DNA of 64,000 bases from positions 28,770,001 through 28,834,000 of the forward strand of contig NC_086108.1 of NCBI RefSeq assembly GCF_963921235.1. Reading direction: 5' to 3'. The position numbers were made by a program, and so were the translations under genes. Below the pieces are notes generated by a model. That model worked only from the letters and a program-made list of their open reading frames with translations. It made no database searches and was not told the origin of the DNA. Origin of the DNA: Mobula hypostoma. Its lineage: Eukaryota. Of this stretch, positions 1-64,000 are shown one piece after another (position 1 is the stretch's first letter; each line of letters opens with the position of its first letter).

Positions 1-89
1 CAGCATAACAAAACTTTCAATTTTCAGATACATTTACATTTCTTCCCCCACAGATATCAGCTATCAGAACACTTCCATCAAAATATAGA

Positions 90-2148
90 CGTCACAACGT
101 CCTGTACAAAAGCCCTTATTACTACAGCAGACAGGTTTACATCTACACACTGCAGAAAAAGTTGCCATGTTTTATGAAAACTATTTGTTTTTGAGTGTAA
201 CATACATGCCAAAAAGTCCAAAGGAATGTATTCCATGATTAATTTACGCCAACCAAAAAGTCCAGGGGTCTTATCGGATATCCAACAAAGTGAAATGTTC
301 TTCCTCGCACAAAAAGCCAGGAAGTTAAAAAGTTTTTTCTGATGTGCATTAATAATACGACTGCTGGGAAGCCTAGGAGAAAAGGCACTGAGACCAGTTC
401 AAGCTCCATCTTCAGAATCTTTTGCATTTCACCCAAAATATCATTCCAGTATGCCTGAAGTTTGGGACAAGTCCAAAAACAGTGGGTGAAAGTTCCAGTA
501 TTTACTTTACATTTAGAACACACTGGAGAAACCCCCGTCTTAAATTTCGAGAGACGATCTGTAGTCAAATGGGCTCTTTGCAGAATTTTGAGTTGCAATG
601 CTTTAGTTCTATTACAAACAGAAATTTTCTTTGCATTATCACAGATGTCTTCCCATATTTCAGCTGTAATTTCTACTCCCAGCTCTTCCTCCCAGACCCT
701 TCCCCGCTGCTCAGCCTCTCCACAAGAACATTCCCTCAGGATGCCGTAAAAAGTACTAATGGAGACTTCACCCTTAGAACAAAATACCCTCTTTTCTATG
801 TCAGAACTATAGAAATCAGTTAACAATGTTTTTTTTCCTGTATATAATCTCTTATCTGAAAGAAACAAAAAAGATCCTTGTTTGCTATGTTAAATTTCTG
901 TACTATTTGACGAAAAGATATCATCGTTCCTTCATCAAACAAATTTCCTACATGGAAAATACCCTTAGAAATCCAAAGTTTAAATCCAGAATCCATTATG
1001 CCAGGCTGAAAATCTGGACTGCCGGTTATTGGAGTGAAGGGTGGTATTTTCGCTGTGTTGCCCTAAATTTGTCGCACCGCCCTCCAAACCCTGACTGTAT
1101 AATTGTTATTGGATTGCAACAATACACCTTAATTAGTTTCATCTTATTGAGGAACAGCAAATTAATAAGAGGGCATTTTGCTTGTGAAGCTTCAATGTCT
1201 AGACAAATTGAGGAGGGGCCCCTGCAAACCCAGTCAACCACATAAGATAAAAAGGAACTTAAGTGATATTTTTTAATGTCTGGAAAATCCAGACCCCCTA
1301 GACTACTGGGAAGCTGTAACTTAGACATTTTAACACAGGCTCTTTTTTTGTTCCAGATGAAAGAAACAAACCAGCCATTTATTTTTTTAAGTATTTGTTG
1401 GGTAAAAATGACTGAAATCATTCATATTGGGTAGAGCAGACGAGGAAGAATGTTCATTTTGTTCAAGGATATTTGGCCAAGCCAAGAAATGGGAAGAGTG
1501 CTCCATCGCTCAAGATCCTGTTTGATTTTGTCAAATAACTGTGTAAAGTTAGCTTTGAACAATTGATCAAACGTAGGGGTGATAAATATGCCTAAGTAAA
1601 CAAAACCTGTCTGCGACCATTTAAAGGGGAAAACATCCTGAGTGTCAGGTACCTGTTGCAGATTCCCCAGAGGGATAGCCTCTGATTTAGTAAAGTTTAT
1701 TTTATAACCTGAAAAGGCGCTAAATGAATTGTTGCATTGTATAAGGTTGGTGCACTGATATAGCAGTGTTTGATAAGAAAATTAGAACATCATCCGCATA
1801 CAATGTAATTTTATGTGACTATAGTCCTATGTCTGGAGCAGATATTTTGGTGTCTCGCTGAATAGCCTCAGCCAATGGCTCGATCACTAGTGTGAAAAGT
1901 AGTGGTGATAAAGGGCAGCCCTGCCGGCTGCCCCTCAGAATAGTAAAATTATCCGACCTAATATCATTAGTGAGAATCGCAGCCAAAGGGTCATTATAAA
2001 GAATCTTTACCCACTTAATAAAATTATTGCCCAAATCAAATCGTTCTAAAGTGAAAAAAAATTTGGCCATTTGACACGATCAAAGGCCTTTTCTGCATCT
2101 AAGGAAACCACCAAGCCGTCCACTGCCTGTTGCTGACATGCCTGAATC
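90..2148 (-). mobile_element. L1-clade LINE, 5'-truncated decayed ORF2 (RT + C-terminal cysteine-rich motif)
   Basis: Minus-strand remnants RGSRQGCPLSPLLFTLVIEPLA, HKITLYADDVLI (~1780-1815), LGGLDFPD and CSKCKVNTGTFTHCFWTCPKL; several frameshifts. Confidence 0.85.
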
Positions 2149-2149
2149 A

Positions 2150-2985
2150 CATTACGTAAAACAACCTCTCTCTTAGCATCAACAAAACCAATGAGTTGAT
2201 TATTGACAGAAGAAATTTGGGGTCCATCAACCAGTGCTCATTCAGAGATCAGAGGTGGAGAGGGTCAGTAACTTTAAATTCTTGGACATTATCGTATCAG
2301 ATAATCTGATCTGGGACCAACTCGTAAGTACCATTTCACAGAAAGCACAACAGCGCCTCTACTCTCTTAGAAGTCTGTGTAGATTTAGCATGCTATCGAA
2401 AACTTTGGCAAACTTCAAAGGTGCACAGTGGAGACTATCCTGACTGGTTGTATCATAGCCTGGTGTGGAAACACCAGTGCCTGAAGAATGGAAAAGCCTA
2501 CAAAAGAGGGAGGATACAGATGAGTTCATCATGTGAAATGCCACCCTCCCCCCACCACCACAGAACAGATCTACAAATTGTGCTGCCACAGAAAGCAGCG
2601 TCCATTAACAAGGAGCCCCGCCATCCGTGCAATGCTCTCTTCTTGTTGCTACCATTAAGTCCCATACCATCAGGTTCAGGAACAGTTATTACTGAACTGA
2701 TCATTAAACACAACCGATGGATTCACTTTCAAGGACTCTGGAACTCATTTTCCCAATACCATTTATTTATTTTTTATTATTATTATTATTAGGTTCTTTT
2801 GGTATCTGCACAGTTTATGTTTTGCACATGTGTTGCTTGTCAGTCTTTATGCGTTGTTTCTCATTGAGTCCATTGTACTTCTTTGATACACTATGAATGC
2901 CTGCAAGAATATGAATCTCAGGGTAGTATTTGGTAACATATACATTATTTTGATAATAAATTAATTTGAACATTTGAACATTGAC
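2150..2985 (+). mobile_element. Rex/Babar-type LINE 3' fragment
   Basis: VERVSNFKFL..KAQQRLYSLRSL remnant; tail aatctcagggt...tgataataaa...tttgaac shared with other copies in the window. Confidence 0.7.
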
Positions 2986-3149
2986 TTCCATAAACAGCAA
3001 GTCTGCCATGACTTGCTTGTAGCTTGGCTTCTCACTAACTGCATCATGTGCTAAGTTCTGTGATTCCAAATGAAATACAAATTTCCTTCCAACTGTATCC
3101 TTGTGATAACACATTGGATCTCAGAGGGTGGCGAGATCATTTAAAAAAT

Positions 3150-3730
3150 ACAGCATTTATCAGTCATTCCAAACCTCTTTTGAGAAAGTAATGGCAAACT
3201 TTGTCCATCAAGTCCCATGTGTAATATCAGGTAGGAAGTTCCACAGAACAAGCTAAGCAACGATGAAGAAAAGGCAACATGTTTTCAGGGAGATGAATTT
3301 ACAAGTTTGGTGGCAGTTTCAAGTATCTGCAAAGTGGTAAAGATGCAGCTTTGGGAGGAGCTGTAGCACGTTGGAGACAGAACACACAGCAGCCATATTA
3401 GGAATGGAGATTTTTAACAAGTGGGTACGAATCAAACAGACGGTATTACCCCCAGATGATGACAACCTGAGTGCCAATGAAGATCTACTTATCCAATCAA
3501 GTGGAGAACATGCTATTCCTTTACATTTCATTCCTGAATTGAAGCTGATGGAAAGGGAGTTAAAAGGTTTATCATTTTCAACAAGATATCCAGCCACTGA
3601 TTTATTCTTGGGACCACTGTGGCTATTCCATTTAAGCTTCAGATCAGCAGTAAGCCCCATGATATTCATGAGGGAATATAAGCTCTACTTCTACTACATC
3701 TTGACATTAATAAAGTACATCACATTCTCC
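3150..3730 (+). mobile_element. Highly decayed LINE fragment, possibly RTE linker region
   Basis: Weak remnants (MQLWEEL, LSANEDLLIQ); ~50 nt related copy at ~4004-4054. Confidence 0.3.
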
Positions 3731-3913
3731 CAGCTGTCAACCACATCGCCTAAAGCTCCCACACCAAAAGACACAATGTTTTCCTTTGTGGCATGCCTTG
3801 GCATCTTCCTTTTAGATGAACACATCGGATAAAGGCAAGTGGTTACTTGATGCTTGCTGTTACCAGTTTGCCAGAGGTAAAAAGTTTCACTGCACAAATT
3901 CATTGCACCATCC

Positions 3914-4002
3914 AACACACAAAATGCTGGAGGAACTCAGCAGGCCAGGCAGCATCTATGGAAAAGAGTACAGTCAACGTTTCGGGCAGAGACCCTTCAG
4001 CA
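3914..4002 (-). mobile_element. Penelope-like terminal repeat fragment with damaged hammerhead core
   Basis: acacacaaaatgctggaggaactcagcaggccaggcagcatc...cgtttcgggcagagaccc resembles tails of the Penelope elements at 33.7-38.7 kb. Confidence 0.75.
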
Positions 4003-4069
4003 GCTTCAAGTATCTGCAAAGAGGTAAAGATGCAACTTTGGAAGAAACTACAGCAACTCGACTGTACTC

Positions 4070-4425
4070 TTAGGTGTACAAGATGATGAGAGACATTGAT
4101 TGTGTGGGTATTCAAGGCTTTTTCCCAGGGCTGAAACGGCTAACATGAGAGGACACAGTTTTAAGGGGCTTGGAAGTAGGTACAGAGGAAATGTCAGGAG
4201 TAAATTGTTTTTTTTACGCAGAGAGTGGTGAGTGCATGGAATGGGCTGCTGGCGATGGTGGTGGAGGCAGATACAATAGGGTCTTTTAAGAGACTCCTGG
4301 ACTGGTACATGGAGCTTAGAAAAAACAGGGCTATAGGTAACCCGAGGTAATTTCTGAAGTAAGTACATGTTCAGCACAGCACTGTGGGCCAAAAGGCCTG
4401 AATTGTGCTTTCTATGTTTCTATGT
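4070..4425 (+). mobile_element. CR1 LINE 3' end
   Basis: CR1-type 3' ORF/UTR ending in ttctatgtttctatgt tail repeat. Confidence 0.75.
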
Positions 4426-5614
4426 AATTACAGTAATTGACACACTTAGAACCTATTAAGTCATTATAAATGTAATTACTTGTGGACATAGTCCAACACA
4501 ACAAACCCCGAAAATTTCAAGAACACTTTAAATGAGGTGGCGCCTACAAAAGAGAACCACTTCACAAGAACAATTGAAGGTTCTGTTATTCAAGCCATTT
4601 CAATGTCTATTAAAATTCAACGTCTACAGCCCATGCTGCCATGTTTTAAGGAAATAAAATTGTTGAGAAAGATGAAGGGCAAATGCAGACTGAACTGAGC
4701 TGCTTGTTCAATAGGAAAACTTTGGCCATAAGCCATTCAGCACGATTTGGACAAACATGGAAACTTGAGATGAGCTTGGAGTTCAGAAGCTGGTGTGTTG
4801 AACCCATTATCAGAGCAATGATGACTGGGGAGAGAGGAGACTTGGAAGAGCAAAGTGCAGGAAAATGCATAAACGGGTTAGCTTCAAGGTTTCAATTATT
4901 TTTAAGTACTTAAAGCACCTTTAGTTACTTTATCAAAAAAATATTTGAATGCTTTACATAAAGCTCTTTAATAACAAGCATTAGGAAAACAGTCAAATGT
5001 CTTAATCAGCTTTTGAAAATCTCATACTCAATCCTTTACCCTGTCCTGCTCCAGATGCTCTGTTGCCTAATTAAGTTTTGCTTCCTGACTCTAAGAGAAA
5101 TGCCTATTACAGCATTTATAGGATGTTTTATTATACAATTTCCACTTTGTCCATATTAGGACTTTTGACCAATCTTTTAACAACTCTTCCTTAAACCTCA
5201 ACACAAATCAAGACCCATTGTCAGCCACCAGCTACCGTGGTCTTTAATCAGAGCACCACTTGAGTGCAAAAATACTAAGTTTACTATCAAAATAGTAATT
5301 CAGGCCATGCAAATACACATATTGAGAATAAGAAATTGTAATATCATTGATGTATGCAGGACAGCAGCAGGAAAGAGCAGTGCTAATTTTAACACAGTAA
5401 TCTGATTTTAAAAAAGCTTCTAAAACCCAGTGGACGATTTCCTTCGCATTGATGGGTAGGATCAGTGCCTTCTCTATTTCTTGTGATAGATTCAGCAAGG
5501 AAGATGCTCTTGTACTGTCACTTAATGTACTTTACACAATATTAAGTGGGGTTCAATAACAGCTGGTTGTTAATCCAACCCATTACCTTTCTTTTCAACT
5601 ACACAGAACTTAGT

Positions 5615-6985
5615 AAAGCAGAACATAGGAACAGGTCCTTCAGCCCACAGTGTTGTGCTGAACTAATTAGTAATCAAATGCCCAACTGAACTAATCCCTC
5701 TACCTACAGAATGTTCATATTCTCCCATTTCTTACTCATTCACGTGCCTATCTAAAGCGATTCTTGAGTGTCCCTATCATATTAGCCTCCACCATCATCC
5801 CAGGCAGGGCAGTTTAGGCACTCACCACTCCTGCCCTGCACATTTCCTTTGATTTTACCATCTCACCTTGTGTTGGGCACGTGGCCAAGAGGTTAAGGCA
5901 TTCGCCTAGTGATCTGAAGGTCACTAGTTCAAACATCAGCTGTGGCAGCATGTTTGTGTCCTTGAGCAAGGCACTTAACCGCACATTGCTCCAGTGTTTG
6001 TGCGAGGAGTGGTGCCCCACACAGACGTCCAATCTGTGCCTTGTAAGGCATGAAAATGCCTGACGCAGGCCTCTCATGGTCTGAGTTGACGTTCCCCCCC
6101 CCCACCTTAAGAGCATGTCATCTGGTATTAGACATGTCAAACCTTGTAAAAAGATACTAGCTATCGATTCTACCAATGCCTCTTACAATCTTATAAACCT
6201 CTACGAGATCTCCCCTCCACCGCTCCAGAGAAAACAACCCAAGTTTGTCCAACTTCTCCTTATAGCATGTGCCATCTTTTGCGGTCTCTCCAAAGTCTTA
6301 ACATCCTTCCTATATTGGCAATCAGATAATGAATGCAATATTCCAAATGCAGCCTAACTAGTGTCTTATAAAGCTGCAACATAATTTCAACTCTTGATCT
6401 CAATTCCTCAATCAAGACAACCATGCCATATCCCTTCTTTACCACCTTATCAACTTGTGTAATCACTTCTATGGAGCTATGAACTTCTACTCTTAAGATT
6501 CCTCTGCTCATCAATACTGTTAAGGATCTTGCCATTAACAATTAACATTAAAAGATCCCACTGGATCTTTACATTTGATCTTGCGAAGTGCAACACTTTA
6601 CATTTGGCAGGTTGAAACACCATCGGCCATTTCTCTGCCCATATATGCAATGATCTATATCCCACTGTATCCTTTGCCTCACCTTCTATGTTGTCCACAA
6701 CACCACCAATCTTTGTATCAGCTGCAGCTCACTAGCCAACCCATCTACTTTTTCCAGGTCATTTCACAAACAGCAGAGGTTCCAGTATGGATTTGTGTGG
6801 AACACTAGTCAGACATCCAGCAGAATAAATTCCATCAACTAATACCCTTTATCCTCTATGGGAAAGCCACCCCTGAATCCAAACTGCTAATTCACCAAGG
6901 ACCCTGTGCATCTTAATCTTCTGGATGAGTCTCCCACAAAAGACCTTATCAAACGCCTTACTAAAACCCACATAGACAACATTAC
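5615..6985 (-). mobile_element. Decayed CR1 LINE interrupted by a SINE
   Basis: MLQLYKTLVRLHLEYC and WAEKWPMVFQPAKCKVLHF remnants. Confidence 0.75.
5872..6103 (+). mobile_element. tRNA-derived SINE with RTE-like tail
   Basis: A box tggccaagagg, B box agttcaaac; short cacctt flanking duplication; 3' tail resembles LINE end at 23945-23979. Confidence 0.75.
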
Positions 6986-8699
6986 CTGAAAATCACATTT
7001 AAATTGACTTGCCTCCTTAACAAAGCAGCAAGGAAATAGGGAGTGATATAGAATGATAGACAAAAATTGGCTTGTGTGTCTGTTACAGATTCTGTTAGCT
7101 AACTTACAAATTTCTATTATTACAGATTTTTGGAAATAGGAAGAGAATTTTCCAATATCTGCAACTGGTTTGTTCCTTTTATTGTACATACTATTGAAAT
7201 TAGAGGTCAAGGACTGTGTTTTTTTAAATGGCTTAGCAACTGGAAGGAAGAGGGAAGAGTAAGGTGGATTAACTTTCCAACAATCTCGTTAACTGAAATT
7301 TCTTCTAAAAAAAATTGCAGGTGATACAGATCTGGAAACAACTTCAGAAATTTCAGGTCTCCAGTAATGGTAGTTCCCTTCCTCCCATTACCCCAATTAC
7401 TTTATCAGAAAACAAAGAATGAAAGTTTTCTTCATGACTCTACTTATAAAATTAAACAATTGACCATCTTCCAATGCATGTTTGTTACAGTTTGGATATC
7501 ATTTGCATTAAAGAAAAAATATTGCAACAAGATATTGTTAATTAATACTATCAGCTGCTTATACAGCTCAATGCAAAATATTAATTTTATTCAGTATTTT
7601 CCCCTATTTTGCATGAACTTTAGGTAGACAGTTTAAACCTAGATACTTTTTTACTCCAGTCATGCACTGTATATGCAAAAAAAAATCGCAATAAGGACAC
7701 AGCAGCAGCCAGTAAATGCATCTTTCACCTTAATTTATGCTTACAACAACACAAAGAGGTGGCAACTTGACCCATCAATTCCAATTCCATCTCGTAGGGA
7801 AACAATTTCATTAGTCCCATTGCTCCTCTTCACATTGTCCTGCAATTTAGCCCCTCACACATGCCATCAACTTCCCTTTGATGGTTACTTCCATCAGCCT
7901 ACACAAAGGGGTAACTTACATTAGTTCACCTAGCAAAACATTCATGGGACACTCGCACACACTGGAGCACCCAGGAATAGACATGAGCAATTACCAGAGG
8001 GAATGAACAAACTTCACTTCGCTGAGACAGCATCTGAGATGAAGATCAAACGTGGGTCGCTACGACTTTGAGGCAGCTGTCTAAATGCATGCACTCTCAA
8101 TCAACAACAGGGTACGATGAACATACAGAAGGCCAATTATTTCAACTAAATCCTGTAGGAAGAAAGTGAGTAGGATGTTGATGGGAGAAAGCAGAAACTG
8201 GAGAGATATAAAGAAATCAAAGAACAAAAGCTGAAATTGCTTTGTAGAAAGGCAGTCAAAGGAAAGATGAAATCACTAAAACAGATCAAATGAAAACAAG
8301 GGAACAACTTTTTTGAATGAACATTTCCTTGAAATATTTAGAACGTTGACCAAGTTAATAGTGCCCAAGCAAAGGAAAGCAAGGTATAGTTATGAATTTA
8401 AAACCTCTGAGATAGCAGTACTAAATGAGGTAAAAGGACAACATGTTCACTAACTGGTCTTCCTCAAGTGCTGTGAAAAATCAGAGTTCTGAGATTTATA
8501 AACCACTGACGATCGTTGAGATGTATCACTGCAGAGTGGAGCCTATCAATGGACTGAGAAACCAGGCAAACCTGGTCCCACAATCTGGAAAAAAAAGAGC
8601 ATTTCTCCCTTGCAGGACTTGGTTGAAATTATTTTCACCTTATCTGTATTATTTGCTCTTTGAATCAGCATTCTGTTGTACAGTACAGCTCAAAAAGCC

Positions 8700-9470
8700 A
8701 CTAGGAAGGAGGAACAGGAGCCTCAGGATTCAATCACCAGGTTCAGGAACAGCTATTACCCCTTGACCATCAGGCCTTTAAACCAAAGGGGTTAATTCCA
8801 GTTCCCCATCACTGAGTTGTTCCCACAACCTATGAACTCACTTCCAAGGATTTTTTATTTCATATTCTCAATTTTTATTGCTTATTTATTTATTATTATT
8901 TCTTTCTTTTTGTATTTCAAAGGTACATTTAATGTCAGAGAAATGTATGTAATATACACCCTGAAATACTTTTTCTTCGCAACCATCCAAAAAAAGGAGT
9001 GCCTTCAAAGAAATGACAGTTAAATGTTAGAACCCCAAAATACCCCCAGTTCCCCTCCCTCCCGCGCGTAAGCGGCAGCAAGCAACAATCCCCCCTCCGG
9101 CAAAAAAACATGGGAACCCGCCACCGAGCACTCAAGTGTGAGCAAGGCAGCAGCCTTACAATACTCCAAAGACTACTCGTTCACCCGGTATTCGACATAC
9201 TGCAGGCTCTCTCTCTCCCCAGTGAGGGAAAGAGATGTCTCCGTTTCACAGCGAGAGGGAAGACTTAACAAACAACTCGCTGGTTTACAACGTTTACACA
9301 GTTTGTTGTCTTTTGTACACTGGTTGAGCACCGAAGTTGGTGTGGTCTTTCATTGATTCTATTATGGTTATTATTCTATTATGGATTTACTGAGTATGCC
9401 TGCAATAAAATGAATCTCAGGGTTGGATGGCGACATATTTATGCTCTGATAATAAATTTAGTTTGAACTG
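8700..9470 (+). mobile_element. Rex/Babar 3' end interrupted by an inverted non-LTR tail element (~8915-9290)
   Basis: caggttcaggaacagctattaccc...aatctcagggt tail; insert is the reverse complement of the family at 11165-11520. Confidence 0.6.
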
Positions 9471-10659
9471 TGAAAAAGGGGCCTTTTGACCCACCATGTC
9501 CATGCTGACCTTTTATTTTGCCATCAACTTCAATCCTATTTGCCTGCTTAGGACTGTCATGTATACCTGTTGTGCCCTTCTGGAATTCCTGGCCACGTGC
9601 CTGTGTTTTGAGTGTGATTGACAAGAATTACTGAGCAAACATAGTAACTTGAAAAACAAACCGAGTATGATAAACATTTCAAGACAAGTTTAGAAGTAGT
9701 TCTGGTTTTTAAATTCTATTTCAATGTGTGGTATTTCTTGCAACAGATAAAATAGATACTGGGAAACAAATGGCAGATTATGAATTGAATATTAATGGAA
9801 GTATACAAGGAACGACTCATCAATTGAAATGTCATTCTGTCCTAGGGCAGTAATTATTTGGAACAAATTTGATGATCTGCACAATGTTAAGGTAGTCAAT
9901 ATTATAATGAAGCAGATTGTGTATGGTTAATCTCCATACTGTTTTCTAAATTAACTGTGGAGATCTTTAACATGCTAACGTTGAAAACGTCCTAAAAAGG
10001 TATCTATCAACATTTCATCGAAACTAATTTAGCTGAAAAACAAGGATTCTAAACAAACTCTCATAACGGGGAGTCTTTTCAGATGAACTCTTGACCTCAC
10101 TGTCTACCTTGACAGGGCTTTTGTACCATATTGTCTGCCTGTACTGCTCTTTTTATGTAACTGTAACACTTTATTCTACATTCTGTTAGCGCTCAATGCA
10201 CTGATGCTTTGAAATGATCTGTATGGATGGCACGTAAAGCAAAGATTTCCACTGTATCTCAGTGCAGGTGACAATAATAAACCAATTTCAAAAAAAAGAC
10301 CATGAGTGCAAAGTCAATGATTTGTACAAGTAGTAATTTTCAGCTGGATGAGAGATGGAAGCGAACAGAATGCAAAGCAGAGGTTCTGCTGGGTAACGTG
10401 CCAGTCAACGAAAGGAGTTGGTGGACATAATACTGGAAAATTTTCACCGATCTGACTACCTGTAATCCAGTTTCATTGATAATCCGCACTGATTCCTAAC
10501 TTTCTGCGCAACTGTAATTTCAAATTTTCTGGGCCACCGTACCAATCTGCTGTGCATTGTTTTGGTTGCACTAGATCTGTTCACGTGTTGGTGTGCTCTT
10601 GTAAGCACAGACAGGTGATTCCTGCTTGTTTTCCTGCATTTATTACCATCACTTGCGTG

Positions 10660-10908
10660 AGGCGCGGCCGCCCGTCTCACCCGCCAGCAGCGGGGAAGCT
10701 GGGTCGGTCTGCCTTCTCGCCCGCCTGCCGGCAGTCGCGCACTACCCTCCAGTGTCGCCCGACCAGCGCTCCGTTCTCTTCTGCCTACGACCTCAGATCA
10801 GACGTGGTGACCTGCTGAATTTAAACATATTACTGCGAGTGAAGAGGGAAAAGCCCAGCGCCGAATCCCCAGCCGCCTGGCGGTCACATGAAATGTGGCG
10901 TCTAGAAG
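10660..10908 (+). pseudogene. rDNA fragment: probable ITS2 3' end + 28S rRNA 5' end with internal deletion
   Basis: acgacctcagatcagacgtggtgacctgctgaatttaaacatatta|gcgagtgaagagggaaaagcccagcgccgaatccc...gaaatgtggcgt matches the vertebrate 28S 5' terminus from ~10787; GC-rich upstream part is inferred to be ITS2. Confidence 0.85.
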
Positions 10909-11164
10909 TCCTCCTTTCTCCGACTTCTGCTTCTGACAACCCCTCACTTGCAGACATGTAACTTTGCCTGAAGGTATATTAAATGTCTCACTTTAGAAGC
11001 GGAAGTGCTCAACTGTTCTGTATTAGTTAATTCCTGTACATTTACCTGTATCCTTTATTTTATCTGTTCCTGTGCAGTATATTACTTTATTAAAATTTCA
11101 CTTGCTACTCATTTAATATTTCTGTTTCATTATTATCTAACCTGTACTGATTTACATGAGTCAC

Positions 11165-11520
11165 CTCTTTCTCCTTTATTAGGAGAGAGAGAGCCTGCAG
11201 CATGTCGAACTATCGGGTGAACAATGTAGTCTTTGGGGTAACTGCAAGTCTGTGTCTGTGCTATCGCATAGCTCACGCTTGAGTGCTGGTAGTGGGTGTG
11301 CTTTACTTTTTGCCAGTGGGGAGGGGGGATTGTTGCTCGCTGCTGCTTACGCACGGGAGGGAGGGGAACGGCGGGGGGAATCTTAGGGGTTCGAACATTT
11401 AACTGTTGTTCATTCTTTGGAGCACTCTTCTGTTTTCATAGATGGTTGCGAAGATTAAGCATTTCAGGATGTATATTGTATACATTTCTCTGACATTAAA
11501 TGAACCTTTGAATCCTTTGA
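11165..11520 (+). mobile_element. Non-LTR retroelement 3' tail fragment
   Basis: Ends tgacattaaatgaacctttgaatcctttga; second copy inverted at ~8915-9290. Confidence 0.6.
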
Positions 11521-11924
11521 TATTTTAAAGGTATGATGAGGTGGTTAGCTATTGCTTAATGTGATCCTTCTGGAATTCGGCATTTTCACTAATCCGGCAC
11601 TCCTCAGGTCCCAGTGGTGCCGGATTATAGAAGGTCGACCTATACAACCAACTTAGGCTCAGATGGCATTTGTGGTTAATAAGCAAGAGTCACAGTGGAA
11701 TTAGTAGAGACTGGAGATTATAAAATGAGCTGACAAAATATTTAATTGGATAGAACTAATTCCACAGAAATAAGGATTCTGGGAAACTTTAGGGTCCTTA
11801 TAGAAGGACAAGCCATGGTTACAGGTAACAATCTTGTGAAGAAATGGAAACGGTTGGAATCCTGACCAAAGTGTAGTAAGGCTCACTCAGTTCCTAAATG
11901 ACTCCACTCAGACAATGCTGGATT

Positions 11925-12455
11925 TGATAATGTCACCAAAGACTCAAATTTCTAGATGTACTGTGGAAAACATTCTAACTGGTTGCATCACCATCTGGTA
12001 TGGTGGGGGTGGGGGCGGGGAACCATGCAAGAGCGAAATAAAGCTACAGAAAGTTGTAAACTCAGTTAGCTCCATCATAGGCAGTAGCCTCCCCAGTATC
12101 CAGGACATCTTCAAGGAGCGATGCCTCAAAAAGACACCATCAATCATTAAGGACACCCATCACCCAGGACGTGCTCTCTTCTCATTGCTACAATCAGGGA
12201 GGTGGTACAGAAGCTTGAAAGAACACACCCAACAATTCTGGAACAACTTCTTCCCTTCCGCCACCAGATTTCTAAATGGACGTTGAACCCATGAACACTA
12301 AACACTACCTCACTACTTTTTTCCTCTTTTTGCACTATTATTTAACTTTTTAATAGATATACACTTCTTACTGTAAGTTAGTTTTTATTACGTATACAAT
12401 GTACTGCTGCCGCATATCAGCAAATTTCATGACATGTGCCAATGATATCAAACCT
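11925..12455 (+). mobile_element. Rex/Babar LINE 3' fragment
   Basis: RCTVENILTGCITIWYG..KLQKVV..HPGRALFSLLQSGRWYRSLK. Confidence 0.75.
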
Positions 12456-13576
12456 AATATTAATTACTGACATTTGGACATCTCAGTCCAATGGCAGAAA
12501 TCCACTTCTAGCTTTCTCCTTCTTAATCTGCAGAATATGAACATTGTCACCAAGGCACATTTCTCTATGCACAAAGCTTTTTATCGCTTTTCAATGGAAT
12601 GCTCATGGGGGGCGGGGTGGGAGAGGTGAAATGCTAAGGAAGATTTCACTGTTGCACGATACCAACTACAAACCGATAAACACCTGAGAAGATCCGTTAC
12701 CTGAAACCTACACGTATCACATTTCTAATCTTAAACTACATCAATTACAAGGAAAAGCAGCAGTAACCTCAGACAGGCAAACGTTTAACACCAAACAGAA
12801 TAAATCATCTCTTTGATCAAGAACATAATCCAGCTTTATGGTTTAAATGAGTAGTATTTAACACAGGCAGTGTATGGTGATATATACTGGGCTAAAACTG
12901 CCCCTTCAGTGTCAATTACATTTGGATGCTAAATAACAAAAAGATGCACAACAAGTAGTGCTTATCATGGGATATAAATGTAACAGAAAACCATCCATTT
13001 GAAGTCATTTGTGTTACGAGTAAGAAATGTGGTAAACATTGGAAGCTGGCTAGCCATATCCACTTGGAACAACAGCTGCGTACAGAGTTAACACTCAGCA
13101 CACGCAGTACAAACAAAAGCAGAATGCTGCAGGTGTTGAAACCAAGATAGAAATGGCCTGGCAATTTCCATATTATTTTTCACTAATTCACTATGGGCAG
13201 GTATGGCATGATTTCTCTGGATGGCACGCAAGGCAAAAGGCTTTTCACTATAACTCAGTACATGTGATACTATTGAACCAATACCAGATAATTTGACAAA
13301 CTGGATGTGAGCCCTTTGTCAAAACTGGAAAGAAACTGCAGATATAAAGAATACATTGAAGGGCAGAGGGATGGATAGTCTGGAATGTGGAAAAACTCTG
13401 ATTAAATGAAATATAGTTATTTTGTTTCATCTCAGCTCTGCATCTTATTCCCCTGCCTCAACCCCACCCCACAAATTTTGCACACAATAAACAAACACAA
13501 ACATGCCTATTTTATTGACATATATTGCCCAGCACATTCAATGTACACAGCATTTTTTCTGTGGCCGAATGGAATA

Positions 13577-14387
13577 CAGAGAATTCCAGTTAATTAGGCC
13601 TTCGTTTAATTGGGCAGCTGTTTATTTGGGCCAACCCTTAAAAAACAAAAGCAAATCGAGAAAATAGCTGGTTTCCCTTCGATATTTGGGACACTATGCC
13701 GCTTAATTGGGACAGGAGACTGTTGCTGAACAGTTTCTAACCAGCATCAGTTGCATTCATGTCATGTGGTCCTTAAGACACTGCACCTTGCTTAGAGGGA
13801 ACAGTTATTAAATATCACTAGTTGCCTGTGTTAGTATTCAAAAAGCAGTGATTTTTGTCACTGATAGTTGGTGAGACATGAACGGTAGGACAATTCAAAA
13901 CTATTTTGTTCATTACAGTTTCAAGCATTCAGGCTTGGAGATGACAGAGTGAAGATAAAACAATTTCACTACTTCAACAAGTTAGGCACTATGAGAGATT
14001 TGAAGATACCACCAATCATTTTGAATATTACAATGAAAATAAAGATTTGAAGGTGGCAATCATTGAAAGCATTCGTTGAAGACAGTTCATTATCTGCACT
14101 GGGTGTCTGCCCTGATTTTGTACATTTACAGTCAATCAAAAGAACACAGTACACTAGATGATTTCCTCTGTAGATAACTATTAGGAACTAATACAGTTTT
14201 ATAGTATATAGCAGTTTTGGCAGTGTTCTAATTTGTTCCGTATTTAAATTAAATACATAATTTGTTACTCAGTTTGTCTTTGTTATACCTTTTTAACTAT
14301 TTCCATGAAAGCTTGGCTCATGGGCATCCGCTTAATTGGGCCTAAATGTAATGGCCCCAACGTATCCCAATTAACCAGAATTGACTG
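13577..14387. mobile_element. Pogo/Tigger-like non-autonomous DNA transposon
   Basis: Imperfect TIRs cagagaattccagttaattagg / cccaattaaccagaattgactg, TA on both sides, subterminal gcttaattggg repeats. Confidence 0.75.
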
Positions 14388-15059
14388 TATTTAACATAAC
14401 AAGCTATGATAATTTAATATCAAAGTCCACAAGGAATACATTCATTGCAGACTTCATCAAAAGGATCTTAAGAGTTTTATTTTTGCACAACTAAATCATA
14501 TGTTTTGCGTGTGTAGCGACTTAAGTTCACCATCTGTCTACTGGGAGTGTTCAACAGAATACATAATAAACAGTCTTAAATCTGTTATTGGGTTTATTTG
14601 AACAATGTTTCATGAGTTAATTTTTGATTACACAAAGCTATGAAAAGCACAGGGATATTCATAACAACTTTAATTCCATTTCCTTACTTCATAAAACTCA
14701 ATTTATTTTCTTTTGAAGCTTCTTCTTGCTGGTGTTTTAATGAGGATGAGATTTACTGGCAGACAGAGCAAGATGTATTTTTGGACTTTGATAAATTACC
14801 CATTGATTGCAGGTATGCATGCAAAATATAAAATCTCTAACCATATAACAATGAAAGTCAGCTTGGAAAACATAGTAAATAGGTTAAAATCACATACTCA
14901 ATTTAAGTGCATCATTTTACTCTGTGAGGAAAGAAGTTTCGCTCTGCCTAGTTAAATAGTAGCCAATCTTGATACGATAATGGAGAAATGGGAAACAGGA
15001 AGCCGTTACATATTCAAATACTAGAATTAGCCAGGAGGAGCATTAAACACCAAACTTAC

Positions 15060-15120
15060 CCTTTCAATCTTTTCATCTAGCATCTTGAAGAACTCTTGTT
15101 GACTGTCTGAAGTGTGAATA
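15060..15120 (-). CDS. C1orf21: C1orf21-like coding exon (61 nt), (N)IHTSDSQQEFFKMLDEKIER
   Basis: Acceptor ccttttAG and donor GTaagt on the minus strand; peptide resembles human C1orf21 NMHISESQQEFFRMLDEKIEK (recalled); phase matches exon at 33033-33109. Confidence 0.9.
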
Positions 15121-17069
15121 CTAAAAGGAATATTTAAAAACAGAATTATAAAAATATTTTCTGTACAGTGCAAGGAACTCCAGCATTCAACACTCATAAT
15201 TTTTCCCAAGAATGAGTCTACACTATAATGATTATAAATTCATAGTATTGTACAAAACATACAATTATGTTATTAAACTAGTTCAGGGTCGGTGGCCTCT
15301 TCAGGTAACAATTATTCATAAGCAGTCCACATTTTGTTAAATGAATCCACATATTACTCCATTAAAAGATGCAAAAGAAAAACCAGTTCTCATTAATGAA
15401 TACTTCATTCTCAACACTCTTATTCTTTTGTCAGAAATTGTCATCTCAACCAACAACCCACAACAAACAGGATTTCATGCATTTCAAAATTGTAAGTTGA
15501 GAAGGCAGAAGTAGATTTTTTAAAAAAAAGTATTATTTGAATGAACAAAACATCTATTAAGAGATCCCAAAGTGAAAAAACTGCATTTTAAATAAAACTT
15601 TGTTATGAAAGGAATTAGCAGAAACAGTCACCATTAATGTAATCAAAATACAGCATTGATCCAAAATGGACAAAAATCTGAGAAAAACTGAAACATGGGT
15701 ATGTATGTTTACCATATAGGTGGAAAGCAGTAAATAACAATATAGATTGCTAATCTTTCGAAACAAGTTGTGGTATCTGTATAATACAGTAAACCATACT
15801 CCATGACAAAAGACTTAATTATCGATGTTCAATCTCCTTTCTCCGCCACAGATCGACTACACTTTACTCAGTATCATTTGTACTTGCTGAGTATCATATT
15901 TACATAGAGCTTGACCTCAGCTTTCTTTGGGAACTGTGGAGCTTGCACACTTGCTTCAGTAGGGCCACAGAGTCATGTATAAAACCTTTACAATAAATGG
16001 AGGATATGACGCCTTGCACCAGAACATCATTAGATCAACTGGCTGCTGCATAAAATTGATCAAAAACATCTAATTGCTCATTAGATCACTGATCCTCAAT
16101 GTCTTACTTTTATTTAAGCATGAAAAAACGTTTGATTTAAAGTAACAAAACTACAGAGATTATTTAGATTCAATATAGATCAAATACAGAATAATCTTTT
16201 TATCATTTCAAGAGTATTAGTTCAATTCTAACATTGTTCAATTAACATTCATGAGACTAGCAGCTGACAGGGCCTTACTAAACAAAATAGTTAATATTTC
16301 CTTTCCCTGCAAATGAAAGGACTGTTTTCAGAGCCATTAATATGAGGGTACAACCTTTGGTGTTAGCCTTGAAGTTTTTCTTTGTGCAGAAACAAGCAAC
16401 AGAAGTCTGGGAAATGAAAAAAAAGTGGAAACCCTGCAATCAGTGTCTGACATCTGACGAATCAACAGGCAAATTATTCTGATCAAGTTGTGATGGAGTG
16501 TCCCGCCCAAAACTTCAATCCATTACTTCCATATGCTTGCCCTTCTGAACTAAATGTCAACCACTTGTCTTTGATTGCTGTTAAGTATTTTTCATTGCTT
16601 TAGAAACATATTAATTAACTCAATAGCTACCGTTGGCAATTTGTCTGTGCATAGTTCGAGGTGGCAGATGGTTTTCCCTTGGGTGAACAAACACATAATT
16701 CAGGTACCATGTACAAGGATAAGAATTTACATATCTTATGACCAACAAAGGTTTTTAAATTTGACAAAGATCTTGGCACTGATAATCAGGTACTGCAATT
16801 CAACATTTACAAGTTCTGAATGAAGATCTCTGGTCCAATTAAAAGGAGGTAGGATTAGTCCTCTTCTTCTGCAGTTACTGTTTTCCACCCTAAATAAATG
16901 GTTTACAACTCAAAACAACAAAAGCATGCTGAATTCCAACTCAACAGCTATTTGGTATCAACAAACAACTGCACAATATCTCGCTAAATGCCAAATTCTG
17001 ACTAAAGGAACACAGTAGATATCAATCCCTGAACTCCTGCACCTCCAAGTTATTTTTCCGATATTGGGT

Positions 17070-17425
17070 TTAGCTAGCATGAGCTCCATCTTGAGCACAA
17101 GCCTCCCCACCATTGAGGACTTTACAAAAGGCAGTCCTCAAGGCAGCAGCATTCATCTTGCAGGACTCTTACTATCCTAGATATGCCCTCTTCTCATTAT
17201 GACCATCTGGGGATAGGCAGGAGCCTGAAAACCTAACTTTTTAGGAACAGCTTCCTCCTCTGTACCATCAGCTTTCTGAATGGTGCATGCACACTGCCTT
17301 GCTATTCTTCTTTTGCTGTATTCATGTTGACATAAGAGTAATTTTTAATGTTTTATTCTGCACCACTGCTACAAAACCAGAAGCTTTATGGCATGCCAGT
17401 GATAATAAACCCGATTCTGATTCCT
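17070..17425 (+). mobile_element. Decayed Rex/Babar 3' end
   Basis: Ends gtgataataaacccgattctgattc like other copies. Confidence 0.55.
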
Positions 17426-17809
17426 GAAAGGGTACGTGTTTGTCTGTAGGAACATAGCTGTATTGTACTCAGATGGGCTAAGGGAAGAATGGGACCAAGG
17501 ACATTTTTACAGTAATCAACCTCAATGCCTTGATGTCCCACCCTACTTCACATTTCAAATTCAATGTCCCACCAGCACCTGTAACCTTGACCTCAACCTT
17601 GCTTAATTTTATCCAACTACATCCTCACAGTAACTATTGGCGATAAAATGCACTGATGATACTCATCTAGATACTCTGGCACCACCTCTAAAATTCCCAA
17701 CCTCAACCACCGATAGGGACAAGGGCAACAGGTGAAAGGAAGAACTATCACCCAAGGATTCACTTCAAGTAGCACATCAACCTGGCCTGACCTGGAAATA
17801 TTTCGCTGG

Positions 17810-17894
17810 AACACACATCAAAGTTGCTGGTGAACGCAGCAGGCCAGGCAGCATCTGTAGGAAGAGGTGCAGTCAACGTTTCAGGCCGAGACCC
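17810..17894 (-). mobile_element. 85-bp Penelope tail insertion in an old LINE 3' end
   Basis: Perfect 11-bp TSD tatttcgctgg at 17799-17809 and 17895-17905. Confidence 0.85.
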
Positions 17895-19202
17895 TATTTC
17901 GCTGGCCCTGAATTGTTACTGGGTCTACATCCTCGTAGTTCAGACCCAGTAGCACTGTGGGAGCAGGAATGTAGTAGCTCAAAGTGGTGGTGTCCCTCCT
18001 GCTTCTCAACAGTAACACAGCTTGGGAATTAAATGATGGCCCTGCTAAAACACTTGATTCCCAAAGAATGAATGAGAAACAACAATGTGGAAAAGTTGTT
18101 TCAGGTGAGATTGTCAATTTACGTGGCTTGGAATCCTTGTGAAAGGTTTTACTCTGCATCTCCTACAGATTTTTGTGTGATGCGCTGATTTCAGCATTTT
18201 TATTTTTGCATTTTCTAAGTACATGCCATTACCCCCCCACCCCACAATGCCCACTTGAAAGTCACACCTCACAGTTTCAAAACTTATACATTATCAAACA
18301 TTACTGAGCCTGAAAGCTGCCAGATATTAATCTAGATAAAGCACATCGGTAGTGCAATGTTAAACTGGAATACTTCAGCACGGAGAATATGTGTTTCATA
18401 AATCAACTAGGGAACAAAATAACAGTCAAATACAACAAGCCCATGACCTTGGAATCATAAATTTCAGTAATAGATCACAATGTCCACTAAACAAAGTGCT
18501 ATCATCGCCATGTAAAAAAACATTCACCGATAATTCGAATCTATTTTGGGGCAGTGGAGAGCAGAACAGAGGGTGGGGAGGGAAAGAGGGTAGTGTATGT
18601 TCACAATCAAAACTACTACCATTGTTGTCAAATTAAGGATAAGGCCTAAAAAGGACTAAAATCCAGACTCACTTAACAGATGGCACGGAATTACTAAATC
18701 ATTCCTTATATTTTGGAACAAAACCTTGCCTGCCCGAACACCCCTAAGGTAGTTTCAGATTTACCCCTAATTGACAAAACCCTATCACAGTCAAATTTCT
18801 GACATAGGAAATGGGAGCAAACCGGAGAAGTATTTTGAAGGAATCACAACGAGTAGTGATCCTAATAGAACAAGCAGTAGGACCTCTTTATTGCTCTTAC
18901 ATTGCTGGACAGATCAGGAGGGAATGTCATCAGGGGTTGAGTCACTGAGTCACAGAACTATTAGAAATGGAAGAGCAGCACTGAGGTAAATCTGGTTTTG
19001 TTTTGTGGAAGGAGAATTGGAAGGGAGGATAAAGGTTTAAGAACTAGATACAACCAATGAGGATGCACTAAGAATGACCAAAGGGAACTGAAAGATGGTT
19101 GAGGCATTGCAATGATGTGCTTTCCTGCTCTTTATGAAAGAAAGGGTTGCCTTTATATTGCATCATTAATGACCTTGGGGTGACCCAGAATTTCCACCAG
19201 CT

Positions 19203-19460
19203 CCTTCCTAGCGTGTCGCACTAGACAGTCAGCCATTCTTGTCTGGCATGTGGTGTCAGGATTGGTCTCCTTTCGGATTAACCGGGTCACGATATGAACA
19301 TTCTTGACTCGACCCTTGTTTTTTTACGAGGCTGAGTGGCTAGCTCAGCGCTCGACATGGCACGGATGGAAAGCGTGCTTGGGGGGTGGCCCAACTTGGA
19401 TTCAAACTCGGGGGCCTTCGCTCCAAAGTCCGGCGCTGATGCTACTGCGCCACCAGCTGA
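19203..19460 (-). mobile_element. tRNA-derived SINE
   Basis: Minus-strand head gctggtggcgcagtagcatcagcgccggactttggagcg..gagtttgaatcc with A/B-box-like motifs; ccaccagct repeated at both ends. Confidence 0.65.
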
Positions 19461-20334
19461 TGATGTATTTTCAGAAGGGTTACATGATGTTGTAATGCAA
19501 GGGGATGTTTATCTGTCTCTGCAAATATGGCCTCCCATCCGCATTGATTGACAGTTGCCAAACAGAGATTTTGGTAACTGTCAAAGCTGCTGGCTTCAAG
19601 CCTTTCCAATACCTGGTTGTTTCCTGTTCTTACAGAGCCACGCAGACCTGTCCTGATGTTACTGGGTTTGTGCATGGCCGCAATCTTTCAATTCATTATT
19701 GTGGAGGACCTTGCTTCTGCTTTTCCCAGAAACCACTTCCCCTCGCCACCCACCAGTGTTGGGGAAAGTTTCTGCCTGGCCAAGAGCCAGACAAATTTGA
19801 TGCAGTAGAAGCTGAAAATAACTGTCATTCTAACAACCAAACTAGCAGTGCCAAATTCTTTGTTTGAGCAGAGCAAGAAATCCGAAGAGGCAAAAGGGAA
19901 AAGAATTGGTAGCTGATGTTGAACAGAAATACTAACACATGCACAAAATTTCCCCAGTAGTGAATAGAATGAGCTTTGGCGGGGATTGGGCCAGGCTCTG
20001 CAAGTGAAGCAATTTACTATTTCCTATCCTTTACATTTTATTCAGGGATTTCGAAATGGTTAAGTTTTATTGAAAAAGATCATGTGTTATTCCTTTTTTA
20101 AAAAAACATGAGGCTGTTCTTTAGTGGATGTTTATTTGATGCATTGATTAATGACTTGTGCTGTATTGACAATCTGAATGGAAAATCCTACAAGAAGTTG
20201 TGGATTCAGCCCAGTCCATCACAGGAAAAGCTCTCCCAAATTTGAGCACATCTACATGAAACGCGGTTGCAGGAAAGCATCGTCCATCATCAGGGACCTC
20301 TGCCACCCAGGACATACTCTCTTCTTGCTGCTGC

Positions 20335-20855
20335 CATCCTTCTCTCCAGAGTAAAGCCCAAGCTCCCTTAATCTCTGATCATAATCCATACTCTCTAAAC
20401 CAGGCAGCATCCTGGTAAATCTCCTCTGTACTCTTTCCAGCGCTTCCACATCCTTCCTATAGTGAGGTGATCAGAACTGGACACAGTACTCCAAGTGTGG
20501 CCTAACCAGAGTTTTATAGAGCTGCATCATTACATCGCAACTCTTAAACTCTATCCCTTGACTTATGAAAGCTAACACTCCATAAGCTTTCTTAACTATC
20601 CTATCCACCTGTGAGGCAACTTTCAGGGATCTGTGGACATATACCTCCAGATCACTCTGCTCCTCCACACTACCAAGTATCGTGCCATTTACTTTGTACT
20701 CTGCCTTGGAGTTTGTCCTTCCAAACTGTACCACCTCACAGTTCTCCAGGTTGAGCTCCATCTGCCACTTCTCAGCCCACTTCTGCATCCTATCAATGTC
20801 TCTCTGCAATCTTCAACAATCCTCTAGACTATCCGCAACACCACCAACCTTTGTG
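20335..20855 (-). mobile_element. CR1 LINE RT/3' fragment
   Basis: [53 protein letters not shown]. Confidence 0.85.
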
Positions 20856-21039
20856 TTGTTAGGGTAGGGAGACAATGGTACAGCAGTCTAAACAAAGTGA
20901 CAGAAGAAATATGTAAATAGGATCTGATGGACAATTTTTTCCACAAAGACAGTGATGGATAAATGAATTGTCAGAAGCGGTAGGGGTGGGTGCAGTTACA
21001 AGGTTTAGAATGCATTTGTACAGATACATGGATAAGGAG

Positions 21040-21576
21040 TGTAACACCCTGGGAAAGGTTTCACTGCTAATGTAGTGGTCTTTCTGTAGAAGCAGCGTGT
21101 GGGTTATGGTTAGAGATAACGGGTGCTTTGGAATGTGAGCTGTCCAATGAAGGGAATGTCTTTTCGTGTTGTATGCCCGACATCGGTGTGAGCTGGGTCT
21201 TTGATTTGGTGGGAGATGAAGGGAGAAGACACGGGAGAGAAGAAGTTGTGGGACTCGAGCCAGAGTGGGGCCATGATTTGACGAAGCCCGGGGAGATTGA
21301 AGGAGGATCGGTGAAGGGGAAACCATGAGCTCCAACTTGTGCACATTAGACTGTTTAATTAAAATGGGCCCTTTTCTTTACTAACCCTTTAGTTAATTAA
21401 CTGTGTAATTGTACTGTCCGTTATTTTGTGGTACTGATTTGTAACAGGGTAACGAACCACGCAGCATCCACACACACGGGGGGTTTTGACGGGCTTGCGC
21501 TTCAATCTCACACGTTTGGCGGAGCCGGAGACTGTCTTCCCTAGACTTACACAGCCGACAGAACCGGAGTGTTTCG
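21040..21576. mobile_element. Solo LTR (537 bp) inserted in a CR1 3' UTR
   Basis: Termini tgtaacac / gtgtttcg; 4-bp TSD ggag at 21036-39 and 21577-80; CR1 sequence resumes on both sides. Confidence 0.75.
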
Positions 21577-22349
21577 GGAGGATTTAAAGCGATGTGAGCT
21601 AAATGCAGGCAACTGGAACTAGCTTAGACAGGCTTATTAGCTGGTACAGCCCATTCTGTGATGTATAACTCTATAACAAGGCAGTTGCCCTAACCAATGT
21701 AGTGCTAGACCAAACAGCGCTTAATAAAACCTTGTAGTGGCAGGAAATTATACAAATGGCATTATAAGCATAGAATGCCAACAGTTAAAAATTCCTGAGG
21801 AAATATAAAGAAGAAACTTCAAGAAACAATACTCCCCACTCACAGCACTTGAACCTCCTTGAACCATCTCCCTTTTTATCAAATACTCTATTTTCTGGAT
21901 ACAGTGACCTTAAATTCAGTCTTCTTGCATCAATCAGCAGGAAGCTATACATGCATTGTGGAGAGAGTATCTAGAGTAAATGTGATATAGACAATATATC
22001 ACCAAGCCAAGGAAGATGTAACTACTCTATCTTGTGGGGCAGATACAGATTTTAATTTCATTCCACAAGTTATTTCCTGCAGAGACTTCTAATAACTTAC
22101 AAGGTATCATATTAAAAAAACAGATTAACTAAATATTAACATTAATGATTATTATTATGTGACTTCAAAAGAATTTTAGAGTCAAGCAAGCAGAACATCC
22201 AACCACTCATACTTATGGAATAGACTATTCGCATGCCAAACCTGGAAAGACTACCGTACATTTTTCTGACTCTCAAAGTTCCTTGCATTTCCTACCAGAT
22301 GGATGAAAACAAAGACTAGAAAACGCAAACCTCTAAATAAGATCTTATG

Positions 22350-24740
22350 ACACATGAACAGAATTAGGCCACCTGGCCCACTGAGTCCACTACACCGTTC
22401 CATCATGGCTGATTTGTTGTCCCTCTCAATCCCATTTTCCTGCATTTGCCCCATAACCTTTAGCATCCTGACTAATCAAGAACCTATCAAACTCCACTTT
22501 AAATACACTCAATGACTGGGCCTCCACAGCTGATGTGGCAATGAATTCCACAGAATCATCACCCTCTGGCTAAAGAAGCTCCTCCTTATCTCTGCTCCAA
22601 ATGGATGTCCCTCTAACCCGAGGCTGTGCCCTCTGGTCTTAAGACTCCCCCACTATGGGAACCATCCTTTCTACATCCAATCTATCTAGGCCTTTCAATC
22701 TTCAAAAGCTTTCAATGAGATCCTCCCTCATTCTTCTAAACTCAGGCGAGTACAGACCCAGAGCCATCAAATGTTTCTCATATGTTAACCCTTTCATTCC
22801 CTGGAACCTCCTTGTGATCCTCCTCTGGATGTTCTCCAATGCCAGCACATCTTTTCTCAGATAAGTGGTTCAAAACTGCTCACAATACTCCAAGTGTGGT
22901 CTGAACAATACCTCATAAAGCCTCAGCATCACATCCTTGCTCTTAAGTTCGAGTCCTCCCAAAATGAATGCTAACAATGCATTTGCCTTCCTCACCACTG
23001 ACTCAACATGCAGGTTAACCGTTAGGAAATCCTGCACAAGAACTGCCAAGTCCCTTTTCACCTCCAAATTTTGAAACTTTTCCCCATTTAGAAATTGTCC
23101 ACACTTTTATTCTTTGACCATACACTTTCCTGCACTATATTCTATCTACCACTTCTCTGCCCATTCTCCCAATCTGTCTAAGTCCTTCTGCAGTCTCCTT
23201 GCTTCCCCAACATTACCTGCTCCTCCACCTACCTTTGTGTTGTCTGCAAACTTGGTAACAAAGGCATCAATTTCATCATCCAAATTGTTCACATATAATG
23301 TGAAAAGAAACAATCCCAATACCGACATCTGCAGAACACCACTAGTCACCCACAGCCTACTAGAATAGGCTCACTTTATTCCCACTTTGGTCTTTGACTA
23401 CAAGTACCTTGGGTCAAGAATGATGAGTTCAGAGAAAGATATAAAGATACCGAAGGCGCTGGCGTGGAGGGCTATGAACGACATGAAGGAAATCTGGAAG
23501 TCAAACCTGACCAGAGGGTTTAAAAAGAAGATCTTCATAGCAGTCATAGAGTGTCCATGTCTCCATTCTCATGTACGGATGTGAGACGTGGACATTCACC
23601 AAGACGATGCGAAAGTCTCTAGATGGTTGCTATACAATAATGCTCCGGATGGCTCTTGACGTGAGTTGGCAACAGCACATGACGAACGTTGAGCTCTGTG
23701 ATGACCTACCAATGCTCACCACTAAAATCGAGGCGAGAAGACTGCAACTAGCGGGGCACTGTCTACGCCACCCCGAGCTACCTGCCAGTCTAATCATCAT
23801 ATGGGAGCCCAAGCACGGGAGGATGAACCCTGGGCGCCCTCCCAAGGCTATGGTCAGCACACTCCTAGAAGACAGCGGCGTGGTTACTGTAGATGAACTG
23901 AACACACTGATGAGGGAGAGGGAGAAGTGGAGAGTCCGTCATCGTGCCCGACGCCAGCCCCCTAGGCCTGAGTCGATGTAGCAGTAGTAGTTATTCCCAC
24001 TCTTTGCCTCCTGCTAGCCAGCCAAACTTATATCCATGCTAGTACCTTTCCTGAAATACCATGGGTTCTTACATTGTTAAGTAGCCTCATGTGCAGCACC
24101 TTCTCAAAGGTCTTTCGAGAATCCAAGTAAACAACATCCACTGACTCTTTGTCTATGCTGCCTGCTATTCCCTCAAAGAATTCCAACAGATTTCCTCTTA
24201 AGGAAACCATACTGACTTTGGCCTACTTTATCAAGTGCCTCCAAGTACCCCTAAACCTCATCCTTAATAATGGACTTCAACATCTTCCCAAACACTGAAG
24301 TCAGTCTAAATGGCCTACAATTTCCTTTCTTTTGCCTCCCTCCCTTCTTAAAGAGTGAAGTGATATTTGCAAGTTTCCAGTCCTCCAGAACCATCCAGAA
24401 TCTAGTGATACTTGAACAATCATTACGATTGTCTCCACAATCTCTTCAGCTGCTGCTTTTAGAACCCTGGTGCATAGTCTACCTAGTCCAGATGACTCGT
24501 CTACTTTCAGACCTTTCAGCCTCCAAAGCATTATCTCCCTAGTAATAGGAACTGCACTCATTTCTGCCCAACACCCTCAAATTTAGTGCATACTGCTCCT
24601 GTCTTCCACAGTGAGGACTGATGCAAAATACTTAATCTGCCATTTCTTTGTCTTCCATTAGTAGCTTTCCAGCATCATTTTCCAGCAGTCCACTATCAAA
24701 TCTCACCTCTCTTTTACTCTTTATATATCTGAAAAAAGTC
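22350..24740 (-). mobile_element. CR1 LINE (RT to 3' end), interrupted by an RTE
   Basis: VDVVYLDSRKTFEKV, SGVLQMSVLG..TKFADNTKVGG, LYEVLFRPHLEYC. Confidence 0.85.
23387..23990 (+). mobile_element. 5'-truncated RTE-clade LINE
   Basis: YKYLGS, YGCETWT..LDGCYTIMLRMAL..RRLQLAGHCLRH; gtagcagtagtag tail; 11-bp TSD ttattcccact at 23376-86 and 23991-24001. Confidence 0.85.
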
Positions 24741-24859
24741 TGGGACTTAAGGAAGAGTAAACTGTACCAAGATGTTAAACAAGTACATTTAGGTAATTTG
24801 ATTGCATTATCCAAGTTATTTGTAGAGGACACTCTCTGTGTCTCTCTGGTCCGCTAACC

Positions 24860-25554
24860 ACCCTCTACCCATCCCTTCTGGAACCCTGTAACTGCAGATG
24901 CTTATTCCTAAACCACCTCCCTCACTACCATTCAGAAACTTAAACAGCCTCTCTAGGTGAGGCAAGGATTTACTTGCACCTCTCCAACCTTGGCTATTGC
25001 ATTCGGTATTCCCAATGTGGCCACCTCTACATCGGAGAGACCAAGCCTGGACTATGTAGTTGGTTTGTGAAACACTCTACACTTCATACAATGGCCTTCC
25101 CAGCCCAAGGTGACAAGCCACTTCAATAACCCCTCCCCTTCTCCTGACAACCCTGGCCTTCTCCACTGCCCTGCTAAGGCCCAATGCAATCTAGAGGAAC
25201 AACACTTCGTTTTGCCTGGGTAGTTTACGATCTAATGATACAAAAATTGGATTCTCCAATATCAGGTAATCCTTCCCTTCTAATCTTTCCCAAACATTCT
25301 CTCTCTGATCCAACTCCATTCCTCCCATTTATGTCCCCATTTCCAAGCATCCATTCCAGTTCCCTAACGCTCATTTTTGGCACACATTCCCTCCCGGTTC
25401 CATCTACTGGTTTCCCTCTTTGGTTCCATCTGCCTTTCACCTCTCCCATAATCGATCCCAGTATTACTTTTCTTACTTATCAGATACCACACATAGAGCC
25501 TTTGTCACCAACTGGTCTCTGATTCCACCTTTGCCCTTCCAATTATGGTCCATC
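24860..25554 (+). mobile_element. Old Penelope-like fragment (GIY-YIG remnant + 3' region), continues at ~29308-29490
   Basis: tattgcattcggtattcccaatgtggccacctctacatcggagagacc (..CGHLYIGET), aligns by eye to 38050-38340. Confidence 0.7.
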
Positions 25555-25705
25555 AGCGAATCAGCCGAGACCGGGAGGGGGAGCAGCGCCGGGACCCCAC
25601 CAGGTAGGAGAGAGGTCCGGCAGGGAGAAAGACCCTTTCCTCCTCCCCCTCTCCCTTTCTCTCCGCACACTGGTCTCCTACACTCTGCTCATCACCCCGC
25701 CCCCC

Positions 25706-26618
25706 CGTCTCTGTAACCCCTACACTCCCCATCCTCCTGTTCAAACCCCTCGCTCACCCCCATCTCTGTAATCCCACACTCCCTGTCCTCCTGTTCAAAC
25801 CCCTCCCTCGCCCCCGTCTGTAATCCCACACTCCCCATCCTCCTGTTCAAATCCCTCCTTCGCCCCATCTCTGTAATCCCACACTCCCCCCTCCTGTTCA
25901 AACCCCTCGCTCGCCCCCATCTCTGTAATCCCACACTTCCTGTCCTCCTGTTCAAACCCCTCCCTCACCCCCTCCCTATCTCTGTAACCCCTACACTCCC
26001 CATCCTCCTGTTCAAACCCCTCCCTCACCCCCCTCTATCTCTGTAACCCCAACACTCTCCCCTCCTGTTCAAACCCTTCCCTCACCCCGTCTCTGTAATC
26101 CCACACTCCCCATCCTCCTGTTCAAACCCCTCCCTTGCCCCATCTCTGTAATCCCACACTCCCTGTCCTCCTGTTCAAACCCCTCCCTATCTCTGTAACC
26201 CCTACACTCTCCCCTCCTTTTCAAAGCCCTCCCTCACCCCCCCGTCTCTGTAATCCCACACTCCCCCCACCTGTTCAAACCCCTTGCTCATCCCCGTCTC
26301 TGTAATCCCACACTCCCCATCTTCCTGTTCAAACCCCTCCCTTGCCCCCGTCTCTGTAATCCCACACTCCCTGTCCTCCTGTTCAAGCCCCTCCCTCCCC
26401 GTCTCTGTAATCCCACACTCCCCATCCTCCTGTTCAAACCCCTCCCTCACCCCATTTCTGTAATCCCACACTCCCCCCTCCTGTTCAAACCCCTCGCTCG
26501 CCCCCATCTCTGTAATCCCACACTCCCTGTCCTCCTGTTCAAACCCCTCCCTCACCCCCTCCCTATCTCTGTAACCCCTACACTCACCCCTCCTGTTCAA
26601 ACCCCTCCCTATCTCTGT
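25706..26618. repeat. C-rich minisatellite, ~17 units of ~50-60 bp
   Basis: Unit ctctgtaatcccacactccccatcctcctgttcaaacccctccctcacccc(g/a)t, with higher-order block similarity (~25885-25995 vs ~26475-26585). Confidence 0.95.
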
Positions 26619-26620
26619 GT

Positions 26621-26790
26621 AGGGAGCTCTGAGGAGAGGGAGTACCTTTGGTGCTGATAGCTGCGCCTCACTAAGGTGGGGATGGAAGGCATCACTGGAC
26701 CTCACTCATCTCCTAATTCTCTCACTTGTTGGCTCCTCATGCCACACCCTGGAAACCGCTTCAGCTAGCGGGCGAAAACAAGTGAGAGGG
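26621..26790 (+). ncRNA. HDV-like (delta) self-cleaving ribozyme motif, mutated, at the RTE 5' end
   Basis: P2 ctctcacttgtt(26719-30)/aacaagtgagag(26777-88); P3 ggc/gcc with L3 tcctcat; P1' acaccct; P1.1 gg; P4 ccgct/agcgg; J4/2 gcgaa with catalytic C at 26773. Confidence 0.75.
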
Positions 26791-29297
26791 TGGTCTCATT
26801 ACTACACCACGAGGTGATCATCCCAACGGCGGAGCAGGCGGAAGAGGAGACATCTCCCAACGGCTGCAAAGGCGGATGAGGATGTCCAACAATGGGTAGG
26901 GAGGCTTGCGAGCACGCCGCAAGAACCGCCGTAGACCCACAACACTCAGGGCTTGTCTACCTAGCGTGTGAAGCCTGGATTCGGCAGACTGCGCGGAAGA
27001 AACCATCACTGGTTCAATGGGCAGAAAGGCGATTCTCAGCAATGTGTCGTGGAGCGCTAAGAGGGCACAGTGAGACACACAGAACACTGCTGGCCATCCA
27101 CTGCATCCTGACCTATCTCCAGCCGTCTCGACTATGTCTTGCCACTGGGTCCAGATAGGCCGGAACGAGAGAGTGAGGCTGATGACCTGCGCAACTCTCC
27201 CTCACTTTAATCCAAGTCAAGCGCAAGTCATGACTTCAAACCCAACGCGCAACCTAAAGTCCTGTGGTGATGGGGGAGTGGCAAAGCAGCAGGTACGGAT
27301 ACACTGGAAGCTGTAGTCACAAACCTGCACACAGGCGGCCCAGGGCGTAGGGTCGCTCTCTACTGGACCGAAGCAGCAGTTGAGTTCGGCAGCCCCCTGG
27401 GTGTCTGAGCAGCCCTCTTCAGGGTCGCTCTGCTCACCTCCATGGAGGAAGGGGCTGGAAAAGGTGCCTCAAACATAGTCTGCTTCACCTCACCCTGGCC
27501 AGCTTACCGCGGCTGGTGGGGATCCCTCATTGCGGTCGACCTACAACAGTTAAGAAGAAAGTGATGGTGCTCAACCTTGGCACATGGAACGTGAGAACTC
27601 TGCGAGATAACATCAAGGCAGACAGACCAGAGAGAAGAACTGCACTGGTTGCAAAAGAGCTAGCTCGCTACAACGTGGACATAGCAGCTCCCAGCGAAAC
27701 ACCCCCAGCAGACAAGGGCCGGCTGACAGAACGTAGTGGTAGATACACGTTCTTCTGGAGCAGTCGCAGTAGCGCTGAACGACGAGAAGCAGGCGTGAGA
27801 TTTGCCATCAATTCTAACCTTGCCCGTAAACTCACCAAGCACCCAGAGAGCATCAATGACCGCCTGATGACACTTCAGCTCCCACCTGCAAACAAGAAGA
27901 GTGCTACGCTGATTAGTGCCTATGCTCCCACCATGACCAACCCGGATGACATTAAAGACAAGTTCTATGAAGAACTCAACGCCCTCATCTCAGCAATCCC
28001 ACAGTCAGAGAAGCTCATCGTTCTCAGGGACTTCAATGCCAGAGTAGGGACAGACTACCAAACCTGGATGACGGCGACGAGTCGGAGGCCTTCCCAGTGA
28101 CAAATGGCGTCAAACAAGGCTGCGTTCTTGCCCCGACTCTGTTCAGTATGGTATTCTCTGCCATGCTGACAGATGCCTTCTGTAACTACGAAGAAAGAAT
28201 CCACGTCAGGTACAGGACTGACGGCAGGTTGTTCAACCTTAGGCGCCTGCAGGCAGTTACAAAGGTGCGAGAGACTGTCATCAGAGACTTGTTGTTTGCT
28301 GATGACTGCGCACTCAACGCCAGCACAGAGCAGGAGATGCAGTGTGAAATGGACTGCTTCTCACAAGCCTGCGACAACTTTGGTCTCACTATCAGCACTA
28401 AAAAGACCGAAGTTATGTACCCGCCTGCCGCAGGAAAGCCATACCAGGAGCCGCGCATCACGGTGAAGGGCCAGAACCTCCAGGTAGTGGATAACTTCAC
28501 CTACCTGGGCAGCATACTCTCTCGCACAGTGAACATAGATGCTGAGGTCAACAACAGGATTGCCAAAGCCAGCGCCGCCTTTGGGAGACTCCGTGAGAAC
28601 GTCTGGGAGCAGAGAGGACTCAGCTTTACCACCAAGCTGAAGGTCTACTGTGCAGTGGTCCTTACCACCCTCCTTTACGCCAGCGAGACCTGGACTGTCT
28701 GCAGCAGACACGCCAAATAGCTCAACCACTTTCACCTGAGCTGTCTCCGCAGACTCCTCCACATCAGGTGGCAGGACAAAGTCCCCGACACGGAAATCCT
28801 GGAACGAGCTGGGCTCTGCAGCGTCTACACCCTCCTGCTGAAAGCCCAAGCCAGGTGGGCTGGACATGTAGTCAGAATGCCAGACAGCCGATTGCCTAAG
28901 CAGCCGCTGTACGGAGAACTGTATCAGGGCAAGCGCTCAGTCGGGGGGGCAGAAGAAACGTTACAAAGACTGCTTCAAAGCATCCCTCAAAGGCCTCGGT
29001 GTCGACATCAACACGTGGGAGACGCTTGCCCTCGACCGTCCAGCTTCGCGCAGCAAGATCACCACAGGAGCCCATGCAGCTGAAGTCAGGCGCATCATCG
29101 AGGCGCAACGAAAGCATGCTGTGCGCAAGGCCCGAGCAGCATCCCCTGCCACGACAGCACCCACCCACTTGTGTCCCACATGTGCGCGAGCCATCAGGGC
29201 CCGGATTGGCCTCATCAGTCACCTCCGGACCCACAGCCACCAATCTCCCATTTGACTTTGAAGCCATGGTCATCTTTGACTACGAAGGACGAACAAC
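26621..29297 (+). mobile_element. RTE (BovB-like) LINE with long 5' region and internal deletion
   Basis: APE GTWNVRTL..SET..ISAYAPT..DFNARVG; RT GVKQGCVLAPTLFS..LLFADD..YLGS; C-terminal CPTCARAIRARIGLISHLRTH; aacaac tail; APE joined directly to mid-RT at ~28066-28070. Confidence 0.9.
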
Positions 29298-30072
29298 ATG
29301 GTCCATCCATCACCTAATGACCCTCAATGCACCACTCCCCTTCTCTTCTTTATACTGGCAATCTTCCAACTCCACTCCCAGTTTGAGTGCAGGGTCTCAA
29401 CTCTAGATGTTGGCAATTCCTCCCAAACCTCTGCCCACCCCTCCCAAAACACACACAAAGTTTGTTTGACCCATAGAGTTGCTCCACCAGATAGGTTCAA
29501 AAGTACACATCCCTGATTCCTCAGCCCTGCTATAAAAACTGTAAATCCTTCACATTTCCCCCATTTCTGAGGAAGGGTAACTGATGTGAAATATTAGCTA
29601 GCTTCCAATTCTACAGGTGTTGTTTGAGTTCCTGAAGTATTTTTATCTCATAAAAGGCCATGTGGGTTCAATGATTATGTGGTTCCTTCCTGTGCTGTAG
29701 ACTGAATCCAGAGGAACTGAGATCTCAGCTATCGAACCCAAACCAACTGAACTGAAATTTAAAAAAAACTGTTCCTTTATTTCAATGAAACACAAAGGCA
29801 GAAACAAGGCAACTTCTAGTGTTAGAAGAAGATTTGGTGGAAAGCAATTTATGGATGCAAGCATTCCATTCCTCATTTTAAAAAAAAAGCATTATCTCCA
29901 CACTGGAAAAAAAAGCACTTTGTAGGATCTAAGGCATAAAGAAAATCAGATACATTCTGTTCCTACACAAAGCCATATATCACACGAAAAGACTGCTCCT
30001 CTCCTACTGCTAATCTAGACTGAAGTATTCATCAGATGCAGCACTACGCAAAGTTCCAGCACAAGAGTCAGT

Positions 30073-30897
30073 TGTGCCGAGAGTACACATAGATTAAGAC
30101 GTTAGCTGTCCTGTGCTGGCACCAGTGGGATCAGCAGTTGGTCTGCCACCTGTCTTCAGGAGGAAGAGAGATAAGGAAAACAACGGAGCAGCATTTGGAG
30201 ATGTTAATGAAGGGACGGGAGAGTTTAACGGAAGGAGAGCTGTCAAGATTGGCCCCCCCTTTGAACCCTGAACTGTTTGAAGTGATGGACAGGCGATACC
30301 CCAGCAGGGGGATAAAAAGGGACAGGTTCGCTAAGGCAAGACACACACGACACCAAGCCATAGACGCACAGGGTGGAAAGGTACGATTGGCGGGAACCTG
30401 GTGTGTGTCCGCCCTTGCCTAGGTGCCAGGTTCACCGCAGAGAAACAATCGTATCTGGAAACGGAGGGGTCACGGTCGGTGACCTCAGAAGACATCACAA
30501 AGGGCTCGCCCGAAAGCTGACTGCGAAGAATATCGAAGGTCTGTGTGGAAGCCGTTTGAATATTCATTCGTTTTTGCTCTCTCTCTCCTTCCCCCCACTG
30601 TCCATCGCCACGGCAGTGATTACTGTGAACGGAACTGAACTCAATTGAACTGAACTTTGCGTCACTTTGAAACTGGTCAGTTACCCCTAGACGACGATAG
30701 AGCTTGATTGATCCTGTTATCCTAATTCTGGGTACATGTGTGTTTATCATTGCTGAACTGTTGCATTTATTATCCTTTTGATTAGAGTACTGTGTTGCTT
30801 GTTTCTTTAATAAAACTCTCTTAGTTCTAGTAATCCAGACTCCAACTGAGTGATCCATTTCTGCTGGTTTGGCAACCCAGTTATGGGGTACGTAACA
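30073..30897 (+). mobile_element. Solo LTR (825 bp)
   Basis: TG...CA termini (tgtgccg / cgtaaca); 4-bp TSD cagt at 30069-72 and 30898-901; aataaa at ~30809. Confidence 0.8.
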
Positions 30898-31567
30898 CAG
30901 TCTTCTCAATACGTGTTACAAATGAGTTACTGGGTATGAGAACCTGAACTCATTCTTCCCAATAAAAACCCAAATAGAGGCCAAGAGTAAAACTCCACAA
31001 ACCCTTCCAGTTAAATTTGGCCAAATTGTAGAAGCAAATCCATGATCCTATACTAAGAATTTTTTTTAAATCTAAAAAGCTGTTTGTTCAGTTTCCTTTA
31101 AATTAGTACTTACCTATGCTTCTAAATGCTAGAAATGTGAAAGAAAACTGCCAAAAAGGTTGCAGAGGTATGAACTGAATAAGAGGATACATCTTCAAAC
31201 GGGCAAGATTTGCCCTAATGAACCTGGTAGTTAATGGTGATAATGATTAAGGAATCATCTTGCACAACCATTCTATCTCCAGCTTGAGAAGGGTTGGGTG
31301 CAGAGGAATGCTGAAATCCAAACATGTTTATTTCAACAGTAATATGTTCACTAATTCCAAAAAGAAAACTTCCTCACTGAACATGTTTTATTCTAGGCTT
31401 CAATCTGACCTTTTGATTAAAAGACCAAAAAGCAAATCTTCTATAGCAGATTTGAAATTTTTGGGAAAATTAGTTTTAGTTATCAAATAGTGAAAATATC
31501 AATTCAATTTCTATATTCAACAAAAAAAATATAGCTTCAATTAAAAGATTGTCCTCTTACTCAAATA

Positions 31568-31721
31568 CAGGTCAACCTTCACTAATCCGGCACCATTGGG
31601 ACCTGAGGAGTGCTGGATTAGTGAAAATACCAAATTACAGAAGGATCACATTAAGCATAATCAGTGCCGGGTCATCGAAGGAACCGGATTACAGGTGGTC
31701 GGATTAGTGAAGGTCGACCTG
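31568..31721. mobile_element. 154-bp Tc1/Pogo-type MITE
   Basis: TIRs caggtcaaccttcactaatcc / ggattagtgaaggtcgacctg with TA TSD. Confidence 0.85.
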
Positions 31722-33032
31722 TATATGAATCAAGGCAAATTGTTGATTCAACACTCTAGTGAAGGACTGTAACTCCATTTTCACAAGAGACAAGACTCAA
31801 TGGTCTGTCCCATTTCACAACCAACTTGCAATTCTGTACTTCAGTGAAGTAGAGCCAAAATCCGGGGCACAGGAATGGCAAAGTTCCAAAGGCAATTGTG
31901 CATAGATAATAATTGCCTGCCTTATTGATAATACCCATATCCCGAGCAGGGTCTTCTTAAGATGATGAAAATCACTTCCACATTGGCTCTAAAGCCAGTC
32001 TTAGATGAACAATTTTACAACGTTAAAGGTCCAGTGCCAGTTACTTCCACATCTCTAGGTGGCACAGATGTATTACATCACTTTATTAATGTACAGAATA
32101 TTAAAGAAACAAGCCAGCAATCTAAAAAGTTACGACAGTTTCCCTGATGACAAGCAAAAACCTTGAAAGGAGATGTAAAACATCAAAAATGATTCATGCT
32201 GGATCCAGTCAGAAACAGAAATGCTTCAAGGGGTAGTTATTAAGATAAGAATTAGAATGCAACTCCAATTTCAAGGTTAACGGCCAGGACAAGGGAAGGG
32301 AAATAATCTCAACAAGTAGCATCAAGGCAGCATACAGGATTCATTTTTTGGCCCATTGCAGTGAGTTTGGGAAAAAGGAAAAGAAATGCATCAATGTTGC
32401 AGAGAGAAACATTTTGAAAGAAAATCAGCTGGGCGGAGAAAGTCTACACTACAGCATATTTTGATACAGATCAGGAATAATACAATGGTGAGAGCAAAAC
32501 CAAAATGTTTTGCTGAAATAAAATGCAATCCATTAACAGAGAAAAACCACCAGGCTTGCTAAATTTTGTAAATGTAATGTTCTGTGCAGTATCTCAAAAT
32601 TGATAGGGAAGCCCCCATTATAGCAAAGTCACTCAAACTAAATTGCAACTTAACACCATTCAGGACAATAATGAGTGCCCGAGTCTCCTTTACATTCAAC
32701 TGAGGAAATTCAAGGCTTTGTTTTTTTATGTGAATTTGTGTGGAATTATTTTCAACCATTCCTGATAGGCTGTCAAAATTGAGGTCATACACTTGATGCT
32801 CCTAGAATACAGTCATTAAATGAAAGACAAAATTACTGTATATTGAAGTAGCAGCTAAACAGAAAAAAGCACCTTGAATTAAATGACATGAATTAAGAAG
32901 TTTATCCCTTTATAATCAACTTTCAATTTCAGAATGATGCAACAGCACCAAAATACAATTGTCTTAGCATTAGATATTCTGTGAACTTTGAAACAACAAA
33001 GCCCATAAAATACAATAAAATATGCTACTTAC

Positions 33033-33109
33033 TTTGCTCTAGGTGCATGTGTTAGAACTGGTGCCTCTTTGCCAAGTTTAGCTTTTGTGTTTGACAATGC
33101 GCTTCTGTC
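33033..33109 (-). CDS. C1orf21: C1orf21-like coding exon (77 nt), DRSALSNTKAKLGKEAPVLTHAPRA(N)
   Basis: Acceptor tgtgtttcAG and donor GTaagt; resembles human EKSASSNVRLKTNKEVPGLVHQPRAN (recalled); terminal AA plus T of the next exon gives Asn. Confidence 0.85.
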
Positions 33110-34251
33110 CTGAAACACAAAATTCACACAATTAAAACCTGAGCATCCAACTTCTCAAAAACTATATCATCTTCACGTTGTATGCTGCCTTATTGACATT
33201 ATTCTGCTTCCTTCGTCCAGGCCACTTAACATTGACATTGGAGTTGCAATCTAATTCTTAGCTCCACAACTACCCCTTGCAGTATTTCTATTTCTGATTC
33301 GATCCAGGTTAGATCATTTTGAGGTGTTTTTCATCTCTTTTCAAGGTTTTCCTCTGGTGACACGATATACTTTTTCTTGGCATCAGGGAAACTGTCATAA
33401 CTACTTAGATTACCAGCTTGTTTCCTTCTTATTCTGTACATTAATAAAGTGGTGCAAAAAAATTGCATCATCTTCACAGTTTAAAACATTCACTTAATCC
33501 TAAAAATATGATCAGAATAACAACTATGTAAGATGAATCAGTACGATCATAAAGCTAGTATGGGTCACCTGATTGCATGCAAGTCAGTTAATATGATTGG
33601 TGAAGTGTAAGCAAGTGCATTTGTTTGAGTGCACATGTTTAAAAATAAGCAGAAACCTTGTTGCAAACACGAGGAAATCTGCAGATGCTGGAATTTCAAG
33701 CAACACACATAAAAGTTGCTGGTGAACGCAGCAGGCCAGGCAGCATCTATAGGAAGAGGTACAGTTGACGTTTCAGGCCAAGACTCTTCGTCAGGACTAA
33801 CTGAAAGAAGAGATAGTATGAGATTTGAAAGTGGGAGGGAGAGGGGGAGATCCAAAATGATAGGAGAAGTCAGAAGGGGGAGGGATGGAGCCAAGAGCTG
33901 GACAGTTGATTGGCAAAAGGGATATGAGAGGATCATAGGATGGGAGGTCTAGAGAGCAAGAAAGGGGGAAAAAAAATAAATAACGGATGGGGTACAAGGG
34001 GGAGGTGGGGCATTAACGGAAGTTGGAGAAGTCAATGTTCATGCCATCAGGTTGGAGGCTACCCAGACAGAATATAAGGTGTTGTTCCTCCAACCTGAGT
34101 GTGGCTTCATCTTGACAGTGCAGGAGGCCGTGGATAGACATATCAGAATGGGAATGGGACGTGGAATTAAAATGTGTGGCCACTAGCTCTTTCTCTAGCA
34201 CTTTCTCTGGCGGACAAAGCATAGGTCTTCAGCGAAACGGTCTTCCAGTCT

Positions 34252-34858
34252 AAGTATAAGAGCTGGAATGTTATGATGAGGTTGTATAAGGCATTGGTGA
34301 GGCCGAATCTGGAGTATTGTGTTCAGTTTTGGTCACCAAATTACAGGAAGGATATAAATAAGGTTGAAAGAGTGCAGAGAAGGTTTACAAGGATGTTGCC
34401 AGGACTTGAGAAACTCAGTTAGAGAGAAAGGTTGAATAGGTTAGGACTTTATTCCCTGGAGCGTAGAAGAATGAGGGGAGATTTGATAGAGGTATATAAA
34501 ATTATGATGGGTATAGATAGAGTGAATGCAAGTAGGCTTTTTCCACTGAGGCAAGGGGAGAAAAAAACCAGAGGACATGGGTTAAGGGTGAGGGGGGAGA
34601 AGTTTAAAGGGAACATTAGGGGGGGCTTCTTCACACAGAGAGTGGTGGGAGTATGGAATGAGCTGCCAGATGAGGTGGTAAGTGCGGGTTCTTTTTTAAC
34701 ATTTAAGAATAAATTGGACAGATACATGGATGGGAAGTGTATGGAGGGATATGGTCCATGTGCAGGTCAGTGGGACTACGCAGAAAATGGTTCGGCACAG
34801 CCAAGAAGGGCCAAAAGGCCTGTTTCTGTACTGTAGTTTCTATGGTTCTATGGTTCTA
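34252..34858 (+). mobile_element. CR1 3' fragment nested in Penelope
   Basis: LGLYSLERRRMRGDLIEVYKIM..FFTQRVVGVWNELP; ttctatgg tandem tail; Penelope sequence resumes at 34859. Confidence 0.9.
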
Positions 34859-35512
34859 CGTCGGGTCTCACCAATATATAGAAGGCCGCATCTGGAGCAC
34901 CGGACGACCCCAGCTGACTCACGGGTGAAGTGTCGCCTCACCTGGAAGGACTGTCTGGGGCCCTGAATGGTAGTGAGGGAGGAAGCGTAAGGGCATGTAT
35001 AGCACTTGTTCCGCTTACAAGGATAAGTGCCCGGAGAGAGATCAGTGGGGAGGGATGGGGGGGACGAATGGACAAGAGAGTCACGTAGGGAGCGATCCCT
35101 GCGGAAAGCGGGGTGGGGGGGAGGGAAAGATGTGCTTAGTGGTGGAATCCCGTTGGAGGTGGCGGAAGTTATGGAGAATTATATGTTGGACCTGGAGGCT
35201 GGTGGGGTGGTAGGTGAGGACAAGGGGAACCCTATTCCTAGTGGGGTGGCGGGAGGATAGGGTGAAACCAGATGTGCATAAAATGGGAGAGATATGTTTG
35301 ACAGCAGAGTTGATGGTAGAGGAAGGGAAGCCCCTTTCTTTAAAAAAGGAAGACATCTCCTTCGTCCTGCCTCCCGTCCTATGATCCTCTCATATACCTT
35401 TTGCCAATCAACTGTCCAGCTCTTGGCTCCATCCCTCCCCCCACCCCCATCTTCTCCTATCATTTTGGATCTCCCCCTCCCACTCAAATCTCTTACTATT
35501 TCTTCTTTCAGT

Positions 35513-35550
35513 TAGTCCTGATGAAGGGTCTCGGCCTGAAACGTCGACTG
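35513..35550 (+). ncRNA. Minimal type I hammerhead ribozyme motif
   Basis: agtc-CTGATGA-agggtctcggcct-GAAAC-GTC-gact; predicted cut after 35545. Confidence 0.75.
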
Positions 35551-35948
35551 TACCTCCTCCTAGAGAAACCTTGTTGCACTTGCTCTAAAGTCAGAAATTA
35601 GATCTATTAGAGCCAAGTACACACATGAAACTGGCCCAAGAACAAAAATATAAGTTTGAAAAACTAAAACCAAAAGAGAGTTCTTATATCCATCCATAGG
35701 ACACCCTTCCACACCCTAATGACATTCCACAGTGCTTTACAACCATATACAGTGAAGTTCTGTGCAGAAGAAAATATAATGTCAACACAATCCCATAAAC
35801 AGCACACAATAGTTACAAAGCAAATGATAGCCAGGACGATAAGAAGAGCTCAAACAACAGGAATTCTGCAGATGCTGGAAATTCAAGCAACATACATCAA
35901 AGTTGCTGGTGAACGCAGCAGGCCAAGCAGCATCTATAGGAAGAGGCG

Positions 35949-35986
35949 CAGTCGACGTTTCAGGCCGAGACCCTTCGTCAGGACTA
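35949..35986 (-). ncRNA. Minimal type I hammerhead ribozyme motif
   Basis: Reverse complement reads tagtc-CTGACGA-agggtctcggcct-GAAAC-GTC-gactg. Confidence 0.75.
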
Positions 35987-38641
35987 ACTGAAGGAAGAGT
36001 GAGTAAGGGATTTGAAAGCTGGAGGGGGAGGGGGAGATGCAAAATGATAGGAGAAGACAGGAGGGGGAGGGATAGAGCTGAGAGCTGGACAGGTGATTGG
36101 CAAAAGGGGATACGAGAGGATCATGGGACAGGAGGTCCGGGAAGAAAGACGGGGGGGGGTGACCCAGAGGATGGGCAAGAGGTATATACAGAGGGACAGA
36201 GGGAGAAAAAGGAGAGCGAGAGAAAGAATGTGTGCATAAAAATGAGTAACAGATGGGGAACGAGGGGGAGGTGGGGCCTTCGCGGAAGTTAGAGAAGTCG
36301 ATGTTCATGCCATCAGGTTGGAGGCTACCCAGACGGAATATAAGGTGTTGTTCCTCCAACCTGAGTGTGGCTTCATCTTTACAGTAGAGGAGGCCATGGA
36401 TAGACATGTCAGAATGGGAATGGGATGTGGAATTAAAATGTGTGGCCACTGGGAGATCCTGCTTTCTCTGGCGGACAGAGCGTAGATGTTCAGCAAGTCC
36501 CCATTCCAACCTCACTCCTTCAGAACGCTCTGCTCTCCACTCCCTCCGCACTAATCCTAACCTTATTATTAAACCCGCTGATAAGGGGGGTGCTGTTGTA
36601 GTCTAGTGTACTGACCTCTACCTTGCCGAGGCACAGCAACAACTCGCGGATACCTCCTCTTATTTACCCCTCGATCGTGACCCCACTAAGGAGCACCAGG
36701 CCATTGTCTCCCACACTATCACCGACCTTATCCGCTCAGAGGATCTCCCATCCACTGCTACCAACCTTATAGTTCCCACACCCCGCACTTCCCGTTTCTA
36801 CCTCCTACCCAAGATCCACAAACCTGCCTGTCCTGGCCGACCTATTGTCTCAGCTTGCTCCTGCCCCACCGAACTCGTTTCTGCATACCTCGACACTGTT
36901 TTATCACCCCTAGTTCAATCCCTTCCGACCTACGTTCGTGACACTTCTCACGCTCTTAAACTTTTCAATGATTTTAAGTTCCCTGGCCCCCACCGCTTTA
37001 TTTTCACCATGGATGTCCAGTCCTTATATACTTCCATCCCCCATCAGGAAGGTCTCAAAGCTCTACGCTTCTTTTTGGATTCCAGACCTAATCAGTTCCC
37101 GTCTACCACCACTCTGCTCCATCTAGCGGAATTAGTCCTTACTCTTACTAATTTCTCCTTTTGCTCCTCCCATTTCCTCCAAACTAAAGGTGTAGCTATG
37201 GGCACCCGTATGGGTCCCAGCTATGCCCGCCTTTTTGTTGGGTTTGTGGAACAATCTATGTTCCGTGCCTATTCTGGTATCTGTCCCCCACTTTTCCTTC
37301 GCTACATCGACGACTGCATTGGCGCTGCTTCCTGCACGCATGCAGAACTCGTTGACTTTATTAACTTTGCCTCCAACTTTCACCCTGCCCTCAAGTTTAC
37401 CTGGTCCATTTCCGACACCTCCCTCCCCTTTCATGATCTTTCTGTCTCTATCTCTGGAGACAGCTTATCCACTGATGTCTACTATAAGCCTAACTATTCC
37501 TCTTCTCACCCTGTCTCCTGCAAAAACGCCATCCTCTTCTCGCAATTCCTCCGTCTCCGCCGCATCTACTCTCAGGATGAGGCTTTTCATTCTAGGACGA
37601 GGGAGATGTCTTCATTTTTTAAAGAAAGGGGCTTCCCTTCCTCCACTATCAACTCTGCTCTTAAATGCATCTCCCCCATTTCACGTACATCTGCTCTCAC
37701 TCCATCCTCCCACCACCCCACTAGGAATAGGGTTCCCCTGGTCCTCACCTACCACCCCACCAGCCTCCGGGTCCAACATATTATTCTCCGTAACTTCCGC
37801 CACCTCCAACGGGATCCCACCACTAAGCACATCTTTCCCTCCCTCCCCCCCCTGCATTCCGCAGGGATCGCTCCCTACACAACTCCCTTGTCCATTCGTC
37901 CCCCCCATCCCTCCCCACTGATCTCCCTCCTGGCACTTATCCGTGTAAGCGGAACAAGTGCTACACATGCCCTTACACTTCCTCCCTTACCGCCATTCAG
38001 GGCCCCAAACAGTCCTTCCAGGTGAGGCATCACTTCACCTGTGAGTCGACTGGGGTGATATACTGCGTCCGGTGCTCCCGATGTGGCCTTTTATATATTG
38101 GTGAGACCCGACACAGACTGGGAGACCGCTTTGCTGAACATCTACGCTCTGTCCGCCAGAGAAAGCAGGATCTCCCAGTGGCCACACATTTTAATTCCAC
38201 ATCCCATTCCCATTCTGACATGTCTATCCACGGCCTCCTCTACTGTAAAGATGAAGCCACACTCAGGTTGGAGGAACAACACCTTATATTCCGTCTGGGT
38301 AGCCTCCAACCTGATGGCATGAACATTGACTTCTCTAACTTCCGCTAAGGCCCCACCTCCCCCTCGTTCCCCATCTGTTACTCATTTTTATGCACACATT
38401 CTTTCTCTCACTCTCCTTTTTCTCCCTCTGTCCCTCCGTATATACCTCTTGCCCATCCTCTGGGTCACCCCCCCCCTTGTCTTTCTCCCGGACCTCCTGT
38501 CCCATGATCCTCTCGTATCCCCTTTTGCCTATCACCTGTCCAGCTCTCAGCTCTATCCCTCCCCCTCCTGTCTTCTCCTATCATTTTGCATCTCCCCCTC
38601 CCCCTCCAGCTTTCAAATCCCTTACTCACTCTTCCTTCAGT

Positions 38642-38679
38642 TAGTCCTGACGAAGGGTCTCGGCCTGAAACGTCGACTG
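38642..38679 (+). ncRNA. Minimal type I hammerhead ribozyme motif
   Basis: tagtc-CTGACGA-agggtctcggcct-GAAAC-GTC-gactg; predicted cut after 38674. Confidence 0.75.
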
Positions 38680-39234
38680 CGCCTCTTCCTATAGATGCTG
38701 CTTGGCCTGCTGCGTTCACCAGTAACTTTGATGTATGTTGATAAGAAGAGCTCCCCTGTTTTTTTGGCAAACAATGTCATAAGCTCTATTTCTCCCAGTC
38801 GAAAGGGCTATCAAGGCTTCTGTTTAACACCTTAACCAAGAGTTGCTCTGGTTTCCTCCCACATCACAGTTGCCAGGACTCTCAGTATGGTTTAGGTAGG
38901 TTAACTGGTCACAGTGTATAGCGTCTGGCATTGGTGAGTGGTTGAAATTGTGGGGAGATAAAGAAGTAGAGATGGGTAAGAATATATAAAAGGGAAAAAT
39001 TAGTGGGGGTATGAAATTACTCTATAAACTTCAATAGAGTCAATGAGCGAAATGGCCTCCTATGTCACAAGGAAATATGACAACTGGACAGTGGAGTATT
39101 CCCTCCGTAAGGATACTGGAATTGGAAGCACCAACCTTAGTCAATTCTTTCAATAAGACTTGAACCCACAAATCTTCTGAGTCTGAGGCAACAGTTATAC
39201 CCATGCAGATAATGTCAAATTAGGATGAATTTCC

Positions 39235-41215
39235 CTTCTCGAATTTGCCAGTGACATCACTGTTCTTAGAAAATCAGCTGGTGATGAGGCGGTGTACGGG
39301 AAAGAAATACATAGACTAATCTAGTGGTGTTACAATAATAACCTTGCACTAAACATCTGTAAGATCAGGAACTGATTATGGACTTCATGAAGGGGAAGTA
39401 GAGAACACACAACATTTCACATCGAGAGGTCAGTGGTGAACAGTCTCAAGTTCCTGGGTATCAACATCTCACAGGATCTGTCCTGAGCTCACCATATTGA
39501 TGCAATCATGATGAAGGCACACTAACAGCTATACTTGATTAGGAGTTTGAGGAGATTTGGTATGTCAAAGACTCTAGAAAATTTCACAGGTGTTGGAGAA
39601 TATTCTTCCATGATTTATGTGCATTTGGAAAAGCAAAGTTTGAGGATGTGGCTAAGCACATTGATGAAGGAAGAGCAGTGAATGTGGTGTGGCTAGATTT
39701 TAGTAAAACATTGGATGTTTCCCCATTGTAGGCTCATTCAGAAATTCGTGAGGCATGGGATGCAGGGAAACTTGGGTTACATAGATTCAGAGTGGGCTTG
39801 TCCACAGAAGGCAGACGGTGACAGTAGATGGAGAGTATTCTGCCTAGATATCGGAGACCAGTGATGTTCCACAGGGATCTGTTTTGGGACTCCTGCTCTT
39901 TCAAATTTTCATAAATGAGTTGGATGAGGAAGTGGGGTGGGTTAGTACATTTGTAGATGACATGAAGATTGGCGGCGTTGTGGACAGTGTAGAAGGCTGC
40001 TGTGTGTTACAATGAGACATCTACAAGATGCAGAGCAGGGCTGAGAAAATACAGAGTTCAATCCAGGGAGGCGTGAAGTGATCCACTTTGAAATTTGAAG
40101 GCAGAGTAAAGGGTTAATTGCAGGATTCTTAGCAGTGTGAAGAAACAGAGGGATCTTGAGGTCTACATCCATAGATCTCTCAAAGCTGCTGCACAAGTGA
40201 TAGGGTGGTCTAAAAGTTGTACGGTATGTTAGCTTTCATTAGTCTGGGGATTGAGCTTGAAAGCCATGAGGTATTATTGCAGCTCTATAAACACTGGTTA
40301 AATCTCACTAGAACACTGTGTTCAGTTCTGGTCTCCTAACCATATATGCTTTAGAGAGGGTGCAGAGGAGAGGTTGTGTGAGCTAGGGCTTTTGTCTTTG
40401 GAGTGAAGGAGGATGAGAGGTGACTTGATAGAGGCATACATCGAGTGGAGAGCCAGAGAATTTTTCCAGGGGCAGAAATGGCTAATAGGAGGGGTCATAA
40501 TTTTAAAGTGACTGGAGGAATGGATAGGGGGATATTAGAGGTAAGATCTCTACAGAGTGTGGTGGGTTCATGCAATACCCTGCCAGGATTGGTGTAGAGG
40601 CAGCTATATTAGGAGCATATAAGAAACTCTTAGATAGATACATGGATGATAGAAAAATGGAGAGCTATGTAGGAGGGAAGGGTTAGATTGATTGATCAAC
40701 AAGTAGGTTAAAAAGTCCACACAGCATCTTTGTCCAAAGGGCCTGTACTATGGTGTAATCTTCCATATAAAAAAGATGTACTGAGGAGAGCACGCTAGCA
40801 TTTTGAATGGTTGCATCAATGTCTGGCATGGAGATTCTAATGCACAAGGGCTTCAGAGGGCTGTAATCTCGGCCAACTCCATCACGGGCACCAGCCTCTC
40901 TGCTAATGAGGAGATTTTCAAGAAGACAGCATCCATCTTTAAGGATGCCCACCATCTGGGCGTGCCCTCCTCTTATTACTACCATCAGGAAGGAGGTACA
41001 GAAGCCAGGAGACATACAGTCAACGTTCTAGGAACAGCTTTTTCACCTCTGCTATCATATTGCCTAATGGTCCATGAACTTGCTATCCTCTTTGGCAGTA
41101 TTAATTTTTTTTGAGACGTAACAGTAATTTGTTATACCCGCGCTACACTGCTGTCACAAAACAACAAATTTCATGACAATATATGTCAGTGACAATAAAC
41201 CTGATTCTGATTCTC
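39235..41215 (+). mobile_element. Decayed Rex/Babar LINE split by a CR1 insertion (~39605-40770)
   Basis: Rex motifs before 39600 resume at ~40775 (NGCINVWHG..LQRAV); CR1 RT and 3' end lie between. Confidence 0.7.
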
Positions 41216-41679
41216 TCAGTCCATGCAAATTTTGAGCAATTGTGCTGCCAGTTCTTCTACTGTGCTGAGAACAGATAACTGAGAAAAGACTGGGACTAAA
41301 TCTATAATCTTCTGCTACAACAATTAATTCCAGCGTTAGTGAAGGCTGTGATACCCTATGACTTGCGTCATAAGGGCTGCTATTAAATATAAGCATTCTT
41401 TACCTCTCCCCAGACATAAAAAGGCAAAGCATTTCACAGCATATTGTTGAATGCATTTCTCAGCAATTACAGGATTTAAATCAGGAAGCATTTACTTTGT
41501 GTAATTATGTTGATTACCTCTTGCTCCTTATAATCAGATGAATGCACAGATGCTAGCACCACCAGTATACTAACCACACAGTGCCAGTCAGTACCAGTAA
41601 TGACGTACAGGAGAGGAGGGAAAGATCACCTCTTTCTAAGTTGGGGACACCCAAGAAACATTGCAAGAGAGCCACTCCA

Positions 41680-41771
41680 GAATCAGAATCAGGTTTAATA
41701 TCACTGACATGTGTTGCATTTTTTAGTTTTCTGGCAGCAGTACCTTGCAATACATAATAAAAACTAAACAT

Positions 41772-41810
<39 letters not shown>

Positions 41811-42620
41811 AAAGAAAATTAAATTAAATAAGTTGTACAAAAGAAAGGGGGGGGCAGAAATACTGAAGTCATGTTCATGGGTTCATTGTCTATTCAGAAA
41901 CCTGATGTCTGAGGGGAAATTTTTCCTGAAATGTTGAATGTGCATCTTCAGGCTCTTGTATCTTTTCCGTGATGGTGGCAATGAGAACAGGGTATGTCCT
42001 GGGTGAGGGTGTCCTTAATGGTAGATGCCACTTTTTTGAGGCATCTCCTTTTGAAGGTAACCTCAAAGCTGGGGAGGCTAGTGCTGATGATGGCTGAGTT
42101 GACAACTTTCTGTGGTTTTTTCCAATCCTGTGCAGTGGCCCATCCATACCAGATGGTGATACAACCAGTTAGAATGCTCTCTGCCGTACATCTGCGGAAA
42201 TTCTCAATGGTCTTTGGTGACGCACCAATTCTCTTCAAACTCCTATTAGAATATAGCCGCTGTCATGCTTCTTTGTAATTACTTCAATATGCTGGGACCA
42301 GGATGGATCTTCAGAGATATTGTCACCCAGGAATTTGAAAATGCTCACTTTTTCCTCTTCTGATCCTTCGATGAGGACTGTTGTGTGTTCCCTCAACTTC
42401 CCCTTGCTGAAGTGCACAATCAATTCCATCGTCTCACCAATGTTGAGTGCTAGGCTGTTGCTGTGATATCACTTAACCAGCTGATCTATCTTGCTCCTGT
42501 ATGTCACCATCTGAAAGTCTGCCAATGATAGTTGTGTCTGCAGCAAATTTATGTATCTTGTTTGAGCTGTGTCTAGCCACACAATTATCTGTGTAGAGAG
42601 AGTAGAGCAGTGGGCTAAGC
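41680..42620 (-). mobile_element. Rex/Babar LINE 3' portion with (TA)n at ~41775-41805
   Basis: ESILTGCITIWYG, FKFLGDNISEDPSW; cagaatcagaatcaggtttaat tail. Confidence 0.75.
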
Positions 42621-42749
42621 CATTAATAATTATTCCTCCCCAAATTTCTTCAAACCATTATTGATAGATATGACTGAACCAAGTTTGGATTCCCTCCCCT
42701 TATACACTTAACCAGCAGTTTTCATCTATTTTACATGATTAAAAATATT

Positions 42750-43065
42750 GATGATTAGCTTTATTTGTCACAAAAATAGCAAAACATCAGTGAAATGCGT
42801 CATTTTTGCATCAAAAACCAACACAGTTGATTGTTTTGGAGGAAGCCCATAAATGTTGGCATGCTCCCAGTACCAACATAACATGCTCACAACTCACTAA
42901 CCTTACGTTTTTGGAATATGGGAGGAAACCACAGCACCCAAAGAAAACCCACACGGCCATTATGAGAACATACAAACTCCTTCGAAGACAGTGGTGGAAA
43001 CTGAGCCCTGATGGATTGTTGCTGGCACTGTAACGCAATTGCACTAACCGCTACATTACCATACA
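42750..43065 (-). mobile_element. V-domain-type SINE
   Basis: gggaggaaaccacagcacccaaagaaaacccacacgg core; tRNA-like head near 43060. Confidence 0.6.
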
Positions 43066-44611
43066 GGACAGGAGCAGAAAACGATTGTCAAAAAGACAAT
43101 CGATAATCTAGCACAAGAGATTCTGCACATACTGGAAATCAATTATCTTTGTTAATTATGATTTGCACAAACCTAGGGCTTATCATTATAAAATGCAGTA
43201 AGCTTAGAAACATGTATTCTGGCTGCCTAGAACTTTTATCGGTGATTATAATATTACATTCAAAAAGAAAGCCAGCAGAGGTCCAAGGCAAAGAGGTGCT
43301 GGATAACCACTGCTAAAGGTAGCAGCCGTGTCTAGGAGTGAAGACTGTTTAAGGGAACAAGCAGCACAAAAGAATGTGGAAAAGTAACTAAGTTCATGGG
43401 AACCCACCAACATAGGAAAGCGCCCCATTCAGTCACACAGCCAGTGACACAGTGGCGATTCTAAACCTGTTTTGGCTCCCAAGTGTGCCCAATGAAATGC
43501 ACACATCTGATCAGCAAGAACTAATTTCACCTTCAAGTTACAAAGAAACAAATATGATTCGCTTACAAATGTGGCCTGTCCGATTTTTCAAGTGGCATAA
43601 CTTGATCCTGGATGGTCTAACTGATCTTCAAATGTACACACAAGGCCAATAAATAAAATGTACCACACTCCTGAATCTTTAAACTGAGAAACTACAGCAA
43701 CTTGGACAGGACAGTAAGAGGCATCGGAGATCTCTCAGGTTAAAATACCCCACAGTACTTTTTCCAAAGTAGGGCATGGGAGTTATTCCCGCAGTGACCT
43801 TGCCAATACAGTAACTCTCTCAAGTAACATCACAATATTTTTTCACCTGATCATCCAACGTACTGTAAGCAAATCAACTGTTATTTTCCCTCAGAAATAT
43901 TGCACCGGGTGTGAAGCACTTCAGGATATTGAGCAACGAAAGGCATGGCATAAATGCATGTCTGTCCATTACCATTCTTTGTGCTGATAACAACGGAGTT
44001 TTAAAGTACTAAATGCACACCATTTATTGTTAACAAGATCTCAATTGGCTTCTTGAACATAATGAGCCCAACCAGTATCCCAGGCTGTTGTGGAGATTCT
44101 GAAAGATGATCACAAATAGTCACTAGGCTTTGTGCTGCCATTGACATATTATGGCTTGTAGCTGCCAAGAACTGACATGAGTGGAGTGGTGCCTCATGCT
44201 GACACAAGTCCAAACACAATCCCAAGTAATTAACAGGCAAGTCAAAACCATCAATGAGTGGATTTGGCAAAAGGCTAATGCACTATATTTAACACGGGAA
44301 AGCTGAGGTAATGTGCAATGATTCACTCTTCATTCTTATGTACACTGAAGGAGGAAAACACCATGCTGAATGTTTGAAATAAGAATACATGCAAGTCTGA
44401 ACGGGTTGATAGCAGCTGCTTTGCTCACAAGCATATTACTAAAAACCAGGGCACTTTCTGGAAAAGGGGCATGTGCACAAGAAGTTGATTCAATAATAAA
44501 CAAGAAAACAAATAAACAGATTTATATATCTGTTGTTGTGTTTACTGTAGATATCTCTACCTGAGGAAATAAAATTTAATTAATTCTGCTGTGGAGTAAC
44601 AGCTCTTCAGC

Positions 44612-45049
44612 TAGCATGCTTTACACCGCACTTTCCACTGCACGCTGTCGGAGCAGTGCTGCCAGGATAATCAAGGACACGACCCACCCAGCCAACACAC
44701 TTTTCGTCCCTCTTCCCTCCGGGAGAAGGCTCAGGAGCTTGAAGACTCGTACGGCCAGATTTGGGAACGGCTTCTTTCCAACTGTGATAAGACCGCTGAA
44801 CGGATCCTGACCGGACTGCTGTACCCGCCAAATATCCGGGCCTGCCTCTCGGTTTTTTTGCACTACCTTACTTTCCGTTTTTCTATTTTCTATTCACAAT
44901 TTATAATTTAAATTTTTAATATTTACTATTTTTTAATATTTTTAATATTTAATATTTGTAACACAGGGAGCGGGAAGCACAGAATCAAGTATCGCTGTGA
45001 TGATTGTACGTTCTAGTATCAATTGTTTGGCGACAATAAAGTATAAAGT
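44612..45049 (+). mobile_element. Rex/Babar LINE 3' end (relatively young)
   Basis: AARIIKDTTHPANTLFVPLPSGRRLRSLKTRTARFGNGFFP with CpGs intact; aataaagtataaagt tail. Confidence 0.75.
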
Positions 45050-45894
45050 GCTTTTCACAGCATTAATAAAAATACCAGACCAGTAAACATATAACTGCAA
45101 CAAATAAGAAAAACTTATTCAAATAAGCAACATAAAAGCAGCATCAACTAGTTTGTTGTTGTCAGAATGAAAAGAAAAAGTGCTGAAACACACAGTAAGT
45201 CAGGCAGCATTTTGTGAACAGAGAAATAGAGAATTAAATCTAGCCACTCTTCTTCATGATGCTTGAGGAAACCAGGGAACTTATTGGAAACCTACGCCAT
45301 CATGGGGGGGGGGGGGGAATGTCCAAGTTCTGCAAAGATCATGTCACTGGAGCCGAGGCAGCTTCACAGCCAACTTGTTCTAGGCGTGTTGCTCTTTCGG
45401 GCAGAGTTCTTCAAGAACATTGTTTATTTTCCTTCCTATTGTGGACAGCATTCTCACATAAGCATCCCTCCTCTCCTGCTGTGTACCGACAGTGTGTAGA
45501 GCTGTGGCTACTGCGTCATCTGTTGATCATACTGTAGGTTCCTGTTACATAGTGGGTGGTGTACACACTATATATTTAAAAGAAATCACAAACTTTTCAT
45601 CGATTAATTAGGTATCAGCACAGTAGTGTTGCTAGGTTGCTTCGTTGATAGCATATACTTACTTGGAAGCAAAGGTAAGAATAGCACCTTTTAACCAACG
45701 TTCAGCGAACAGATGTGCAGTACTGGTGGCACAGAACTGGGGGAAGGTTAGGTGCTCTCACCATTAGCTACGCAGCTCTCATTAAAGTGCATGTCTTTCA
45801 ACAAATACAGCTCCATTCACCAACACCTGTCACTATAGGGCACAACCAAGTCCAAATCCACACCGGTTCATGAACTGGGCAAGAATATCCTGAG

Positions 45895-46245
45895 CAACAG
45901 GCACAAAATGCTGGAGGAACTAAGCAGGCCAAGGAGGATCTTTGGAAAAGAGTGAAACGTCGATGTTTCGGGCTAAGACTCTTCATCAGGACGGGAAAAA
46001 AGACGACAAGTCAGAGTAAGAAGGTGGGGGAGGGGAGGAAGTAGTACAAGGCGCTATGTGATAGGTGAAACCGGGAGAGGGAGAGGGGTAAAGTAAATTG
46101 CTGGGATGTAGATTGATGCAAGAAATAAAGGGCTGGAGATGGGGGAATCTGACAGGAGAGGGTAAAGACCATGGAAGAAAGGAAAGGAGGAGCACCAGAG
46201 GGAGGCGATGGGCAGGTAAGGAGATGAGGTGAGAGGGGGAAAACA
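45895..46245 (-). mobile_element. Penelope-like terminal region with hammerhead motif (45958-45993)
   Basis: Reverse complement reads cgtc-CTGATGA-agagtcttagccc-GAAAC-ATC-gacg, then the family tail. Confidence 0.75.
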
Positions 46246-48249
46246 GGATTGTCTGTTTTCCACAGCCTGAACACTGAGTAAACAGCTGATTAATAACAGT
46301 GCAGACGACATTAACAGTTTCAGTCAACATTACAAGCTTATTCCAACCTCTGTCAACATGCTAGTATCCACCAATATGGCACCGCAAAGGTAACACCTCA
46401 CATGACAGCAATGTGGAACTTTCAGGCCTGTGCTGACTTCCACTGGGATTTGGATTTATCAAGATCCCATATTATTTATATTTATTGGTTAAAACAAATT
46501 AACAATCTTCAATTTAAAATGAATTACCACTACCAGAAAGACTCTTGCTGAAGTGGTGCCCAGAATATTTGACCTTGTGATAACACTCTAGCAGGAATCA
46601 CCTACACTTCTTTTCAAGACATCTTTGAAGGAACAGAACAACTCCTGCAGAGGCTTAACAGCAGGAGGCAGCTTTAATTGTTATTCTGTTCAATGCAGCA
46701 ACATGTGGCAAACTGTCAGATATCTTCCAATTCAAAACACAGTAATCTTCTGGAAAAATAGGAGCACATTGTTATACAAGCAATCTTATGCATATATTGT
46801 TGCTTACTTTTATTCCAAAAAACAAGCCAGGCTTTAAATAATAATAATGTGCTGCCTATTTCCTAACCAGACTTTCACTTCATGCTCTGCATTGTTTTCC
46901 CTTAAGGAACATGAGTCAAATCTGAGCAAGAATGTGGTACCTGAAACCAGCAACAGCATGCCTGCTCTCAGCTTTGTAACGTTACCAACACTTTTAAATT
47001 ATTTTGTTATTTAAAGGAAAGCTGAATCACAGCCAGTTAAGTGTAGGCACTGTATTTCATTGACTAATGACAGCATATCATAAGGATTTATTGATCTCAG
47101 CCATCACATTGTGGCCACCGGATAAATAAAGAATATGAACAGTCCAACAAGCAGCAATAATCATCTTTGCTGGAACTAATTCATTTCAAATACTACATGC
47201 AATTAAAAATTGGAGGGTAAACTGACAAGACTTTTATTTCCCCGAAATTAGCAATGATCCTGTAAGCCTTAATCAAATTCAGGCCATAATATCCCCTACA
47301 CTGATTCTGCATTAATTGACATAATCATGATTCCATCACTGCGTAACTTGAACTTGCAATTTATCAAACAATAGCAAGCAAAAGAACAGTGTTTGTGCGT
47401 CAGGGTTACTTGAAATTGTGAAGAGAGACCATCATCGGATATGAACAGCCACTGCTCACACAGTAATTACACTGCCAATATTGTTCATTTATAAGAAAGC
47501 ATGAACTGGGAAAAGGCCTGTGCAATGTATGAACACTGATAAATACAGGTTGGACTGAATGGCTAGTTTCTGAATGTTGTGAAATTTGACATGCAATTGA
47601 CACCGGATGGACTGCATCCTCTACTTACAGAATGTTTCCTGCTCTAATGCACAATCCTAATGTTACCAATAAGGAACAATTGAAATTCCAGGTAGATGTA
47701 GCTGCAGAATACAGGTCATCAACATACCATTGACTACTGCTGTGAAATACTCTGCTCTTTTCTAGAAAGATCCATAATCAAGCAGTACTTGGTGGCGACA
47801 GGGAATCGCAGAGAATCCCAAAAGAGTTGGTGGAAAGTGTTGAGTGATCCATTGAAAGTAGACACTGGCCAATTTCAGGTATCTGACTGCTTTCCTCTCT
47901 TCAAGTGGTGGCAACTCTGCTTCGATTTATTGCTTTTTCTTCTCTTCTATGTCCGGCCATCAATTATAAAGCAAACATTAATCTGATAACACTATCAGAA
48001 GCATTCCCGCCACTCTCTTCACTCCTCTCCTTTCTCCCTCCACTCATTCGGATGAAGGAGCACCAGCTGAAATGTTGATCCCGTTTTTCTCCAAGCAGAC
48101 GCTGCTCAACCCACTTACCATTTCCAGTTCATGAATTTTAATTTTCAGCATTGCAGTTTCTTGTTTCAAGTGGAACTGCAAACTCTCCATAGTACCAAAA
48201 CACCCACAACTGCAAAACTCCAATAACTCACTAGCCAATTACTTTGAAC

Positions 48250-48870
48250 CTTACACTCAATATCAGTAAGACCAAGGAATTGATTATGGAATTCTGGAAA
48301 GGAAAGTTGAGGGAAAACACCACAATCACTGAGTGGAAAAGGTGAGAGTTGCAAGTTCCCGGATGTCAACCTCTCTGCAGATCTATCCTAGGCCCAATAC
48401 ATTGATGTACTTACAAAGTAGGCATGACATGGCTTTATTAAGTTAGAAGTTTGGGGAGAATTGGTGTGTCACCAAAGACTCGCAAATTTCTAGAGATGTA
48501 CCATGGAGAGCAATCTCATTGGTTGCATCACTGTCTGGTATGGGGGGGGCACTGCACACGATCAAAATAAGCTACAAAAAGTTATAAACTCAGTCAGCTC
48601 AAAGACAATGCCTCAAAAAGGCAGCATCATCATTAAGGATCTCCAGCACCCAGGATATGTCAAGAGTGTGTGGGATTCAGTGCCCTCGTAAGCTATGTGC
48701 CGAGACACCAGAATTTCAGTGCAAAAAGAGAAAAATACAGTGAGATAGTGTACAGAGGTTCATTGTCCATTCAGGAATTGATGGTGGTGGTGACGCTGAT
48801 GTTCCTACACAGATGAGTGTGTGCCTTCAGGTTCCTATGCCACCTCTTTGATGGTGGCAATGAGAAGAGA
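48250..48870. mobile_element. Decayed Rex/Babar fragments (plus ~48250-48660, minus ~48690-48870)
   Basis: ESNLIGCITVWYG..KLQKVINS remnant. Confidence 0.6.
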
Positions 48871-50444
48871 GCAAGAGGGCATACTAGGACCCTGGATCTC
48901 ACATTCCTTCTCCTTTTACCGGGGCCCCAGTTCCACAGCTACATTGAAACATCAGGTGCATGGGAAAAATCAGATGTCCTGCAGTGTAACCTGAAAAGTA
49001 AAATTAATTATATTGCAGTGTTATTAGAACAACATCTCAACTCAGGAGTGTGCCAGATTAAGGCAGTTTGACTATGCTTATAAAATGATCTGGCACCTTT
49101 ATTAAGCTGTAAAGTGGGATTCATTTTAAAAAAAAATCTTTGCATGTAAACAAGGCTTCTAGTCTATCCATGTGTGCTGGCTGGACAGTGGAACCATCAG
49201 AAGGTTGTAAATCTGAAAGTCAAAGAAAGTGAAAAAAATATTCATGCACATCAGAATAAACAGATAATCTCTCTATCTTTCACTAATGCAATTTGTCCAA
49301 AATTTAATCACTTCTCAAACTGCACTGGGATTGGCCAAATTCAGGTTAATTTTGGTTTTAGCAATTCATTTTACTGCTCAAACATGCATGAAAAGCTACA
49401 TCAAGATAAGTATTTGAAGGCATATATAAATACTGATGGCAGGGTATTGTTCTATGTTCTGGCGTTAAGTCTATGCTCCATTCACATATGGGACACGGCC
49501 TGCACTGGGACATACAGTTCAAGATCTAGAGCATGCAGATCACCAATAACGTTTGCAGACACAAGATGCAACAGATCCTGGAATCTGGAGTGAAAATCAA
49601 ACTGCTCGGGAAACTCATTAGGGAAAATGGACACTGGCATTTGACACTGAAACAAAGAGGGAGATAACTGGTATAAAACGGGTGAGAGGGGGAAAAGGTG
49701 GGACAAGAACTGAAAAGCAACATGTGGATACAGGTGGAGAGTTGTTTGCCAGTTGGAGACAGATGGGGAAGAAAAGGGAAAAGCAAGTCTGGTTGAGAAC
49801 ATGGGCGAAGAGGAGAGCAGTAGAAAACAGGCAAAGCAGTAGCAAGGGTTCTAATGACCACTCAACAATTACCACACCTCTCAATTCCTAGCTTCCCTTC
49901 CAAAGCCCTGACGGCCTAGTCAGCCACCAAGAAAAGCTTTAAATTCAAGTATTCAAAGGAGCACTTGATGTTTACTACAACCTCAGCCAATTTTGGAGGA
50001 GGAAGTTTTGGGAAAAGAAGTCTCAAGCCCAAGCTTGTTTTAACCAAATCCTTCTGCAAATTTACTTATGTTGTAACAGCAATGCAGCTTTCACATTCCA
50101 CAAAGGACGTAGTAGAATGACAAAACAAAACTCTTAAAGCTGAAACAATCAAATTTGCACAACAGTGACCATTAGTGTGCACCCATGAGGCAGATGGAAA
50201 ATGCTCTTTAAAGACCACCCAGGGAAAATTCTATAAACATCAGTCAAAAATTTTGAGGAATACATGCTTAGATGGTGTCAGAAAACAACCGTTGTGTTAA
50301 ACAAGTAGTTCATAGTTAAGTGCCTGCAATAATGAGTGTGTAAAGCTCTTTGACCTGAAATGCTAACTATATATTGCTGATCATTTGAACATTTCTATCA
50401 TTTGTTTTAATTTCAGATTCCCAGCATTTGCAGTCACAGAGTCA

Positions 50445-51670
50445 TTGAATTGAATTGACTTTATTACTTACATCTTTCACATACATGGAGTAAAAATCTT
50501 TATGTTATGTCTCCATTAAAATGTGCAATGTGCAATTTATAGTAATTAATAATATATAGTATGTACAACAGGACAGTCAATATAACATAGAAATACAGTT
50601 GAGTCAGCATGAATTAATCAGTCTGGATGGCCTGGCGGAAGAAGTTATCCCGGAGCCTGTTGGTCCTGGCTTTTATGCTGCGGTACCGTTTCCCGGATGG
50701 TAGCATCTGGAACAGTTTGTGGTTGGGGCGATTTGGGTCCCCAATGATCCCTCAGGCCCTTTTTACACACCTGTCTTTGTAAATGTCCTGAATAGTGGGA
50801 AGTTCACATCTACAGACGTGCTGGGCTGTCCACACTACTCTCTGCAGAGCCCTATGATTGAGGGGAGTACAGTTCCCATTCCAGGCTGTGATGCAGCCAT
50901 TCAATTGTGCTCCTACCAAACTTCTTCCACTTTGAGGTGAAAGAGACTCTGTTGTGCCTTTTTCCACCACACAGCCGGTATGTACAGACCATGTGATGCC
51001 CTTGCTGATGTCTATGCCGAGGAACTGTTCACCCTCTCAACCCCACATCTCTTGATGTTTCCATTTCTCCTGTAGTCCACAACCAGCTCCTTTGTTTTTG
51101 CGACATTGAGGGAGGTGTTGTTTTCTTGACACCACTGTGTTAAGGTGATGACTTCTTCTCTGTAGGCTGCCTCGTTATTATTTGAGGTTAGGCCAATCAG
51201 TGTAGTGTCATCAGCAAATTTAATTAGCAGATTGGAGCTGTGGATGGCGACACAGTCATGGGTATACAGAGAGTAAAGGAGGGGGCTTAGTACACAGCCC
51301 TGAGTGGTACCTGTGTTGAGTGCCAGAGGAGCAGAGGTGAGGGAGCCCACTCTTACCACCTGTCAGCAATCTGACAGGAAGTCCAGAATCTAGCTACATT
51401 AGGCAGGGAGAAGGCCAAGGCCTCCGAGCTTCTTGTCAAACCTGGAGGGAATTATGATGTTGAATGCTGAACTGTAATGCAAGAACAGCATTCTCACATT
51501 AGCATCCTTCTTCTCCAGATATGTAAGGACGGATATGTGCAGAGCTGTGGCTATTGCGTCATCTGTCGATCTGTTGTGTTGGTAGGCGAATTGTAGGGGA
51601 TCTACTGTGGGTGGTAGTATGCTGCAGAAGTAGTCCTTGACCAATTTCTCAAAGCATTTGCTTATTATTG
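50445..51670 (-). mobile_element. Rex/Babar LINE RT to 3' end
   Basis: [52 protein letters not shown]; ttgaattgaattgactttatt tail. Confidence 0.85.
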
Positions 51671-52631
51671 AGGAGGCCATTCGGCCCATTGAATCCATGC
51701 TGCTGCTCTAGAGGTTACATTCCCCTTCTCTAATTCCAATTCCTGCAAGTTTATTTCACTCAAACAATTCCTGTTTAAGATCATTAAACACCTCAGCTAA
51801 CACTAACCTTGTAGGCAGAGAATTCAAGGTCATTATCAATCACTACATTAAAATATTCTTTGCACCCACTTCCCCCCCCACCCCCATATTTGAGTTCAAT
51901 TCCAACCTCTCATGAAGTCAATGTGGACTTTGCACGTTTTCTCCCTGGCTGCATGGATTTCATCCATGTACTCTGGTTTCCTGCGGCACCCCAAAGACAA
52001 TCTGGTCGGTAGGTCAATTTGCCACTGTGAAGTTCCCCAAGTGCAAGTAGATCTTAAAAGAATCTGAGTAGTTAATGGGCTGGGGAGGAATGCCGCAGGG
52101 GAATGGGACTGTACTGGGAGTCAGCATTAACTTGTTGAGCTGACCCGCATCTTCCTACTCATGAGCAAATATGAGTAACTACATGATCCAACATACTCGA
52201 CACTCTCCCATTACTACCAAGCCAGGTAATGACACTGGCTGAGTGAATGCAGAGCACGCCAGGCAGAACAGTGCATTTGCTGAGGAGAAGCGAGAAACCT
52301 CATGCACAACTAAAGATGCCACAGTGTAACGGATTCTCTTTGTCCCAAATTCCTGATGATTACACTCATGCAGCACAAAACAGGCTATTTGACCCATTAA
52401 AACTAATCAAGCACATATTTACACAGCTCACATTTTCACATTTGATTCTCTCATTTTCCTCCGCTTACTTGCCCACTCAGAGTAATTCAGAGGAGCCAAA
52501 TAAACTACCATGTCTCATGTCTCAGGCAGGAATTCAGGGTACCTACAGGAAACCCCACTGTCACAAGGAGACTATGCAAAGTCCACTGCACTAAACCTGC
52601 GTACTATGTCCAGGTTAGACATTGTGTAGCA

Positions 52632-52849
52632 CAGGGGTCCCCAACCTTTTTTGCACCAGACCGGTTTAATATTGACAATATTCTTGTGAACCGCCTGACG
52701 GGGGGGGGGGGGGGGGTTCAAGTTCAATAGTGCGTGACAGGGAATGAGGAAAAGTGCAGCTGACTCCTATCGTTTCATATCGCCAAATCATATCGTTTCC
52801 TCATGGACCGGTAGCACATGCTTTGCGGCCCGGTGGTTGGGGACCACTG
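52632..52849. mobile_element. hAT (Charlie-like) MITE
   Basis: TIRs caggggtccccaacc / ggttggggaccactg; degenerate 8-bp TSD gtgtagca/ctgtagta. Confidence 0.8.
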
Positions 52850-53786
52850 CTGTAGTACTTCACTCCATCTTTCGCTGTAGGCTTCAGTTTTATTAAGTAT
52901 TTTTCAATTCTTTTAGATTATGTATCAATTACTCAAGTCAAATGGTAACAGTCATATGCAGACACTGCCTCAGGGATGATAAAATAAGATTAACTTCCAC
53001 CAACAGGCAGGCATCAGTCTTGTTATCAGTTTGTAGGAACATCTAGTCTGGGAAATATAAATGTAACACTTAGAATTACTGTGAACGGCTAAATCTAATT
53101 AAGGAGTTCGATGAAACAGGAGTATCCTTTTCTTCACTGCATCATGTATCAGATTTTAAGAAATAAAGTATTAATCACAAATAGGTATCTTAAACATCAT
53201 ATTAATAAATGACTTCTTGCAGCTGTAGGTGGTTGACTAACGTTGTATAAATATTCATTATTTAACAGTCGCGGCAAGTCAAAATTGAAGTGAAATTCAC
53301 AATACCGATAATTGCAGATTACATTTATAGCTAATTCCCTCACTAGCAGTGCATACAAGCTGATAAGACTGATGTCTGCTTTAAGGTCACGGTCCATCTC
53401 ACTTTACAATCCCTGCAGCATTGTCTGCATTTAGCTGTTACCAAGTGACCGGAGTAAATAACACTCTCTAAAGAGATTGATAGTTTCAAACATATTTATC
53501 AAAACTGCAGACCAAAGCAAAATAGTTATAGGAAACAGACTTTAAGAAACAGTCGGGGGTCACAGCAAAGAAGCAAGCCCTTTGTCCCACTGAGTCTGTG
53601 CCATAGACTCCTATCTTATAGTCTTTAAAAACTCTCTCAAAATTTCCATTAATTCCCCCCCCACCCCCAGGGAACATAAAGGGTTAGTATCGAACCTAGG
53701 TCACTGAAGCCGAAGGACAGCAATACTACCTGCTGTGTTAAGGCTGATTTATAATTGTGCGTACTAGCTTACGCTGTAGCCTACGC

Positions 53787-53957
53787 CAGTGGCCCCAACT
53801 TCCGGGCCGCAGACCGATACATTGCCGCGAAGAATGCAGCGGTGGCCAGAATGCACCCAGCACATCTTCAAGAAAGAAAGCAAAATAAACAAGCTAATTA
53901 ATTAGGTGCCGCCCGGCACGTAAATGTCAGCCCTGATCTGAAGTTTGGGGACCAGTG
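53787..53957. mobile_element. hAT MITE nested in the Harbinger
   Basis: cagtggccccaac / gtttggggaccagtg; 8-bp TSD gcctacgc/acctatgc. Confidence 0.7.
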
Positions 53958-54165
53958 ACCTATGCAAGTGGGCTACGCCGTGGTGAGCATTTATACTTGT
54001 GCGTTGGTATGTCTGCGTCTCTCTACAATTCACCGCTAAAACGCTAGTTGGCAGTGGGGTTTCTATGCCACTGTGTTGAGTTTCTTCATGTTGAAACTCA
54101 ACACAAAGAAACTCAAACTTCAAACAATGGCGACTGAAAGTAAAGGAGGGTACAGCCTAAACTTC

Positions 54166-54268
54166 GAGTGTACCTCTTCCTAGAGATGCTGCCTGGTCTG
54201 CTGCGTTCACCAGCAACTTTGATGCGTGTTGCTTGAATTTCCAGCATCTGCAGAATTCCTCGTGTTTT
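54166..54268 (+). mobile_element. Penelope tail fragment nested in the Harbinger
   Basis: tgtacctcttcctagagatgctgcctggtctgctgcgttcaccagcaac...cagaattcctcgtgttt. Confidence 0.8.
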
Positions 54269-56039
54269 TGAATTTCCTGTGCTTGTCCGGCCACTAAGAG
54301 ACATGGACCAGGAAACGCATTTCAAATATTTTCGGATGTCGGCAGGTAGATCTGACGATTTGGTTCATCGTCTCCAACCATTTATTTCGCATCAGTGTAT
54401 GCACAGTATACTCTGAGACTGGCAATCACCATTCGAGTTTTAGCTTCAGATGGAAGTCAACAGGCTGTACTAGCCAGCTACAAACTGGCATCAAGCACAG
54501 GGTCCTCGATAATTTCGGAGATCTGTAAAGCTTTATGGAAAGCACTGCAGCCAGAGTTCCTTCCCTGCCCTTCAGTCACCCAATGGGAAGCTATTGCAGC
54601 GTAGGAGGAAATGTGATGCTACCAAGCGGACCAGTCACAGTTGTTGCGGTCTGCGTCGCTGCTGCGTAGTTACATTTTGGGAGAAATGCGCGTTAAGCTA
54701 CGGCATAGAGTATAGCGTAGGGTATGCGGCTACATTGTACGTATGGTGTACATTTGATGCACAAGTATAAATTGGCCTTTACAGTGCCTCCCACAATTCT
54801 GCCATTGCCACTGCTACAGAATCCAGAAAAGATTCACAGCAATGTTGCATGGACTGGAGAGCTTGAATTATAAGGAGAGTTTGCAAAGGCTGGGTCTGTT
54901 TTCCCTGGATTGAAGGAATAGGAGGACTGACCATATAGAGTATTATGCAATTATGAAAGTAAGTATTTGCTAGGGTGTAAATAAGTCTAAATCCAAAGAG
55001 CACTGGTTTGATGTGAGACAGGAAAGAAATCTGGCACGTCCCATCAACCCATACCAATTTATATCCATGCACCATTGAAAGCATTCCCTCTGGGTGCATA
55101 ACAGCCTGGTATGACAACTGCTCTGCTTCTGACTGCAAGAAACTGCAGAGCTATGGACACAGCTCAACACATTACAGAAACCAATCTCCCCATGACAGAC
55201 TGTCTATACTTCTCACTACTGCCTCAGTACAGCAGCCAGCATGATCAAAGACACCAGCCACCCGGACAATCTCTTTCCTCCATTGTTATTCTTTTACCTT
55301 TCTTCTACTTCTGTGCACCTTGCAATGATTTCATCTGCATGAACGCTATGCAAGACAGGTTTTCCAATGTATTTTGCCACGTGACAATAATCATCAAATA
55401 CTTGCATTTAAAAGGGACTTGAGAAGCAAGCTTTTGAAGAGAGATGAGAATGGAGGGTGAGTGTGTGTGTGTGTGTAGGTCGATGGATCACTGCCTTCGA
55501 ACATAGTTTTCCTGAAAACTATAAATGATTTGCGGCTCATCTATTGATCTATTATGCATACACAGTTATAATTTTGCATTTACACTGTACTTGAAACCAT
55601 GAAATTCCCTTCGAAATGCACTTACAAACTGAGAACAATATATATTGTATATCTGGAACTTGCATTGAGATTCAACCCAGTACATACTAGGCAAAGCCCC
55701 CTGCCATTCAGTACGTTTACATGGAGTGCTGCGACAAGAAAGCAGCATCCCTCATCAAAGACTCCCACCACCTAAGGCCATGCCCTTTTCTCACTACTGC
55801 CATTGAGCAGGAGGTACAAAAGCCTTAGGTCCCACACCACCAAGTTCAGAAAATTAGTACTTTACAACCATCAGGTTCCTGAACTGACGTAGATAACGTC
55901 AATCACCATTACTCTAAACTGACTTTCCGTTGGTTCACCCTCCTGAAAGATGCTGTCATGTCAGCCTCAGAGACTGAAATCACAGGGTCATCAAGGGCTG
56001 TGAGACTTAATGTAGGTTCCTCCTTCTCCATGTTTTTCT

Positions 56040-58175
56040 AACCTCATTTTGACTGTCAAAACACAGAGGAAACTTCACGAACTCCCACAGCCCCTGATAA
56101 TCTTTGGTTTCAGTTTCACGTGCGAAGTGGAAATTCTGGACCAAACTTGAGTCATTGAAAGATGCTCGACAACAGTGGCAGGGCTTGAATGCAATTACCT
56201 CTTACAACATGAAACCTAGCAACATGGCTAACAATATGGCCTCGTTCCAGGATGAGCTTATCACCTTCTATTGACCATCAAGGCATGAGGAACCTTCACA
56301 AACTCCCATAGTCCTCGATGACTATGATTTCAGTTCGAGGCCAGCGTGAGATCATCCTGCAGGAGGGTGAACACCCAGAAATCATCCAGCCCAAATGGGA
56401 TACCTGGCTGAGTGCTAAATACCTATGCTGATCAACTGGCCGAATTTTCACCTATATCTTTAAACTTTCACTTTAGCAATCTGAGATACCAACCTGCTTC
56501 AAACAAGCTTCAATTATATCAGTGCCTAAGAAGAACGTGGTAACCTATCTCAATGACCATCACCCAAAAGCACTTACATACATTGCAATGACGTGCTTTG
56601 ACAGGTTGGTGATGAAACATATCAACTCCTGCCTGAGAAGCAAGTTGGATCTGCTCCAATTTGCCTATAGTCACAACAGGTCCACAGCAGATGCCATTTC
56701 ATTGGCTCTTCACCCAAGTAACCCTGGAACATTTGGACACCAAAGATCCATATATCAGGAAGCTCTTTATTGACTACACCTCAGCATTCAATACCATCAT
56801 CCCCTCAGGATTAATCAATAAGCTTTAAGACCTTGACCACAATACCTCCTTGTGCTATTGGATCCTCAATTTCCTTACCTGCAAACTCCAGTCAGCTTGG
56901 ATTGGCAATATCTCCTCCATAATTTCTATCAGCACAGATGCACCACAAAGCTGTGTGCTTAGTCCTCTGCTCTAATGCCATATTTTAAGTTTGCTGACGA
57001 CACCACCGTTGAAGGCCGAATCAAATGTGGTGAGGAATCGGCGTATAGGAGGGAAGTTGAAAATTGAGCTGACACAACAACAACCTCTCGTTCAATGTCG
57101 GCAAGACCAAAAGGAGCTGATTATTGACTTCAGGCAGAAGAAACTGGAGGTCCATGAGACAGACCTCATTGGGTGATCAGAGGTGGAGAGGGTAAGCAAC
57201 TTTAAATTCCTTGGTGTTAGCATTTCAGAGCTGCCTTGGGCCCAGCAAGCCAGTGCCATTATGAAGAAAATACAGCAGAGCCTCTACTTCCTTAGAGGTT
57301 TACGATGATTTAGCATGACATTTAATGCTTTGACTAACTTCTACATGTGTAGTGGAGAGTATATTGACTGGTTGTATCACAGCCTGGTATGGAAACACCA
57401 ATGCCCTTGAATGAGAAATCCTACAAAAATTAGCAGATGTGGCCCAGTCCTTCACAGACAAAGCCCTTCCCAACATTGAGCACACCTGCCTACAGCACTG
57501 TCACAGGAAAGCTGCAACCACGATCAATGACTCCCACCATCCAGGCTGTGCTATCTTCTTGGTGCTGCCATCTATCAGGTAGAAGGTACAAGAACCTCAG
57601 AATATACACCTCCAGGTTCAGGAACAGTTACTACCCCTCAACCATCAGGCTCTTGAACCAATAAGGATAACTTCACTCAACTTCACTTGCACCGTTCCCA
57701 CAATTCACGGACTTACTTTGGAGGTCTCATACTCTTAAGTTCTCAATATTTATTGCTTATTTATTACTATTTTTCTTTTTGTATTTGCCTTGTTGTCTTT
57801 TGCTCATTGGTTGCTAGTCAGTTCTGTTGGGTTCTATTATGTTTCTTGGATTGACTGTGTATGCCTGCAAGAAATCGAATCTCAGGGTTGTATTTGGTGA
57901 CACATATGCACTTTGATAATAAATTTACTTTGAACTTGATTCTACAACCTAAAAACTCACTTTCAAAGACCCTTTACAACTCATTTTCTCAGTATTATTT
58001 GTGGTTATCTCCTTTAGCACATTGTTTTTTTTGTTAGTCTTTGTTTATGTATGTTTTTGGCAAAATTCTATTGCATTTCTTTATTTCCTTTAACTGCCTG
58101 CAAGAAAATGAATCTCAAGGTAGTATATCATAACATGTACATACTTTGAAAATAAATTAACTTTGTACTTTGAGT
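56040..58175 (+). mobile_element. Decayed Rex/Babar LINE with two successive 3' tails
   Basis: [18 protein letters not shown], tttgctgacgacacc (FADDT), KELIIDFR; tails ending ~57940 and ~58170. Confidence 0.8.
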
Positions 58176-58339
58176 TTTGTTACAAGGTCCATTATGTGTT
58201 TTCCAATTTCCAACAGTAATCTAAATTCTTGCCTTGAAATTATTCCAGAGGCCAGACCATCAGGGTTGAAAATATTTGACGTTTTCATCTTTTCAGTACA
58301 AACTGAAACATCACTGCCAAGGATGGCCTCATTGAAATC

Positions 58340-58720
58340 TACTGAAAGGTGTAAGGCCTTGATAGATTGGATGTACAGTGGATGTTTCTTATGGTGGGAG
58401 AACCTAAGACCAGAGAACATAGCCTCAGAATAGAGGGGCGTCCTTTTAGAATGGAGATGAGGAGGAACTGTTTCAGCGACAGTGCAGTGAATCTGTGGAA
58501 TTCATCGCCACAGGCAGCTGTGAAGGCAAGTCTATGTACACTTAAAGCAGAGGTTGATAGATTCTTGATTGAACAGGGCATGAAGGAATATGGGAGGGGA
58601 AGGTGAAGGGGGCAGGAGAGTGGGGCTGAGAGAAAAAATGGATCAGCCATGATGAAATGGCATAGCAGACTTGATTAGCCAAATGGTCTAATTCCGCTCC
58701 TATATCTTATCGTCTTATGG
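58340..58720 (+). mobile_element. CR1 3' end
   Basis: KTREHSLRIEGRPFRMEMRRNCFS..VNLWNS; tcttatcgtcttatgg tail. Confidence 0.8.
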
Positions 58721-59095
58721 TATTATGATCTTCAGTTTGACCCAGTTATTGTTGCCTCATGAGGAGCAGCAGAGATATGGCAAGTGTCATTCGGCAGCTA
58801 CCAGGAGCACAGTTCAAGGCTGGATTCGTCACCTTCCTCACCTACCCTCTACTCATCCTTACCTTTTAACTCCCACCCCAGTTTCTTGACTTACTTTTAG
58901 CCTCAACCCCCTCCCCCAGCCAGCCAGCTCCCAGACACAATTCTCCTCCACCTGCCAAAGTTAGAGCAATAAGTTGAGATGAACTTGCAAACAGCCTCCA
59001 CGGTAGGGGAGAGAAACCAGAAAGCCTGGCACCATCAATGGTTTAGAATGCATTCAATGGAGAATGAAACCGAGCAAAGTGTAACACTAGTGTTG

Positions 59096-59316
59096 CACAG
59101 GGCTTTGTCTTGATTTCCACCAGATTAACACTGATGAACACTACAATGCAAAATGCTACCCTTCTCAACTTGCTTACAGAGGAATCAATATTTTAACTGC
59201 TGATATACACAGGGCTTTGTCTTGATTTCCACCAGATTAACACTGATGAACACTACAATGCAAAATGCTACCCTTCTCAACTTGCTTACAGAGGAATCAA
59301 TATTTTAACTGCTGAT
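59096..59316. repeat. Perfect tandem duplication of 109 bp
   Basis: 59096-59204 identical to 59208-59316, 3-nt spacer ata. Confidence 0.95.
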
Positions 59317-59621
59317 TTAGATTAAAAAAACATTTGCTCATTTTCTTTATATGTGGCAATACTCCAAAGTAGAAGTAATAAAGTTTCCATTGTTACAGAT
59401 TCCAAAGTAACCGGAAAATTATCAAAATAAAAAAAAATTGCATCCCTAATCGCATCATGGTTCAGTCAGAGAGGCAAAGAGAAATACAGCACAGAAACAG
59501 ATTCTTTTCCCCACTGACTCTGTGCTGTCAACCACCCACCCCTGCTCTGACTTTGATCATATTTTCCTCCCCATATTCCTCTTACCAACCCTAGATTTTA
59601 CCGCTCACCGACACATTACAG

Positions 59622-59702
59622 CAGGGGTTTCCAACCTTTTTTTAAGCCATGGACCCCTAGCATTAAATGAAAGGTCTCTCAACCCCAGGTTGGGAACCCC
59701 TG
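59622..59702. mobile_element. 81-bp hAT MITE inside a decayed SINE
   Basis: TIRs caggggtttccaacct / aggttgggaacccctg; TSD cattacag/cattagag. Confidence 0.8.
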
Positions 59703-60910
59703 CATTAGAGGCAGCTTACAGTGGCCAATTAACCAACCAAAATGCACGTTGTCGGGCTGTGGGAGGACACTGGAGCAGCCCGACTCATGTAAACTTCACA
59801 CAGACGGCACCTGAGGTCACAGCTGCTACTGCTCTATTAGCTGCACCACTGTGCAGCCAAGTTGCAAAATTGAGATAATCTTTTAGGATAGTAATCCAGT
59901 GAAAGTAAGGCACCACCTGGTGGAATTTTTTTAGTTAATGTGCCAAGTAAGAGATGAACAAATTAATTCACTTAGAGGCGACTCACACACCACCCTCCCC
60001 GCACTTTAAAGGGAGTTGCATTTCTAAAAAACCACCCATAACATGATTTTCTGCAACAGACAGCTACATTATCTGGACATTGCATCAAGAAATGAAAGCT
60101 CAGAAAGAATGAATTAATTTATTTGCATGTCCAACACAAATTCCAAAAGAGCAAATTTTATTCTGCACCTTATATTTTTTGGCAAAGTTTTAGGAATTTT
60201 GTAAGGGAAAACGTCCATAACCCAACTGTAACACGGGGATTGCGGGTGTAACAAGGATATCGCTTGTGTAAGCAATTAATGAATTCATCTTCTACTGTGC
60301 TTGACAAGAAGCTGCAACCTAACTTCAGAATGTGGCTTCTTCCACGAAACTTGAGCTGGTAGTCCACAGCACCCGACACCCAGGTTCAGTCTCTGTAGAG
60401 TCTGCCTGCTCTCCCTGTGATTGCATGGATTTTCTCCCACACCCCGAAGTTAAGCTGACTGTCAAGACTGTAGATTGCCCATGGTGTGCAGATAGGTCTG
60501 GAAAAATGTGATGGGAATGAGGAGAGGTCAGAGAAAAGGTGTGAGGGAATGAGATTGCTGTGAACAAGTATAGATTCAATGGGGTGAATTACTTCATCTT
60601 ATGAAAGGAGAGAAGGGAAAAGTCATTCTCTAGCAGAACAACGCAATGGGTTCTAGAAAAAGAAAACGTATAAAAAATTCTCCAAATTACCACGAACAAT
60701 GCAGCAGACCAGCTAAGATTCCAGACATTAAAAGTAATATATCCATATCAGTGCCTTTTAAAGTCCAAACCTATGTCCCCATAGAGAGGTGGAAACGGGT
60801 AAAGGCAGCCAACAGGAGTCTGATGAGGCTGCACAGGCCAATCCCCTGTACAGCAGACACAACAGATTACAGAACACTGATGAATGGTCATCCATGGCCG
60901 ACGCTCTCCT

Positions 60911-61261
60911 GGAAGGGGAGGGGGGAAGGAAGGGGAGGGGGAAAGGGAGGGGGGAAAGGAAGGGGAGGGGGAAAGGAAGGGGGGAAGGAAGGGGGGGAAG
61001 GAAGGGGGGGAAGGAAGGGGGGAAGGAAGGGGGGGAAGGAAGGGGGGGAAGGAAGGGGGGGAAGGAAGGGGGGAAGGAAGGGGGGAAGGAAGGGGGGAAG
61101 GAAGGGGGGAAGGAAGGGGGAAAGGAAGGGGAGGGGAAAGGAAGGGGAGGGGGAAAGGAAGGGGAGGGGGAAAGGAAGGGGAGGGGGAAAGGAAGGGGAG
61201 GGGGAAAGGAAGGGGAGGGGGAAAGGAAGGGGAGGGGGGAAAGAGGAAGGGGGGGGAGAAG
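60911..61261. repeat. Pure polypurine (GGAAG/GGGGA-type) tract, ~350 nt
   Basis: No pyrimidine seen on the plus strand across the interval; many G4-G7 runs. Confidence 0.95.
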
Positions 61262-62399
61262 ATCCATTTTAGTGAGGGCTTCAGATGACAAAGCACTAAA
61301 ATTAAATCATGACCTAGGCAAGTCCAACTAATGTCATGAAACCAGTTAAATTTTAAATCCCTGCCATGACCCTTTTTTAAAAACTGGCAAATAAGTGGAA
61401 TAATTTCCTTCCTTATTGGCTCCTTCCTTTCTGATTTTTGGCACAGGTTTTCAACAAGTCAGGAGTTTTAAGATGGGCCACTTGAAATTATAGTGGCAAA
61501 TTGGTGTCTGAGAGATTTTACAATCCTTGTGTCAGGCGACCATTTAGACGGGAATATAAACTGATCAGAAGTAGAGATGTGGAAACCATTTTGGTGTCTA
61601 ATGCTGTAAAGCACAAGATACCGTTCTGTGCATTCATAGAAGTGCAGTGTCAAATAAAATTTAATACTGTGCACAGGAGGAGATACAATGGTAGGCAACC
61701 CAAAGTTTTGTAAAATAGTTTTGACAAGAAATAGAGGTAGATTAGTTCTGGGAGAGAAACATAAGTTGTGAGGCTCAGCCAAATAATATGATCATGAATA
61801 ATGGGGAATGAAAATGAGACCGCTCCAGAAGCAATAATTGGTAAAGCAGACATGCAAAATTTGTAGAACTGGCGATTACAGAAATGGCAAGCGGGAAATC
61901 ATGTGATTTTAAAGTTAAATGATCATTGATTTATTGATCCTGGCATCAATGTAAGTACTCATTTCTCCTTCCACAGATGCTGTCTGACTCGACGGTTCCT
62001 AACAGTCTCTGCTTATTTCATCAAGGTAGCGTTACCATCCTCACCTCTCACGGCCGAGTGTTCAAAACTCATTCCAGAGTTTCAAGTGTAAAATCCAGCC
62101 CAACGATCCAGAATGAACTTTGTCAGCTGGTGTTGCAGCTAAGTTCAAACAGCTCACCAATAAGAGATTCTTCAAAGTGTTATCTCTGTCACAGCCTCTA
62201 TCGCTAACTTTACTTTTGTCAGAGACAGGGACATGTATATGAACTCACGTACTTGTTTTTTAAGGTGGACACAAAGGGAAGGTGTTCAACTTCCTTGCTG
62301 ATAAAAATGAAAATGATTGTTCACGGAAGATCTAAATTATCTAGGATTTAAGAAAACTGACTTATTTTTTTGGAATAAACCTAAATAAAACAGATGCCA

Positions 62400-62685
62400 C
62401 AGGAACATAGCAGTTAGTGTGACGCTATTACAACCCAGAACGTTCTGGAGTTCAATTCTGGCGCACTTCTGTAAGGAGTCTTTGTATATCTCCCCACGGG
62501 CTGCATGGGTTTTCCGTGGGTGCTCTGGTTTCCTCCCACAGTCCAAACACCTACTAGGTAGGTCATTATAAATTGTCCTGTGATTAGGTTAGGGTTAACT
62601 GTGTTGTGGGGTTGCTGGTGCAGTGTGGCTCAAAGGACTGTGAGGACCTATTCCACGCTGTATTGCTAAATAAAAAATAAATAAA
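62400..62685 (+). mobile_element. V-domain-type tRNA SINE
   Basis: B box gagttcaattc; core gggttttccgtgggtgctctggtttcctcccacagtccaaa; taaa tail. Related decayed copies at ~7.9, 38.85, 51.9, 59.7 and 60.4 kb. Confidence 0.7.
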
Positions 62686-62915
62686 AACAGAACTTGGGGT
62701 GCCCTTGAATGGTTTGGCTGTATATCTAAATAAGGTGCACACTTATGCTTCAGTACAATCAGAAGCAAAATACCCAGGCAAGAAGGCCCAGAACTGGAGT
62801 AGGCACGAGCAAGACAGGGCACCAGTGAGCAACTTGTTGCAATCAGAGAGACCAAAAACATACACGAGATGAGTGTCGGGTGAGTAAAGCCAAGTAAGAC
62901 CAGAAGTCAGTCTGT

Positions 62916-63245
62916 GAATCAGAATGAGGTCTATTATCACCAACATATGTCATGAAATCTCTTGTTTTTCTGGCAACAATACAGAATAAATTATTAAAAA
63001 TACATTCTGATAAATTAATAAATAAAGCAAAAGAGGAATAGAAAGAGTGTTTTGGACTGTTCGGAAATGCAATGGCAGAGAGGATGAGGCTATTCCTAAA
63101 ACACAGCGTGGATCTTCAGGCTCCTGCACATTCACTCCAATAGTAATGATAAGAAGAGGGCATGTCCCAGATGGTAAGGATCCTTAATGATGGATGACGC
63201 CTTCATGAGGCACCGCCTTTTGAAGGTGTCATCGATAGTGGGGAA
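62916..63245 (-). mobile_element. Rex/Babar 3' end
   Basis: gaatcagaatgaggtctattatcac tail and ccttaatgatggatgacgcc motif as in the 41680 copy. Confidence 0.65.
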
Positions 63246-64000
63246 AATTCCTCACAGACAGTTGTTCTGCAAAGAGCAGATGGTGGAGAACTGGCTGTAA
63301 ATTTTATGAGTCAGGCTTGATGCATGGCAGCAAGAGCTGCTAGACAATGCAATGCAGTCAGGAGATGGCTGTAAATCTGTCATATCCGGTGCAAATATAG
63401 CCTGAATGGCTAGTTCATCTCAGGTCCACTTAACCCTGTTCTAGCATTCATTGTTGGTGTGCAATATTGTTAGCAGCCACTTGTTAAAAGCTGTCTCTAC
63501 CCCCACACTCCACCTATCAGATATTGCCAGGAATGATTCTAAATTTAGAATGATTCTCACTGGAATTACAGCATGCAGAACAAAGAAACAACTTAACACA
63601 AGCAGCAGAAGAATAAATTTCAAACAGATAAACTGATTCCCTCTGCCTCAGGTTCCACAAGCCTCTTTTACAAATGCCCTCCTCCGCCCTGTGAATGTAT
63701 TACCATAACAGCCTGTGTTAAAGAAGATGACAACCTGCAGAGAACTAGTTCTGCAGTTCTACACAGTAAAGGGCTACGAATGTTATTTTTTTGGTTATTT
63801 ATTATTTGCACTCAGCACAACAATAATTTAGAGCTCTGTAACCCAATAGGGCATCTACCAAAAATGTGTTTGCTAGACAACCAAATGTGCACAAAATCGT
63901 TCATGTTCAGATCAAGATACAATGTGTGTCACCTGGGTTCAAAACTGTGTACAATTTCAATTCCTGTCAATATATTTGTGAGTGTGCTACACAACAGTAG

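What the first reader, a model, noticed from the sequence alone, without database searches (positions are those of the whole stretch)
25555..29297. Composite insertion (exon-like leader + minisatellite + deleted RTE) bounded by one TSD: SVA-like element or 5' transduction
Seen: the 10-mer atggtccatc flanks both sides (25545-54, 29298-307) and the interrupted old Penelope fragment resumes after it. Inside are a CpG-rich ~150-nt leader with a donor-like CAG|GTAGGA (GT at 25604), ~17 minisatellite units, then an RTE ending in aacaac. Inference: the whole 3.7 kb was reverse-transcribed as one RNA. It is either an unspliced transcript from a host promoter running through a donor-locus RTE, or a VNTR-bearing non-autonomous family analogous to primate SVA/LAVA.
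Basis: partly seen in the sequence, partly recalled or inferred. Interest (0 to 1): 0.88.

Follow-up and report, generated by a model that had tools for sequence, protein, structure and literature searches.

The report
Broken-ribozyme retrotransposon carrying host gene end
This jumping gene is one of five copies that carry the end of a host zinc-finger gene, most likely because their common parent lost the three letters its self-cutting RNA needed to trim itself off the host's transcript.

Summary
Observation confirmed: one 10-bp TSD bounds leader + 17-unit minisatellite + RTE-type LINE. It is a 5' transduction, not an SVA-like family. The leader is the last 53 nt of a host C2H2 zinc-finger ORF on contig C80 (the 'donor' holds its in-frame stop), followed by that gene's own minisatellite. 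Five genomic copies share one minisatellite|RTE junction. Four have their own TSD, three are full-length, one has a 5' inversion, and the window's 1.5-kb deletion is private. They are 5 of the 7 young copies found that keep the RTE head. That head folds as an HDV-like ribozyme, with five two-sided changes against a SINE-like family. All five transduced copies lack P1 pairs 1-3; the two copies without host sequence keep 6-7 of 7. Best reading (0.58): a parent inserted 2-3 nt short into the ZNF array could not cleave itself off the host RNA. Cleavage is untested, Rfam gave no hit, and no RTE lies at the ZNF locus today. The scan earlier noted ribozyme-headed retroelements and an RTE with host exons elsewhere in this genome, but not this family.

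The parts
25545..25554 (+). left target-site duplication
25555..25607 (+). transduced 3' end of the host C2H2 zinc-finger ORF (end of last finger, short tail, TAG stop at 25605-07); source G000:C80 about 36,570,120-170, minus strand
25608..25701 (+). transduced unique sequence behind the stop (3' UTR, or unspliced intron)
25702..26616 (+). minisatellite, 54-bp unit, 17 copies here and about 1-6.5 in the four sister copies; same repeat forms a 1.5-kb array behind the source ORF and is abundant on C80:34.1-37.4 Mb
26617..26788 (+). predicted HDV-like ribozyme at the RTE 5' end: P1 remnant 26617-20 (4 of 7 pairs), structured J1/2, P2 26719-30 with 26777-88, P3/L3 26731-43, P1' 26744-50, P1.1 26751-52, P4 26756-71, J4/2 26772-76
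   Evidence: activity not tested
26789..28067 (+). rest of the RTE 5' leader and APE endonuclease part of the single ORF
28060..28067 (+). junction of a private 1.52-kb internal deletion, with a 4-nt microhomology
28068..29297 (+). RT part (one stop, one frameshift), 3' UTR and (AAC)n tail
29298..29307 (+). right target-site duplication
24950..25544 (+). old Penelope-like repeat, target of the insertion (left part)
29308..29470 (+). continuation of the old repeat behind the insertion
   Evidence: 14 of 19 paralogues

Best explanation
A 5' transduction caused by a disabled ribozyme. (1) Elements of this RTE family begin with an HDV-like self-cleaving ribozyme whose cut site is the element's first base (fold and end position shown by comparison; cleavage inferred). 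(2) One copy inserted, in sense, into the minisatellite just behind the stop codon of a zinc-finger gene on C80, and lost 2-3 nt at its 5' end, that is pairs 1-3 of the 7-bp P1 helix (junction shown; place of insertion inferred). (3) Host transcripts through that copy were not trimmed, so the RNA was ZNF exon + minisatellite + whole RTE (inferred). (4) Target-primed reverse transcription of this RNA made at least five insertions that reach past the RTE head, with different 5' ends and array lengths (shown). (5) The window copy has its own 1.5-kb deletion and the longest array, 17 units (shown; timing unknown). (6) The parent is absent from the ZNF locus of this assembly: never fixed, or removed by recombination between flanking repeat units (absence shown; cause inferred).
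For: One junction in 5 places, control 0. Separate TSDs of 10, 14, 12 and 9 bp in four copies; the fifth lacks its 3' part. All five extend in sense into one ZNF exon, up to about 290 nt before its stop. One copy carries an inverted 165-nt piece of that exon inside its TSD, as in twin priming. Named structure: 91% of 811 cells paired versus 37-54% for slid controls. Two-sided changes between the RTE and a SINE-like family at five pairs, one of them in P1. Own descriptor: 1 hit in both strands of the window, 0 in 20 shuffled windows. P1 positions 1-3 unpaired in 5 of 5 leader copies; 7/7 and 6/7 pairs in the 2 copies without leader; at least 6/7 in 19 of 23 SINE-like copies, whose mutual similarity mostly begins within a few nt of the predicted cut. 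PMC3774820 (passages): P1 pairing fixes the cut site, RTE ribozymes cut at the element's 5' junction, and single P1 mismatches go with loss of activity. PMC6765202 (passages): such RTEs lack promoters and are released from co-transcripts. PMC12593883 (passages): for part of SVA transductions the source element is missing.
Against: No RTE at the ZNF locus and no RTE tail followed by the minisatellite in the genome (one match, not the repeat). The five copies descend from one junction, so the P1/leader link is one event, not five. Rfam found nothing; my descriptor was written after seeing the sequence and missed the SINE heads and C18. The covariation contrasts only two families. No copy reaches the ZNF start or a spliced upstream exon. 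Two copies share a substitution that the ZNF gene lacks here and in a related species. Leader copies show nested but partly conflicting variants, which needs a long-lived recombining source or several lost masters. A 6/7 alternative P1 lies at +21 in 4 of 5 copies.
Confidence: 0.58

Rival explanations
1. Template-switch founder: the reverse transcriptase left the RTE RNA 2-3 nt before its end and jumped to the ZNF mRNA within the minisatellite (2-nt microhomology). The chimera inserted elsewhere, inside some transcript, and was the master; its broken P1 kept the leader attached.
For: No RTE at the ZNF locus; a substitution shared by two copies and absent from the gene; C36 and the inverted piece of C50b end within about 4 nt of each other, as if at a boundary. 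An earlier scan note reports single RTE/host-exon chimeras in this genome (not tested by me).
Against: None of the five copies can be parent of all: the window and C50b share four derived sites that C36 lacks, and each lacks sequence that the other has. No copy carries a second flank 5' of the ZNF piece. So this too needs lost masters.
Confidence: 0.15
2. Self-propagating composite: the captured exon, a CpG island, acts as an internal promoter, so leader-bearing copies became masters on their own; the lineage swapped ribozyme release for a captured host promoter.
For: Source exon is 73-74% GC with CpG o/e 0.95-1.07. 5' ends fall in two tight pairs, about 290 nt (C36, C50b) and 50-55 nt (window, C80b) before the stop, with no unusually stable fold upstream (44th-86th percentile). 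Derived states are nested: C64, then C36, then window + C50b.
Against: Starts inside the island would equally occur at the ZNF locus. Two sites conflict with the nesting. No intermediate master is present, only five copies were found, and CpGs decayed in the C36 copy (34 versus 51).
Confidence: 0.12
3. Ordinary read-through 5' transduction: the RTE has its own promoter, the HDV-like fold is inactive or serves translation only, and the loss of 2-3 nt is incidental.
For: No Rfam match; cleavage untested; 5' truncation by a few bases also occurs in the SINE-like family (2 of 23).
Against: The natural 5' end of both families coincides with P1 position 1, and P1 keeps a two-sided change across about 130 nt. 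With a working internal promoter, leader-free copies should dominate, yet they are 2 of 7 and form a separate sub-lineage.
Confidence: 0.12
4. SVA/LAVA-like non-autonomous VNTR family.
For: Composite build, array length varying from about 1 to 17 units, several TSD-bounded copies.
Against: Three of five copies hold the full 4.2-kb coding element; the deletion is private; the repeat is the source gene's own array, not a family core; five copies only.
Confidence: 0.03

Closest known systems
HDV-like ribozymes at the 5' ends of R2, R4, L1Tc, baggins and RTE elements (PMC3774820, PMC6765202; passages read)
   Same: Nested double-pseudoknot order, long J1/2, predicted cut at the element's first base, release from a host co-transcript. 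In many R2 lineages the cut lies upstream and 9-36 nt of host 28S sequence travel with the element.
   Different: Here the cut is predicted to be lost rather than shifted, and hundreds of bases of a protein-coding host gene were carried to new sites. Activity untested.
RAP1GDS1/L1PA2 chimeras (Law and Burns, 10.1101/2025.02.02.635956; abstract and passages read)
   Same: A 5'-damaged LINE inside a host gene yields several independent insertions with the same host leader and distinct TSDs.
   Different: There the damage is to a promoter, the leader is spliced first exons and the source is still in place; the word 'ribozyme' does not occur in that text. Here the leader is an unspliced ORF end plus minisatellite and the source is missing.
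SVA_F1 with MAST2 exon 1, and SVA 5' transduction groups (PMC12593883; passages read)
   Same: Single-origin host piece at the 5' end of a multi-copy group; variable tandem repeat; source elements often lost.
   Different: SVA is non-autonomous, L1-driven, and gained the exon by splicing; this is a coding RTE-type LINE whose repeat comes from the host locus.
Twister ribozymes of Perere-3, RTE clade (PMC8501958; passages read)
   Same: Ribozyme marks the 5' end of full-length RTE-clade copies.
   Different: Other ribozyme class; 'transduction' does not occur in that text.
5' inversion by twin priming (PMC2912911, PMC4245944; passages read)
   Same: The C50b sister copy has an inverted 5' piece inside a 14-bp TSD.
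   Different: In those assays it was nearly confined to human L1 in human cells; RTE was not assayed there.

Membership tests
RTE-clade LINE | single ORF of about 1,050-1,100 aa with APE and RT, element about 4 kb | tested here: met
   1,024 aa open in the C9 copy; best homologues mostly 1,040-1,100 aa
RTE-clade LINE | short-repeat 3' tail and TSD near 10-12 bp | tested here: met
   (AAC)n tails; TSDs 10, 14, 12, 9, 12 bp and one decayed 6-bp; RTE peak 10-12 bp per PMC4245944
RTE-clade LINE | RT phylogeny places it in the RTE clade | not tested
   no tree built; one search gave no clade names; the label rests on architecture and recall
HDV-like ribozyme | helices P1, P2, P3, P1.1, P4 in nested double-pseudoknot order | tested here: met
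   29 pairs, 91% of cells paired; two-sided changes in P1 and P2
HDV-like ribozyme | core bases: L3 beginning UCC, GG after P1', catalytic C and A in J4/2 (motif partly recalled) | tested here: met
   the C of J4/2 is invariant in 28 rows
HDV-like ribozyme | P1 of about 7 bp starting at the cut site | tested here: not met
   for the window copy and its four sisters 4 of 7; met in C18 (7/7) and nearly in C9 (6/7)
HDV-like ribozyme | match to a curated Rfam model | tested here: not met
   0 matches at E<=1 in 7 loci; the 100-nt J1/2 may explain this
HDV-like ribozyme | self-cleavage | not testable with these tools
   needs a bench assay
5' transduction | host sequence in sense, inside the TSD, mapping to one other locus | tested here: met
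5' transduction | source element adjacent to that host sequence | tested here: not met
   one assembly only
SVA/LAVA-type VNTR composite | non-autonomous, no ORF | tested here: not met
SVA/LAVA-type VNTR composite | central VNTR of variable length | tested here: met
   but the repeat is the host locus's array
SVA/LAVA-type VNTR composite | high-copy family with a shared composite structure | tested here: not met
   5 copies; deletion in 1

The most novel reading that the evidence does not exclude
A vertebrate RTE lineage lost ribozyme release through a 2-3 nt truncation and went on to propagate as a new composite, with a host zinc-finger exon serving as captured CpG-island promoter plus a VNTR. 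It may have seeded much of a burst of hundreds of copies: a change of transcription strategy caught in five fossils, and a general rule that P1 damage turns ribozyme-headed LINEs into carriers of host exons.
Probability: 0.15. Interest if true: 0.8.

Novelty: new variant of a known kind. Interest (0 to 1): 0.58.

Why it matters
That HDV-like ribozymes set the 5' end of RTE elements rests on in-vitro cleavage and on position. This family offers a natural loss-of-function test: the branch with intact P1 starts at the cut site, and the branch with broken P1 carries host RNA. It suggests a route to exon shuffling by non-L1 LINEs that can be tested genome-wide (shared 5' extensions should go with damaged P1) and at the bench with two natural sequences. 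My searches listed no paper that links ribozyme damage to 5' transduction, or that describes HDV-like ribozymes in RTEs of cartilaginous fish. The library lacks most subscription journals, and I could not open Ruminski et al. 2011 or Webb and Luptak 2011.

Tried and rejected
Rfam on 7 loci: no match. Orthologue of the ZNF protein: none for residues 1-150, only generic C2H2 proteins at 32-49% identity, so whether the gene has a later exon stays open. Sequencing runs: no RNA holder listed. Two runs guessed to be RNA hold three short exon pieces at depth 3-5 and none across the stop/donor motif: no statement on expression or splicing. Search for the source's 3' junction: one match, not the minisatellite. 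Hairpin stalls as cause of the clustered 5' ends: not supported. The 76-80% head matches as an older RTE outgroup: rejected, they are a short SINE-like family, so variants could not be rooted beyond the head. Share of the burst from the leader lineage: not determined; 14 of 14 other copies lack the C9/C18 variant at RTE site 3333, but that state may be ancestral. The P1 duplex energies used a mis-cut slice and are discarded. Minisatellite behind other ZNF genes: absent in 10 of 10 loci checked. C36 or the window copy as master of the rest: rejected by site patterns. Orthologous empty site in another species: not tested.

Full report
1. What is there. The window is G000:C50:28,770,001-28,834,000 of a 3.48-Gb genome; an earlier scan note calls it a ray genome, which I did not test. 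A 10-mer stands at 25545-54 and 29298-307 and nowhere else in the window. Between the two lie a 151-nt GC-rich leader, a 54-bp minisatellite of 17.0 units and an APE-RT element ending in AACAAC. The target was an old Penelope-like repeat: the left flank holds a decayed GIY-YIG-like frame, and the right flank aligns to the continuation of 14 of 19 paralogues above shuffles (a low-complexity comparison, and BLAST alone did not show it). One insertion is the plain reading.

2. Where the leader comes from. The leader has five matches in the genome (5 candidates, 5 scored). One of them, C80:36.570 Mb, is a 331-aa C2H2 zinc-finger ORF behind an acceptor-like AG, followed by a 1.5-kb array of the same minisatellite and two AATAAA about 0.2 kb later. 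No close paralogue of the exon was found (13 of 13 candidates scored). The window's leader is the last 53 nt of this ORF plus 94 nt behind it. The 'donor' contains the in-frame TAG, and its CAG is private to this copy; an intron is possible but not needed. There is no RTE in 50 kb around the gene. A related species holds the exon (one 1,091-nt contig, 29 other letters).

3. Five copies, one junction. A 25-nt pattern with one mismatch allowed finds the minisatellite|RTE junction at five places: window, C50:12.67 Mb (C50b), C36, C64 and C80:19.89 Mb (C80b); control 0. TSDs are 10, 14, 12 and 9 bp; C80b breaks off after 240 nt of RTE and its rest is not within 17 kb. C36, C50b and C64 are full-length, 4.18-4.19 kb. 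The window's 1.52-kb deletion has a 4-nt microhomology and is found once. The copies begin at different places in the exon. C36 starts about 290 nt before the stop; window and C80b 50-55 nt before it; C64 40 nt behind it. C50b has a 165-nt inverted piece reaching as far as C36, then a gap of about 100 nt, then the sense part, the layout of twin priming (PMC2912911, passages). Arrays measure 909, 343, 227, 164 and 65 nt. Copies differ 1.7-2.4% from the majority letter. A search with the RTE head scored 40 of 136 candidates: seven at 95-100%, the rest at 76-80%. The seven are the five leader copies and two without host sequence (C9, C18). The 3' end gave 684 candidates, the 40 scored all at 97% or more, so most copies are 5'-truncated. 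This excludes an SVA-like non-autonomous family and makes it a single-origin 5' transduction group.

4. Why the host RNA stayed attached. The first 172 nt of the RTE read as an HDV-like ribozyme (core motifs partly from recall): P2 of 12 bp, P3 with a UCC loop, P1' followed by GG, P4, and a G-C-N-A-A junction (coordinates). Rfam has no match. A descriptor of my own, written after seeing the sequence, hits once in both strands of the window and never in 20 shuffled windows or 300 shuffled elements; it misses the SINE heads and C18. The 76-80% matches are a 460-nt SINE-like family that shares only this head. I aligned 7 RTE and 21 of 23 SINE-like heads, leaving out two 5'-truncated ones. The named structure pairs in 91.1% of 811 cells, against 37-54% when slid; 0 of 500 shuffles reach the covariation score, though 381 reach the count of covarying pairs. 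Two-sided changes between the families fall at one P1 pair, one P2 pair and three J1/2 pairs. These are family-level differences between two lineages, so modest evidence. Most SINE-like copies begin within a few bases of P1 position 1; 11 of 23 keep 7/7 pairs, 8 keep 6/7 and 4 fewer. C18 keeps 7/7 and C9 6/7. All five leader copies have minisatellite bases at positions 1-3 and keep 4/7. PMC3774820 (passages) states that P1 pairing sets the cut site, that RTE ribozymes cut at the element's 5' junction, and that single P1 mismatches go with absent activity. PMC6765202 (passages) states that such RTEs lack promoters and are freed from co-transcripts. So a parent that inserted 2-3 nt short could not free itself, and its progeny kept what lay upstream. 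An alternative 6/7 P1 lies 21 nt inside the head in four of five copies, partly paired in J1/2; none of the seven young heads starts there.

5. What does not fit neatly. The parent is missing. C36 and C50b share a G-to-T change in the exon that is absent from the gene here, from a related species and from a second sample. Variants are nested (269 in window, C50b, C36; 101, 195, 804, 808 in window and C50b), but site 3185 and one leader site conflict, and the whole family is mosaic at four sites. None of the five can be parent of the others, so a long-lived, recombining source allele or several lost masters are needed. The 5' ends form two tight pairs without a strong fold upstream. This suggests discrete RNA starts inside the exon, which is a CpG island; it fits both the source locus and a self-propagating composite. 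The P1/leader association is one ancestral event.

6. Verdict. Shown: one TSD-bounded insertion; five copies of one junction; origin of leader and array in one ZNF gene; full-length sisters; an HDV-like fold whose P1 is cut at the junction. Inferred: cleavage by the native head, its loss in the parent, the parent's place in the ZNF array, and its later loss. Odds: disabled-ribozyme transduction from the ZNF locus 0.58, template-switch founder 0.15, captured promoter 0.12, ribozyme incidental 0.12, SVA-like 0.03.

7. Relation to known systems. It works like the RAP1GDS1/L1PA2 group (10.1101/2025.02.02.635956, abstract and passages) and SVA transduction groups (PMC12593883, passages), and uses a ribozyme class known in RTE and R2. 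It is not a member of the SVA/LAVA kind. The link from ribozyme damage to transduction was not in the listings (one search listed one paper on schistosome satellites, seen as a listing only). Ruminski et al. 2011 and Webb and Luptak 2011 could not be opened, no supplements were read, and Repbase or Dfam entries were not searchable. Earlier scan notes describe other ribozyme-headed elements and one RTE with host exons in this genome; a look-up with this head found none, nor did a word search. New variant of a known kind; interest 0.58.

Noticed in passing
L062-L084 (e.g. C12:31,731,052, C68:33,663,198): SINE-like family of about 460 nt, about 90% alike, headed by the same HDV-like ribozyme, with a (GAA)n tail and, in the copy inspected, a TSD; 23 loci read, 136 first-look candidates including the RTE heads. 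Its driver is not the young RTE beyond the head.
   Followed up: partly
L026:2402-2567 (C50:12.674 Mb): 5' inversion with the layout of twin priming in an RTE-type insertion; the inverted part is host exon.
   Followed up: partly
L034 (C18:124.41 Mb): Leader-free copy with its own 2.6-kb internal deletion, intact P1 and 12-bp TSD.
   Followed up: partly
L028 (C80:19.888 Mb): Leader copy that ends after 240 nt of RTE; a 16-nt deletion removes the stop/donor motif.
   Followed up: partly
C80:34.1-37.4 Mb: The 54-bp minisatellite is scattered in many arrays over the last 3.4 Mb of this contig (most of the listed matches among 639).
   Followed up: no
L031:2289-3592 and 4709-5147; L123: Other arrays upstream of the ZNF gene: 52 bp x 25, 64 bp x 7, and a 2.5-kb stretch with CpG o/e above 1.5.
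   Followed up: no
RTE sites 2516, 3185, 3382, 3623, 3869 (C36 numbering): Common non-CpG variants of the young family do not nest; copies look mosaic, as from recombination or template switching among masters.
   Followed up: partly
P0121-P0127: The RTE protein has unnamed relatives at 78-84% identity on 4-kb contigs of metagenome-type sources; possible horizontal spread.
   Followed up: no
window 36607-38348: Penelope-type element with a 472-aa RT frame and a GIY-YIG frame, with repeated ends nearby.
   Followed up: partly
window 78-1781 (-), 59096-59316, 60911-61260: LINE-like open frames on the minus strand; a perfect 112-bp tandem duplication; a GGAA-rich array.
   Followed up: no

Follow-up and report, generated by a model that had tools for sequence, protein, structure and literature searches.

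Positions 26614-26788 of the window, by which we mean the whole 64,000-nt stretch of DNA analysed here, are probably a decayed copy of a large HDV-like, predicted self-cleaving ribozyme that heads an RTE-type LINE lineage. This copy would have lost its P1 helix at a junction with upstream cargo, after which the chimeric RNA would have been retrotransposed as a unit. Published accounts of HDV-like ribozymes that head RTE and other LINEs at their 5' ends go back to about 2011, and the large HDV-like RTE ribozymes are a kind already known; the distinctive feature of the present case is a natural P1 knockout that is tied to 5' transduction. The fold at 26614-26788 is real, and its P1 had been misplaced in the original prediction, which was made from the letters of the window.

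The ribozyme core in the window copy

The features of the ribozyme, of the element that it heads and of the cargo in front of it are collected in Table 1. A check of the sequence and the MFE fold put the 12-bp P2, P3 GGC/GCC, P1.1 GG, the 5-bp P4 and the J4/2 GCGAA all at the positions originally predicted, and L3 indeed reads TCCTCAT with an A at the HDV-G25-equivalent position 26739. The pseudoknot-free MFE fold of 26614-26788 consists of exactly P2, P3 and P4 plus one long hairpin at 26622-26714 (z = -1.9), and it leaves both P1 strands and the P1.1 G's single-stranded. P2, P3, P1.1 and P4 are thus intact in the window copy and P1 is damaged: 26614-26620 forms four of seven pairs with 26744-26750 and the three pairs closest to the cut site are gone. 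Judged by its sequence the window copy looks cleavage-dead.

Table 1. Features of the ribozyme, the RTE-type element and its cargo in the window
Feature	Position	Strand	Remarks
TSD, 5' copy, TGGTCCATC (9-mer)	25546-25554	+	recurs identically at 29299-29307, directly behind the RTE tail
Cargo, unique part	25555-25701	+	from a C2H2 zinc-finger transcript: its last codons and the beginning of its 3'UTR
Cargo, 54-bp minisatellite	25702-26616	+	about 17 units; native to the zinc-finger 3'UTR, not made at the RTE end
P1 5' strand, truncated, TCTGTGT	26614-26620	+	AGGGTGT in the family; cargo/RTE junction lies inside
Structured J1/2 insert (P1.2-like hairpin domain)	26622-26714	+	from RNAalifold and the MFE fold; takes in the P1 strand originally supposed
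P2 5' strand, CTCTCACTTGTT	26719-26730	+	12 perfect bp with AACAAGTGAGAG
P3, GGC/GCC	26731-26733 / 26741-26743	+	encloses L3
L3, TCCTCAT	26734-26740	+	C26735 and C26736 pair with G26751 and G26752 (P1.1); A26739 where the family has G
P1 3' strand, ACACCCT	26744-26750	+	followed by P1.1 GG at 26751-26752
P4 hairpin, CCGCT / loop TCAGCT / AGCGG	26756-26760 with 26767-26771 (span 26756-26771)	+	
J4/2, GCGAA	26772-26776	+	presumed catalytic C at 26773
P2 3' strand, AACAAGTGAGAG	26777-26788	+	pairs with CTCTCACTTGTT at 26719-26730
Rest of the RTE-type element	26789-29298	+	5'UTR, ATG at 27230, decayed APE and RT frames; tail ends in ...GACGAACAACA
TSD, 3' copy, TGGTCCATC	29299-29307	+	

The descriptor and covariance-model searches that had been proposed as a check gave divided answers. 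A descriptor matched a single site in the window and nothing in 40 dinucleotide shuffles of it, both strands being searched in each case, a result that only bounds the chance rate as the descriptor was composed post hoc from the site itself. The Rfam HDV-family models gave no match at the gathering score in the window or at E values up to 10 in 26400-27000, and none in eight loci that hold the more intact copies of the B1 and B2 families described below and metagenome relatives. Curated covariance models therefore miss the large-J1/2 form entirely.

Family copies place P1 at the first base of the element

The species' own 3.48-Gb assembly was queried with 26611-27100, and 40 of 365 candidates were scored. 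Six places match from query positions 1-7, namely the window locus and five sister copies, one copy begins at position 130, and the other 33 of the 40 scored begin at position 152, which is window position 26762. The type-B-specific query 26621-26761 returned 10 places, all of them scored, that comprise seven close copies (B1) and three at 76-78% identity (B2). The B1 copies are five composites with the upstream minisatellite and one identical junction, together with two clean copies (C18 and C9) without the minisatellite.

Both clean copies begin with AGGGTGT, followed at once by AGGGAGC, and the flanks ahead of them are not related to one another. This heptamer is fully complementary to ACACCCT, the P1 3' strand, and the true P1 5' strand is therefore window 26614-26620. 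The original prediction had assigned this role to AGGGAGC at 26621-26627, which instead supplies the 5' arm at the foot of P1.2, a conserved hairpin in J1/2, with its partner at 26710-26714. The five of seven P1 pairs that had been counted are those that AGGGAGC can make with ACACCCT, and the actual strand TCTGTGT makes four. The idea of a structured hairpin insert in J1/2 was sound, except that the insert spans 26622-26714 and takes in the very strand supposed to be P1. Likewise a perfect P1 does exist in the family (AGGGTGT/ACACCCT, 7/7 in the two clean B1 copies) but 7 nt upstream of the proposed strand, and the family 5' ends, which had been expected near 26621, map 7 nt from that guess.

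A second query of the genome was made with a B2 copy; 40 of 368 candidates were scored and 30 loci were fetched. In all 30 the homology begins at GGGGTAT with unrelated flanks upstream, and ATACCCC forms the P1 3' strand. With a length of about 460 bp, B2 elements are SINE-like; they have no ORF of their own and carry a (GAA)n tail. A 3' end could be recognised in 20 loci, and nine of these have an exact TSD of at least 7 bp that ends 0-3 nt from G1, in seven of these nine at 0 nt, as compared with 11 of 380 when the flanks of different B2 copies were paired as a control. Imperfect duplications are visible by eye in several more B2 copies. The clean B1 copies also carry TSDs beside the start of P1: GGAGACCAGA directly abuts it in one, and the other has AACTCA plus 2 extra nt. 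Owing to the abutting GGAGACCAGA, the first base of clean B1 may be either A or G, an uncertainty of 1 nt. The first base of the element is hence the first base of P1 in two families with different P1 sequences (2/2 clean B1 and 30/30 B2). This would place the first base of the retrotransposon at the predicted cleavage position, 5' of the first P1 nucleotide, as is expected of the HDV-like class.

A strict descriptor passes only 6 of 30 B2 and 1 of 7 B1 copies, and so it undercounts and most copies are decayed. No tRNA-like head was detected by ARAGORN in eight loci or in the window; the B2 start bears a likeness to a tRNA 5' end that we take to be a loose one, and this lead was dropped. A derivation of the B2 body and tail from the window RTE was also considered and rejected, the match being limited to the first ~200 nt. 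The original prediction had assigned an HDV-like ribozyme to the 5' end of this retrotransposon lineage, and the conserved fold, the 5' ends and the TSDs bear it out. We think it likely that the ribozyme makes up the first ~175 nt both of the B1 RTE-type LINE lineage and of the ~460-bp B2 family.

Covariation and conserved positions

An alignment of 39 copies was built from 7 B1 and 32 B2 sequences with no rows dropped. In the five-helix structure 90.5% of the 1131 cells are paired, a share that falls to 34-51% once the partners are shifted by 1-3 columns. Both sides have changed between B1 and B2 at P1 pair 8-137 (A-U 29, G-C 6), at P1 pair 3-143 (G-C 21, G-U 6, A-U 1) and at P2 pair 118-175 (G-C 26, U-A 7, G-U 5), a covariation that amounts to few events on one split and not to many independent ones. 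Of five whole-structure measures, three were reached by none of 500 shuffles and two did not rise above the shuffles, double-change pairs being reached by 160/500 and further pair types by 209/500. RNAalifold, run with no structure supplied, returned P2, P3 (2 bp), P4 and the long J1/2 hairpin at columns 11-106. This hairpin has three compensatory pairs between B1 and B2 and is set off by linkers of 1 and 4 nt.

The unpaired positions are conserved as well. The G and the C of J4/2 are each present in 39/39 copies, in the motif GCGAA in B1 and GCUAA in B2. In L3 the U is kept in 37/39, the two C's in 39/39 and 38/39 and the G in 36/39, with A instead of G only in the window, L034 and L061. A family L3 of UCCUCGU had been named as a check of the original prediction and is what the majority has, with G in 5 of 7 B1 copies. 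The family combines the nested double pseudoknot of P1, P1.1, P2, P3 and P4 in canonical order with the marks of the HDV-like class, a putative catalytic C in J4/2 followed by N-A-A, and an L3 with the U, the two C's of P1.1 and the G that appears equivalent to HDV G25. Its P1.2 and ~12-bp P2 suggest the large form, of the drz-Agam-2 type. The first P1 pair is G-C in 21, G-U in 6, A-U in 1 and unpaired in 11 of the 39 copies, and its partner C lies in a CpG. In most copies this pair is accordingly G-C or A-U, as opposed to the G-U wobble typical of HDV-like ribozymes.

The departure from the wobble is one of several points that would fit a structured 5'UTR of another role, in translation initiation, in protein binding or as an internal promoter, whose uniform first base marks the start of transcription and not a cut. 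A fixed transcription start could give a uniform 5' end too, no Rfam HDV-family model matches, and PMC6765202 ascribes IRES-like and protein-binding roles as well to the HDV-like folds of R2 and L1Tc. We nevertheless consider such a role unlikely, because all the HDV core features are conserved, including the non-pairing C of J4/2 (39/39) and the G of L3 (36/39), the element starts exactly at the first base of P1 in two families whose P1 sequences differ, and neither the eight loci nor the window has a tRNA-like head. A predicted self-cleaving ribozyme is the reading that we follow below.

The RTE-type element and its metagenomic relatives

Remnants of an AP-endonuclease (APE) and of a reverse transcriptase (RT) lie downstream of the ribozyme, where Exo_endo_phos and RVT_1 were found. 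From the ATG at 27230 the first seven residues agree with an APE+RT protein of 1079 aa, to which the RT part is 94% identical. A sister copy is ~4.18 kb long, relatives with both domains sit on contigs of ~4.2 kb, and the tail of the RTE is (ACA)n-like. The window RTE has a private internal deletion of ~1.5 kb near 28064-28067. Its 3' end was located by pairwise comparison, as 29300-31200 used as a query was swamped by an unrelated repeat. These features suggest an RTE-type architecture, that is a single ORF of ~1000-1100 aa with an N-terminal APE and an RT in ~3-4 kb and a short simple-repeat tail; the label RTE rests on this architecture and on the original prediction.

Relatives of the window RT remnant are APE+RT proteins of 1040-1100 aa from many animals. 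Five of them were aligned as the query of a metagenome scan that returned 80 loci, and these were searched on both strands (277.5 kb) with a relaxed core descriptor of P3, an L3 starting UCC, GG, P4, C-N-R-A and a P2 of at least 6 bp. There were 10 sense matches versus one antisense. All 10 sense matches lie upstream of the ORF match, nine of them ~360-780 nt away and one (L136) ~1.9 kb. A P1 partner occurs within 220 nt in eight of the 10, with 7/7 pairs in seven and 6/6 in L085; of the remaining two, L078 has just 12 nt of contig upstream and L136 is without a P1 partner. On contig L077 a B2-type P1 stands ahead of a full RTE ORF.

The 10 sense matches represent six distinct ribozyme sequences, and P1, P2, P3 and P4 differ between lineages, as in P1 GTGGTGT/ACACCAT with P3 GCC/GGC and in P1 GGTGGTG/CACCACT with P3 ACC/GGT. 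L3 is UCCNNGN in all 10, a pattern that the descriptor does not fully demand, and J4/2 is GC[U/G]AA in five of the six lineages, which it does not demand either; the sixth, L114, has a larger and less certain P4-J4/2 region. Because the relaxed descriptor forces pairing, the metagenome evidence consists in the strand and position bias and in the conserved bases that are not forced. It bears on the fear that the HDV layout is matched by chance. A short helix or a 3-bp P3, taken singly, is easily come by, yet the 40 shuffles gave no match and the fold persists in two families of the genome and several RTE lineages of the metagenomes, upstream of the ORF and with 10 sense matches against one antisense, so that a chance resemblance is scarcely credible.

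A zinc-finger cargo shares the duplications of the element

The window composite is 25555-29298, with TGGTCCATC on either side. TRF describes its minisatellite as 25702-26610, period 54, 17 copies. The unique part of the cargo matches positions 421-558 of a parent-like gene at C80:36.57 Mb (L156, reverse complement), a multi-finger C2H2 gene whose ORF runs directly into a 3'UTR where the same 54-bp minisatellite occupies over 1.1 kb. The cargo thus derives from the 3' end of a zinc-finger transcript. No ribozyme module was found near the parent-like gene in the genome search with 26621-26761, and no promoter-bearing master locus of the composite was found. The C36 composite was weighed as the donor gene and rejected, since it has its own 11-bp TSD and the parent-like gene continues unbroken upstream.

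The five composites have window-like sequence in common only from ~25550 onward. On the parent-like gene they start at 188 (C36), 421 (the window), 420 (C80 at 19.89 Mb) and 520 (C64), and the fifth (C50 at 12.67 Mb) has an inverted piece, 189-353, followed by a direct piece from 459, that is a 5' inversion. The 5' ends coincide pairwise at 188/189 and 420/421. In all three composites tested the cargo and the RTE lie within a single TSD, of 9 bp in the window, of 11 bp in C36 (TTTTATCAACC) and of 6-9 bp in C64 (TGTATA or ACATGTATA), and their 5' ends are all different. As cargo and RTE are enclosed together in their own duplications, these three stand for separate retrotranspositions of a single chimeric RNA. 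The upstream cargo was co-mobilised with the element in the manner of a 5' transduction or a chimeric retrocopy.

The junction between cargo and RTE is identical in 5/5 composites, with a 2-nt GT overlap at 26617-26618, and in the window and its four sisters it has replaced the first 3 nt of P1. The loss of these 3 nt is the lesion common to all five cargo-bearing copies. The original prediction had blamed a different change. It took P1 to be AGGGAGC at 26621-26627 and supposed that the G-to-A change in L3 had killed the ribozyme and so allowed the transduction. The pairing of five of seven bases between AGGGAGC and ACACCCT speaks for this version, as does the 528-fold lower k2 that PMC3386971 gives for the equivalent G-to-A in the antigenomic HDV ribozyme. 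It is very improbable all the same, given that 26621-26627 pairs with 26710-26714 as the base of the J1/2 hairpin, that the family 5' ends lie 7 nt further upstream and that four of the five cargo-bearing copies still have the L3 G. Among the composites only the window has the A, which recurs independently in the cargo-free copy L034 and lies in a CpG; on these grounds the change postdates the chimera. What survives of the earlier account is that the cargo was co-mobilised from a copy that looks cleavage-dead. Its caveat that the mutations might be later than the insertion was apt for the L3 A. Of the two lesions, the loss of 3 nt from P1 is present in 5/5 cargo-bearing copies and the L3 A occurs in one of them, the window.

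A possible mechanism and its significance

In the intact relatives, RNA co-transcribed from upstream DNA would fold into P1, P1.1, P2, P3 and P4 with the J1/2 hairpin and, as predicted, cut itself 5' of the first P1 nucleotide, freeing the element RNA from its co-transcripts; that nucleotide would therefore become the first base of each new insertion. One event would then have fused an RTE devoid of P1's first 3 nt with the minisatellite in the 3'UTR of a C2H2 zinc-finger transcript, either by insertion into the 3'UTR with read-through or by a template switch of the reverse transcriptase. Deprived of the cut-site end of P1, the chimeric RNA would be unable to shed its upstream part, and it was retrotransposed as a single unit no fewer than three times. 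The G-to-A change in L3 would be a later, private CpG transition that weakens the ribozyme further.

We infer that the loss of cleavage may be why the cargo was kept. Active ribozymes rarely cleave to completion, and therefore the retention of cargo strictly needs no dead ribozyme. The ribozyme could then be real and irrelevant to the cargo: a template switch onto the zinc-finger mRNA made the chimera, which spread by being transcribed, uncleaved molecules being always on hand. We give this account a small but appreciable chance. The 2-nt overlap at the junction and the lack of an RTE module in the 3'UTR of the parent-like gene agree with it, whereas the broken P1 in 5/5 composites and the finding of shared upstream sequence in 0/30 B2 and 0/2 clean B1 copies do not. 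A template switch is also compatible with a dead ribozyme, as the switch itself would remove the start of P1. The broken cut-site helix goes together here with the repeated mobilisation of host transcript sequence, as would be expected in vivo if the ribozyme strips upstream RNA.

The majority type of copy in the genome, type A (33 of the 40 scored copies), bears on a broader idea. Type A is similar to the window from 26762 only, that is from inside the P4 loop, and its upstream region, common among these copies, consists of CpG-rich tandem monomers of ~44 bp with variable 5' ends. A second ribozyme was found in the type A 5' region in 0/23 loci. We would tentatively suggest, at somewhat less than even confidence, that the integrity of P1 acts as a gatekeeper against the carriage of host sequence. 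A single loss of 3 nt would then have let the 3' end of a zinc-finger transcript spread to at least five loci, and type A would have swapped the 5' half of the ribozyme, at the P4 loop, for monomers, which is to say a promoter of its own in place of ribozyme-processed co-transcription, and later have reached hundreds of copies. If true, this vertebrate LINE would offer two experiments of nature on ribozyme function, a knockout and a replacement.

Comparison with known systems

Taken together, we describe a well-supported vertebrate example of a predicted ribozyme that is common to a LINE and a SINE-like family, with the same core in relatives of the LINE from many metagenomic lineages. A narrow search of the literature found nothing on HDV-like ribozymes in retrotransposons of cartilaginous fish, nothing that links ribozyme loss to 5' transduction, and no case of LINE/SINE-like sharing as here or of a type A-like replacement of the ribozyme 5' half by monomers.

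The LINE 5' transduction and the LINE-mRNA chimeric retrocopy are known phenomena. The composites resemble LINE-mRNA chimeras in having a host transcript upstream of a LINE within one TSD, with variable 5' truncation and one 5' inversion. They differ from the usual ones in that the junction lies inside the P1 of a ribozyme, and therefore the event also removes the device that would strip the upstream sequence.

The closest architecture is that of drz-Agam-2 from the mosquito, a ribozyme that sits on an RTE element. Like it, the family studied here has its ribozyme at the element's 5' end. According to PMC4908430, large HDV-like ribozymes of this architecture, which combine a structured J1/2 with a P2 of 12 bp, are fast, and our family resembles drz-Agam-2 in its nested double pseudoknot, in a P1 of 7 bp, in a long J1/2 hairpin flanked by short single-stranded linkers of 1 and 4 nt and in the 12-bp P2. 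Unlike drz-Agam-2, it is without detectable similarity in sequence or to an Rfam model, its first P1 pair is mostly G-C or A-U, and its activity is predicted only.

Other elements perform a similar task. PMC3774820 has RTE ribozymes cleave at the 5' junction of the element and single P1 mismatches accompany the loss of activity. In R2, as described in PMC3774820 and PMC6765202, a 5' ribozyme likewise frees the element RNA from its co-transcript and the cut site sets the 5' junction; P1 mismatches are associated there with the loss of cleavage, which would be expected of the damaged P1 of the window as well. R2 is site-specific in the 28S rDNA and often takes its P1 from upstream 28S sequence, whereas the element described here occupies many sites and encodes its own P1. 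In Schistosoma mansoni, RTE-clade elements carry Twister-variant ribozymes at their 5' ends (PMC8501958 and PMC7761336), a different ribozyme class with the same task. The pairing of B1 with B2 finds its counterpart in L1Tc and NARTc of Trypanosoma cruzi, where, according to PMC3383444 and PMC6765202, an autonomous LINE and a short non-coding element have a ribozyme head in common; the same 77 nt of L1Tc double as an internal promoter.

Copies of the RTE and its predicted ribozyme head

When the type A copies that form the majority of the RTE family (loci L008-L030) were compared with the window, common sequence was found only from 26762 onwards, a joint that lies within the P4 loop of the predicted HDV-like ribozyme, and the ribozyme remnant in these copies consists of the 3' half only. 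On the 5' side of the joint type A carries CpG-rich tandem monomers of about 44 bp with variable 5' ends. Two copies, L008 and L019, show a third variant of the sequence 5' of the joint, and in L018 the homology on this side is limited to about 30 nt.

The B2 family (L041-L070), for which a genome search gave 368 candidates, is SINE-like, non-coding and about 460 bp long. Its head is the same type of predicted ribozyme as that of the RTE, and the likeness between the two families is confined to the first ~200 nt of B2. The elements end 3' in (GAA)n and have clear target-site duplications.

The RTE of the window bears an internal deletion of about 1.5 kb at 28064-28067 that is private to this copy and has removed part of the APE-RT region; a sister copy on C18 has another internal deletion, from 27351 to 28415 in window terms. 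Just 3' of the RTE, at 30073-30900, lies an unrelated and very abundant repeat (5991 candidates), most other copies of which show two matching blocks about 70 bp apart.

RTE-type proteins and metagenome relatives

A conserved C2H2-like motif, C-P-x-C-G-R-x-F/L-R-A-R-I-G-L-x-S-H-x-R-x-H, was observed at the C-termini of RTE-type proteins (P0001, P0002 and P0007). Since the metagenome contigs L082 and L084 agree completely in both ribozyme sequence and locus coordinates they probably represent one element sampled twice. A third contig, L083, also carries this ribozyme sequence, and the ribozyme of all three was counted as one lineage.

The parent-like gene and the 5' ends of the composites

Coordinates of the B2 example and the parent-like gene
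Feature	Position	Strand
B2 example copy	L049:1288-1751	minus
Parent-like multi-finger C2H2 gene	L156 (G000:C80:36568900-36570600)	minus

The 54-bp minisatellite is native to the 3'UTR of the parent-like gene, where it extends over more than 1.1 kb, and the ORF of this gene has CGA at the site of the TGA found in the C36 retrocopy. Placed on the parent-like gene, the 5' ends of the composites (window 25555; L072, L074 and L071) are pairwise near-identical, at 188/189 and 420/421. In L071 (C50:12.67 Mb) an inverted zinc-finger piece corresponding to parent positions 189-353 stands immediately 5' of a direct piece that begins at 459, and this inverted and direct arrangement matches the pattern that would be expected of a 5' inversion by twin priming.
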